Source: Podarcis melisellensis (taxonomy: Eukaryota). Taken from it: 64,000 nt of DNA. Below are positions 1 through 64,000 of the stretch, one piece after another. Both the position numbers and the translations under genes were made by a program. The stretch is from the NCBI GenBank assembly GCA_964234715.1, contig OZ174280.1; one strand, 5' to 3'. Position 1 is the stretch's first letter. Each line of letters opens with the position of its first letter. The notes under the pieces were generated by a model. It was not told where the DNA came from. It worked only from the letters and a program-made list of their open reading frames with translations, and did no database searches.

Positions 1-901
1 ACTGTAAGCCTTCTTGATATCTATGAAAGCAGAATTCATTTTGGGTGAGAATCAAAAGGAGATGGACGAGTGTGCAGTTCCATGAGATATGGCTCAAGTG
101 TCATAAGCTGTTTTGTACAGTCATTGTTCTATCTATGCAGCAGAGGTTCTTCTCTGTAAGTTGTTCTGGATTGGGTCTTACGGGTACATTGGATGTCACT
201 TTATGTCAAAGCTTCACAAGGCTCTGCAAAAAGCATTGAAATGTTATTCCGCACTCTTCACTATATTGAGACATCAGGGGAAATAAACAGAAGCCTATGG
301 GTGGCTGGGAGCAGGGCAGCTTCCCTTTTCTTTTTCCTTGGTCTAAAAACAAGCAATCTGATGTTGCCACTTTTAGAACTCTCCTGGGCCTTCAACCATT
401 GCTGCATTTTATAGCACATGACACCTGCCGTTCAAAAGCCTATGAGCACATGGCCTTGTGTGACAAGTTGGTTCTGGCACAAAGCTGAAAGAGGCCTTAA
501 GCGGAAGGTGAGTGGGAAAAGACATTGCCAGCCTTCAGAGCGAATTTTTCCCCTGGGCTCCAGTTCCCCTTGGACTGTGAGGGTGGGGGGGAGAGAGAGA
601 GAGCATTAACTTGATGGCACAAAGTCTCTTCATCTCAATGTACAATATCGCTGATGTTCACATGGAAAACCGTCATTAACCCCTTGGGCCAGAACTCCCC
701 CAAAACTTATTGCCCTTTTCAGCATTGCTGGAGAAGATTGTCTGAAGAGTAGAGTAGCCATCATCACCTGCAGTGCCTCTATTTATTTTTATTTATTACA
801 TTTATATACCATCCTTTATTCACAGATCTTGTAGTCAGATTACCAGGAGTTCAGAATGGTGAGAAATCACATTTGAGCTCTTCTTTCCATCCCAACCTAT
901 T

Positions 902-1020
902 CCAGGGATGGGAAACCTGTTTGCCAGAGGATGTTGGACTGCAGTTCCCATCAGCCTATTCAGTATGGTCAGTGGTCAGGAATGATGGGAAATATAGTAT
1001 TTAACAGCCAGAACTCCCCA
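902..1020. mobile_element. Degenerate palindromic hAT-type MITE (same family as 31238-31373)
   Basis: CAGGGATGGGAAACC start, then GGACTGCAGTTCCCATCA...TGATGGGAAATATAGT inverted arms; ends eroded. Confidence 0.55.
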
Positions 1021-3549
1021 AACATGTCCTTTTCTATTGGTATCTACCAACTGGTGCTGGGGGGGAGTAGAATCTGGCTAGGCCTGCTTTAACAGCAACT
1101 TGATCTGCAGAAATCAGATCAAGCTATTTACAGCCTGGAAATAAACATTATTACCTGAAAATGCCTGCACATTTGGCTGTTCCTAAAGGTATAACCACAG
1201 CGACCAATTGAAAAAGTCAGCAGCCCTACCCTATTCATGGGAGCTGAAATACTTTTTAAAAAATCTGGCTTTTTTGACAGTAAATTTTGGGAGGGGGGAA
1301 GTGATTTATATGTCTAATTGGGTTTTTATTTGCATTTTAAATCACGCTCTTCTGCTAAACTAATGGACCCCCTATTTATAGATGACTCCAACATAAAGTG
1401 ACTGCTAATTACTACAATTAATATAGCGTTAAAGGCTTGCCAGCCAACTCCACTGCAACTTGTATCGCCTACTCATTTTCAATTAAGGCACATTGACAAG
1501 TAAAATACGCAGTTATTAAGAGCAGAACTCTGTTGTGTAATTACATTTTGCTAAGGTCATTAATCTGCTGCAATACCAAGTTTTCCACCAAATGCATTTG
1601 GGGGTGGAGGGGCTTTGTGGGGAGATGCCAAAGAGAGCAAGGGTTGTTCCAGGTACTGCACTGGATGTTATGGGCCTAGGATTCAATTGAAGCAGAGAGT
1701 TTAGCAGTTTTCTGGGGGTCTCTGGCGGTATCCAGAGAGCCGAAATTGCCACCATTTCCCTAATACTGTGGCTTTAATGAACATATGGCTTGCAGAAATC
1801 CAATGGATCCAGCTTTTTACAATACTGCATCTCCATGACAGGGAAAGCTTCACAGGTGAATTTCTGACAGTTTTGTAGTTGTTAGATATACAGCTTCTAG
1901 AGAGTGTTTCTATTGGACCTGCAACAACCACCTGTCCATACGTGCCCACCAATGTTGTTGGCTTGAAACAGTGGGTGAGAGGGGATGACAAGGGGTGGGT
2001 GATACTTTCTCTATGGCCACTTTCATCCTTTTCTCCACACCCCACTGTAAGCACACATCCAGAGCCCCATCTGGGGGGAGTTGCAAGAGATAATCAGCTG
2101 ATAGGGAAAGAGTTAAACACTTCTTACCACTCACCAATGTTTCAGGGCAAGCTACTTCTTAAACCACCATTTGCATGTGATTACTTGAATTCCACTTTCC
2201 CCAGACCTGACCAAACATGGAGTTCCAGTCTCAGAAAGACAACAATTGGATTTTACTTTAAACTCAAGATTTTGTGGTACCATTAATAGGAGCAAAAGGG
2301 TAATTCCATATACATTATACATGTATTAACATGGTATAATCAGTGGTGTAGCGTGGGTTGCCAGGGGCCAGGGCCATGTGGAGGGGATGGGTGAGAGGGA
2401 GGAAAACAGAAGGAGTATGCATGCACATTCAACTGCCTAATGTGTTGTAGTTTCATTGCTGAGCAACAACATGCAGAACTCAGTGGAGTGAGAGGCCACC
2501 CAACCAGAAGAGTCTCTGAGGTGTACTTGCCTGGAGGCAGAGTCAGCATCTGAAGTCAGGTCCAGTCCTAGGGCAGGGCAAACAGCAATCTGCATGATCA
2601 GATGGTCCAGAGGTCAGGGAATCTGAGTATCATGCGGTCAGGGGTCAAGGGTGAAGATGAGCAGGAAGCAGCAAGGTTGGGCCATCTGATTGCTGCTGGA
2701 AGCTCTGCTTAAGGAGGCTGAAACCAGCTGGTTCTCATCAGGGCCTTCTCCTCTGTGTCCTTGAAGACTTATTAGCTGCAGGTGGAGTCACTCCCCCTTT
2801 CCCCCCTTCAGGCTGCTGTTCAGCAGGTGAATATGACTCCTGGCGCATGTCAGAATGGTGTCCATTTCACCCAGGAGATCACAGCCACAGAAATAAGAAA
2901 AGAAGATTAATTCCGTTATTTGGAGAGGTCACTTCCTGCTTCACATAGAGCCCAGTGGCGGGAATGTGAAGTTATATTGAGGCAGCACCTGGTGTTGAAA
3001 CTTTGTGCCCCTAACAATTTTGCCTCATGTAGGTAGCAAAATACTTTGAGCCACCTTAAGATGGAAGAAATTACTCACCATCCCTTCTCCTCAGATAACC
3101 TGGATGGCACACTGTAGTATCAAGTATTCGTTCGGATTCAAATGTGTGACATTTCAATGCACATAACCAAATCCAGTCTACCTTAGGGGCACTCATTTCT
3201 CTCCCTCAAACCCCCACCCTGGCCTGCTCCCCACCTTCCTCGGCTTGGTTTGCTCGATGCCATGGCCTGGTGCATTGTGGGTACTCCCTTCCCCGGGTTC
3301 TGCTTCGGCTTCCTGCTCAGGAGCCTCCTGCCCCTTGGTTCCCCTGCAGCCACCGCCATCACGGGAGAATGCATGGTGCCCCAGCTGCTGTCTCTGAGAG
3401 GCAAGTGCAAAAGTTGAGCTGAGGCCCTGCATGCCTTCTCTCTCCCTCAGCCTGATGAAACTTGTCTCTCGCCTCAGCCGCTGCCACCTGAAACGCACGC
3501 TGACCTCTTTTGGCAAATTGGCCTTCTTTTGGAGCTTTTTTAAAAGAAG

Positions 3550-3675
3550 GGGGCATTGCCATACATCCAAGTTTTCCCAGACATTTTGCCGCAAACTGGA
3601 AATTCCCCCTGGATATGATTTTCAAGGTCAAAATCCCGGATATGTCCAGGAAACGCTGGACGTATGGCAGCCCTA
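3550..3675. mobile_element. Small hAT-like MITE with TAGGGCTGCCATA-type termini
   Basis: Left arm GGGCATTGCCATACATCCAAGTTTTCCCAGACAT resembles the reverse complement of the right arm ATGTCCAGGAAACGCTGGACGTATGGCAGCCCTA; related copy at 11828-11935. Confidence 0.6.
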
Positions 3676-4941
3676 GTCTCAGGTGCCAAAATGTCTTAGT
3701 TCATTATACAGCATTCAGCAAATAATGCTGACTCACCTCTTCACTCTAACTTTTGACACTTGAGATGTATATTTTTAGGGCCCACACTGCTTCTATAATT
3801 TTAAGCTGTTTTTAATATTGTGCTTTTAGTGTTGTGGCCCAACCAATGACAAAGTGTAGGTAATAAACCACAACAACCACAACAGCAACAACAGCCAGAT
3901 AATAATTTGTTAGCCAGCTGATGGATTCTACCTCTAAACACATGCAGGGAGTCAACCCAATGAAGCTAATAGTTGCCATGAAGAATGAAAATGTCTTTTA
4001 AGACAGGAATCTGTCATGCCTAATTGCCATCAGGATCTTGCTAAGCGTATCTCGGCGATATCAGCTGGGTATTTGCCAGAAATACAAGGAAGCCATGCAA
4101 GATCATGTTTTATCCACTGCTGCTAGGCTTCATCAGAGGAGAAGGAGAGGTACAAAAAGAAGATTCTTGGAGAGTTAACCTTAAAAAACAAACAAACAAG
4201 AAGCAAGCAAATAAACATCCAAAGCAGCAAAGAAGCAATGAATCCCAGTTGCCTTGAGCTGCAGCTGGTGAAATCATGTGCGAAATATCACAACGTTAGG
4301 GCACAAGCAGTGACAAGGTGTAGTGCTGTGAGTATAATGAAGACAGACATGGGTCTTTAACACATTCCAACTGACACTTTGACTGTTTCAGATTTAGCAC
4401 TGGGATGGTAGCGGGAGTCAGGTGATTGCCAGAGTTACTTCTTAACCAGGGTCAAGCACAAATTAGCACTCTGCCCTCTAGCTATGGGATAGGTACCTTT
4501 GAAGCACAACAGAATTCACAAACTACTGGAGTCTGGAGGACTCCATGCGCAGAGCACAAAAGCTTTTAAAATAGTCTACATGGGTATGTATTGCTCTTTG
4601 TTCTCGATCCCCTGAGAAATGATACTTCATAGCTTTTGCTCACTGCAAAATAAATGATTTGAAGCTACCTTCTTCACTCAGTATTCCTCATGTTAGTGTC
4701 CCCTTGCCATTGGCTCAAAGCTTACCACCTCAAAAGAGAGTGGCATCTATGGAGACAAGTGGTGAAATGAAGAAACGATACTTGGTGAAAGCACTGGAGG
4801 TGAGGTTCAATGGTCATCTCAGTATAAAATGGGGAAATTCCCAGTGAATTGTAAATATAATATAAAGATGCTCCTGAGTACCTGTATTGACTGCTGATTC
4901 TGACAGCCATTACTCTTTCCAGCCCTCCTTTTCCTGATGAG

Positions 4942-5088
4942 CAGTGCTTTTTTTCTGGGGGTACACAGGGGTACGCATACCCCTAAACATTTTGTGAATC
5001 TAAGTTTGGCCTCATTTGGCCTCAGTATTTCAATATGAGTAGGAAAATGAGAGTACACCTACATATTTTTTTAGGGGGGAAGGCACTA
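4942..5088. mobile_element. hAT-like MITE
   Basis: CAGTGCTTTTTTTCT ... AGGGGGGAAGGCACTA imperfect TIRs; flanks CTGATGAG / GCAATGAG (5/8, possible decayed 8-bp TSD). Confidence 0.55.
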
Positions 5089-5640
5089 GCAATGAGAGAA
5101 CTGCCCCTGCTTTCCACTAACCTACTAAAGAAGCCTTGCTTATTCTTGCAGAGAGAGAGGGGGGGGGAGGAAGGAAGGAAGGAAGCTCTCTTTCCTTATT
5201 TATCCTGCAATCACTGGCTTCCTCCTGCTCTTCCCAATGATCTCCACTAGAGAAAAAAGGGTATCTGCAAGAAAAAAAACAAGGCCAGTGTAATAGCAAG
5301 TAGCATAGAAAGAACCCAGTTCGCTTGCTTGTTGCCAAAAACCTGCAGCAAGGAAAGAGCCTGCAGCAAGGAAAGAGCAGAAGCACTATGGCCACAGGTA
5401 CCTGCCATGGGTTTCAGAACTGGTAACCACTATAAGCACTTGGGGACTTCTTTACAAAAGTTGAGTGGGGAGGGTAACATGTGAATCAATCAACAGTGCT
5501 GCCCTTTTCTTGAAATAAAATTTGTCAACTGTCTGATGTGCTGAACCAATCAGTATTGTTCACCACCATGATATTCAGCACAAGGCTAGAAAGCTGGAAG
5601 GAATCCTGAAAACAACAGGATATAATATGGAATACTTCTA

Positions 5641-5882
5641 CAGTGGTACCTCAGGTTAAGAATTTAATTCGTTCTGGAGGTCTGTTCTTAACCTGAAACT
5701 GTTCTTAACCTGAAGCACCACTTTAGCTAATGGGGCCTCCTGCTGCCACCGCGACGCTGGAGCACGATTTCTGTTCTCATCCTGAAGCGAAGTTCTTAAC
5801 CCAAGGTACTATTTCTGGGTTAGCGGAGTCTGTAACCTGAAGCGTATGTAACCTGAAATGTATGTAAACAGAGGTACCACTG
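5641..5882 (+). mobile_element. 242-bp Tc1/mariner (pogo/Tigger-like) MITE, copy 1
   Basis: TIRs CAGTGGTACCTC...GAGGTACCACTG, TA on both sides, internal TAACCTGAA repeats; five homologous copies in the window. Confidence 0.92.
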
Positions 5883-6327
5883 TAATCGTAGCAGCAAAGC
5901 CCTGAGATTCCATGTGGGAGTAGAAAATAATATATCCCAGGAATCACTTCTCTCCCACTTAACTACCAGAAGATGAACAATGTCATTTAAATATTTTAAG
6001 ATTTTTAACAATTAAGCTTTAAAGTTATTCTATCTGCTGTCTGCTAGTGACATGGAAGGTGTTCAGAGCTGGACCTTGGGCACTTTGCATTGCCGCTTAT
6101 GTTGTGTCATGATCTTTTAACCCAGTTAAAGGCTATTCTTATTCTCCCTTTGGGAAGCCCACTTAGCCTTGATGACTTGCTCCTACTTGATTTCACACTT
6201 CTATCTAACACTCACTCTTCAAGAACTGGGTCCTTGAGCTGCTTCTTCGTCATTTTTTTCCTAACAAAAAAATCATTTCACAGCTTGCACATTGTTTGTA
6301 TTTAAAACTAAATCAATTTACTTGAGA

Positions 6328-6396
6328 TTCCTGCAGGGGGTTGGACTAGATAAGTCTTGGGATCCCTTCCAGCTCTACAATTCTATGATGCTATGA
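6328..6396 (+). mobile_element. CR1-type 3' tail (truncated CR1 or CR1-tailed SINE)
   Basis: GGGGGTTGGACTAGAT...CCCTTCCAGCTCTACAATTCTATGATGCTATGA matches the tail of the SINE at 7205-7370. Confidence 0.7.
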
Positions 6397-7204
6397 ACAT
6401 ATCTTTCGTATAGAGCTTTAAAATGTTTTCATGCAGATACTATTTTCCGACTTCTCCTCCGGTTCGCTGTGAGTAGAATATGTTCCCCCAAAGCAACCAG
6501 AGAGGCTTTGAGAAGCCCCTAAACCAGCTGCAAGAGATCTCTGCCACACATCCTGTATAATACAGAATTGTCCTGTCTTTCAGTGTAAAATGCTATGTCC
6601 TCTTTTGATTAAATACAGGCATAGGAGGCAACTCCTAGGCACCAAGGTCCCTTCGGCTTCCATGTATGTGGAATTCTAAATTCTCCAAGATAAACGAGAC
6701 GTAAAGCTCTGTAAGTTTCAGTTTTAAACACTAAATTATTATAGGGAAGTAAACTGGGAACCAATGAAGGTATCATAGCTAATGTTATATGCTGCCAACA
6801 CACTTGCCACCTTTTGAACAAACGGCAGTTCCAAACACCTCAGTTTGCAGGTGCCGCTTTTTGTGTTTCCCTCCCATAAAGGTGCTTTAATGCTATGCTT
6901 TGAAATGCTCTTTTATGACCAATTAAGAGAAAAAGCCATGATTCCATCGGGAGAGAATGAACATTTAAAAACAAATTCCATAGCAATCTGCTCCCAAACC
7001 CACACAACCGACTACGGAAATATAAAGATACACATTGTCAGTGTAAAGTGGGAAATTCATAGCTGAGGCTATTGCAGCCTGCATTTCAACATAGAGAATT
7101 CCAAGCAGACTGCCAGAACACAAACAGGCGTTGCACAGGGGGCTTAGTCATATCTTCTAGCAGTAGCTCATGTTGGAATCAGACCCGCCAAAGAAGCAGA
7201 CTTA

Positions 7205-7370
7205 CGCTGGATAGCTGAGTTGGTTAGAGCATGGTTCTGATAATGCCAAGGTTGCAGGTTCAATCCCCATATGGGACAGCTGCATATTCCTGCATGGCAG
7301 GGGGTTGGACCAGATGATTCTCAGGGTCTCTTCCAACTCTACATTTCTATGATTCAGCAATTCTATGATT
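7205..7370 (+). mobile_element. tRNA-Ile-derived SINE with CR1-like 3' tail
   Basis: Head GCTGGATAGCTGAGTTGGTTAGAGCATGGTTCTGATAATGCCAAGGTTGCAGGTTCAATCCCCATATGGG aligns with vertebrate tRNA-Ile (A and B boxes); tail ends in TTCTATGATT repeats. Confidence 0.85.
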
Positions 7371-7748
7371 AGGGGAGAAAGAAGGGAATAGAAAGAGCAT
7401 GAATAATAGTTTCCTTTGTGGGTGGTATCTTGAGCAGTTAGATTTAGGACCAAGAGGATGATTCCAAGTGAGCACTGAGCTCGAATCCTTCCTTCCCCTT
7501 AGCAGTAGAAGAATCAGATCAGTATGTAACTTCCCATCAGTTCCTGGTGAGTCCTATTTTACATGTCAAAGCTGGATGAAAAGGGTTCCATGCTGTGGCC
7601 ATCTGCGTGCCATAAAGTATCTTTAGGGTCCCAGCAGGGCATCCACCCAGAATACAGATCATTGGCTTGCTAATACATTACATGCACCTGATCATTCCTG
7701 TGCAATATGTCATTTGTACAAGACGGCAGCTATAGGAAACATGTATAC

Positions 7749-7945
7749 TGTTGTGAATTTGGGCAGGGCTAGGCTGTATGCCAGAGACCCTTTCCTGGAT
7801 CCAGCAGGGATTCCATTGCTGGAATAGCCAGGCCAGCTCCTTTGTGAACTAATGGTCCCTTAAGTATGGGCCATTAGGGTAACAAAGGAAGTGGCTTTGA
7901 ATCAGATAGCAAATGGGTGGGAACAACAAGGGTCAGGGCTGAAGT

Positions 7946-8033
<88 letters not shown>

Positions 8034-8305
8034 GGCTAGAAGCAGGCAGCAGCTGGAGAGACAGAGCCATGCTTGATTTTTGTTTGAATCCAAGGCTGTG
8101 GCTATGGGAGAAGCAAGACCTTCTGAATTGTTTATGCTTTGAGCCCCTCCACTATAGGCTCAGGTTGTATATATGTGTAAATAAACCATATATAATAAAG
8201 ACACCACAGCCTCTGCTGTCCTTCATTCCAAGGAAAACAAACCCTGGGTAAGAACCTAGAACTCCAGAATTTCTCACTGCTTGGAGATTGGAGTGACATG
8301 CAACA
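7749..8305 (+). mobile_element. Solo LTR (Gypsy-like)
   Basis: Termini TGTTG...CAACA, flanks ATAC/ATAT (4-bp TSD, 3/4 match), AATAAA at 8180-8185, no internal coding sequence. Confidence 0.7.
7944..8030. repeat. Compound microsatellite (GT)n(AG)n
   Basis: Read directly; lies inside the solo LTR. Confidence 0.98.
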
Positions 8306-9974
8306 ATATGTGGTCTCTAATCCTGTTTAAGACCGTGCACATGCTCCCATTTGTTCTCCAGTGCACTCCTACCACAGGTATTGGAAGTAGTGCACATGTG
8401 ACATTAGCCACAATCCACATCTATCCTGTTGTTTCTTAGGCAATGCTACATTCTTCAAACCAGCAACAATATGAATTAAGAAAAAGAATAATTTGGCTGT
8501 CTTTTAAGCTGGCAATGCATGCACAGTCTAAATCAGGCCCTGGTGGGAAGTGGGGACATTCTTTCCAGGGGTTTCCCCAAAAGCCATTGTCCTTGAGACA
8601 TCTTCTGCACAATTCACAGGTTGTGAATTGTAGTGAGCAAGGGACAGCATTTGTTTTTGTTTGTTAAACAACAGCAACAGGAAAGGCTGTTCCTCCTTGC
8701 AATATATAATTCAGAGGTCTGTATATTATCTACCCAAGGCTACAATGCATTATGAATTGGGTGAAGAATAGAGGGTCTGATGTCCAGTGTTAATCATTCT
8801 TGGGAAGGTTCATATCTTATGGATTTCCTTCTTGGCATCCTTCCTGCTGCAGTAGCTTTCTTGGACACATTTGCACTCAGAGCTGTAGGCAAGGATCGCT
8901 AAGCAACAGGCTAAGGCAAACATGGCATCCTAGTTGAGAAAGTCTTGCTGTTAATTGGATGAAGGGGGCAGAGGAGGAAACAGAATAGGAAAGGTTCTGA
9001 CTACGCGAGATGGAAGCCAGGTCAGAAGGGGAAAATAAGCAAGCAACAACCTGTAACATCCAATTTGGAAAATATAACTGCAGGGCCTTCAGAGTTGACC
9101 AGGAAAGGTGAAGAAGCCACGTAAACAGCCCAGCTATGACCCTGAATTATAAGGGTGCTGTTTGCCATTGCTTTGCCCTGACTACAGCCAAGTGCATCTT
9201 TTCTTTCCCCAGTGACCTATCCAGCCAGAAGGTATCTGCTGAAAATATATATTTTTTACAACAATGTGTATTACAGAGCAAGGTTTTCATATGGCTTTAC
9301 ACCATTTCCAAAAGATTTCAAGATGTGTGCTAATAAAATTAATAATCATTTTTTTATTAATTAGGGCCAAATTAGACAATACATTAGCTTTATATATGTG
9401 ACATTAAGAGTGTGGGGGGTGTCATACAAATTGCCAATGCAGAGATCCCATCTCAATCAGGACCCTAGTATATGGAGGTAGCGGGGGTTAAATTTTTCCC
9501 TTGCTTTGACTTAAATTCAGATTCTTGGGACATGGTGGCAATTTGCAAAAGGAGAAAATAGCGCCCATTGAATGAAAAGCTTTTCAACCAGAGAAACTGA
9601 ATTCCAGCATTCTGCTATCATGCCACAAACCCTAAGAAGGAAAAACCATAGACATCAATGGAGAGCGCATAGACAGCAGACTAGGCAGGCACACAGGTTA
9701 GCAGGCCATAGCCTTCTGCCCTAGAGTGTGATGTATTGTATTTCTGTTTAAATTATAGTAATTATATCTAAATCCGCATCTATATTTATATGTTGGCATT
9801 TGTCAATTCTATGCAAATCTGTGTCCTCATTTGCCTCTTATTCGGGTGATGCACCACTAGCCTAAGGATCCTACCCCTCCATGGAAATTTGCATCCCCCT
9901 GTAGGTAGCCCACCCATTGCCTTAAGCATTTTGGCCCCACATGCAAAGTCAAAGCAATATTATGCTACTTCAAA

Positions 9975-10120
9975 CAGTCAAGGCCTCCCCCAAAGAATCC
10001 TGGGAACTGTAGTTTGTTACAGTTGCTGAGAGCTGTTAGGAGACCCCATTCCCCTCACAGAGCTACAATTCCCAGAGTTCCCAGAGTTATACTGCCCTGG
10101 AAATTATGGCTCTGTGAGGT
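9975..10120. mobile_element. Short interspersed repeat with inverted arms (MITE-like)
   Basis: CTGGGAACTGTAG vs CTACAATTCCCAG, and CCTCACAGAGC vs GCTCTGTGAGG inverted pairs. Confidence 0.5.
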
Positions 10121-10989
10121 AAAAAGGGGAAATGTTATATATTCAGCAGAGGAGGGAGAGATAAGACCAGTGATTTCCTAGGTCCAGCAGAGTTCCTAGG
10201 TAGTCTTACAAAGGAAAGAAGTTAATACTGAGGCTGCAATCCTATACTCATTTTACCTGAGACCAAGCACCCATTGAACTCTGTTGGACTATTTCTTAGT
10301 AGGCACAATAGGATTATGCTTTCAATTATTCTAGAAGCATGGAACATATTGTTAACTAATGAACATGCTTTTCTCCTTTCTGCTTCTTTGCTTTTCCACC
10401 CGCTTTCTCCAACAGTACTTAAGAAGATATTTATGACCTATTCCTGAGATATTTCTTTTTGCCCACCAGATTACAACTTTCTCTTGCCCTCTTTTTCTTT
10501 ACCTCTTCCTCTTTCTTGGGGCTCAGATTCATGACTTGATTGGCACTAAAGTTTTGTGAACTTCAAGGCACTGAAGAAGATGAAGTAGCAATTCGCCAGG
10601 AAATTAGTACCAGGGACCATTTCTGTCCCTGCTCCATTTGACAGAAGAAGCTCAAGGGTGACGTATAATTGCATTTTTAAAGGAGCAAACTTCCTCATTC
10701 ATCTTCTTCCCTTCCCATCCCTTCTCAGTGTGATCCCTAAGCCAGTTAAACTGAAGCACATTAATTAAATCCTACCTAACTCATTTAAGTTCAACAGAAT
10801 TGAATGGGCAGCTTCCATTGAAACATTCCAGCTTAACGGTAATGCACCAAACTCTCTCTTCCTCTCTCATTTACTGCCTTCCAATCCTTCAGCTTTCCTC
10901 CATTAATCTTTTTTCTTTCTCTGTGCTATTTGAACATTTCCCCCAATAGGTCTTAAAAGTGGTGACAAGTTAAAAGCTGGAATGACGTG

Positions 10990-11475
10990 CCAGTTCTTAA
11001 ACCAGGGTTGCGAGTGACAGGCTTAAGAATTTGCAAAGCAACGATCAATTTAGAACAGGAACCACTTCCCTCAAATTTGTGATGATGGCAAAATTGGTGA
11101 TACATTCACCCCAAGTGCCATATCACTATTCTGCACATCAGTTTTATAAACTTCCCCCTAGATGTTTGATTTGGTATACATGGTGTAGGGCTGGCATTTG
11201 GGTTCTGTATGTAACTGCACATTTTGGTGACTGTCTACAACTGTTCCTGCCAGTTATAAACCATTTATTTGGCTATAGTATAAGAACTGCCTGCTTAGCC
11301 ACAAGAGATAAGTGCTGGGTTAGTAGTACTCTTGCTGATATATGGTGTACCTTCTTAAGATGAATAATACATTCAGGCTTAATCATATGAAAGAACGACC
11401 CCTTCTCAGGCAGCTCTTGAAGAGGGAATGGTTGCCATTTGCAGAGAGCACAAATGAAAAGCTTATAGTAGTATA
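10990..11475 (+). mobile_element. Possible highly decayed L1/Tx1-like ORF2 C-terminal fragment
   Basis: Frameshifted translation KLPPRCLIWYTWC...LLRQLLKREWLPF loosely resembles the Cys/Trp-rich end of vertebrate L1 ORF2; weak. Confidence 0.3.
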
Positions 11476-11827
11476 GCTGCTGATGTAATTGGATTGTCAA
11501 TTGGGGGTAATGGTGGGGGATTATATGGCTTAAAAAACCACACACACAATATTGCAGCAATCTTAATTAGCAAGTATATCCATCTCATCCAAGAACTCCT
11601 GGAACAAGGTGACCACTTGCTCAAGAACCTTGCCTAGCAAGAGAACTCCATTACTGGCAGACCATAGTTTGCTATTTGTATGACTGTGGGAAACTGTGGA
11701 TTGTGTAGGTCCAGTGAAAATCTGGACAAGCTTCTTTTCTTTTCTTTTTCTTTTTTTGGCCAAAGTTTTGCACAAAGTTGTTGAGGTTTTTTGTGAAATA
11801 ATAATAATAAAAATCTACACTACCGAC

Positions 11828-11935
11828 ATGGGCTGCCATATGTCTGGGTTTTCCTGGACATTTCAGCAGTTTTCGCTGTTTAAGAGGACTGAATACCTTC
11901 TATGTCCGGGAAATTATGGGTGTACGGAAACCCTA
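11828..11935. mobile_element. Small hAT-like MITE (family of 3550-3675)
   Basis: GGGCTGCCATATGTCTGGGTTTTCCTGGACAT ... ATGTCCGGGAAATTATGGGTGTACGGAAACCCTA inverted arms. Confidence 0.55.
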
Positions 11936-12944
11936 GGTTTGTGCCCCTCAACCAGGATCAAACCATGCTTTGAGATCCTGATGTGTGACCAAACTATAGT
12001 TTGAGGAAATGGCAAACTACAGCTGGCCATTAAACTGGAAGTGGAAACTTTTAATCTCCACAACATCCCTTCACAAACAAGGGAAGAAGGAATGTGCAAG
12101 CTCAGGGCTGGCCACTGCTCCTATCCTATCCTCCATGCTGTGGTTAGAGAATCATCTGAATGAAGCCACTGGGTCCCTGGCAGGACTGGGATGAACCTGT
12201 ATTTCTGCTCCACTTGCACTTCCTGATCTCCCAAGCCATTTTAGAAGTTCCCGTGCCTCATAATACAATGCCTTATTTGCAATAACTTTTACATCGCAGG
12301 GGTCTTGAATGCATTTCACATTTTATTTTATTTTTGCAACATTTTCAGCAAAAGAAGAGGTGGAGACAGCCTTCTATGATTGGGAATTTGATGGCCTGCA
12401 AAGTGCAGCTGAGGAGCTTTGGAAATATACATATCACAAGAGTGAGCGCAGAAGATAATTAAAAATGGCAGCTAAAGTCCAAATTCTGTTTGCAGTAAAT
12501 ACATAAACCAGTTAAAATAAATTGATTAGCAAAGGATATCCTCTTAACACTCTTTAAACTCAAACATCTGTTCTAAATAAATAATGCAGGCAGTAGATAT
12601 TAATTAGAAAGATTGGAGATCTGTGGGAGGAAAAGCTGCTCCAAAATTCCACTGAGGGGCCTCTGTCTGCCAAGAAAGCAGGGCTGGAGGACTCAGCACA
12701 GATGAAGGAACAAGCATAGGTTTCCTCTGCCTCTCTACACATACGTACATGCCAATGGGTCATAGTCAGGCAAGATCATACTTGTATAGTCATTCACATA
12801 TAAAATTTCAAGTGTGTCCTCAGTGCCATATATGTATGAGATTTTAGCCCTGTATTTCCGTGTAAATCTCCACAAACTAGCAGGCCCAACATAAGCCATT
12901 CAGCAGAATGCACACAGGTGCATCCACAAGTTATTTATTTACAT

Positions 12945-13306
12945 TAGGAATGGGGAACTTCAGCCCAAATGCAGCCCTTCACACCTTTCCATCTGGCCCT
13001 CAGGACTCTCCCCAGGACACAATCCACCACTACCACCTGTCACCAAGCCACTCACATCACTGGCCCTGCTCTGCACTCTCCTCAAGTATTCTGCATGGCT
13101 GGATAATACCTTGGCCTCTGATAATACCCCTTGCTTGCATTCATGGACAATAAATTGCTGTGTGAGAGTCTGGGTACAAATTAGCCTACTGCACTAATAC
13201 CCCACCCATTTTTGCATCTGGCCCTGCCAACCACTGGCCTGTGGCCCCTGGAAGGCTGCCCACAAGGGAATCCAGCCCTTTGGCTAACATAGGTTTCCCA
13301 GCTCTG
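12945..13306. mobile_element. hAT (Charlie-like) non-autonomous DNA transposon
   Basis: Perfect 8-bp TSD ATTTACAT (12937-12944, 13307-13314); imperfect TIRs TAGGAATGGGGAAC / GTTTCCCAGCTCTG; GGCCC subterminal motifs. Confidence 0.85.
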
Positions 13307-13548
13307 ATTTACATAGTCACAAGCCCAAAACTATGCACACATGTTTCCAATTACACATAAAATTCATGAAGTTTTGTGTGTTTCATCAAGCCCTACTTTA
13401 CAAAGCATCTTATGTTGTTAAATTATGTAGGCATGTGCACATTTCCTCAGAGAAAATTTAGAAACGCTTTTTTTTGCACATGACTTTAATGTTCATAGCT
13501 TCACATCTGACACATTTTAAGGAGTCTAAATGGCTGATCCAAGTGAAT

Positions 13549-13576
13549 TACTACTACTACTACTACTACTACTACT
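13549..13576. repeat. (TAC)n microsatellite
   Basis: Read directly. Confidence 0.95.
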
Positions 13577-13796
13577 GCCAATAATTAATGGTTTATCTAA
13601 TACTGGTGAAATGATAGGTATTCTGCTGAACCTAGAATGACATAAGCCCTGTTTAGGTGTTTGAAATTTTCAATCTTGAACGGAGCTGAGGTGCCTGAAA
13701 GAGGACTATCAGCGAAGGGTTAGCAGTCTACATTAGATGAATAAAACTAGAAGGGAAGGAGTGATCCTCTAAAATATGTAACACTAAAATATTAAA

Positions 13797-14225
13797 TAAA
13801 GGGGATTCAAAGGAAAAGCAGGAAATCACAGGCCAGTTAGATTACTGTCTGCGATGAGAAACTGGTGGGAAGTATTATTAAAGAATTACCAAGCATACAG
13901 AAGAACAAGTCTTGCTGAAGCAGAGCCAGCATGGCTTCTGCAAGGTTAAGTCATGTGTTCTTTGAGAGTGTCACCAAGCGATCCACCCTACAGTGTATGT
14001 AGACTTTCAAAAGAAAATTGGTAAGTCCCTCACCAAAGACAAAACTAAGCAATCTTGTCCTCTTTGGATCAATAACTGGTCAAGGAACATGAAACATAGG
14101 TCAGGATAGTTCTCCCAAAAATTGGTATTGGGACTTGTGCTTTTTAACTCATTCATAAATGATTGGAAGTTAGGAGTGAGCAGTGAGATTGCCAGGTTTG
14201 CTGAGGACACCCAGTTGTTCAGGGT
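13797..14225 (+). mobile_element. CR1 LINE ORF2 reverse-transcriptase fragment (decayed)
   Basis: VLGLVLFNSFINDWKLGVSSEIARFAEDTQLFR corresponds to the CR1 SVLGP.LFN.FINDL...KFADDTKL motif; upstream GNHRPV resembles GNYRPV. Confidence 0.85.
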
Positions 14226-14340
14226 ATCATCAGGCTTCTATATTGTTGTAAATTTGTGTGGATTTCTCATACATTCAGGCAGATACGAGCATATACACTT
14301 TGTTGGAAGTGACCACTGTCACATTTCTTTTAGACTGTAA

Positions 14341-14512
14341 GGTGTAATCTACACACATATTTAAAAGAAATGCTGTGAAAATGTGTTTTTTTAACGTTTT
14401 GAAAAATACATTGAATTTGGCGTAGCTCACTGTCGCCATCTAGTGTCACATTTGTATATTGCACTTTACAGCATATTTAAAACATTTTATTTGCAGCTGT
14501 ATAGCAGAGTCC
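14341..14512. mobile_element. PIF/Harbinger-like MITE carrying a CTCF motif
   Basis: TAA on both sides; imperfect TIRs GGTGTAATCTACAC / GTATAGCAGAGTCC. Confidence 0.55.
14431..14449 (-). promoter_or_regulatory. CTCF-binding motif
   Basis: TGTCGCCATCTAGTGTCAC; core CGCCATCTAGTG at 14434-14445 is the reverse complement of CACTAGATGGCG. Confidence 0.55.
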
Positions 14513-16067
14513 TAAGTGAAATGCTGGGAGTGACTTCTGCCTCTCAGCAAGCCACTGATGAGTAGAATTGTTACCATCATTTCTACCATTTCCACAATCT
14601 ATTTTCCTTATGGTAAAGATTTTAAAAATTAGCCTTTGCTGATTGCAGAACTTGGATGGACGTGCCTTATGCGAGCAGGGGAAAGATGTCAGGGTTTGTG
14701 CTCATAGATGGCAATGACAGAAGCCAGATAATAAGCACAGCTATTAGAAGACAGTTTGGCAACAGCCCAGGCTGAAGAACCTATAGAAGGGAAGAAATGT
14801 TCCTGAAATTAAATGAACATATCGGTCAGTCACAGTGATTTAATCAGAGCTAACAGCTGAATTGCACGATCCATTTGGGCATTTTCTAATACTTAATAGC
14901 AAGGCGTCAAAAAACAAAATCATCCTTCAAATGTTTGAAGGTGCCAGCTGGAGTCACGTCAAGAACTCAACTAGGAAACGAGCCTGAGCTACAGCTAGTG
15001 AACTGCATGCTGAATAGCTCTGAAACCTAAGCAACTTTGTTCCATGTTGACCTTGTATCACCATTGTGCTGCTCCTTAAGCAGCCAATGTGGGCCAGAAA
15101 TCTCTGAAACCAGCTCCTATGTTAAACGTTTGTCAGTCATGCATGAACAGAAATCACATCCTATGCAGGCCATAGAACTTCAAGTTCATTCACTTCAACA
15201 CAAGGTAGAGTATCATGTGTCCTACTTTACTTTAAGGACTGTAAGAGGTCAGTCCATCAGTTGAAGGCCTTCACTACTTTAAGAGCTGATTGGTCCAAGT
15301 CTAATGTCAAGATAAATAACCAGAAAAAGGAAGAGCAGGAGCCTAGAATTCACCCATAATCAGTAAACAGTTGGACTGGCTCACAGCTTCCCTGGTCACA
15401 GTCTTCCCACTACAGTTAGATGCATTGCATTTCTATTTAACTTCTAAAGATTATTTCTAGATCTGCATCTATACTAGTGCTGTTCCACTATTTTAAACTG
15501 GTGTTTTCTTGACCATCCTTGGGGTCAGGGACAGATCTACTGTGAAAGCAATGAATCTTAAGCTTCAGCGCCCTTAATCCCAGAGGAGACCCAGCAGTGC
15601 TTAAAAATAATAGGTCTAGTACACCCAATTTAAGTGGCACAACTCAAAATGATTAAAAAAAATTGTATATATTTCAACAATCCCAAAGATTGAGTCAGTT
15701 GCACAGATGCTGAAACAACCCCATCTAAGAAGATAACAGTGGTTACCCAAACCTCATTGCTGGTTGTGAAGGGGACCCCATAAAAGTTCAGACTTCAGGG
15801 CCCTAAAAATATTGGTCCATCACTGTTTGAGGGGGGTGGGGGAAATGAAACCACCCACAAAAAGGAGGCCAGTATGGGTTTTCTTTGGGAAAGGTGAATC
15901 TATCAATTTTGGTTTCTCTCGTTTTATCAGAGACACTGTCAGTGTCCAAAGGTCATTTGCCACTTGAGTGCAATTAATATACATACATGTCATGCAACTA
16001 TAAACAGACAAGCCATTCCATAAAGGAGAGGATGTAGTGAGCCCATGTTACAGAAAAATGATGCTTG

Positions 16068-16341
16068 GACCCTACAGCTCAGTAGTAGATCACATGTTTT
16101 GAATGCAAAAGGTTTTCATGTCCAATCTCAGTTATCTCCATTTAAATTGATTAGGTAGTGATACAGATCTGAACCCCATGTTTGCTACTGAAGAAGGTCT
16201 ATAGCTCATCCCCTACATCTCTAGGTAGAGCTCGGAATCCCTGTTTTGAAACCCTTGGTACCTACCACCAGTTGGAGTAGCCAATATTTTGGTGAAAGGA
16301 ACAATGGCCTAACTTGATATGAGGCAGTTTCCTATATTCCT
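16068..16341 (+). mobile_element. Old tRNA-derived SINE (decayed, possibly two nested pieces)
   Basis: CAGCTCAGTAGTAGATCAC A-box-like head; GCAGTTTCCTATATTCCTA tail shared with 22796-23003 and 38452-38624. Confidence 0.5.
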
Positions 16342-16397
16342 AAAGCTAGACAGTTTTCCTGTCAGATTATGGCATGTTCTTTTGCTTTTACAAAATA

Positions 16398-16639
16398 CAG
16401 TGGTATCTCTGGTTATGAACTTAATTTGTTCCGGAGGTCTGTTGTTAACCTGAAACCATTCTTAACCTGAGGTACCACTTTAGCTAATGGGGCTTCCCGC
16501 TGCCTCTGCACCGCTGCCACACGATTTCTGTTCTCATCCTGAGGTAAAGTTCTTAACCCGAGGTACTACTTCCGGGTTAGCGGAGTCTGTAACCTGAAGC
16601 GTTTGTAACCCAAAGCATTTGTAACCCAAGGTACCACTG
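16398..16639 (+). mobile_element. 242-bp Tc1/mariner MITE, copy 2
   Basis: CAGTGGTATCTC...AGGTACCACTG, TA on both sides, colinear with copy 1. Confidence 0.92.
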
Positions 16640-17321
16640 TAATACCAGCGACTTATTATATCTCTTATTGTGCGGTGTCACCGTGTGTTGATTTGCAGTC
16701 ACAAGTCACAGCATTTGTAACATGTGTGTGTCCATGCATTTCACATCACTGGTGAAACCATCACTCCCACATAGTGCCATCCACTATGGCAGTTCACGTA
16801 CAAATCAACAACAGACGTTTCCTGGATTAGAAGGAGCAACTACATGATCCAATTCAATCAGTGTTGTCCTCATCTGTGGCCAATTCCAAACCATCTCTAC
16901 TTTGCATGGAGATTTTTACAAGCCCCCCCCCCCCCAGCAGGCTGGCATTTTTGTTGTTACAGTAAAATAGCTGGCAATTACTGCAATCTTAATCAGGCAT
17001 TTTATGATCCTCCATCAAGTTGTATCAAATGAAATATTCTCCCTCCTTGTTTTTCTGGATGTTGCAGCTGCTGATCTTCCTCTTCAGAGAGTAATATGAT
17101 CACCAGTAGCCTCTGGAAGAGACAGCAAAGGAAGTGGGGTGAACTCTTTGAAAGCCAAGCCCATTGAAAATTCAGAAATAATGGGAACTAGAGACTCGCA
17201 AGAAAGACAAGCAAGGGAGGCAAATCAGAAATGCAGCACTTGGCTTGCATTAAGGTCGACTCTCTGACAAATGTCTTGCTCTTTGTGTCTCAGCAAAGAC
17301 TAGGCTTTGGGGATGATTCCT

Positions 17322-17510
17322 TTATGAATATACTGCCTCTGGTACTAGAGGTAATATTGCACCATTGATAGCCTTTTCTTCTATGCATTTGTCTAATCCT
17401 CCTTTTAAGCAAGCCAGATTGGTGGCTGTATCTTGCAGTAGCAAACTCCATAATTTAACAATGCGCTGTGTGAAAAAGCTCTTCCTTTTGTCTGTTCTTG
17501 AACTCATAGG
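17322..17510 (-). mobile_element. CR1 LINE ORF2 C-terminus / 3' UTR fragment
   Basis: Minus-strand RTDKRKSFFTQRIVKLWSLL...LKGGLDKCIEEKAING is the typical CR1 ORF2 end. Confidence 0.85.
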
Positions 17511-17715
17511 ATTGGATTAGATTTTGTCTGGAGAGAGCGATTGAGTGTGAGAGGGGGAACTTAACCAATGCTGTAGTCCATATATTTAAAAAACAGCTCA
17601 AAAGGCAAGCCAAAAGCCTAGCATTCCAACTTTCATTGCATGAAGAGCCTTGTAAACATAGAGACTCTAGTAAAATTAAACACCTGCCTGGGATGGTTGC
17701 ACACTGAACAAGCTG

Positions 17716-17790
17716 GGAAGGAAGGAAGGAAGGAAGGAAGGAAGGAAGGAAGGAAGGAAGGAAGGAAGGAAGGAAGGAAGGAAGGAAGGA
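17716..17790. repeat. (GGAA)n microsatellite
   Basis: Read directly. Confidence 0.98.
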
Positions 17791-18151
17791 TGTTTGCCAA
17801 GGGGTCTCTGCAGCATGAGTTTAAAATGAAAGGAAACACCAAACAGGTCTCTCTGTAAGAAGTATGGGAGCTTTCTCTAAGAAACATTTAATAAAGCAAC
17901 ATTTGAAAAAAATCAATGGATTGAATAAAATTCTCAGTCCTTTCTCTCATCTTGCCAATGCCTCTGAAGAAGAAAAGGTCCCAAGGTACCATGTAGCTCT
18001 CCAAAACAGAATAATACTAACTTTGAAAATAAATAATTAGATTCCCTTCCCCTTATTTCTTTTTATTATTTTTTAGTGACCGTAAGAATATTTTATTTTG
18101 ATCTGTTCACATCATCCCAGTATTTTCTGCAGATAACCTGTAAAATCTATT

Positions 18152-18262
18152 GGATTATGTCCAAGGAAGTCCTACTCAGAGTAGACCCATTGAAATTAAT
18201 GAACTCCTATGTTAGTAATTTCTATGGATGTACTCTGAGTAGGCCTAGCATTCGATAGAACC
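18152..18262. mobile_element. Short palindromic MITE-like repeat
   Basis: CCTACTCAGAGTAGACCCATTGAAATTA (18171-18198) pairs with TAATTTCTATGGATGTACTCTGAGTAGG (18216-18243); a split relative flanks the RTE element at 31.5-32.4 kb. Confidence 0.65.
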
Positions 18263-18874
18263 TCTAATTTCCTTTAGTGTGTGAGAAAAGCACATGATTT
18301 GCATCAATGGCTAATCCTCACATTCGCTTATCCCTCCTAGAAAGAATGGGTCTGAAAGGCTTTCACTTGTCATTTGCTTTGCAGGCATGGATCTGAGCAG
18401 TTTTCTCTTTGCCTCACGGCTTTCCCCATGATAACCCACTCTTTGCCACTGAATCAAAATAAATGTTAATCTGTGGGAATTGCCATTTGTCTCAACCCAG
18501 TGGTAAAGAGTGGATTTCCCTGGGGAAAGAGGAAGTATGGACAAGCCCTAAGACCCAGCTTTGAGTCCTGGCATCTCTGGCTAAAAGGATCATGTGGTGG
18601 AAATAGATCTCTGTCTGAGATCCTGGAGAGTTGTTGCCAGACAAAATAGACAATGCTAGTAGGTTGAATAGTCCAACCTGATCAGCTTCCTATGGTTCAT
18701 AAGATGGATCACAAATATTGCCCCCATATTGCAAATGTGTACGGGGGGTGGGGTGGGGTGGGGAGCTTGCCAAAGGCCATTTACGATGTCCAGGAGAGAG
18801 ATTAATTTCAAACTGAGGACAGATCAGTCTCTTAACTGCTGCTGCTGCAGCAGCTCTCTCTTTTTCAGAAGGCA

Positions 18875-19105
18875 GTTTCCCCAATATAGGATGCCTTTTT
18901 GAATGTATCTACTCATGAAAATATGCATCATTATGCACACTTTCCTCAAAAACACACACATACACTTTTGCATGCATTTTTTTGTTGGAGAACTGCCTCA
19001 CAAAATTTGGAGAAATGTGAATTTTGAAGAATAGCTGTGTTTCAGTTCATGTGTGAATTCGATAGGCTTGCATGCAAACCAAATCAAATATCTTCCTATG
19101 CCCTA
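18875..19105 (+). mobile_element. Partial copy of the AT-rich hAT element family (cf. 27535-27968)
   Basis: Shared GAGAACTG...GTGAATTTTGAAG...TCAAAT...CCCTA right half. Confidence 0.6.
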
Positions 19106-19864
19106 CACTGTGCCCACAGCCACCAAACTTTGTTGTCTCACATGTTCTAGAGAGTTTAATAATGTCATTAAATACAGGAGGCGATCATTGGTTTAAATTA
19201 AGCTTTGTGTACAAGGATGGATCTCACACAGCAAATTAGCTGTGACAAACTCTGAGACCCACTCGCAAGCCTCGGTCCTGAGTACATCCATCCTGCCTTC
19301 TCCTCCTGCCAGCGCTCTTATACCTTGACACATTTAAGTGCAGCTCATTTTGATGCAGCCAATCCCGGCCTTGCAGCTTGTCCCACAGGGATGCTGTTCT
19401 TGAATCGAGCACAAGAGTTGCTTGTTAATTAGCGCTCCTTTGCCGAAGAGCACTTGCTCAAGTGCTCCAATAACATACAGTGCCTGCCTCTTAACTACCT
19501 GCGAGTAATCACAGAGTCACTAATAAAAGAGAGAGAGGGAGGGCAAGCAAAGAACAAGCCCCTTGCTGCATTGTTAGCAATAATTTTCTTGGTTGTTAAC
19601 CTGCTCCGACATGTTAATTTTTCACTTGCAGCAGCAACACTAGCTAGAGAGAAAGAGTGTTCTGTGTTTGTTTGTTTGGGGGGGGGGGGGTTATATCCAT
19701 AGAAGTATAAACTACCACAAAATGTTGCAGCGTATATTCTGTTCTAATAGGAGTGCTCATTGTGCAGGGTTCTGGCCAACCATTCCTTCTCCGTGCCTCC
19801 AGTTTTCCATTTTTCTTTCCCAAGTGATACTCAACATTTCATGGCTACTGAACCTGCTCAATCT

Positions 19865-20553
19865 TAGGGCTGGGAGAAACTGGTTTCTCTGAGTTTCTCG
19901 TTTTACAAACTTAAGTTCAGTCCTCTGCACTTCCATGTATGTTTGCGAATTTGTAAAAGGGCTAAAATCTGCATGAAAATTCAACAGCATTTTAGTGCAA
20001 ATGCCTCCTAATGTATACAGTGGTACCTCGCTTTACATACGCTTCAGGTTACATGTGCTTCAGGTTATATACGCTTCAGGTTACAGACGCCGCTAACCCA
20101 GAAATATTACCTCAGGCTAAGAACTTTGCTTCAGGATGAGAACAGAAATCATGCTTTGGCAGTGCGGTGGCAGCAGGAGGCCCCATTAGCTAAAGTGGTG
20201 CTTCAGGTTAAGAACAGTTTCAGGTTAAGAACAGACCTCCGGAAGAAATTTAGTTCTTAACCTGAGGTACCACTGTACACATTTTAACTAATATACACAT
20301 TTTTGCAAAACAATTTCCCCGAAGATAATGCATGTTTGTACTGTATTTTCACTAACAAATGCATTTCTATGGGCACTTTACCCCAATTTATATATTTTTG
20401 AGCCTATAACTTGGCAGGGGAATGGCATTTGCAAAATTCAGAGTACCGTGAATTTCAAATGATGTATTTCACATCACATATTGTTTTAGAAAGTGTAGAT
20501 TAGGTTGATTCACCTTTAAATGTGAAGTGAATCAAATTTCTCCCCAATCCCTA
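19865..20553 (+). mobile_element. AT-rich hAT element interrupted by a Tc1/mariner MITE
   Basis: TAGGGCTGGGAGAA...TCTCCCCAATCCCTA termini; colinear with 27535-27968 once 20018-20275 is removed. Confidence 0.8.
20018..20275 (-). mobile_element. Tc1/mariner MITE, copy 3 (258 bp, one extra 16-bp unit)
   Basis: Same TIRs and TA flanks; three GCTTCAGGTTA units where other copies have two. Confidence 0.92.
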
Positions 20554-21307
20554 GCCCACATAAACCTGTTTCGGGATGGGGGTTCCCATCTTAATAGGGT
20601 GTTGTTATTATTCTGAAAACCACAGGAATCTCTCCCAGGCACTTCAGTCTTTTGCTCCCCATTCTCAGTGGCTCATTTTGACTTGATTTCTGTCCCCACT
20701 CCCCTATGAAGTCTTTATTAGAAATAAGACGACAGGCATGCCTGTCAAACTGCTGGCAATACTGAGGAAATCTCCACTCAAACCTCACCTTGCCACGGAA
20801 TGTCTGTCTGGATTTGTTTGTTGAGGCACTTAGCTCCTGCTTTGATTTCAGAAACAGCAGCATCGCCTACTTGCTGTTTGCTTATATACAGCAGCAGCCG
20901 CCCAGTAATATTTCATGTTATCACCAAGGTTGTAGGTGAGAATATCTGCAGAAGTGGAGGGAAAAGGTGGTGCAAAGTCAAGACAAATCAGTTTTGAAAA
21001 TTCAGTATTATGTTATAGCGGATCAGCATCGCGCTGGACGGGATATGAAACACTGAATGAGAATACTGGCCTTTGTTCCAAGCAGCAGATAAACTAAGCA
21101 GCAAACAAAATGTTACACACAAAATGGGTGTAATGATGTCCCGAGGGACATCTTTGTGCAGCAAACCAGCTTCAGGAAGCTAGGGGGGGAGTTGCTGTTA
21201 AGTTCTGCTAAGATGTGTACGCAAGACCCTTTCTTTGTTCACCATTCTTACAACTCCAGATTTGAGCATGCTTCTTTCCACCTTTGCATGGCTTTTACAA
21301 CTGCAAA

Positions 21308-21465
21308 CATAGGTGCCAGCTCTCTGGGGCCCTGGGTGCCCAAGCACCCACAAAATCCCCCATGAAGGGACTGGGCACCCACAAATTTTGGTGCCAGGGG
21401 CACGCACACTGCATAGCACCCACGTCCCCAGGCACCCACAGTCGTGGGGCCAAGCTGACACTCCC
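21308..21465. mobile_element. GC-rich MITE-like element with GCACCCAC repeats
   Basis: CATAGGTGCCAGCT...AGCTGACACTC imperfect termini; four GCACCCAC motifs. Confidence 0.5.
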
Positions 21466-21711
21466 GACTGCAGGTGTGGAAAACATCTGGGGAGAAAATT
21501 TGAGGCATAAGAATAGTGTGTGCAGAAAGGGTTAAGCACACTCCCCTTGCTTCTTCTCCACTTAAAACAACAACTGTACAGCCTCCTGATTCTGACTTCT
21601 AAGAAAACAAAACATCTATTGGGACATTGTTATACAGTATACGCATTTGCCTTTAAGCATATAGCTTGCCCATAAATATTACATCCAAACAGAGTTTGCA
21701 ACCATCAGAAT

Positions 21712-21840
21712 TATTTATTCATTCATTTCAAAGCGGTTTACAATCTACATTAAAACATAAAACAATCCATAATAAAACATTACAGTCAAATATGAAGTAT
21801 ACATTCAAAGCAACCTAATTAACAGGAACCTAAAATAGTA
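21712..21840 (-). mobile_element. LINE (L2-like) 3' tail fragment; homologous to 57481-58070
   Basis: AAGTATACATTCAAAGCAAC(C/A)TAATTAACAGGAA is shared by both copies; TTATTTATTCATT tail. Confidence 0.6.
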
Positions 21841-22795
21841 TCTTAAAGATTTCAGAATAAAGTATTACACAGAAGGTCAACTGCATTATGCACATTTAAG
21901 AAAACATTATGAAAGGGAGCCAAACATAAAATGCACATTTAAAATGGGATAATTAGCATGAGAATAAAATATTATCATAAGCATAGAACACATATGATTG
22001 CTATTTCTGCCAATGGTGGTTCATGGCAGGTGGCAGCTCAGGCTCAATGACCTGGGTCTGCACTAAGAGACAACCAAGATGCTCTCTGGTCTCTTTAAGA
22101 GCCTCAGCTTTTGTAGCTGGGGTCAATCAGGGTCCCACCCTCCCAGGCGAGGTGGGAAAGGCCTGCAAGGCAGGGAGCAACTCTTCCAGGACTCACAGTC
22201 CAGCTGGTCAGAATTAGAGCTGCTTCAGAACTTCCTGTCTCCACCACCCAGACATTAGGATACTACATTCTCTGTTGATCTACATGGCTGTTAGAGAAAA
22301 AAGCAGGAATGCCACAGGTAAGGCAGTCATCCAGGTAAACGTGTGGTGGTGTCAGAAGTGTGAGATATCATATGAAGGTTGGTGGGGATGAGTGCCCTAG
22401 CTCTGCACCTTCTGTCATGCTATAAGGCCCATCCTTGCCTCCCTTCCTGTGTTTGAGGAAAGGCATCGGCAGTGGGATGCTGTACTCACATGCTGTACTC
22501 ACATAGGCTTTCCTTACCATTTTAAACCCTGATCCTACAGAGTTCTAGATCATGCACTCATACAGGGAGCCTACATGAGTGCAGCAGACTCCCCACTACA
22601 GTCATGTACAGGGAAGCAACAGAAGAGAAATAACAACGGAAGAGAAATAGCTAGTGCCCTTAGCCACACCCATCCCCTCGTTGCATGCAGGGTAGAACAC
22701 TTGGAGGGTTTTCAAGAGTGAAGTAGTTCTCTGAAAGAGCAGGTGGTGTAGGTTATTCACACCACTGCTTGTGCAATATGGTTCTTTGGAGAAGA

Positions 22796-23003
22796 GGCCA
22801 TAGCTCAGTAACAAAGCACATTCATTCTATGCATAAGGTCCCAGGTTCAATTCCTGACATCTGTAGTTAAAACGATCCGACAGAAGTTGATGGGCAACTG
22901 CTGTCAGGCAGAGACCCTGGAGAGCTGCTGACTGTCAGAGTCAACATTAATGGGTGAGATGGACTGACAGTCTGTCATGCTAGAAGGCAATTTCCTATGT
23001 TCT
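22796..23003 (+). mobile_element. Old tRNA-derived SINE
   Basis: GGCCATAGCTCAG A-box, GGTTCAATTCC B-box, TTCCTATGTTCT tail. Confidence 0.7.
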
Positions 23004-23322
23004 TGTGCTGATCGGGGAAATAGTTGTATGTGCATTGTATTTACTGTAAACCATCTGGGGGCATGGTTTCATATCCTAATAACTAGTGTTGTACCAAAGT
23101 TCTGGAAAGTTTGATTTTAAAATAAAAAAGTGGGCAAAATATCCCTTAGTAGTGTTCTAGCTGGAGGTACAACTAGGTTTTTGTGCCTGGGTGCTCCAAC
23201 TCTAGGAATTTAGTGTGGAATTGCCATGCTTTCTTCAAGGAACCTTTTGTAGAACATCCACATGATTCTATCATCCAGTCATCATCCAGTATTTTCCCTG
23301 TGCTACTTCTACCTTTCTTATA

Positions 23323-23564
23323 CAGTGGTACCTCGGGTTACATACGCTTCAGGTTACATATGCTTCAGGTTACAGACTCTACTAACCCAGAAATAGTACC
23401 TTGAGTTAAGAACTTTGCTTCAGCATGAGAACAGAAATTGTGCAGCGACGGTGTGGCAGCAGCAGGAGGCCCCATTAGCTAAAGTGGTGCTTCAGGTTAT
23501 GAACAGTTTCAGGTTAAGAACGGACCTCCAGAACAAATTAAGTACTTAACCCGAGGTACCACTG
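23323..23564 (-). mobile_element. 242-bp Tc1/mariner MITE, copy 4
   Basis: CAGTGGTACCTCGGGTTA...TAACCCGAGGTACCACTG perfect 18-bp TIR; flanks TA / AA. Confidence 0.92.
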
Positions 23565-25083
23565 AACCAAAGAAAGTCTGAAAAACAGTAGAGTTATCTC
23601 TGCAGGTATAGATGCCCATAGCACTACCATATTTTTAAAGGGATGAGGTTTTGATGAGGGTAGTGACATATCAGGAATGTAAATCTCGCAGTTCAGCACA
23701 CATTCATTATAACAGTTTTGGTGGATAGCATTCTATGATTCTTAAAAATAATAATCAATTTTTCATTGTTATTGAAACATTTTTTTCTGGCTCTAATTGT
23801 ACAGAGTACTACAGCACCGTAACTCTAGTGTGGCATAGTGTTATAGCACTGTAACACAATAGTAATATGATAACACTATGCTTTCATTTCATTGAACAAA
23901 ACAACCAGAAAGTGTTTTAGTGATAATTAAGCCCTGATATACTGCTTCTTCGGTGACATTTTTAGGCCTTCTTCCCTCTTTGTTTTGTTATCCCAGCCTA
24001 TCAGGGAATTACGTGGTGAACACGATTACATTATGCCACTACATATTGATCAGTTTTAGCTACGTGATTAACTCATCAAGAGTAAACAAAGCCCCCAGAC
24101 TGCCTTCACTTTGAATAGTGATGAAGGGAATGTGAATCTGTTGTCCAGGCAACACAACGAGACTTTTTAGTACAACAATTCAACTCTAGCGATGCATCTG
24201 TGTATGACCTGTTGGGACATGATGTGTATGGAAATGTATATTCTTATTCACAATAAGTGACTGGATGGGGGAAGACAACATCAGCCAGCTGCCACCCTTC
24301 TCCCCAGCACCTGCCCCCTTTGTAAAGTTCTGGACCCTTTTGCAAAGAAGTGCAATTAATCACCTCCAAGGGGGTGCATTTCGCAGGGAAGCAAAAATGT
24401 TCATGAAACATGTTCCCTCTTCCAGCTCAGCACTACTGATAGCACACTGATTGATTCACACTGCTGACTTCCTCCGTGGGCTTGCAAAGAAACGTACGTG
24501 TGTGATGGTGGTGTAAAAGACTGCCTAAATTTCAGCTGCTACAGTAAATAATATCCCTGTGCTGCAAACACAACCATGTGGGGTGTGAACCTGTGCAACA
24601 CCTGAAAATGCATCCAAGATGAATTTTGCCATTTGTTTTCTGAGCAGCTGAATTGTGTGTATCATATGAGATAGCTCTGTGAAAACTGCTGGTGCTGCTG
24701 CTTTAACAGCCTTTACTGTCAGAATTTGCATTCTGAAGCAAAATAAATAATAGCAATGCTAAAGAGGAAATGGGAGTGTTTTGTTTGTTGGATTTTCTAA
24801 ATTTCTGAAGCACCTCTAAACCTGTAGTAAAAGTAAAGCTATTCAGTAAAAGGGCAGTGGGAATACTGTACAAGATTAGGTTTGTGTGGTACAATGTTAA
24901 AATCTGATGCTCCACTGGGCTGCAGATATTTCTTCCCAGTTTGGAATTTTCATTCCTCTTAGCCTTTGACTTGTGGAGTCCAAGAACTTGCCTGCAACAA
25001 AGTTGTTCCAACAAACCTGTTTTCCAAATATATATATTCTCTTGCATTGCAGAGGAATTTGGCTAGATGAGTCTTTGGGTCCC

Positions 25084-25235
25084 NNNNNNNNNNNNNNNNN
25101 NNNNNNNNNNNNNNNNNNNNNNNNNNNNNNNNNNNNNNNNNNNNNNNNNNNNNNNNNNNNNNNNNNNNNNNNNNNNNNNNNNNNNNNNNNNNNNNNNNNN
25201 NNNNNNNNNNNNNNNNNNNNNNNNNNNNNNNNNNN
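25084..25235. other. Assembly gap (152 N)
   Basis: Run of N. Confidence 1.
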
Positions 25236-27534
25236 CACACCAACACATAAACTTAGGTTTAATACTGTGCCGAATATAATGACCTTAAGTAGTTCTTAAA
25301 CATTTTCTTCTGAGAAAAACTTCCATATTGTTTTGCTAACCATTTACCAGGTCAACTGTGTTACAAATAAAGTGCAAGAATGTAATTTACTAAAAAGACT
25401 GATGTCGATCATCACTATAGGGGGGTGATCAATTCAGGCTGATCTTCATTCAGAAAGCTAACAATGTGACCTTTACAGATCCCTTAGCAATTCTTTTGCT
25501 TATGTAATGACAAACTGTATCTGTTCACCAAGGAAACAACACTGTGGGATTAAATCACGACTAATATGAGGTTGGCCAAGAAGAGTTTTAAGAGAAAGCA
25601 GCTGCTTAAATCTCCAGCAAGATTTTTCACTCACAGAATGTTCAGAATCAAATCAGAATCCCTGCCCTGAGGTAGGATCCTCTGTTTTGTCTGTTGATTA
25701 CTCATTCATAACCTGCACAGGGGTTGGTAATGTCACAGATGTATTATAAAGCTACATGGTACAGCTCTTAGTGAAGACTTGCTGCAGAGTATCCCCCAGT
25801 TGAAATGGGGGATTCTGGAGCAGCATTTTGGATCAATGGTGCTTGCAAAGGTGGACACTTCTGAGCAAATGCTTGCAGATGGGACCTGGGCAAACAACCC
25901 AATCCCACAAGACCTCTCCATCCACTGCTGGCTTTGTGCTTTCCACAAAATCATCCAGAAACTTAGCCTATTCTTGCTGTAGAGCAAATGTTTCCAGATA
26001 GCTCCCCCAAGAGTAGGAATGAGGTTAAAATGGGGCAGGAGCGAGGTTTCCCTAGCACTGCTGTCTATTAGAATTAGCAAAGGAATAGAAGGAATTGGTG
26101 CTGTGAAGTAATTAAAAGCATTGTTGTCACTGCTAATATTACTCTGAGCATTTAACATTTTATTAGTGTCAATGCTATGTGAGGCACTGTGCAAAATACA
26201 AGGAGACAAGTCAGAGAGCTTAAAATCCATGTAAGCAAATCGCTAAAGGCTGATCTACTGCATGTTTAGTAAAATAATAACACTCTTCCTTGGATTGTTC
26301 TACTCCGGTATGTATGTAAGTATGTATTGCATTTGTTTCTCACCTTTTCATCTAAGGAACTCAAGGTGGCCTGCACTGTAACAGAGATTTGAGAAAGAAA
26401 GCTGAGATTCTGACACGCCTCCACTTGCAAAGACTTTAAGGTCTTTTGGAATTGTGCCCCTAATTTGCATGGCTTATGTTTAGTTTGTTACTTCCCGCAT
26501 CAGGAACAACTTCTAAGCATCTGTAGAATTTAGGGTTTAAAAGGGACAAACAGAAGAGGAAGGTAGAAGAAAAGTCCCTGAGCCAAACCTATTGAAACCC
26601 AATGTCTCCATCTGGCAAACCACACAGTGAGGGAAGGCTGCTGAAGATACCAGGGACTAAGGCAAGACATGTTCCTTGTCGTATATATGTATCAGTAGTC
26701 ACGGTTTTGCCAGAAGTTTCAGAGTAAACAGTCTAGAGCAGATTAATAAATATGGTGATGCTGTAAAGAAAAATCGTATGTGAATACATCTAATTACATG
26801 AGGAAATGCTGGCATTGTCAATTATTGAGAGTGCAGTACTCTGCATGGCGATTCAGAAGCAAGCTTGGTTGTGTTCCATGGAGCTTACTCCCAGGCAAGT
26901 GTGCACAGGCTTGTAACCCAAGGATGTTTTCACAAGAGATACTATATATATATATATATCACATTGCTCTCCATTATCTCTTTCTTTCACCTTTCCATCA
27001 CGCAAGCTATGTTCCCATTATTTCACCTTCTACCAAAAATATCTCCTAATTATTTGAGCAACTGCATTTTTGTTTTTTGTAAATGAAAATATTGTAGTGA
27101 TATAATGCTGCTTTGAAAGTTTTGGCGCTCGATTTAGTGAGCATAATATTAGCAGCAGAGCACAGGCTAGTGCCTCTGGTGGAGCACAGGGTGGAGATGA
27201 GAGGGTGGGCAGCAGTATTGCCCTGACTCTCCTCTCTCTGCCCCCAGGTCAGGCTTGACACTGGAGTGGAGCTGCAACTGGCAGCATTGGGCCGATTCAG
27301 GCTATGATGAGAGAGTCTGTCATGGCCCCTGATCAGGGCTCCTGGTCGGGGCCCGTAAAGAAAACATGTGCCCGGGGCTACACACCCCATGATATGCCAC
27401 TGCATAATAACTTGGTAAATATATTTGTAACACACCCATTTCAGAGAGAGATGAAATTCAAGTGAAAAAATATGATGTAATAACGAATCATAAATAAAAC
27501 CTTTGCATTTATTGGACTTGGCATGTGTGTTGAC

Positions 27535-27968
27535 TAGGGATGGGAGGATCTGTCAGTTTTCGATTCTGTCAGTTTCTTATGTTTCCAATCTTAAGTTCAG
27601 TTTTCCACATTTCCATATCAGTTTGTGGGTTGTTGTTGTTTTTTTTGGGGGGTGTATGTGTCTTGAAATCCTTGTGAAGAATCATCAACATTTTAATGTG
27701 TATTTATCCTAATATACACATTTTTGTATGCAATTTCCACAAATATAATGCATTTTTCTGCTATTTCACTAATATATGCATTTTTACATCCACTTTACCC
27801 TCATGTCTGCATTTTGTACACACTAGTTAGCTGGAGAGATGTCCTGCATAATTGAGAAGTGAATATTGAAGGATGGCTGTTTTGGTTCTTGTGTTGTTTC
27901 AGAAAGTGTGAATTGGGTTAGATTCAGCTTTAAGCGTGAGCTGAATCAAATTCCTCACCAAACCCCTA
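27535..27968 (+). mobile_element. 434-bp AT-rich hAT non-autonomous element (intact reference copy)
   Basis: Perfect 8-bp TSD GTGTTGAC (27527-27534, 27969-27976); TAGGG...CCCTA termini; internal AATAT..CATTTTT repeats. Confidence 0.88.
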
Positions 27969-28289
27969 GTGTTGACAAAATTTCACAAAACATCTCTATG
28001 CTAGAGCTTCACAACCCTTGTGGTGATCCAGGCAATTGATGTAATTCATGTAGTAAGTCCAACCAAATCATTGTGTCTGCAATATATGGTGCTGTTGTTT
28101 TAAAGCAAGCTCCTACAGGGCCTCTAAGAAAGATATTTAAGTCACATGGCTGAATGAAGTCTGAGTCTGGCTGAATCCAGTTTTGTCTCTTAAGGCATTG
28201 CAGTTGCCTGAATTTCATCTGAATTGGAATTATTTCTAAAGTGCTTTCATCATGTTATCCGGGCTTTGCCACCTGTCCTAGGAGGGCTA

Positions 28290-29075
28290 GGTGATGTAAA
28301 GGACTCCCAGATTGCTGGTTTTGGGGGACTTCAACATTCATGCTGAGGTGACTGGTTCTGGGGTAGCTCAGAACTTTATGGCTGCCATGATGATCATGGG
28401 GCTGTCCCAACATGTCACTGCCCCAATGCATGTGGCAGGTCACACTCTGAACCTTGCTTTCTCAACTGGGGAAGGAAGAGGGTGATATGAGAGTGGGGAA
28501 TCAGTCCCTTATCATGGTCAGATCACTTCCTTTTGAGATTTAGGCTTTCAGTACCTTTTTGCTCTGCAGAGGCAGGGTGCCTTTTAGGATGGTCCACCCT
28601 CAGATGCTGATGGATACAATGGGTTTCCAGACAGTTCTGGGGGATTTCCCAGCTGATATGACTGGCACCCTGTCCAAATCCTGGTCTGGAACATCTAAAT
28701 GGCTTGGGCCATTGACATGATGACTCCAAAGTGCCCTCTCCCGCTTTGTGGAGCCCAGAGCTGGTAGACAGCTCAAACAAGAATGGAGGGAAACTTCAGG
28801 AGAATGCAGTCAAACACTGGTGTGGGTTCATCACGAAGCCCACTTAGTGTCAGGGAAGGCATCAAAGAAGGCATACTTTGCTGCTGGCATTGCATCCTCG
28901 AGCTGTCTGGCAGAGCTTCTATATTCCTTTTAAATATGTTTGTGGGAGTTATTGGTTTGTTTTTGTTTTTGTTATGTATTTTGCATTCCCATTTTGTATT
29001 GTTATGTTGTGAACTGCCCTGTGATCTTTGAATGAAGGGCAGTATACAAATTGGAAGAGGAAGAGGATGAAGAAG
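28290..29075 (+). mobile_element. L2/CR1-group LINE: AP-endonuclease region followed directly by a 3' tail
   Basis: LLVLGDFNIH...GLSQHVTAPMHVAGHTLNLAF and LSWSDHFLL endonuclease motifs, linker KKAYFAAGIASS, then T-rich UTR and CTGCCCT...AGGGCAG terminal stem. Confidence 0.8.
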
Positions 29076-29698
29076 GAAAAACTGTCACTATTTCCTACTA
29101 CACTGCCTATATTTGGGGGTGGGGGCACTCATCTGTTTTTATTTTTTGTGTGAGCTACTAGGCTTATTGTTTTCCAGAGATCAGCACCCTTCTCAGGATA
29201 TCTGTTTGCTCCTCCAAATTGAGGACTGTCCTCTGTAAATGAGGACACACATTGTTCCCGAAGGATTCTTAAGAACAGAGTACCACCCATTTCTTTTGTT
29301 TGACAGTGTTCCCAGCAAGCCCTCCGTCTCCACAGTTTCCATCAGGCAAGCTTTGGGGTAAATTAAAGATCGAAGCCCTCTTGCAACATTTTATCTGTGC
29401 TACTTTCCCTCGACAAGGGCTTGGGAATGGGGAGCGGGAGGGTGGCCAGCAAAACAATGAAGTTGTTTGGAGCCCCATTGGGAACAGCTCTATATGCCTG
29501 GCCCCAAAAACCGAATTCACGCTGTAAGGAACAATGGGAGAAACACAGCTATTACCGAGCAATCAGTCATGATGACCCACCAAGGACACACTGAGAAGGG
29601 GCAATGGGAGAAATTAATGGCCTGAAACCAGCATGGCAACAAACTGCAGGAAACTAGGTGATGATGTGCTATGCTCTGAGCTTTCACCCTGCATCACT

Positions 29699-29996
29699 TA
29701 AGGCTGTCTTAAGCATATGCGGCACCAGGGTGCAAAGATCTGCCTGGTACACACACACACCCAAGTTGCCCAGTCCCAGGCACGCAGGAGAGTGGAGACG
29801 GATTGCGTCCTCAGAGTCTTGCTGGCTCGTTCACCCCCGAACTCATGGCGCAGAGCCATCTGCAGCAGAAGAGCCCACCACGGCGCTCCAACCGACGGGC
29901 AGGCTCTTCCCCAGACTCAGCTCTTGGCCTCACGCCCCTGAGAGCCTGGCACCTGGGTGCCCCGTACCCCTAGCAACTATGGGTAAGATGGCCCTG
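29699..29996. mobile_element. GC-rich MITE-like DNA transposon
   Basis: TAAGGCTGTCTTA ... TAAGATGGCCCTG imperfect TIRs; CpG-rich interior. Confidence 0.5.
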
Positions 29997-30076
29997 ACTT
30001 AAACTGAAATGGGCGGGTGGGGGGATGGTTCGGACAAGGGCCAAACCTCAATAGCTTGCTGTTTCTAGAAGTAGGT

Positions 30077-30330
30077 AAAAGACAGGTAAGAGAAAGCATA
30101 TCTTCATGCTGAACATAATTAAACTATGGAACTTACTCCCATGGGAGGCAATGATGGCCACCAACATGGATGGCTTTGCATGAGGGTTAGACAAACTCAT
30201 GGAGGACAAGGCTATCAATGGCTACTAGCTATGCTGACTATACTCTGCCTCCTCAGTTGGAGGCAGAAATGCTTCTGAATGCAAGTTGTGGGAAAACACA
30301 GGAGGGAGAAATTGCTCTTGTCCCAAGTGC
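30077..30330 (+). mobile_element. CR1 LINE 3' fragment
   Basis: IIKLWNLLP...ATNMDGFA*GLDKLMEDKAINGY CR1 ORF2 terminus followed by 3' UTR. Confidence 0.85.
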
Positions 30331-30608
30331 CTGTGGGTAACCAGCAAGCAGAATTTGAGCACAAGTGTCCAGAGCTTCACACAGCACTATGGGTGGGGAA
30401 GGCAAACTCTGCAGAGTTAGCTTCCCACACTTCTAAATAATCAAAGGAATACACACTACCATCCGTAGAGGGAGGCCCCGGATCCATCACACCCAGAGTA
30501 TAACGTTGCTTAATTGCATCACCGTGTTTTAGGGCACTGGGTTGCGGAGGACGCCCCTTCATGCAGCAGAAAGCGGGTGGAGGTGTCATCAAAGACATTT
30601 CTACAGAG

Positions 30609-30811
30609 AAGGTGTTGCCAACCTTCTCAGGCTCATGGGCTCACTTGCAAACCAAATAAACTGTTGTGGGCAAATGCGCACCTGCAGCAACCAAGCACTC
30701 CCTGCAACCTATTCTATTGACACTTCTTTCAAGTCTAATTTCAGGAGGGGGGGTACCCTGCGGGCACCAGGAGAGGCTTTTGCAGTCCCATGAACACCAT
30801 TTGGTGACCCT
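30609..30811. mobile_element. hAT (Charlie-like) MITE
   Basis: AAGGTGTTGCCAA...TTGGTGACCCT termini; flanks CTACAGAG / CTGTAGAG (6/8). Confidence 0.55.
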
Positions 30812-31237
30812 CTGTAGAGAATAAGAAAGAGACCTATCCTTCACCATTTTACAGACAGATATAGGGACACATTTGGATACCACTAGGGCCCATTGCCCAG
30901 CCCCCTCTGTTGTTCTACATTGCTGGAGGCTTGACTCTGCCTTTTGTTTATTGTATTCCTTCACTCTACAAGTGCCTATTCTTTACCAGTTTAAAAGCTG
31001 GAAGGGTGTGTGTTTGGTTGGTTAAAGATTATCTTTTTTTGTATTGGAACTCCTTTTATGTATACATAAAGTGCTGGTTCCCTTTATTGCCAGGATAATA
31101 AAAGGCAATCTGCTCATTGCTCAAATAACACTGGTCAGAAATGAAAAACAACTGGAAATAAAAGTTTAAGGATGAAGTTTGGCTCCAGCCCATAATGATT
31201 AGGTTCCAGATTTAACCCTATAGTGGTCAGACTAGTA

Positions 31238-31373
31238 CAGGCATAGGCAAACTCGGCCCTCCAGATGTTTTGGGACTACAACTCCCACCATCCCTAGCTA
31301 ACAGAACCAGTGGTCAGGGATGATGGGAGTTGTAGTCCCAAAACATCTAGAAGGCCGAGTTTACCTATGCCTG
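31238..31373. mobile_element. 136-bp near-perfect palindromic hAT MITE
   Basis: CAGGCATAGGCAAACTCGGCC...GGCCGAGTTTACCTATGCCTG with ~58-bp arms; perfect 8-bp TSD GACTAGTA (31230-31237, 31374-31381). Confidence 0.93.
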
Positions 31374-31551
31374 GACTAGTACATATATATTGGGAAATTT
31401 TAATTGTCCTGCAGCTGTAGTATTTTATCAACAGTTCAAAATGTTTCCATTAGCAGTTGGAATGTGTTAATTGGAGCAGGCTGTGTTCTTCATAGGAATG
31501 CTAGGCCTACTCAGGGTAGACCCACTGAAATAATCATGACTAATTTAATAG

Positions 31552-32352
31552 CTGCATGTGTAAGAGGAGGGTAGCACCTCTGGTGGGGGACACGCCATTC
31601 TCTTTCTGTGGCAGTTTGTCCACTTCTGGTCTCCATCCTGCATCTCTCACCTGCAGTACCTAGAAGCTGTTACCACGTGACATCAGCCACACCCCATGAA
31701 TGGCTTCGACTGGCCAGTTAAACCAAGTGAAAGGAGCCAATGGTTCTCAAATCCTCAGTGAGTTAGGGACTTCCCATGCATGCGAAGATAGGCTCTGGTA
31801 GATTGAGCGGACACCAACAGTGGGTCCAATGGTCAAGGAGGCAGTTTCTCCATGTGATGTAAAGGGAAGTGAGAGACTGATGGGGTTTGTCAACCTGGGA
31901 AGGTAGCCCCTGTTGGAGAAGCAAAACTCTTATCCTGAACTTCTCTTGCCTTGCAGCTATAGTCCATCATGAAAAAGGCTTCAGGAGTACACCCTGAGGA
32001 GAAACCCATACCCACTGCCTTGCAGGATCTCTCCAGGAAAAGAAAAGGCTAAGGAGTAAACCCTACACAAATCCAGAGTGGAGTCTCTATGATGGTTGTA
32101 TGATGTCTTGTATACCTTCTCCTTACAACTCCTGCAGCCAAACTGGTGCCAAACATATTGTTCTTCTTTCCTTTGGACCACATCAGCAAGGCTAAGAGGG
32201 AGGTCTTGTCATCTGGGCAGCCCAGGACCTCCATGCACACTGCCCAGGCTTGTGCCCCAGGGAGGTAACTCCAGTGCTGCTAATGCAGTGGTTTACCCCC
32301 CCCCCCCGAGGTGCACTCCATTGTCTCTTGAGACAGATGGATGCCAACAAAC
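31552..32352 (+). mobile_element. Non-autonomous RTE-type retroelement (5' UTR plus short 3' tail, no ORF)
   Basis: First ~280 bp are colinear with 43516-43802; ends in CCATTGTCTCTTGAGACAGATGGATGCCAACAA (stem-loop plus CAA repeats, as in RTE tails); family assigned from recognition, not from a search. Confidence 0.65.
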
Positions 32353-32620
32353 TTGAGTAGGACTTAGCTGAATACAATCCTTAGTATCATATTGCTATTA
32401 GAGAGGATTCATCATAGCACTAAAGATATAGTTCTGTTGGGCAAAGAAAATCTCCCCTCACCTCCCCCTGCATGCTAGTCCATCTGGAGCAGATTGGCAG
32501 GGGGCAGAAGGAAGAGATGGGGGAAAGCTCTGTTGTACTGGCTTCTGCTAATAAAATGTGACAGCTGAATCCATCCCTCTGCTTCCCAATCCACCTAGGG
32601 TGGTCATGAGTCTTACTTTA

Positions 32621-32644
32621 CAACAACAACAACAACAACAACAA

Positions 32645-32684
<40 letters not shown>
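32621..32684. repeat. Compound (CAA)n(CA)n microsatellite
   Basis: Read directly. Confidence 0.97.
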
Positions 32685-32692
<8 letters not shown>

Positions 32693-34021
32693 TCTGTTGG
32701 AAGACATCCTTTATTTGAAGATCTGTGCTGTCCAAGTCTGGTTTAATGAAGAAGAAGCAGAAGAAAGTTTGTCGCTGGACAGCAGACCAGATAGACCCAT
32801 GTCTCACTATGATTGCATGCATTGTATTATTGTTTAAATTATAATAAACATTTCTAGATTTGCATCCATGCATGTAAATTAGCATATGCATCTTATGCAA
32901 ATTCCTGTCTCTGTGGGGTTTTTTTTTGGGGGGGTGAAGCATAACCATGCTTGAGAAAGGGGAAACAACAACACAATCTTCTGAGAAAGCAAACAGCAAT
33001 CCAAATTCTGTTTCATTATGAAAAATGGGAGCACCACAAGACTTTGTTCTAGGCCCTGTTTTTGAAGCTGTCTCTTATACTCTCTGCATTGACATCACTG
33101 CTGAGCAGCTAGAACAGTTGTCCCCATACTGTGTTGGCTGTATGCTTGGAGGTGTCAGAGCACAGTAGATGTTTGTGAAAAGCCAGTAATGGCAAACTGC
33201 CTTGGGCCCCTAAATTCCTCAAAAGATGGCCTATTCCATTATGTTCCATCAATCAAAAGCCCCTTTGCACCAATGCCTGGTGTTTGTCCACAGCATCTAG
33301 CGACAGTAATTATAGCCATAATAACATCCCCAGATAATAGGTAGGTGCCATATAGTGGATAAAGGCAGTGATCATTGCCTGCAGTATAATGATAGAGGTT
33401 GGGAACTCCATGTTCCCTTCAACAATGTCTAGTTTGGCCCTGATAGACAAGGAAAGTGTGGAATGGAGCACTATTAGACAGGAGGATGTGATCCTAATCG
33501 GGCAGATGCCCATAATGTGTATATGGATGTTACAACTGACTGAGGAAATGAATATTCTCTTTGACAAGCATTGCAAAAATAAGCAGAGACATCTTTGGAA
33601 AAACAGGTTCCCATGTCTTTGTTTTTGGTTTTTTTAGAAAATCTAAAAACCCCACTTGTGTTTTTGTTCTGCAAAGTATTTTCGGCGCTTGATTTCCAGC
33701 ACAGTAGTTTTATGGAAAACTTAAAAGTTTGCATCAAGCATTTCTCATATTGCAGGGGAAATGAACATTCTGTTCCATTCAAAAGCTTTCTTTTTTATAT
33801 AAAAAAGGGGGAATCATGTTTTCTTCTTGACAAAAGCATTCCAACCACTGTCTTTTTAAATTCTCTGTACAAAGGCAGCTAGAGAAAACTCTATCTCCAC
33901 TTAATTTCATAGTCATTGTGGCTGTGCACTGAGCTCTGGCACATTTATTTTCAAAATACCGCTTGAAGAGCCAGGGTAGTGGCTTTTTTCAAAGGCAAAG
34001 GGAATGGGCTCCATATTTTTC

Positions 34022-34137
34022 TTCTACCTGGTTCACTAGGTAGCTGAGCAGCTTAGTTAATTAGTGGCTGTAAGGCACTCAAGATTCCCTGATGAAAGGT
34101 GCTAATGAAGTGCAAAATATTAATTACTGTTGTTAAT
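34022..34137 (+). mobile_element. Ancient amniote MIR/L2-type SINE 3' half
   Basis: GCTTAGTTAATTAGTGGCTGTAAGGCACTCAAGATTCCCTGATGAAAGGTGCTAATGAAGTGCAAAATATTA resembles the TGTAAAGCGCTTTGAGAT...GATGAAAGGCGCTAT tail. Confidence 0.6.
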
Positions 34138-34740
34138 AGTGGGCCAAAGTCTGAAGCTATTAATTAGTTTATCTGCAGACATCCCCCACTCCAAAAATAA
34201 AAAATAATAAAAAATAATCACTGACTTCAATGAGTCAAGAATCCCTGACATTTTCATGCCCACAAACTATTATTTCACTAGTACTTCCAGGCTAGAAATA
34301 GGAAAGCAACTACTTTAGAATATCCACAGCATTAACACTGTTCCACTTGACCTTTGCTGAGAGCCCTCTTCTATTAAGCAATCTAATCTGCCTGGTTTCT
34401 CAGCAGGCAAATTAGAGCAGCCATCAGTGTAAATGTAGAGTATGGTTACCGTTCACTTTTGCTTCTCAGTGACCATAATGTCAGAGGAGAAAAGTCTTGA
34501 TATGTGTGATGGGGGAGGGGAAAAACTTTTTTGATATATGTTGTTACCTTGATCTATCTAAAAGTTCAAGACTGATTCCAAGGTTCCCATGAAATCATGC
34601 TAGCTATATGCTGGAAAACGGGTTTTGTGTCAGGACTGGGTGGGTAGGTGGATGGCAAAAGTGTCTCACATTTATTAGCTCTGCAATCACAATAGAATGG
34701 ACAAATGCCCAATTAAGATGTGACCATTATATCTGATTAG

Positions 34741-35088
34741 TATACCTGAAGGAGCGTCTCCATCCCCATCATTCTGCCCAGACATTGAGATCCAGCACCG
34801 AGGGCCTTCTGGAGGTTCCCTCACTGCGAGAAGCAAAGTTGCAGGGAATCAGGCAGAGGGTATTCTTGGTAGTGGCGCCTGCCATGTGGAATGCCCTCCC
34901 AGCAGATGTCAAAGAAATAAACAGCTATATGACATTTAGAAGACATCTGAAGGCAGCACTGTTTAGGAAAGCTTTTAATAGGGGATGAATCCTTGTCTTT
35001 AAATATTCTGCTGGAAACTGCCCAGAGTGGCTGGGGAAACCCAGCCAGATAGGTGGGGTATAAATAATAAATTATTATTAATAATAAC
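34741..35088 (+). mobile_element. L2-group LINE 3' end
   Basis: YLKERLHP...LRSSTEGLL.VP...QRVFLVVAPAMWNALP...FRRHLKAALF followed by stem-loop and ATAAATAATAAATTATTATT tail. Confidence 0.88.
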
Positions 35089-35378
35089 CATTAAGCAAAG
35101 AAGTGCCGCTGCCATTGGCACCAATTTTGGCAAGATCACGGCATTTGGCACAAGGTCTGACCCCAAATAGGCATGACCCTGCCTAAAATCTGCACAGATG
35201 TTGGTGCTGTTTCTCTGCAGACAGCAGATGGGGCATGGCGCATGGCGGTGGCAAAACAGGTGATGGCGGCAGGAACAACTAGGTGGTGGCAGGAGGACAA
35301 AGCCACCAGGACAAAGTGGCACATCTCGTTTCATCTCAAGTGGTGAAATGGGACTCACTGCCCCTGCTGATGGCACTA

Positions 35379-35620
35379 CAGTGGTACCTCGGGTTACGTA
35401 CGCTTCAGGTTACATACGCTTCAGGTTACAGACTCTGCTAACCCAGAAATAGTGCTTCAGGTTAAGAACTTTGCTTCCGGATAAGAACAGAAATCAAGCT
35501 CCGGCGGCACGGCAGCAGCAGGAGGCCCCATTAGCTAAAGTGGTGCCTCAGGTTAAGAACAGTTTCAGGTTAAAAACGGACCTGCGGAACAAATTAAGTA
35601 CTTAACCTGAGGTACCACTG
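35379..35620 (-). mobile_element. 242-bp Tc1/mariner MITE, copy 5
   Basis: Same TIRs, TA on both sides, many CpGs retained. Confidence 0.92.
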
Positions 35621-35714
35621 TACCATCAAGATCTCCCCAGCAGCTCTCAGGTCACAAGCTGGTTAGTATATACAGTGGCTGGCTCTCCAGTAACTTGGTC
35701 CCCACCTATACTGT

Positions 35715-36345
35715 ATATGGGTTTATACATCAGAACTAAAAAAATGAATTTAACTCAGTAGCTAATTGGCAACCACTGCAAATGCTTCAGCTGCATTTTG
35801 CAATTGCTGCAGCTTCTCCAAGGACAGCCCCACTTAGAGTGCATTGCAGTAATCTATATGGGAATTTACCAGAGCATGGAACACAATGACCCAGTTTTCC
35901 CTGTCCAGGAACAGCCATCTGAATCTGGAAATAGACACTTGGGCCTCCAGCAACAAGGTGGAATCCAAGAACACTTCCAGGCTACAGACCTGATCCTTCA
36001 GGCCGAGTGCAACCCCATCTAGAATAGCTTTTGCACCTAATTCCCACATACATCAGTCCACCGTGCCTCCATCTTGCCAGGATTCAACTTCAGTTTGTTG
36101 ACCCTCACCCATCCCATGATCACCTCCAGACTCTGATCCAGTACCTGCATGGTGTCACCTGCTTCTGATGACGTGGACAAACGGGAGTATCATCAGCATA
36201 CTGACAACACCTTGCCACAAAAGTCCTGATGATGATCACTCCCAACAACTTTAAGCAGACATTAAAAATGGGTTTCCCACATGGTTGGGTGGTCATCTGT
36301 ATGAGTAACCTGTGGCTGACAGTGTTGAGGAAAGGAGACATGTCC
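35715..36345 (-). mobile_element. L2-group LINE reverse-transcriptase fragments
   Basis: Minus-strand CCQYADDT, LDGVALGLKDQVCSLEVFLD and VFHALVNSHIDYCNAL motifs with internal deletions. Confidence 0.85.
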
Positions 36346-38451
36346 CTGCACTATAAAGTTTCATGGCTATGTGGTAAGGCAGGGTATAAATTTAAGTAAA
36401 TGGATTAAAGAAATCACTTCTGTTCCAGTCGCTGGAGCCTCCAAATCAGAGTGTCATGACTTTCTGATCCTCAGACATCATAGTTAAGTCACAGCTCCAC
36501 CTCTGAAGCCTCCAGGGAAACATACAGAGCATGTGGAAGGCAGAGTCGTGAAGAAGCATCATAATGAGAGAGGTCAAAGGAGACAACTATCTTCTTTATA
36601 TCTCTCAGTCGATTAAGAGATTGTTCCTAAAACACCAGGGGAGAATGAAAACATATATCACCTGAATCGGCCGGGGACAGGCAATAAAACAAAAATAAAA
36701 AGGGAATATAATTTATGAGGCACAGTAAAAAATATCCTGGGAACTGGGTTATGGAGAAGAATTCATTCAATCTGATTCAGTGCATCTTTTAAAAATGATG
36801 AAGTATATTACAGACCTTCCTTATAGTTGAAAAAATGAGGGAGGGAATCTGTTTCCCCCACCCACTCAGGGCTTTTTCAGTCATAGGCCACTTTGCCCAC
36901 TGAAACCTTGCAACGAAGAAGCAAAGTTCATTGTTTCTAATATCCTTTCCAAATGTTGGTGTTTTTCAGAAGGTGAAAGCGCAGTTGTTACTATTAGACA
37001 TTATGGGTGATGCAGCCAATATCCCCCCAGCCAATCATCAATTCCTGTGAAGTCTCATTTTCTCAGCACTAAAATTGGCAACACCCTCTGCAACTGCAAT
37101 TTCCCCCAAAATTGACTCTGGGGGACAGAGGCACCATCTTCTGAAGAACATTGAGGGGGCCCAATGCAACCTTCTCACATCGTGCAAATGACATCATGCA
37201 ATGCCCTGATGTTGCTCCATGACCAGCTCTGTGTTTAGCCTCAACAATGGGAGGGGCAACCCGCAGATTGAGGGGGCCCACAGAGCCTCAGCCCCAAGGA
37301 ACCAGCACCTATGCTGGGGGGGGGATTGCAAGAATCCCCAGAACAGTGGATGTGGGGAGGAGAGGCAGTTTGTTCCATATAGCAAGCTGTGATGCTTGTG
37401 CAGAGGGAACAGATTAATGTTGAATTCCACCCATTGTAACCTTTATTTGTAGAGGATCTCCTCCAGCTTCACGACCATTTTAGTTTCCCTTTTCTGCACA
37501 TGTCTCCCAGTTGCCTGAATCCACCCTGAAGTGCTTCAAAACTAAAGAATCTAGCTTGACCAGAGACTGCAGAGGGGGAAAGTGTTGCGTGCATGTGTAT
37601 AGACCCAAAGGGAGTAACAATAGCTCCATATACAATCTTCAAGCCTCTAAACATCACTGTCTGTGTGTACACGACATAGAACTCCACTGTCCATGCATCA
37701 ATTTCCTAAGAATAACAGCAGAGATGGGGGAGAAGGAGGCGTACATAGGTGTGTGGAGAAAATGAGACACATATCTCAGCCAAGGGAAGGCTAACTGAAA
37801 TATAAATATGACGGTGAAGAGGTCTGGGACATGGACCAGCTCCATGCTCCATTGAAAGAGGTCTTTGGAGAAGCTCTGACCTTATGGACATGAAAGAGAA
37901 ATGGTTCTTTGTAGAAAGTTTCTCCCTCTTTAAGATCTGAATGGAGTGCCCACCCCAACTGCCAGCTCAGCTCCCTTTGCCTGCCCAGCAGGTAATTAAA
38001 CCTTTTATTCCAAGTCTCAAGGCATCAAACATGCCCATCAAAGGGTGAACCCCTGGCAAGCAGGTTAACTGGCTTTATAAAGACCACGAGAGGAATGGGA
38101 CTGGGGTGCTCCCAGAGCAGTTCTCACAAGAAAGTTTACTTTCAGTGGGTGAAATTCAATGTCACACTCTTCCGGCTGTTCCATTTGAACAATCATTTCA
38201 GCTAGTCATATGGAACAATCTAATCCCCACCCCCACCCCATCTCCTGCTGCTGGTGCCACCACAACTCATTTTGCCATCTGCAAATGGAGTGGCAAATGA
38301 TGGGAAGCATGCAGAGAAAGGCCATTGTGGCCCACCCAAAGAGGCCGTAATCTGAACACATAAACACACAAGCCCAATGCACAACCAAAGCCATTGATTT
38401 CAACCAGCTCCTGTAGCTGACATGGCACGAGATGGTATTCTTAGTGGGAAT

Positions 38452-38624
38452 GGCCATAGATTAATGTTTGAGCACATGCCTCACATGCCAAAATGGTCCC
38501 AGGTTCATTTTTTACATATACAAGTAAAGATGGGAAAGGCACACTGCCTGAATCCCTCAAGGTAGACTGTACTGAGCTAGATGGCCTAATGGTCTTATGA
38601 GTATAAGGCAGCTTCCCATATCCC
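38452..38624 (+). mobile_element. Old tRNA-derived SINE (decayed)
   Basis: GGCCATAG head, GGTCCCAGGTTCA B-box, AAGGCAGCTTCCCATAT tail. Confidence 0.55.
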
Positions 38625-38724
38625 ATCAGAACTTGTGCACAATATAGGAGGTGGAGAAGGTCTCAACCAGCAAATGGATGCCTTTTAGAACTTGAGAGAC
38701 TGAAGGGCACAGAACAGCTTACAG

Positions 38725-38848
38725 CAGGAGTGACGAAGCTGTGGACCTCCACCTCTAACTCTCATCAGACCCAGCTGGAATGGCCAATGGCCAGAGATGA
38801 GAGATGTAGTCCAACAACATCTGGTGGGCCACACGTTAGCCACCCCTG
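38725..38848. mobile_element. Degenerate palindromic hAT MITE
   Basis: CAGGAGTGACGAAGCTGTGGACCTCCA...TGGTGGGCCACACGTTAGCCACCCCTG. Confidence 0.6.
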
Positions 38849-39961
38849 TTGATGCCATAATAAAATGTGTTGGTCTTTCTTGGTCTTTGTTGTTTTTGCT
38901 GCCACAGTCCAGCATGGCCACCCTTCTGGCAATAGCTCAAAAATATATAATGTGTGGATTGGCCTATGGTCCTGGGATCCAAAGCGTCAGACGGCTCATT
39001 CTTGGAAGGAACATCAGCTTCTTTGTGAACGACAGCAGATTTGTTTTAAAGGTCTCAGAACCTTAAAGTTTTCCTAATTGAAAAAAAGTCCTACGGTGCC
39101 CTCATCCCTTGCCCTTTGCACATTGGATACAACAGAGCAGATGCAGGCATTACCTTACACCAGGAAATTAAAATCAGATAAGAGGCCAGGTCCCTACTCG
39201 CTGCCCTGTGGAGTTTGATCTTTCACCAAGAATTCATATTAGAGAGGAGATGATGAGATCTCGTGTTATTGCTTGTAACAAAGCACCGCAAAGGTCATGA
39301 GCTGTCTAATACAGAGAAGTTGATCTGTATGTGCCTCTGAGACACTCCTAGATTGACTTACTGCAATGCCTTGTTTGTCAAGGTATCTGGAAATTTAGCA
39401 GTATTTGCCAACCTGTTTGGAATACAAAAGACTCAATGGATTTGACAAACTCTTAAGGAATTCATCATCTGTTCTTTTCCTGTTTTCATTAACAATCAGT
39501 CCCCTTTGCATGTAAATCCCACTTGGGTGGTTTGAACATAAGCAGTAAGACTTTGAACAGAAGCCTTCACAAGCCGAAGTGTCCTGTTCAAGCACAGTAG
39601 GAAGAAGTTTTTGTTGTGCTGCAATCCTCCCACCCACCCAACCCACCAAAAAGCCACACTAGTCTCAGCAGAAATTTTCAACTTTCGCTAGATTGTTTTG
39701 ACCATGATCATTAAGAAATTTCAAGACATTCATGGGACATTTCTCTGTTTTTGTGATAGTTTAGAACAGTTATCAATAAAAGAGAATCCAAGTGGAAAAC
39801 TATTTTAGGGAATTTATTTTATTTATTTATTTGTTTGTTTGTTTGTTTGTTTGTTGTTTCTTTTTTTAAAAAAACTTCATATGAAACCAATGTCTCAGAA
39901 AGTACAGTTGCAGGGTTTTAATATGCAGAGATTTATGTTTTATTCTAATTCATAAGGTGAG

Positions 39962-40096
39962 CCTTCACCAAACTAGCACCCTCTAGATATGTTGAACTAC
40001 AACTCCCACCATCCCTGACCATTTGCCATGCTGGCTATAGCTGATAGGAGTTGGAGTTCAACAAGATATGGATAACATCAAGTTGGGAAAGGCTTC
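39962..40096. mobile_element. Degenerate palindromic MITE
   Basis: GTTGAACTACAACTCCCACCA...TGATAGGAGTTGGAGTTCAAC inverted arms; GCCTT...AAGGC ends. Confidence 0.6.
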
Positions 40097-41027
40097 ATAA
40101 GACTAACTGTTAAGCACTATATCATTGGAAGATTATCCACATTTAGGAACTGTGGTACTTACTTATGAATTGGCATGTACAGAATGGCACTGTTGACAAT
40201 ACACACTGAGGATTTCCCTTGCAAGTGTCAGGCCCTGGTTGGCATGAAACACTCTAAGCTCCTGCCAAACTCAGCCTGGTGATACTTTTCTGTGGCTTGT
40301 TCAGCTTCAAGTCTTTTCTGTCTTTCAGTGCCTTCCAACTCTTTCCCTACACCTTGCCTGGAAGAAAACTCAAAGCATTGTACAGAGCTCCAAAGAACTG
40401 ATAAGAAGCATATCCATTGCTTAGCTTCCTTAATTTATTCTTTGCAAAGCTCATTTTGATTTTGGCTTGATTCTCTTTTACTCTGATTACAGATTTCTTA
40501 AGTTGTGGCCTGGATGCTGTGTGTTTTTGAGACAATTTGTGAATGGCATTTCCATACTGGAAAGCATTTTATTCAGCAGTCTGTTCTACTGCCAAACAAT
40601 CCCATCCACTGGGAAGTTTTCCTGGGCAAGCTTCATTGAAATGGATGGGATCCATGCAAAAACAGCACAAATCCAGCTCACAATGAGCAGCAAGATATGA
40701 AAAGTGGGTGCATTGGTATCATTTTGCTCATGGTGGATCCCTCAGATCAGTAGTTTGCTAGACATAGACACAGATCGGACTAATAAAGAAGGTTACCCTG
40801 ATAGTTTATAAAGCAGGTTCAGGGAAGCAAGCATGTGAGCTCTACTACAAAAGAAGGGATCAGAAGAGTTTTGGTGCCTGGTTTGATACACCATTGTTAT
40901 TCTCTCCAGGACTAAGCTACTTCCCTCTTTCAGCAGCAGCATAAAATCAGAATTGGGTATCTGGCACAGGGCATGGCACCCTGTCAAACTTGGCTTTCAT
41001 TTAAAAGAGGGAGGGAAGTCTCTAGTC

Positions 41028-41150
41028 CATGCATGAGGAACCTTTGACCTTTCAGATGTTGCTAGAGTGCAACTCCCATCATCCCGGGACAGTAGCTGGG
41101 GTTGATGGGAATCCAACAACAACTGGTGAGAAAGAAGTTCCACATTCCTG
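41028..41150. mobile_element. Degenerate palindromic hAT MITE
   Basis: Flanks CTCTAGTC / CTGTAGTC (7/8 TSD); AACTCCCATCA...TGATGGGAAT arms. Confidence 0.7.
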
Positions 41151-41251
41151 CTGTAGTCCTCTTGCTTATAGGGAATCCTATAAAACTGGGGGCCTTGTAA
41201 GCCATTTAGTCCAATTCCTGCTCAGTTTATGGAAGCCAGATATAGGGTATC

Positions 41252-41500
41252 CATAAGAACATAGGAAGAGCCTGCTGGTCCAAGCCTGTGGCCCATCTAG
41301 ATGAGCATCATGTTCTCATAATGGCCAACGATGGGAAGCCAACAAACAGGATCTGAGTGTAACAGCATTCGCCCCTCCCACAACTGATTTTCAGAACCAT
41401 GCTGCCTCTGACAGCAGAGGCAGAACATAGCAATTAGGGTTAGCAGCCATTAATAGTCTTCTCCTCCATGAATTTGTGTAATGCACTTTTAAAGCCATAG
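41252..41500 (-). mobile_element. CR1 LINE 3' end
   Basis: CATAAGAACATAGGAAGAGCCTGCTGG tail; reverse complement of the CR1 ORF2 end (GFKSALHKFMEEKTING). Confidence 0.8.
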
Positions 41501-43515
41501 GTATGTCACCTCACGCAATATAGTACAGAAATTCTTCTTCTTGCCATTTCCGCAAAAGAGCACCTGGGACACAAATGTAAGACAATGTTACTGACATATT
41601 CAAGATGCAACTGCCTCAAATGTTATCTCAGTCTTTCCATTTAACTGTCTAGTAACATGCCCTTAATTATCTGTCAAGTCCGGCTCCACTTTAGGCAGGC
41701 AGCACCTGTCAAATCCATCTCTGCAATATGAATCGTGCCAACATGTCAGGGTGTCTGATCGCACCTCTTGACAGTTGCTGAAGGCACAAAGATCAAACCT
41801 TCAGTTCAAGCAACAGGGAAATATCACAGTTGCAGGTTTCACAGGGGCTAAATGAACTCAGCCTTTGGCAAGCCTTCTGCTCTCCATGCACTGGATTGCA
41901 CCAGACATTACAGAGTGATCTGGGTTAGCAAACATCTCTCTTCTGAATGCCAACAATTTTTTCAGGCAATGGATGTAATGGGGAATAACCAGAAAATATG
42001 AGGGACAATGGTCCAGATTTGGTTTTTTTTAGTTGTTTTTAATGTTCCTAAAATTATAAGCTTGAAGAATTTTGAAGATCAGGGACTGGCATAAGCCATT
42101 TTGCTGCCTGAAGTGAAGGACAAGATGGTGCCCCCTCTGTTGCATGTACAAAAGCAGACTGGACTGGAAGATGAATCTTATTTCAACACTGGCAATGGGC
42201 AAGTTCACCTGAGGGCAGCAGACTCACATCGGTGATGCAGTGCAGACCTTGTTGTACACATAGCTTTATCCTCCAGCATCTGCTAGTCCTGAAACGTTTG
42301 TAGGAACTGCTCTTTCCTGTTGCTATTTGTCTGGACTGGTTATTCTGAACAAATGATTTCTTAACAAGTTTTTGACGTTCTTTTATGCACATAATTGAAG
42401 AGTGATAAAAAGCTGAGTTTTCCCCACTACATGAATACACATTATACAGTAATATACAGAATAAAGAAGCAAATCCTTTGCGGCAGTTGGTAGTGTGAGT
42501 ATGGAACCAGGGGACCATTCTCAAGTTCTCTTAACAACCTTCACTACTGTGTCACAGTCAGGAGTGTGGAAAGACTATTTCCCTACCATTTTAATCCTTC
42601 CTTATTGGTGAAGCGTGGCTTCCAATCCACTTTAGTGGCTTTTAACAGGCAGTTGTAATTATTCCCAACTCACACAAACTGCAAAAGTGTGATTTTGTGT
42701 AAATGATGCATAGATTGGAATGGATTTCCAATTGAACCATGCTTGAGGAAATGGAGGGGAGGAGAGGTGTGTTGGTATGAAATATGTAGGCTTTTCAACC
42801 CTGTTCTGTTATACATCCCTTAATTTCTTTATATTTACTATTAGGAAGTCAACGTTGTAAATTTTTCACAATAACGTGGCTGCGCCCAGCAGTTCAGTGG
42901 TGCTCTTAAGGGATTCTGCCCTTAGGAATGCTGATCAACAGAAATCCTCTGTCAATTTGGAATGCAGTATGATCAATGTGCTGATGAAACCCACCTCTAT
43001 TTCCCCTTGCCCTACTCCCATCAATTCCATGATTTAGTCCGTGTAGAAAGACTGAACTGAAATCTCTAGCCATTTTTCTGCCCCATTGGCAGATGATGAG
43101 ATTGAGGACGTATTTTGATTATTTGAAGCAAGGTGTATATGTGGCTGAATTTACCCATAGTGGTAGCAGAATTCTTCTTAAAGTTGTCAACCACCATTTT
43201 CCCTTACAGGTTCCCACATAACACATCCATGTCAGTGCATAACATCATTCTGGATAAAGGGGAGGGGGCATTTTCCAACATCTTCCACTAAGGGAAGCAA
43301 CACCATTGTGAAACTGGTGTTGGTGAACAAAGGTGAGCTAGGTTTCAGGATCCATCGTCCCCAAACCCACCACCATCCATTTTTGAGTGGAAAATTAACT
43401 ATAAAATGTTTAGCTCTGTAATCCCTGAATTAATGCCTGAAGACTGTTGTAGGCTGTGTTAAGATAACAAGTTGAAGCTTACTAGAAAGAAGATAGGGAT
43501 TATCATGTGGGTCTT

Positions 43516-43699
43516 GGGGTGTATAAGGCATTAGGGGGGAGATAGTACCTCTAGTGGGGGACACATCATGCTCCCTCTGGGATAGTTTGTCCACCTTTGG
43601 TCCCCACATTGCACTCTGCTCTCACCTTTGGCTCCTAGAAGCTGTCAGCATGCAACAGCGGCCACATCCCAGGAACGGCTTCTACTGGCCAGGTGAGAG
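43516..43699 (+). ncRNA. Putative decayed HDV-like self-cleaving ribozyme
   Basis: P1 GGGGTGT/ACATCCC, P2 CTCTCACCT/AGGTGAGAG, P3 GGC/GCC, L3 starting TCC, GG after P1'; J4/2 deleted in this copy. Confidence 0.55.
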
Positions 43700-43802
43700 T
43701 CGCCAATAGATTTCAAACCCTCAGTGAGTTAGGGTCTTACCCTGCATGCAAAGACAGGCTCTGTCAGATTGTGCAGACAAGACCAATAGTGAATCCACAG
43801 GG
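43516..43802 (+). mobile_element. RTE-type 5' UTR fragment (second copy)
   Basis: Colinear with 31552-31830 (ACCTCT.GTGGGGGACAC, AGTTTGTCCAC, CTCTCACCT, CCTAGAAGCTGT, CCTCAGTGAGTTAGGG). Confidence 0.75.
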
Positions 43803-44037
43803 ACAGAACACCCCAATGTAGATCTCCCCCCCCCATTCCTGATTTAGCTCTTCACTCACTCCTTCTTCTCCAGTGAGGAGGGAGGTGCCACTCAGTGGTT
43901 TGCCTCAGGTCCCAAAATTTATTGGGCCAGCCCTGGAGAGGATATTACTTCCAGTGCAAGTTTTTCTGCATGTGTTCCTTGTTTGCTTGCAGACCCAATT
44001 CAAAGTAGTGCTGATTACCTTTAAAAGCATTTCAGTG

Positions 44038-44163
44038 CAGACAGAGAACCTATGACCCTTCAGATTCCAGCTTTCATCAATCCCAGCCACCATGGCCAAT
44101 AGGCAGGGATGACAGAAGCTGGAGTCCAACAACATCTGGAGGGCCACAGGTTCTCCATTTCTG
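44038..44163. mobile_element. Degenerate palindromic hAT MITE
   Basis: GAGAACCTATGACCCTTCAGAT...ATCTGGAGGGCCACAGGTTCTC inverted arms. Confidence 0.6.
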
Positions 44164-44362
44164 CCTTACATGCTTGGAATCCATACCTTCAAGACTACAT
44201 CCTCCAGAGTCAGGATTGTAAGGGCACAGGATTGCACCTCCTCCATTGTGATCCCCACATTTTGGGAAGCATTGCCTCCTTATTGACCTTTTAGTAGCTA
44301 GTGAAAATAAAATTTTGGAAAGCATTTTATACTGATTAATAGCATATGGTGCTCATTCTTCT

Positions 44363-44366
<4 letters not shown>

Positions 44367-44394
<28 letters not shown>
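44367..44394. repeat. (CT)n microsatellite
   Basis: Read directly. Confidence 0.95.
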
Positions 44395-44397
<3 letters not shown>

Positions 44398-45689
44398 CTT
44401 GTACTTTTAAATTGTTCAACAGATATTATAATGGTTATTTTTGTGCCTTTTAAAATGTACCTTGTATTTTTATGGTTGCGTCTTACAACTATGGTTCAGA
44501 TTATTGTATTGTGTTTCATTGTTATCTCATGCATGTTGCACACTACTTTAAGTGCCACTTCCTCGCTGTGAACTGCAACTAAATTTGACAAAATAAACAC
44601 ATAAATGTGTGTCTGTGTGTCTCCTGCCTTCCAGCTCATCCTTCCTTGGGAATTCCAAAAATCCCCAGCAGCAATGTCTCAGAAGAGTTTGTGATGTCTT
44701 CTCTAATGTGGTGCTTTCCAGATGTTAGGGGATACAACAGTGACCATTAGCTATGCCGGCTGCAGCTGATAGGAGTTGGAATTGAACAACATCTGGAGGA
44801 TACTAAGTAATGGAATGCTGGTTTGGGGGATATAACAAATTATATATTCATTCCCTGAAAGTGCATTTGCTGACAAACCTTTTCAAACAGACAAAATTAA
44901 GACCATTCCAGTGTCTTCATTACTGTATTTAATTAAGCAGATGTTTTCCTTAGTTTTGACATCTGGAGATTCCCATGTGATTTACATTTCTACTATGAAA
45001 TTGTATACAGATGGTAAAAAAACAACCCTGAATATACCCTCCCACCTCTCAGGCAATTGGTGATATTTCCTCTATATAAACTAAGCTCTTAATAACTGCT
45101 CATTCTACCCTCCGCCTTTACTGTTAACTTCCAATTTTTCCTTGCATGCTTCCAAATGAGTTTTGTAATGAATTCATAAATGTAAATAAGAATCCTTACA
45201 ATGAAAGATTAGGCAATTGGAAAATGATTTAATTTTTCATCATTCTGGATTATAGAGTGCAGATATTTATATCAATTGAATGTGCACTTTTAAAGCAAAT
45301 TTTGCAAGTTGGGTGTTTTTCTTAATCTGCTCCTTCTAGTCTTCTGAATACGTGATGAGAGACTCAGTCATAAATGTAAAGTGCATGTGTTCTGTTTTGT
45401 ATGTACCAAATGATTCATCTTTGATTAGCCATTCTATCACTAATTCAAGAGTTAATTAATACAGGATATATTAAATCATGTCATATCAAGTTTTGCACAG
45501 TAACCCATAACTCAGAAATTATTATTCACTTTTTCAGCTAATAGCCTCATAATGAAGTTTTATACCAACTAATGAACAGGCCTTATACTGTCAGAGCCGT
45601 AGTGCTATTTAAAGAAAATGCTGCTTATAAGGCTGTAACCCTTGTAATGGTTTGTAACCAGCTAGATTACTGGCCTGGGTTTCATTTAG

Positions 45690-45890
45690 AACTCATATTA
45701 ACCCCTGCTTTAAATCAAATGCACTGGCTGCCAGTTTGTTCCCAGGCTCAATTCAAGGTGCTCACATTAGTGTTTAAAGCCCTGAATAACTTAGGCCCCA
45801 AATATCTAAAGGATAATCTCCTTCTCTACAGACTACTTCAGGTGTTAAGATTGGCAGTGGGGACTCTCTAGGTAGCTCTACCACCCTCAA
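45690..45890 (+). mobile_element. L2-group LINE ORF2 fragment
   Basis: LTPALNQMHWLPVCSQAQFKVLTLVFKALNNLGPKYLKD is the L2 HWLP..R..FK...KAL..LGP.YL motif. Confidence 0.85.
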
Positions 45891-48800
45891 AATTGTGTAC
45901 AAATTGACACAATTTGGTTCAGGGTTCAGACAAATCAGTTGTGTGGTCCTATTGTGGACCTCCTTCTCTGCCCATGAAGAGTGAAGTCCAAGGCCAGAAA
46001 AGGAGTTCCACCAGTGGAGACCTCCTTATTGTGATGGCAGAAAGCTATTCCAGCACCACCCCTCTGCTGTTGATAGTCCAGTGATGAAGGGGGTGAAAAG
46101 ACGTGTGTTGGGAGAAGGTTGGGGGAGGCTTTGTAGCCACACGATTCAAAGCTCTCCTTTGCTTCTGCCATATCTCTGAATAGAAAGAACAACTACACCA
46201 GTCCTGGAGCTAGCACATACCCGTCAACTGCCCTGTTTTAAGCAGGACATCCTGGAATCACAGAAGCCAATCCTGGCTTCCATTTGATTCCCAGGTGTCC
46301 TGCTTTTTTTGGTCTGGTGCTCTAGCGCAAGTCCTTGTTCAGAGCACTGAACCAAAAGACTCTCACTTTGGCACTTGTGAGGAGGGTCACACCAGAGGTT
46401 CAGGCATCACCCTGCTCATGAGCACCAGAGTGCTTTTCAGTCTGGTGCTCTGGGCTCATCAATAAGATCAAAGGTCCAGCACACTGGCATAACCCTCTGA
46501 TGAGCCCAGTACACCGTGCTGCAATCTTGCTCTCTCTCTCACCCCCAAAAAGCACTCTAGAACATATATTTGCCCCACCCTACTCCCAGTTTTTTTAGCT
46601 AAATATCAGACTGAACTCTGCCCCCCTCCCCTCTGTTTCCAGCTGGCTTGCATCTTGGGCAAGACCAAGGAAGATCTGTGTCTGCTTGAAGAACAACTCA
46701 TAACTCTGAGTGGTGTAGGCTACCTCATTAACATAAGTAAACATCCTGAAATTCTATCCAAAGACCTATAAGTCGTAAAACCTAGCCTTCCCCACCTCAC
46801 CTTTGCAATGGAAAAATACAAGCCCTCATTATGTGTTCATGCATTTTTCACAGTAATTTAAAATACAACACAATTACCATTATACACCATTTGATGTAAC
46901 ATTAAATAACTCCAGCAACCCAGGCATAAATGGCTTTGGAAGCAAGCAAACAGGAAGAACACATTTTTAACTTTTCAACTTGACTTCTAATGGGTAACAT
47001 TGCAACAGGGGAAACTATTTAAATCAAAATGCATACCACTCATAGATTATTATTACTATTATTTTAGTTCATAATAACTTCACTTGCTGATAACTCTTCT
47101 GGTTTTCGTGTAGGCCATTTAATTCCAGACTTCCTTGAAACAAACAAACAAAAATGGTGATGCTTATAGGAAACATCATGCAAACCTCAGCTTTTGAATT
47201 TATCATAAAAGTTTTAACCCTCACAACTTAAAAAGGCAACTTGAAAGTACTGTAGGTGTGTGGGTTAAACAGAGCAAACAAACTTGACAAGCATTCAATC
47301 ATACCCCATCAGTGCTAATTCCTCACAATTTTTAGCTTTGTAAAGAAATCAGTGGGACAATGACTGTCCTAGAACTTATCTGCCCTTCCAACAACAGAAT
47401 CTATTCTTTCAGGGCAAACAGTCGCCCTTATTCCCCATAGAAACCAGTTAAACACAGAGGAACTCCATGTACTCCCAAAATGAGCCATTAAACAGATCCT
47501 GCTAACAGGTGTTCTTTTAGAAAGGCCTCCTAAGCTTTTAGAAACAAGGGGGGAGGGAGTGATTGCCTTTAATCACACACAAAAAAGCATATTCATTTTC
47601 ACAGCAGGATGGCAGGCTGCCTGGTCCAAAATGCTGCTAGGGACGCATGTGTTTCTACAGTCACGGTTACAGCACGGCCAAGGGAAAAGCAAAATCCATC
47701 CTTTCCCCTGCCTACAATTTCTTAATCTAGTTTGGAATCTTTTATTACCCCTGACTCCATCCCATTTCCATTTGTTTCTCTTTCCATCACCCTTTTTGCT
47801 TGCCAATTAAATTATGCACCCAAACCCATTGTTTTTACTGGCAGAAGAATGACCTTCTAGTATGTGCAGTTTTCCATGTAAGTCCCTTGTTGTTTCTAAA
47901 TAATGTATTGCGCGATATGACAACATTAATTGTAGCTTGGACTACTGGGCCCCTGTTCACAGAGCTAAGAGAAGCTGGTTCTTTATTTATTTCTGCTGTT
48001 CTTTTGTCAAGGATCTGGCTTGTTTTAATACTTGGGTGACTAGGAAGGCAAGTGGGTAGAACGAAAACCCATTTTTCTCCTTCAGGTCTTAGTTCTAGAG
48101 TTTCTTTTAATTAAAACATAATTATTTGAAAGACCAAGCAGAGGGGGTTCTGGGGTTGGCCCAACCCACCACCACCATCATGCCGCATTCCACTGACATC
48201 CATGCATTCAATGAACATTGGAAGGAGTGGTACCCACATACAGATATATGTTGGTAGAGCTCCATCCACATGAGAAGGAATACTTCCCAATCAGGGTCCC
48301 TCCTCACATTAAGGCACTCTATCCACATGTGTCTGTATAAAGCACCTTCTAACATCCATTGAACATGCAGAAGTTAGCCCTGGTGATAGGTGGGACAAGC
48401 TTGTGCAGTGGTGGGAGGAGACGAACCATGCAGCTCTGCCCATGTGTTATTTCAACGCATGGGGCATTTGCATGGACTCCCTCAACAGTGATGCACATTT
48501 ATGTGCACAGACTATTAGTCTGATGTAGTCATACAGTTCTCCATGAGATCTTTACACATGTGTTTGAACTAATGGCAGAAATTCTGTTGGTTAGAGCTCT
48601 AACCCAGCTGGAATTCATATTGGAGCTACAGCTTCCACAGTAGTTAGAATCATTTCCAGAATGGGCCCTGGATCTTCTGTTTCCCGTCAAGTTCTGAAGA
48701 GATCTTGGAAATACATGGAATTACAGAAAGGGGGAATGTAAATAAATGGACTTGACATGACATGTGACTTGACATGAGAGACACAGTTGTCACTGGCTGG

Positions 48801-49299
48801 ACTGCACTCACTTCCCACATCAACAATATCACTATCCATTGATGTCCTTGAGGACTTGATGATGAGAAAAGGTCTAGTATGGCCCAATGAAGCTTCCTCA
48901 GACTACACTAAAATTCTTTTCATCAGTTTTAAGCTAAATGACCCCAAAGTCTGTAAGTTATCTAGTTTCAATCAGAGGCTGCAAATTCTCTCATTATGGA
49001 GTCAGACCAGGTTTAAATCTCTGACGCTGAAGATCAGGAGATGATTGCACCTGAGGCTGACAGACAGGAGCCCCCAGAAGAACCTCCCATACCAACATGC
49101 CCTGTGGGACCAGAGCCAGGACCCTTACAGACACTTTCCCCTGTGCCCAAGTAACCCAGTGCCTCCCCTCATACCTCACTGGTCCAGAGGCACAGGGAGT
49201 GCACCAGGAGGGAGGTGATGGAACAGAGGGGATAGTCTGGGGCAGATGCTTAACGAGTCACAGTCCCATCTCAACCTTGTTGGAGCAAGTTGCTCACCT

Positions 49300-49320
49300 G
49301 GAGCTGTCCGTGGTCCTGCA
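49300..49320 (-). promoter_or_regulatory. RE1/NRSE (REST) site candidate
   Basis: Minus strand TGCAGGACCACGGACAGCTCC, 18/21 match to TTCAGCACCACGGACAGCGCC with canonical spacing. Confidence 0.55.
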
Positions 49321-49499
49321 ACCTCTGACCTGCATTGCTGGTTCATTTTATGGGATCTGGCATTGGAAAAGAATATGACACAAAGTTCCTGGTGCACAAA
49401 GGGGGTTAGCAATACTACCATCTCTTTGGCGTGTTGAAGACCTTTGAGTATTTGCAGAGAGGCCTACCTATGCAGACCTCTCTGTGATGTGATTAGGAT

Positions 49500-49655
49500 G
49501 CCAGATTAAGCCATGAAGTTCACTGGGATGATCTTCAGCCAGTCACTATATCAGCTTAACCTACCAGACAAGATTGTTGTGAGAATACAGTAAAAGATGG
49601 GGAAATAACTATGTGTGCTGCTTTGAACTCACTAGAAGAAAGATATAAATAAAAT
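49500..49655 (+). mobile_element. Old MIR-like SINE fragment
   Basis: CACTGGGATGATCTT..GCCAGTCAC...CCTACC...TTGTTGTGAG core and TATAAATAAAA tail. Confidence 0.6.
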
Positions 49656-50374
49656 ATACAAATGGAGTGGTCTGGCATTTATTCAAAATACTGCAAACCA
49701 TTTGGAGTTTGGGTGGCATGGAAAGGCTTAATTCCATACTCCATCAAAAGTATTTGAATCCACACACCTCTAGTTATTTCATGTTGCTGAAGTCCACTCC
49801 TATGTATGGATTTCCATAATCATTCATTGTCCACATTTTAATACATTTCTAGTCTTCCACCCTCCACTGCTTTTTCAATTGTTTGCTCCATCATGAGCTC
49901 CTGGCGGCTTTGCCAATTTGGAGTCTTAAAGCTTTGTAATATATACATAGTAGCTCTTGCATGTGCCTATTTTGTTTGGGGTCACCCCTGCACCATGGGA
50001 GCTATAATCTTAAAACTGTGGAAACTGTCATTCAAGTAAATTGGATAATAAATGTTCACATTTTAAATGGGTCTTTGCACATAAAGATTATCATGGGATT
50101 CAGCAAGATTGCAGGAGGTGGTTCTGTGTGAAAAGGATGAGCCACTCAAGAAGATGTAGTATGCTCTTTGCTATGGTGCTCAAAACATTAGAGCATAGCC
50201 TGGGAGCACATGGGATACGATGAAAGCAGAGCTGATTCCTGAAATGGCAGACTAGCTGTTTCACCTTACCAAAACTGCAGATTTTGCCTCAATTCTGCTT
50301 CTGAATAGCTGAGGTGAATGGACAGGAAATACTCCCATCACAAGGGTGGGGTGAGAATTGAATTCGGCATACCT

Positions 50375-50645
50375 TTGTGGCATTAACAACTTGGGAGCAG
50401 GATATATAAGGGACCGCCTCACCCAATATATCCCTGCCTAGCAACTGTACTCCTCAGATGAGGCACTGCTGAGAGAACTATATGCCTCAGGGGAGCACTT
50501 AACCTATACTGGAAACTGGGCTTTTAGTGTTGCAGCTTCAGCTCTCTGGAATCATTTGTCAGCCATAATCAGACAAGCACCTAGTGTCATGATATTTGGG
50601 TGCCTACTACAGACATTTTTGTTTAGGGCAGCTTTTCCGAGGTTT
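50375..50645 (+). mobile_element. L2-group LINE 3' coding fragment
   Basis: ALTTW/GAGYIRDRLTQYIP...AFSVAASALWNHL...LLQTFLFRAAF motif. Confidence 0.75.
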
Positions 50646-51247
50646 GACCCTGTCATTCATGAAAATTGGTTTTACTGTTTGTAGGGATGGTTGTATTGCT
50701 TTCAGAATTAGTTGAATGTTTTTTTAGGGCTTGTGTTTTACCCACATGTACTCTTACAAGCTTGCCTGAGTATTAAGATCAGCCTCGGGGAGGGGGGGGA
50801 CACCAGTTAGATGGGTAGTCCCAGAACTTTGGAACTGCTTACTCTTCAAATATAGAACAATAATAATTAATTAAGTGCAAACTGGAGGTTTCTTTTTAAA
50901 AAAAAAGTTCGTCTAGTTTCCCAACAATTAGCAGTGATCTGGCAGTGATGGCTGGATCACCGCTAGTTGTTAAGAGACTATGAGGATTTTTGTCCCAGTT
51001 TTTATTTAATTATCGCACTGTGCTTGAAGAATTGTGGCTGCCACTGGTTTAATTAATGATTTTAATTGATGTTTTTTATCGTAACAGTTATTATTTTTAT
51101 ATGTTTCTAAAGCTTGTATAAATTGCTTTCTGGGGGCAATGGGCCCTGAAAGGTGAGTTATAAATCCTTGAATAATAAATAACTAAATAAACCATTTGTC
51201 TCCCTTTCCCCCTCCCAGCTATTCTAGATGCTTGTGCTCGTCTTATT

Positions 51248-51643
51248 TAGGCAATGGGAGAGAAATGTGGCTCCATTCACATTTGAATATGAAACAACCT
51301 AATTCACACTTCCCATAAAAATATGTGAACCAAGACATGGCTATTCTTCAAAATGCTCCAGATTTGACTGTGCAAACTCAAAAATGAGTAGAACAATGTA
51401 TATATTAAAGGAAAGTGTGCCTATCATGCATTTAATAGTAAAAATAGCATACAAAGATGCATTATATTAGAAATAGTGCTTGCAAAATGTTTATATCGGG
51501 CACAACTGCATACACTAAAATACTGACAATATTTCATGAGAATTTTTTTTAAAATAAATAATGTGGAAATGTGATGAACTGAGTGTCGACTGGAAAATAT
51601 AGACACTAAGAGAAACCAAACTCAATAGATCTGCCAATCCCTA
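51248..51643 (-). mobile_element. AT-rich hAT element (family of 27535-27968), reverse orientation
   Basis: TAGGCAATGGGAGAG...GATCTGCCAATCCCTA termini; flanks GTCTTATT / GCCTTGCT (5/8). Confidence 0.7.
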
Positions 51644-54004
51644 GCCTTGCTGCACTCCAAGGGGCCTCAGCAGCTCACTTTAAATATAATTAGAGATTGT
51701 GGGGGGGGGGCAAAATCTTATCATCATTTTTTTTTGTATGCTGCCTTCCCCCCGAAAAAAAATCAACGACTTCCAAGGAGCTTATGAGAACAATACACCA
51801 CAAAATTGTGATTGCAAGAACAATTTCATAAGAACTGCAACAATAAAGCAGCAATACATAGCAAATGCAATAGCAAGCTAAATGGCAGCTGGCTCGTTCA
51901 TCTCTTCTCTAAAGTGGTACTTACCTACATCCACTGCTTTACATTTGATATTCCTCTTCGATGCTGGGGCACCTGTGAGATTCTATTTCTCCAAGCACAG
52001 CAGAGTCTGACTTGATGTTGAAGCCACATAGGTAGTAATGCTCTTGCCAGAGTCATGCATTCCATCAGCACTGGTGTGGCGGTCCATTGAGCACATTGCT
52101 CACATCGGTGCCAGCTTGCCGGAGGGGTTGTGCGTGGCTATGGCACAAGCCAAGGCAGCGAGCGGGATGGATCGCGCTGGCTGTTTTGGCTTCCTCTTTA
52201 GCCCCGCGCAATCTCTCCCTGCTTCCTATCTAGCAACCCTCCCATTCATCGACTCCTCAGACTGATTGGATCAGCTCCAACCTCTTCCGGTTCTGAGAGG
52301 CTGTCTCTGAGTGTCTTTCTGCAGTTGGCTGTAAACCTTTGCTTGGAGCTGGCTCATTCCTGACACTGTATTTTAGTGAATCAACTTGCTGGTCTCTGGA
52401 AGAAGCCTTTCCGATTGAGATCCTTTAACATGTCGTTCTATGGATCAAATGTGGGACTTTTTGTGGTCAAACCACATGCTCTGAGCATCTCTCCCTATGA
52501 CACCTACACTGCAAGATCTCTATGGTTCTTTCCGGTCTGACACGTTGGCTTAGAGGCCTACAGCAATCATGCTAATAGAAAACCAGCCCATCCACACTTT
52601 TATTTGTCCTGTGGTTTCAAGTCACATGTCCAAAAGGGGGAGAAATTGTGTCTGTGTCCCACCATCTTCCCTAGGAAAACTTGTTGTTTGCTGCTGAATG
52701 GGAGCAAACATCGGTCCACAGAAAACCCAACAGCAGGTTTTCACAAGGAAAATGGTAGGATAAAAGAAAAACCTCTCAGACCCATGACTTAAAATCATGG
52801 AATAAATGAAAGTGTGGATGAGCCTTAACAGAGAGACTGCTAATCTCTTCAGATGTTTTAGCATCACTGGAGCAAGTGGCACAGACTGTAACAGAGTGGT
52901 TCTGCTGCTAATCAGATTGAGTTGTTGGAGGAGGAGGAAGGCAAACTCCTTGCCCTCATATGGGATGGGTCCCCCCCCCCCACACACACACATCCATCCT
53001 CTAGCAGTCAATCATCTCAATCAATGAAACTGAAGCTGAAAACAAATGACTTTGTTGCAATCAAAGGTTATTCATCAGTTAAGGGTTTGGAAAGCTTTGT
53101 CATGTTAAAACCAAAATTAAGTCGTGATCAAAGGCAGAACATTTTGATTGTATACCAATATACCACACACTGGCTGTGGACTAATATGCTGACAAATATC
53201 AGATCTGATCTGATCTGAATCTAGGAAGGGGAAATAGAGCAAAGAAAGTGAAAATCAAATCTCTTCTCTGTATTATATCCTTTGGGGGATTATTGCTGAG
53301 AATTATTTCATTTCTCTGTAGAAAAACAGCATGCAGTCTAAATAAGTCCAGAGGGAAAGATGTATCTGTCAGCTAACTAAAGACCTAGATTTTGATTGAT
53401 TAAAAGTAACGTTACATTTGCATATTAGCACAGCTTCAGTATAAGTGTCCTCCCAAAAACATAGTTTTTTTCCCAAGGATGAGATGACTTTCTATTTAAT
53501 AAGCAAACACTCACTGTTAAAAGGAAAAACCATCTTTAACATTTTTGTAAATCACTTCAGGATGTTTTAAAAACCCTCTGTACAAAAATATAAGATGAAA
53601 CATAACAAGTATTGATAAAAAGTTAAAATAGGTACTTAAAATATTCAAAATATTATTAAAATCAGCAGTACTTAAAAGAAATAAAACAAATGTAACTTCT
53701 ACATGTCTGTATAGAATTGCCTAAACATAAATCTTTGAAGTAGGTGCTGAAAACAGTATAGTGAAAGCTTAAGGTGATCTCATAAGTTGATCTAGTATTG
53801 AACAGATTAAAGCTCAATGCGCTTTTGTACAGAGTAACAGACACAATTCTATATTGTGATTTTAATTTGACTTATTGCAGTTTACAATGGGAAGCAATGC
53901 CCACAAGGGAGTTGATTTCTCATATATGGTCCCATAGGTGGGGCTCTGGATATGCAGAACAAACCATGAAAGTAAGGCCTACCCATCTGTGGATCTGTTT
54001 GGAG

Positions 54005-54180
54005 CAGGCATGGCCAAACTTGGCCCTCCAGCTGTTTTGGGACTACAATTCCCATCATCCCATTTCCCATCTGTTTTGGGACTACAATTCCCATCAACAG
54101 GACCACTGGTCCTAAAATAGCTAGGGATGGTGGGAGTTGTAGTCCCAAAACAGCTGGAGGGCCACGTTTGGCCATGCCTG
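54005..54180. mobile_element. Palindromic hAT MITE with internal duplication
   Basis: CAGGCATGGCCAAAC...GTTTGGCCATGCCTG TIRs; CTGTTTTGGGACTACAATTCCCATCA present twice in the left arm; no TSD. Confidence 0.85.
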
Positions 54181-55119
54181 GCACCTCTGTGGGATTTTCC
54201 TTTCAGGTGCTTCAGCCAGACATAAATTAGACCCAGTTGCGCATTAAAGTCTTCCTGCTGGAGACTGCTCACAAGGCACCTACATATTCTCACATTTTAT
54301 TGGCCTGACTCTAGCCAGAATATATTTGATATCCCTGTTACTGTACACACAGGCAAATATCATTCTTGTTAACAATTATGCACCACTACTAGTAAAACCG
54401 TGCAGTAAACCTACAGGCACTGTGAGCTGTTCTCTAGTCAGGGATTTGCTGAAGTTATAGGCATTGGCACAGACAGACTCTCCTGCTGCTTAATACCCCA
54501 TTAGAAATTCTCCAGCTGCTTCTGGTTATATATACAATTTTAAAAGTAGCTTGGCCAGATTAAAAGGGCAGGCAGCCTGTCCATGCCATCTTGTGGGCAT
54601 TCACCCAACTCGTGAAAGGTCCTTGCTCTGAATTGATCAGATCCCCATGTAATGGAAAGTGTGAGGACTTTAACTTTAGTTTCTTATTAGAAAAGCATTG
54701 CTAGGGACCATGCTGTCCTGTTACTCAAAACTTCCCTTTGTCTTTGATATGGCTTAGGAAAAAAATGCAAAGAATGCTAATCAGCAGGCAATCAAAGCAG
54801 ACCATCTCAATCTTTGGAATGATCACTTCACGTTCATTAGCAAGATGGTTATATACTTTATTTGTGAACAGAGTAAAGCTCGGGTTTTGGATACCAATGG
54901 GTACAAAACATATTAAGGGGCCATTGGGAACAGGGCTAGTCCTCTCCCTCCAGTGACACTGAAGGCAACAGTGACATCCTCCAGCCAACATCTGATCCTC
55001 TCAGTTTTACACATGCTGAATAGGACACCTTCATAGGCCAGGTTTCTTGTCCCAATGGAAGAAGCTTTGCACACACAGAAGATGCTTCCATCAGCTGAGA
55101 CGCTGGTGTGTGTGTGTGT

Positions 55120-55270
55120 ACAAATGTGTGCATATCAGGAGAAATTCTTACCCAAATGCTAAACACTTTTCATGAGAAATTAAAACAAAAGAAAACAGAA
55201 ATTGATGTGGTAATGTGGAGAACTAAACTAAAGACTGAACAAATGAGAAACTGAGAGGAAGCCATCCCTA
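55120..55270 (-). mobile_element. Partial AT-rich hAT element
   Basis: AATGTGGAGAACTAAACTAAAGACTG...GCCATCCCTA matches the left end of 27535-27968 in reverse. Confidence 0.6.
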
Positions 55271-56174
55271 AATCAGTATTCTCATCCAGTTGTTGTCCAG
55301 AGAGCCACAAATTCACCACTCCTGCCCTTAAGGGGTTTAATAAAACTCCCTGGCCTTTTTTTCACTCACACACATTACTTGGAAACAAACATATGCACTC
55401 TCTCCACAGCTAGAAACTTAAGTACACCATTAATAGCAGCTGTTCACCATATATGCACCAAGAAATGTTTGTAAACAGAATAGTTCTTCAGCCTGGGCAG
55501 GAGAAACAGATCTATTCAAAACTTTCTATTCACACACTTTCTTGGCAATCCAACTCTACACAATACTTAACATGAGTGTCAAGTAATCAAGCACTGAGGC
55601 AGATTTCCCCAAGGAGGAGGCTTCTCTGATCCCATCGCCCAAGGCCCCAGCTGACATTAGCCAACCAAACTGTTCAGATGTATTTCCTGCCACTGTAATT
55701 CCCTTTCCCATTCTCTCCCTCTCTTTTGCTCTCTCCCTCTCTCAATCGCTCTTGTGCGCGCCTTTGTTTATTTGTGTGTTGATGTATCTATTGATTTATT
55801 GATTGCTGCCAGCTGCGCTTCATTCCTGGTTCTGCTCGCTCTGCTTGCCTTTGACTGCAGAGAGCAAAGCAGAATCAACCAGCCGTGACCTCACCCGGTG
55901 TCTAAAGAGACCTGCTCAATCGCATGCAGCTCTTCAGCAGTTCCTCATTGAGCCATGGAAGGAGCATGGAAATGCAGTCAGATCCAGCAGCTGTTTGCAG
56001 AGAAGGGAAAGACTGGGAGACTCAACTCAGCAGACTAAACCTTCCCATGAATGATTTGCACTTTTACTGTATATACAAACAGACGTCTATGCACAGAGAC
56101 CAGGTGCATCTAAATCCCATGGATCACAAGCGAGTTTTAACAGAGCAAAGTTAGAAATCCATATAACTAAGACT

Positions 56175-56583
56175 TTGTTGTTTAGTTTTTTAGTCGTGTC
56201 CGACTCTTCATGACCCCATGGACCAGAGCACGCCAGGCACTCCTGTCTTCCACTGCCTCCCACAGTTTGGTCAGACTCATGTTTGTAGCTTCAAGAACAT
56301 TGTCCCACCATCTCGTCCTCTGTCATCCCCTCCTCTTTGTGTCCTCAATCTTTCCCAACATCAGGGTATTTTCCAGAGAGTCTTCTCTTCTCATGAGGTG
56401 GCCAAAGTACTGGAGCCTCAGCTTCAGGATCTGTCATTCCAGTGAGCACTCAGGGCTGATTTCCTTAAGAATGGATACGTTTGATCTTCTTGCAGTCCAT
56501 GGGACTCTCAAGAGTCTCCTCCAGCACCACAATTCAAAAGCATCAATTCTTCAGCGATCAGCCTTCTTTATGGTGCAGCTCTC
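56175..56583 (-). mobile_element. RTE-BovB LINE, 5'-truncated 3' end
   Basis: Minus strand RIDAFELWCWRRLLRVPWTARRSN.SILKEISPE.SLE..ILKLRLQYFGHLMRREDSLE...AWRALVHGV.KSRTRL; (CAA)n tail; 9-bp TSD ACTAAGACT (56166-56174, 56584-56592). Confidence 0.95.
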
Positions 56584-57532
56584 ACTAAGACTAGGGACAT
56601 GCATTATGGGTTGTTGTTTTCATAATACAGATAGAGGCAACGGACAGAAATACAGCAGATGAAGCTTTCCCTCCTGTTTTGCTTGATAGAATTCTGCTTT
56701 CTAGTCTGCTCTCAATGATTTTTGGCCTTGTCCAAAAATCATGCTGGCGCCCTATCTCCAAATTTAGCTTGGCAAAGGGCCTGTTCTTTAAACCAACTGT
56801 GTCCAAATCTTGGTCTTCCCTGCCTCACAGTCAAGGATATATTCTACCAGCAACAGACTTTCCATGCCCTATGGCAGAGATGATTTAATAGAGATGAGCC
56901 GGCATTTGCATAAATGTTATTAAGAAGTTGCCAGAGCCCATTCGTCTTTGCAAACCTCAGCCATCCGCATCGTGTTTGTCAACTGACAATCTCATAATTC
57001 TTGCAGTCCATTTCTAATTCCAGAAATGGCTTTCAGGTATAATACCGAAGCTGCTGAAAATCTGCCTTCTGAAATTTAAAGATTGGAACTATTATGGAAA
57101 CCTATGATATTGTAGGGGGAGGGGGATGCCGGGAGGGGGGACCAATTGTGCCAGCTGATGGAAAATGTTTTTGAAATGTGCAGGAAATGCAGAGGGGGGC
57201 TGGCAGTTTCAAGGCGTCAACAGCCTACTTGTGCTGCCTCCTCTCTGCCATGATCCAAGGTAGGCAGAGGATTCCCAAACCCTGCCCTAGATGGAGCTGC
57301 TCCACTTTTCTCAAGAAGAATACTGCTGTAACTGGATCTGCACAAACTGCCATGCACCCTAATAATCACTGCAACATACATCTATAAGAACATGAAGAAG
57401 TCATTAAAACAATTTATGACTCCCTGCTGGAGATTGTAGAATTCAGAAATACTTAACATTGTTGCCTTCCCTGTTCCAAAATTATTCTTATAATTATTCA
57501 TTGCATTTCTATACTGCACTATATTTTTAAGG

Positions 57533-57913
57533 GGGACGCAAGTGGCGCTGTGGTCTAAACCACTGAGCTTCTTGGGCTTGCCGATCGGAAGGTCGGTGGT
57601 TTGAATCCCCACAATAGAGTGAGCTCCCTTTGTTCTGCCCCAGCTCCTGCCAATCTAGCAGTTTGAAAGCAATCCAATGCAAGTAGATAAATAGGTACCG
57701 CTGTGGCAGGAAGGTAAACAGCGTTTCCATGTGCTCTGGCACTCGTCACGGTTTCCCATTTGTGCCAGAAGCGGTTTAGTCATGCTGGCCACATGAGTCG
57801 GAAAGCTGTCTGTAGACAAACGCCAGCTCCCTCAGCCTGAAAGCGAGATGAGCGCCGCAACCCCATAGTCTCCTTTGACTGGGCTTAACCATCCAGGGGT
57901 CCTTTACCTTTAC
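57533..57913 (+). mobile_element. Full-length Sauria SINE
   Basis: tRNA-like head GGGACGCAAGTGGCGCTGTGGTCTAAACC...GGTTTGAATCC, body GCAAGTAGATAAATAGGTACCGCT, (CCTTTA)n tail, TSD CTATATTTTTAAGG (57519-57532, 57914-57927). Confidence 0.93.
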
Positions 57914-58222
57914 CTATATTTTTAAGGGGGGGAATCAAAATCACAAAGCATTTTACAAATGACAGTAAAACATTAAACAAACCAAATCCAGAATACAACA
58001 TTACAGAAGAACGTCAGATATAAAGTATACATTCAAAGCAACATAATTAACAGGAAACAAAAACAAATATTTCAAAATCTGGCAGGTGGGAGTTTTGAAA
58101 TGCTTCCATCATAAGTAATATCAGATGACATGGTAGGGTGGAGGAACTTACCTGACCTCCCAGAAGGTGACTTGCTGCTGCTTACTGAGAGGGATGAGGC
58201 GGCGGCAGGCGAGCTGGCAATA

Positions 58223-58695
58223 CAGTGGTACCTTAGTTCTCAAAAGCCTTGGTACTCAAACAACTTGGAACCCAAACACTGCAAACCCGTAAGTAAGTGT
58301 TCTGGTTTTCAAACTTTTTTCAAAAGTCGAACATGCTCCGTTTTGAGTGTCACACTTCCGATCTGAGTGCCACACTTCTGTTTTGAGTGTTACGCCAAGG
58401 TCTGTCTGTTTTTGCTATTTATTTTGCGTTTTTGTGGCTCTTTTTTGTTTTGTGACTGTGTGGAACCCAGTTCAGCTACTGATTGACTGATTGTGTGACT
58501 GCAGTACATTGTTTCATTTTATGGATCAATGGTCTTGTTAGACAGTAAAATTCATGTTAAATTGCTGTTTTGGGGGTTGCTTTTAAAAGTCTGGAACGGA
58601 TTAATCCATTTTGCCTAACTTTCTATGAGAAAGCGCGCCTTGATTTTGGAACGAACTTCCGGAATGGATTAAGTTTGAGAATCAAAGTGCTGCTG
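58223..58695. mobile_element. 473-bp Tc1/mariner (Tigger-like) non-autonomous element, second family
   Basis: CAGTGGTACCTTAGTTCTCAAA ... TTTGAGAATCAAAGTGCTGCTG imperfect TIRs, TA on both sides; three ~20-bp internal repeats at 58336-58395. Confidence 0.85.
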
Positions 58696-60630
58696 TACTG
58701 GATTGGCTCTGCTGGTACATTTGCACCATGCCGGTCTTGCCACCTTCTCACCCTCCTGGCGAGTAGCTGCAACTCATATGTCAGGAGGTCAGTTAAATGC
58801 CTCTGTTCCACCATACTATCAGCTGCCGATTGTAAAGGGACTTGAAAAAGAAAACTACCTACACACCTAGGGCAAAAGACACACATAAAACTGAAAGAAC
58901 CAGCATTACTTAAATCCTGCAGCACCCTATCATGTTAAATAGGTAGCAAGAGCAATACCCTTCCTGGGACAGAATAAAACTCAACAATCCAGGGAGGCTC
59001 ATTTGGCTGTTCTGCTGTATTTGTTTTAGGCAACCTTCATGGCAAAGGCAGCAGCAGCAAATATCAGAATTGTTGAATCCCATTATTACAGATCATATCA
59101 CAATGCAAATGAGCCACTATAGGGGAGCCTATTTATAGATTTCTTCTCTATTTGTTTTACACAAAGAAAGGCAAAAAATGTAAAAGATATCTAAGACTCA
59201 ATTATTTTTAAGATGGGGTACTTTGATATATTGTTTTAATTTTGTCACCGTGTGTGTTTGTATGTGAGTGGAAGTGGAGAATAAAGAATATAGAGACAAA
59301 TCTGGCTATGAAAGACAGGCCCAGTGTGCTTCTTAGCTTTAAATCAGACTTCCTCAGCCCACAAAGTCCCTGTGTGATATTAGGCAAGTTGTAGATTTTG
59401 ACCAAATAGAACCAATGGACTAGAACTCCGTGACTCAAATCCCCGTGAAGGCCTCAGTTCAAGGGAGCCATAAATATAAAAATATGGGTTAACTGTGATC
59501 CTGCTTTCGGTTCTCTTTGAACCTGCAAAAGTTTCGGGCCAGACATACTGATTTGTTTCCTGTAGATGTCAATTATGCAGTAACATTGCACAAGCATCGC
59601 AGAACAATTACAGTGGAATAATGTGTGGACTGTCCAGTATAAATTCACCACTAATGTTCTATTATTTAATCAATGTCATGTTGCAGAACACACACACACA
59701 CAAAACACACCATCTGGTTTTAATTGTTTCTATTAAAGATTGTCTTAGTTTGCAAAAGTACATATATTGCCCCATTTTCAGATCATAGAATCCTTTCTAC
59801 AAATCAGGTAGATTCGATGTGAGACTATATTGTTATAGAATGTGGATTGGGAAGAGGGGGTATCTGTAGCCTGTGGGGAATCTCAAGGTCTTGACAGAGA
59901 GACCTGGAGGGCTGCATTCAGCTCCAAGCCTCAGGTTCTCCACCACTGGCATACCTAAACAGTGGGAATGGAGCAAAAATAATCAGAGCCAACTAGAGCC
60001 ACATCACTGTCAGAAACAAATGGCATATCTCATGCACACCTACTAGCTCCAACACTTTAGAAAGTCTTTCCACACCATTCAGTATCTGACACCAAATTCC
60101 TGCTTTCAGTTTTCCCTCCCTCATGATGGTGCCTGAGTTAAGATGTTTATGGTTCTGAATGGTAGGGCCAACCCTAAGATAAAAACAAAATAAGCACTTT
60201 TTACAACTTATGCAGTATAACACATTCCTAGCCTTCTGGCACAGCAGTCTTATGAAGGTCTTTAGGGCAGTTGGAAAGGGAAGGGAAAGGAAAGGTGACG
60301 CATTTAGCCTACTACTATGACATGGTTTTGCTACTTGATGGAAGGTGACAGAGATGGTATTGATTTAAATTCATACCCCACCTTTCTGCACAATGGTGTC
60401 CAAGTCAGATAAATACAAAATAAAATGCACAACATATACAACACACAACATAAAATACACAAAAGGAATCCTCACTGGAATAGTTATAGACCCCAAACAC
60501 ACACACGCAATGTAGCTGTCTAACACTCAGTAGCAGAGTGATTCATTTATTTATGCTGGACTTGGGGTGAGGTTGGATTGAGAACCGCTGAACCAGCCTT
60601 CTGCTGGTCGCAGAATGTGTGGTTGGACAG

Positions 60631-60882
60631 GAAGAAGAAGAGTAGTTTGGATTTGATATCCCGCTTTATCACTACCCGAAGGAGTCTCAAAGCGGCTAAC
60701 ATTCTCCTTTCCCTTCCTCCCCCACAACAAACACTCTGTGAGGTGAGTGGGGCTGAGAGACTTCAGAGAAGTGTGACTAGCCCAAGGTCACCCAGCAGCT
60801 GCATGTGGAGGAGCGGAGACGCGAACCCAGTTCTCCAGATTACGAGTCTACCGCTCTTAACCACTACACCACACTGGCTCTC
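60631..60882 (-). mobile_element. Young MIR/Ther1-related tRNA SINE with (CTT)n tail
   Basis: Minus strand GAGAGCCAGTGTGGTGTAGTGGTTAAGAGCGG (A box), GGTTCGCGTCTCC (B box), CTGGGTGACCTTGGGCTAGTCAC core; CpGs intact. Confidence 0.88.
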
Positions 60883-60931
60883 ACTGTAGCCTTATTAGAG
60901 CCTTATTAGAGTTCACCGATTGGGTCTGCAT

Positions 60932-61300
60932 TGCTCCGGGACAGGAGGAAGGAAGTCAAAATGACACCGAGGTTGTTTCAAAGAAAGAGTTTATTCTGCT
61001 CTTCTGAATGCTGTGGTGAGTCCACAGCAAGTACAAAGAAATGACAGGTTTCATGCAGTTTATATATCCTCCAGGCACCCTCTCACTCCTCCCCTAGGAG
61101 CCCAACCACGTTGGCGTACATACACAGGTTGACATCACATATGTTCCTGCTCTGGTACTCTCAACCATAAAGGTATCTTCCTTCCTGTACTTCTGACCAT
61201 AAAAGGATATTCCTGTTCCTACTCCTATCTTGGAGCAAGAGGTCACTACTTCCGAGAACATGCTCTGGCGTTAGTCCCAGACTTGGGTCTCTGCATCATT
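60932..61300 (-). mobile_element. ERV-like solo LTR candidate (boundaries uncertain)
   Basis: Minus-strand TATATAAA (61059-61066) followed by AATAAA (60990-60995); duplicated ACCATAAA(A)GG.AT.TTCC blocks upstream as in U3; no clear TSD. Confidence 0.45.
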
Positions 61301-62699
61301 TGTGTTCAGAAGATAAGATATGTCTGTGTCTGTTCTACTGGTAGAGTCAAGGCCAGTCTTGCCGTCAAACTGATAAGGGAGAGAGCTGTGTTCTTGTTTT
61401 GCATTTGCTCAACGGCTGAAGTTTATGCATTTTAGCTAAGGAGAAATGGGGATTTTGGTGCAGTTTAAAAACTGCCTGCACAGGCAGTTTTGGGGTTTGG
61501 GAAACCCATTCCTTCATCACCAGGAGACATGGTGGTGGGGTCACCGCTAGGATTGACCAGTAGAAAGCCCCAAAGTAGGGTGTTACAGCTGAAAGTGAGC
61601 CAGCTGGGCAGGACCCACTGGATCCTGAGCCAGTTACACTGTCATCTCTAGAGTTGGTACAAGGATTTGGCCCGATCATCTCCCCATCCCAACACTTTCG
61701 ACCACGGCCATTGTAAGCCCCACCACTTTGCAATGCCTCACCCACAGGAAGTGGTGCTTTGGATGATGCCATTCCTTATTCTGGCTATTTCTTCTTGTTG
61801 CTGAACATAAACAAAATCAAAACTGAACTTGTATGTGATTCAAGTTCCAGACTCCCTCCCTCCAAATGCACACTGCACTTATTAAAAAGACAAAGGGAGC
61901 GGGATTCTCCTATGAAAACAAAAATGCATTTCTTCCTCTCTGTCCCTCCCCATTCCAATATGTTGTTGGCTTCTAAAAACTGACAGGTCTCTTTTTGCTT
62001 CCTTCAACTAGCTAAGCTCAAAATGAATTTCCAATGCTCAAATAACCTAAACAGATTTTTTGCTATCACGGCAACACCATAAGTTCCCATGGCAATGAAG
62101 GAACATTTTCGCTGTTCTAATATGCACATTCTATATATTAGGCTGGCAAGCGTGAATAAATTCCAGGACAGGAACGCCCAGGTAGCCTGCAGGTTCAGTC
62201 TACAGAAACTTGGCAAAACATTAGCTAAAGCTATTATGAGGTAGTGGACATTTTAGATAGGGAAGGAAATGGCAAGTAGTAAATTTTAGAGATCCCTGCT
62301 GGATTAGCAATATAATGCTGCCTGTTGGAGCCGTGAATGTTCCTACCTTACAAAATATGGAGAGTACATGCAAGTTTAAGGTGGCCAGCAGACTACATTG
62401 GGGGGGGGGGAATAGGAAGGGATACCTGGGATATGCATCCCTTACTTTAGAAGGTAACAGATTATGTATTTCAGTTATTCATATGCCACTCACTCACCAA
62501 AGTTTATAAATGGGGTACATAGAAATTACGAAAAGCATACTGTTGATAAAATCAATTAACATTAATCATGAAAATCTCCTTAAAATTCTGCCTGGGATAG
62601 TAAGGCATTTGTCAAGTACCTGAAGGTCAACATGACATTCAACTGGGCCTGTCTGACATTCAGCTTGTCTGACATTCAGCTTGGTCTGTCAGCCAAGAG

Positions 62700-63200
62700 G
62701 GTTTCCACAGATTCAAGCCCACAATACTGAATGCACAGCTTCTGGTGGATGTGGGGCCACGCATCTGAGCCATGGGGGACCACGTACAGAGAATCCTCTC
62801 AAGATCTCAGTGATAAGGTGTAGATATAAGGCAGTCCTTAAAGCTGGCATAGGCAAACTCGGCCCTCCAGATGTTTTGACTAGAATTCGCATCATCCCTG
62901 TCCACTGGTCCTGTTAGCTAGGAATGATGGGGGTTGTAGTCCCAAAACATCTGCAGGGCCAGTTTGCCTATACCTGCCTTAAAGTACCCTGGACCCAAGT
63001 TGTTAAAGGCCTTGTAAATCCATACAAGAACACTGAACTTGGCCTAGTGGCTTTGAAGTACTATGTGCTGGCAATAGTCTGTCCCCATCAACAATCTAGC
63101 CACAGCATTTTGCACTAGCTGGTGCTTCTGGACCAGGACCACATAAAGCACACTGCAATAATCAAATTGCGGTTACCAGCGCATGAATCACTGTGGCCAG
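62700..63200 (-). mobile_element. L2-group LINE fragment interrupted by a hAT MITE
   Basis: Minus strand VLVWIYKAFNNLGPGYFKDC reads continuously across the MITE insertion site. Confidence 0.7.
62844..62976. mobile_element. Palindromic hAT MITE
   Basis: CTGGCATAGGCAAACT...AGTTTGCCTATACCTG; perfect 8-bp TSD CCTTAAAG (62836-62843, 62977-62984). Confidence 0.9.
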
Positions 63201-63261
63201 CAGTTGGCTTTGTAGCTCCCCTCAACCTTCTGCAATCCAGGATTTTTGCCACAATCCAGTA

Positions 63262-63525
63262 CAGTGGTACCCCTGGTTAAGAACTTAATTCGTTTCGAAG
63301 GTCCGTTCGTAACCTGAAACTGTTCTTAACCTGAGGTACCACATTAGCTAATGGGGCCTCCCGCTGCTGCCGCGCCACCGCTGCACGATTTCTGTTCTCA
63401 TCCTGAGGTAAAGTTCTTAACCCCAGGTACAGCTTCCGGAGGTACAACTTCTGAGGTACAACTTAGCGGAGTCTGTAACCTGAAGTGTTTGTAACTCGAA
63501 GCGCTTGTAATCCAAGATACCACTG
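63262..63525 (+). mobile_element. Tc1/mariner MITE, copy 6 (264 bp, internal triplication)
   Basis: Same TIR family, TA on both sides; AGGTACA(A/G)CTT occurs three times at 63425-63463. Confidence 0.92.
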
Positions 63526-63849
63526 TAATTATGCTCATCATGTTCTTTGACACAGTACAAGGTATCAGGACACACATCTGCCATGGATATAGTACAGCAG
63601 CTTTCTGTGGCAAAGTATCTTTTATCAGTCTTACTTTTGTTGCCAACTTCAGGCCTGAACTGTAACTTGCATGAAATGTTTTTGAGGGCCATCCGCTGCC
63701 ATTTATTCCACTATGCTCTTTCCTAGGCCTGCACAACTTACAACGAAGCCAAATGCAGGATCGCAAGGGCCTGCTTGATCCTGAGTCAGACCATAAGTCC
63801 ATGTAGCTTGTATTGTCAAACCTAAATGTCAGATTCCGTATGAGGTTTC

Positions 63850-63950
63850 AGGCAGGGAGCATTCCCAGTTCTATCTGGAGATGCTGGGGACTGAACCGGG
63901 GACTTTCCGCAAGCAACGCAGATGCTCTGCCACTGAGCTATGGCTTCCCC
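63850..63950 (-). mobile_element. tRNA-derived SINE head
   Basis: Minus strand GGGGAAGCCATAGCTCAGTGGCAGAGCATCTGC...GTCCCCGGTTCAGTCCCCAGCATCTCCAG with A and B boxes. Confidence 0.7.
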
Positions 63951-64000
63951 ATCAATCAGGTGGCCAAGCAAAAACACATAATATTTTCATTTTGCAGTCC

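Follow-up and report, generated by a model that had tools for sequence, protein, structure and literature searches.

A probable relic of an HDV-like ribozyme variant at the 5' boundary of an abundant non-coding repeat family in Podarcis melisellensis

Results

The 5' part of the 43516-43935 copy can be arranged as a nested double pseudoknot

The window analysed here, a 64,000-nucleotide stretch of Podarcis melisellensis DNA (GCA_964234715.1, contig OZ174280.1) that includes 152 N, contains at 43516-43935 a copy of a dispersed non-coding repeat, together with one other copy of the same family, here called copy A, at 31561-31828. A first-pass annotation, made from the letters alone, had read the 5' part of the 43516-43935 copy as an HDV-like self-cleaving ribozyme fold heading an RTE-type element. 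The features that bear on this reading are as follows.

43516-43522, plus strand: P1 5' strand, GGGGTGT, checked pair by pair; its first base, G43516, is the 5' boundary of the family
43523-43618, plus strand: J1/2, 96 nt, a long imperfect hairpin in the MFE fold and a P1.2-like peripheral domain
43619-43628, plus strand: P2 5' strand, 9 bp in this copy; with G at 43628, the family majority reaches 10 bp
43630-43632, plus strand: P3 5' strand, GGC, pairing with 43661-43663 at three of three positions; P3' abuts P1'
43633-43660, plus strand: L3, 28 nt, beginning with TCC (the P1.1 partners) and containing its own hairpin at 43641-43659
43661-43670, plus strand: P3' (GCC) followed immediately by P1' (ACATCCC; ACACCCC in the family majority)
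43672-43673, plus strand: P1.1 GG, one base past P1'
43676-43690, plus strand: P4, a short hairpin with 3 bp and a U.G in this copy and CGGCU/GGCCG in the family majority
43690-43691, plus strand: junction of a 9-nt deletion removing J4/2; the family majority has the 9-nt GGCTAAACC there
43691-43699, plus strand: P2 3' strand, AGGTGAGAG, checked pair by pair
43700-43935, plus strand: remainder of the non-coding element, delimited by contig depth, loose ends and alignment with copy A
31558-31733, plus strand: ribozyme region of copy A, decayed and 5'-truncated (P1 4/7, P2 8/10, P3 2/3, L3 hairpin 7/8)

The strands follow one another in the order P1-J1/2-P2-P3-L3-P3'-P1'-P1.1-P4-J4/2-P2', which is that of the HDV nested double pseudoknot. 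A pair-by-pair script, run on the sequence, bore out the helices that the first-pass annotation had named: P1 (43516-43522 with 43664-43670) pairs at seven of seven positions with a single G.U, G43519-T43667, and P2 (43619-43627 with 43691-43699) is Watson-Crick at nine of nine, while the GGC/GCC pairing of P3 is complete and its 3' strand runs directly into P1'. The proposed P1.1 also held up, in that L3 starts with TCC, the GG lies one nucleotide after P1', and C43634 and C43635 can pair with G43673 and G43672, respectively. The first pair of P1, G43516-C43670, is Watson-Crick both here and in the family majority, in place of the G1.U37 wobble of the known core.

The loop L3 departs from the expected architecture, in that the short loop of 7-8 nt is replaced in both copies by a longer one with an internal hairpin, which in the 43516-43935 copy has a length of 28 nt; the complete P3 and the CC/GG pairing are nonetheless present around it. 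The hairpin is formed by 43641-43645 with 43655-43659 and retains 5 of 8 bp in this copy, compared with 7 of 8 in copy A, and its better preservation in copy A indicates that the hairpin belongs to the family and did not arise as damage in the 43516-43935 copy.

The J1/2 hairpin is kept in the MFE structure, and the whole region folds with z = -2.1. It is also retained in a two-copy consensus fold, in which a run of two neighbouring pairs differs on either side between the copies (AU/UA here, GC/CG in copy A); of the helices compared in the two decayed copies, this one alone has two such changes. These paired changes are weak evidence that the J1/2 helix was under selection in active lineages. 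A P1.2 helix within J1/2 activates large HDV-like ribozymes, for example drz-Agam-2-1 (PMC4908430), and the J1/2 of silkmoth R2 ribozymes carries inserts of 216-498 nt (PMC3774820), so that a 96-nt J1/2 poses no problem for the assignment.

The repeat family is very abundant and begins at the first base of P1

To place this copy within its family, Logan contigs were taken from four runs, each labelled as a different organism, and aligned to 43300-44100 at a likeness of at least 80%, and the depth and majority letters given below were read from these contigs, as distinct from a curated copy set or an assembled consensus. Between 3,759 and 4,213 contigs matched per run, from which it follows that the family is very abundant. 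Contig depth is that of a single copy through 43515 and climbs from the bin 43516-43542 in the four runs. Loose ends at 43543 have 27 upstream letters that are identical in 4/4 runs and start with GGGGTGT, and the three letters preceding the conserved 27 vary among the runs (TTT, TTT, AAT and CAT). The single-copy depth up to 43515 and the run-variable preceding letters together place the start of the conserved family sequence at the first G of P1. This start had been set beforehand as a test of the ribozyme reading, and the contig majority begins there in all four runs, placing the fold at the 5' terminus of the element as the first-pass annotation had it. That a 5' boundary should coincide with P1 is the exact pattern that would be expected from cleavage 5' of P1 plus reverse transcription, and the cleavage site is accordingly predicted directly 5' of G43516. 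By our estimate the prior for the sole 7-mer that complements ACACCCC turning up as the first 7 nt of the family would be about 6e-5.

The majority letters also improve the pairings of the 43516-43935 copy. Position 43667 is C instead of T in most contigs, which makes P1 Watson-Crick at seven of seven positions in the family majority, and the majority G in place of T at 43628 extends P2 to 10 bp by pairing with C43690; at 43698 the majority has G for A, and the pair is retained as U.G. The family majority of 43516-43542 contains a tandem GGGGTGT AT GGGGTGT, either unit of which could pair with P1', and the second repeat has decayed to AAGGCAT in the 43516-43935 copy.

Copy A is about 73-74% identical to 43532-43797. 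It is without the first ~12 nt of the family, and for this reason homology within the window begins only after P1: the idea that P1 lies where homology begins therefore stands at the level of the family, whose boundary in the contigs is 43516, and does not stand for the copies in the window, whose homology starts at 43532-43543. Downstream of the ribozyme region, 43700-43797 is common to copy A, 43798-43893 is less abundant, and 43894-43935 is highly repeated; the 3' boundary of the family lies near 43935, where the flanks are random (agreement 0.33). When the 3' parts of the two copies were compared, no significant relation was found.

The 43516-43935 insertion is old, as two other organisms have contigs that run from the upstream flank into the element (run X2, record 25; run X13, record 9). 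In these same two runs there are 11 extra bases at 43508-43510, just upstream of the element. In a run from another organism, X17, 43377 is linked within one contig to 43667 through 5 other letters, a joining that corresponds to a 289-nt deletion of the flank plus the 5' 150 nt of the element (43378-43666). None of the RNA runs contains the 43516-43935 stretch.

The family majority has a J4/2 at the position where this copy has a deletion

The short GGC/GCC P4 proposed earlier is present as 3 bp plus a U.G, with 43677-43680 facing 43687-43690 (G43677-C43679 with G43688-C43690, plus the U.G). There are zero nucleotides between P4 and P2' in the 43516-43935 copy, and J4/2 and its catalytic C are thus absent, as had been noticed from the letters; measured against both the family majority and copy A, the loss is a 9-nt gap. 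In the contigs whose alignment breaks off at 43666, 43675 or 43713, the majority reads CGGCT, a 6-nt loop, GGCCG, GCTAAAC and CAGGTGAGGG. These letters correspond to a P4 of 4-5 bp and a GCUAA-type (CNRA) J4/2, after which P2' follows directly. A GCTAA-type J4/2 had been anticipated for the consensus, and GCTAAAC was recovered from the contig majority at exactly the predicted gap. The alignment with copy A has the identical 9-nt gap, and the insert in copy A holds GTTAAAC, so that its J4/2 at 31717-31723 has T at the position of the catalytic C. P4 closes with a C-G pair in the majority and with U-A in copy A, and both bases lie within CpG sites.

From the 9-nt deletion of J4/2 it follows that the 43516-43935 copy should be inactive, and it is probably a dead relic of an HDV-like ribozyme variant. 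Its worth lies in that its own defects predicted features of the family which were later found to be correct.

Chance occurrence of the layout and searches for relatives

How often such a layout arises by chance was estimated with a descriptor allowing a J1/2 of up to 120 nt, an L3 of 6-30 nt beginning with TCC, and a GG 0 or 1 nt past P1'. This descriptor, whose limits had been relaxed afterwards so that the long L3 would fit, matched only the site at 43516 on both strands of the window. In shuffled sequence it gave 1.2 matches per window with a P2 of at least 6 bp, 0.12 with 8 bp and 0.05 with at least 9 bp, and a P4 plus a CNRA J4/2 was additionally present in 1.9% of the loose chance matches, so that the full layout is expected by chance at 0.05 x 0.019, or roughly 1e-3 per window. 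By these shuffle rates the pairings of one copy alone are unusual to a mild degree only, and scanning a whole genome would turn up many such cases by chance. A reading of the locus as chance pairings, which was at first rated as very probable, was dropped given the family-level contig evidence.

The Rfam HDV-type models (HDV, CPEB3, drz-Agam and related models) gave no match in the whole window at the gathering score, and no match for either copy even at E values up to 10. A SNORD16 match at 43720-43802, with E 0.41 and 20.5 bits where the gathering score is 45, is attributed to chance. Searches of viral contigs with two 16-mers returned chance matches only, and metagenome contigs had no match to a 22-base P2-P3-L3 pattern. 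With a structured L3/P3'/GG/J4/2 pattern there were only two matches, both in prokaryote-like DNA and ascribed to chance, and two patterns were without a match in genome contigs. Across the four collection scans there were no relatives outside this species group that could lend the core covariation support. Within the library of papers searched, there was no report of HDV-like ribozymes in lizards, or of one heading a dispersed, high-copy, non-coding squamate family, and a search for the motif strings of the family returned unrelated primer matches only.

Element class and other repeats in the window

The assignment to an RTE-type element is not borne out by the window, which has no RT or EN coding and in which no 3' tail was seen to be shared with known RTE elements. 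The 20 longest open segments of the window contain no RT or EN domains (Pfam), stop-free segments reach at most 169 aa anywhere in it, and beside the two copies there are no ORFs of at least 60 aa with endonuclease or RTE-type RT content. A weak PhoLip_ATPase_C match at 32616-33074 is a chance match, to which a PDB search lent no support. The 43516-43935 copy ends near 43935 without a microsatellite-like tail, no tRNA-like SINE head was found, and inspection by eye around 43516 and 43935 revealed no convincing terminal inverted repeats or target-site duplications.

A further arrangement is seen at 32599-32690, where GGTGGTCATGAGTC, TTACTTTA and a (CAA)n follow one another (32599-32645) and the (CAA)n runs into (CA)n, the whole lying ~0.9 kb from the shared core of copy A on its downstream side. 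The GGTC..GAGTC motif near this downstream (CAA)n is one that we take to resemble Bov-B 3' ends, and the stretch as a whole looks like a reptile Bov-B-type 3' end, the sole hint of an RTE-type element in the window. Reptile Bov-B LINEs have (CAA)n 3' ends (PMC13295347).

Several other repeats share the window. A short palindromic MITE-like family is found at 31231-31380 and 54005-54180, and also at 62844-62978, 39959-40079 and 44098-44147, with arms of 57-65 nt that are 92-95% complementary and centred on GGGACTACAACTCCCA. Another repeat, of ~250 nt and with tandem GTAACCTGAAGCG-like units at one end, occurs six times in both orientations at 83-89% identity (5639-5896, 16396-16647, 20032-20295, 23321-23569, 35365-35625 and 63259-63527). 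Finally, the window has long microsatellites of the (GT)n(GA)n and (CT)n kinds, at 7935-8034 and 44352-44399.

Discussion

Processing of retrotransposon 5' ends by HDV-like ribozymes is an established finding for insects, nematodes and trypanosomes as well as for R2 elements. In our proposed explanation, 43516-43935 would be an insertion, now dead, of a non-LTR retroelement family that is non-coding and very abundant. In the source RNA of this family, an HDV-like nested double pseudoknot with a structured J1/2 and a GCUAA-type J4/2 would take up the first ~190 nt. A master element situated within a transcribed region would be copied as part of a longer host RNA, the J1/2 hairpin would bring P1 and P2 together, and the C of J4/2 would then catalyse a cut 5' of P1's first G. 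Released in this way, the RNA would carry a 5'-OH, and both the RNA and each new DNA copy would begin exactly at that G. The RT of a partner LINE may recognise the 3' end of the RNA and copy it into new sites. The 43516-43935 copy, having lost the 9 nt with J4/2 and the catalytic C, and with its L3 hairpin decayed, would be unable to cleave.

Judged from the sequence of the family, its 5' domain probably is, or was, a true HDV-like ribozyme. A more specific possibility, which we advance only tentatively, is that the intact members are an active, or recently active, self-cleaving HDV-like subclass that tolerates an 8-bp L3 hairpin and a G-C first P1 pair, and that among the thousands of copies some could cut the host transcripts in which they lie. 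Because the length of L3, the absence of the G.U wobble and the lack of a match to the Rfam models all depart from the known class, and this copy departs from it in J4/2 as well, the family is not yet a proven HDV-like member.

Two other explanations have to be weighed against the ribozyme reading. The locus could be an ordinary interspersed repeat in which complementarity arose by chance and an HDV-like layout was picked out by a permissive pattern search over many windows, and the following speaks for this view: the loose descriptor matches about 1.2 times per shuffled window, even the strict one would give tens of matches by chance in a genome of gigabase size, hundreds of windows were read in the scan, Rfam has no match and the core no covariation, and L3 is longer than the known range. 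What chance does not predict is that the family majority should have a GCTAA J4/2 at the exact gap, that it should repair P1, and that its boundary should fall on the first base of P1, and we regard this explanation as unlikely.

It is also conceivable that the 5' domain is a real and selected RNA structure that does not cleave, serving instead in translation, stability or recognition by a partner RT, and either descended from the HDV-like fold or converging on it. L3 is a part of the catalytic core that is strongly constrained in known members (PMC3774820; bioRxiv 10.1101/2022.09.22.508989), the hairpin within it would be incompatible with catalysis, a G-C pair stands in place of the G1.U37 wobble, and an IRES-like action has also been proposed for HDV-like ribozymes (PMC6765202). 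However, cleavage would give the family just such a uniform 5' start, at the first base of P1, which would otherwise need another explanation, and the majority retains a J4/2 of the catalytic CNRA type, which leads us to consider a non-cleaving structure rather improbable. The ribozyme reading is preferred. If intact copies do cleave, the L3 hairpin would come as a real surprise in structural terms: L3 would be seen to accept a helical insertion, and search descriptors for this ribozyme class would have to be widened. Cleavage by intact copies would also account for the defined 5' end of a promoter-less SINE-like element, and would imply thousands of potential RNA cleavage sites in reptile transcriptomes.

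Comparison with known HDV-like ribozymes places the family within the general plan of the class and sets it apart by its 28-nt helical L3, by one base between P1' and the GG, and by a P4 of only 4-5 bp. Nearest to it among known systems are the RTE and baggins 5' ribozymes (PMC6765202) and R2 with its non-coding SIDEs (PMC3414825), which agree with it in layout and in proposed role. With the ribozymes of HDV and CPEB3 this family shares the helix order, a 3-bp P3, a CC/GG P1.1 and, in the family majority, the catalytic C in J4/2. The HDV and CPEB3 ribozymes have an L3 of 7-8 nt and a conserved G1.U37 wobble (bioRxiv 10.1101/2022.09.22.508989), and in contrast with the lizard family their J1/2 is likewise short and they have no retroelement context.

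The R2 ribozymes, and the R2 SIDEs (short internally deleted non-autonomous R2 elements), are similar in combining a 5' HDV-like ribozyme with, in the SIDEs, a non-coding derivative (PMC3774820, PMC3414825), as well as in needing the 3' end for reverse transcription and in tolerating very long J1/2 inserts. In R2, 15 nt of P1.1, P3 and L3 are highly conserved, and changes of the conserved C and G of L3 accompany loss of activity (PMC3774820). R2 inserts only in 28S rDNA, whereas the copies of the lizard family, thousands in number, are dispersed, and its L3 is expanded.

HDV-like ribozymes are also found at the head of promoter-less RTE and baggins elements (PMC6765202), and these 5' ribozymes include the mosquito drz-Agam-2 (Ruminski et al. 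2011, as reported in PMC6765202 and PMC3774820; PMC4908430). The lizard family differs from them in its 28-nt L3 with a hairpin, its G-C first P1 pair, its non-coding nature and its squamate host, and it does not match the Rfam drz-Agam models. It resembles them in its helix order, in having P1 at the first base of the element, in its P1.2-like J1/2, in the CNRA J4/2 of the family majority, and in being a promoter-less element that would be freed from a longer transcript.
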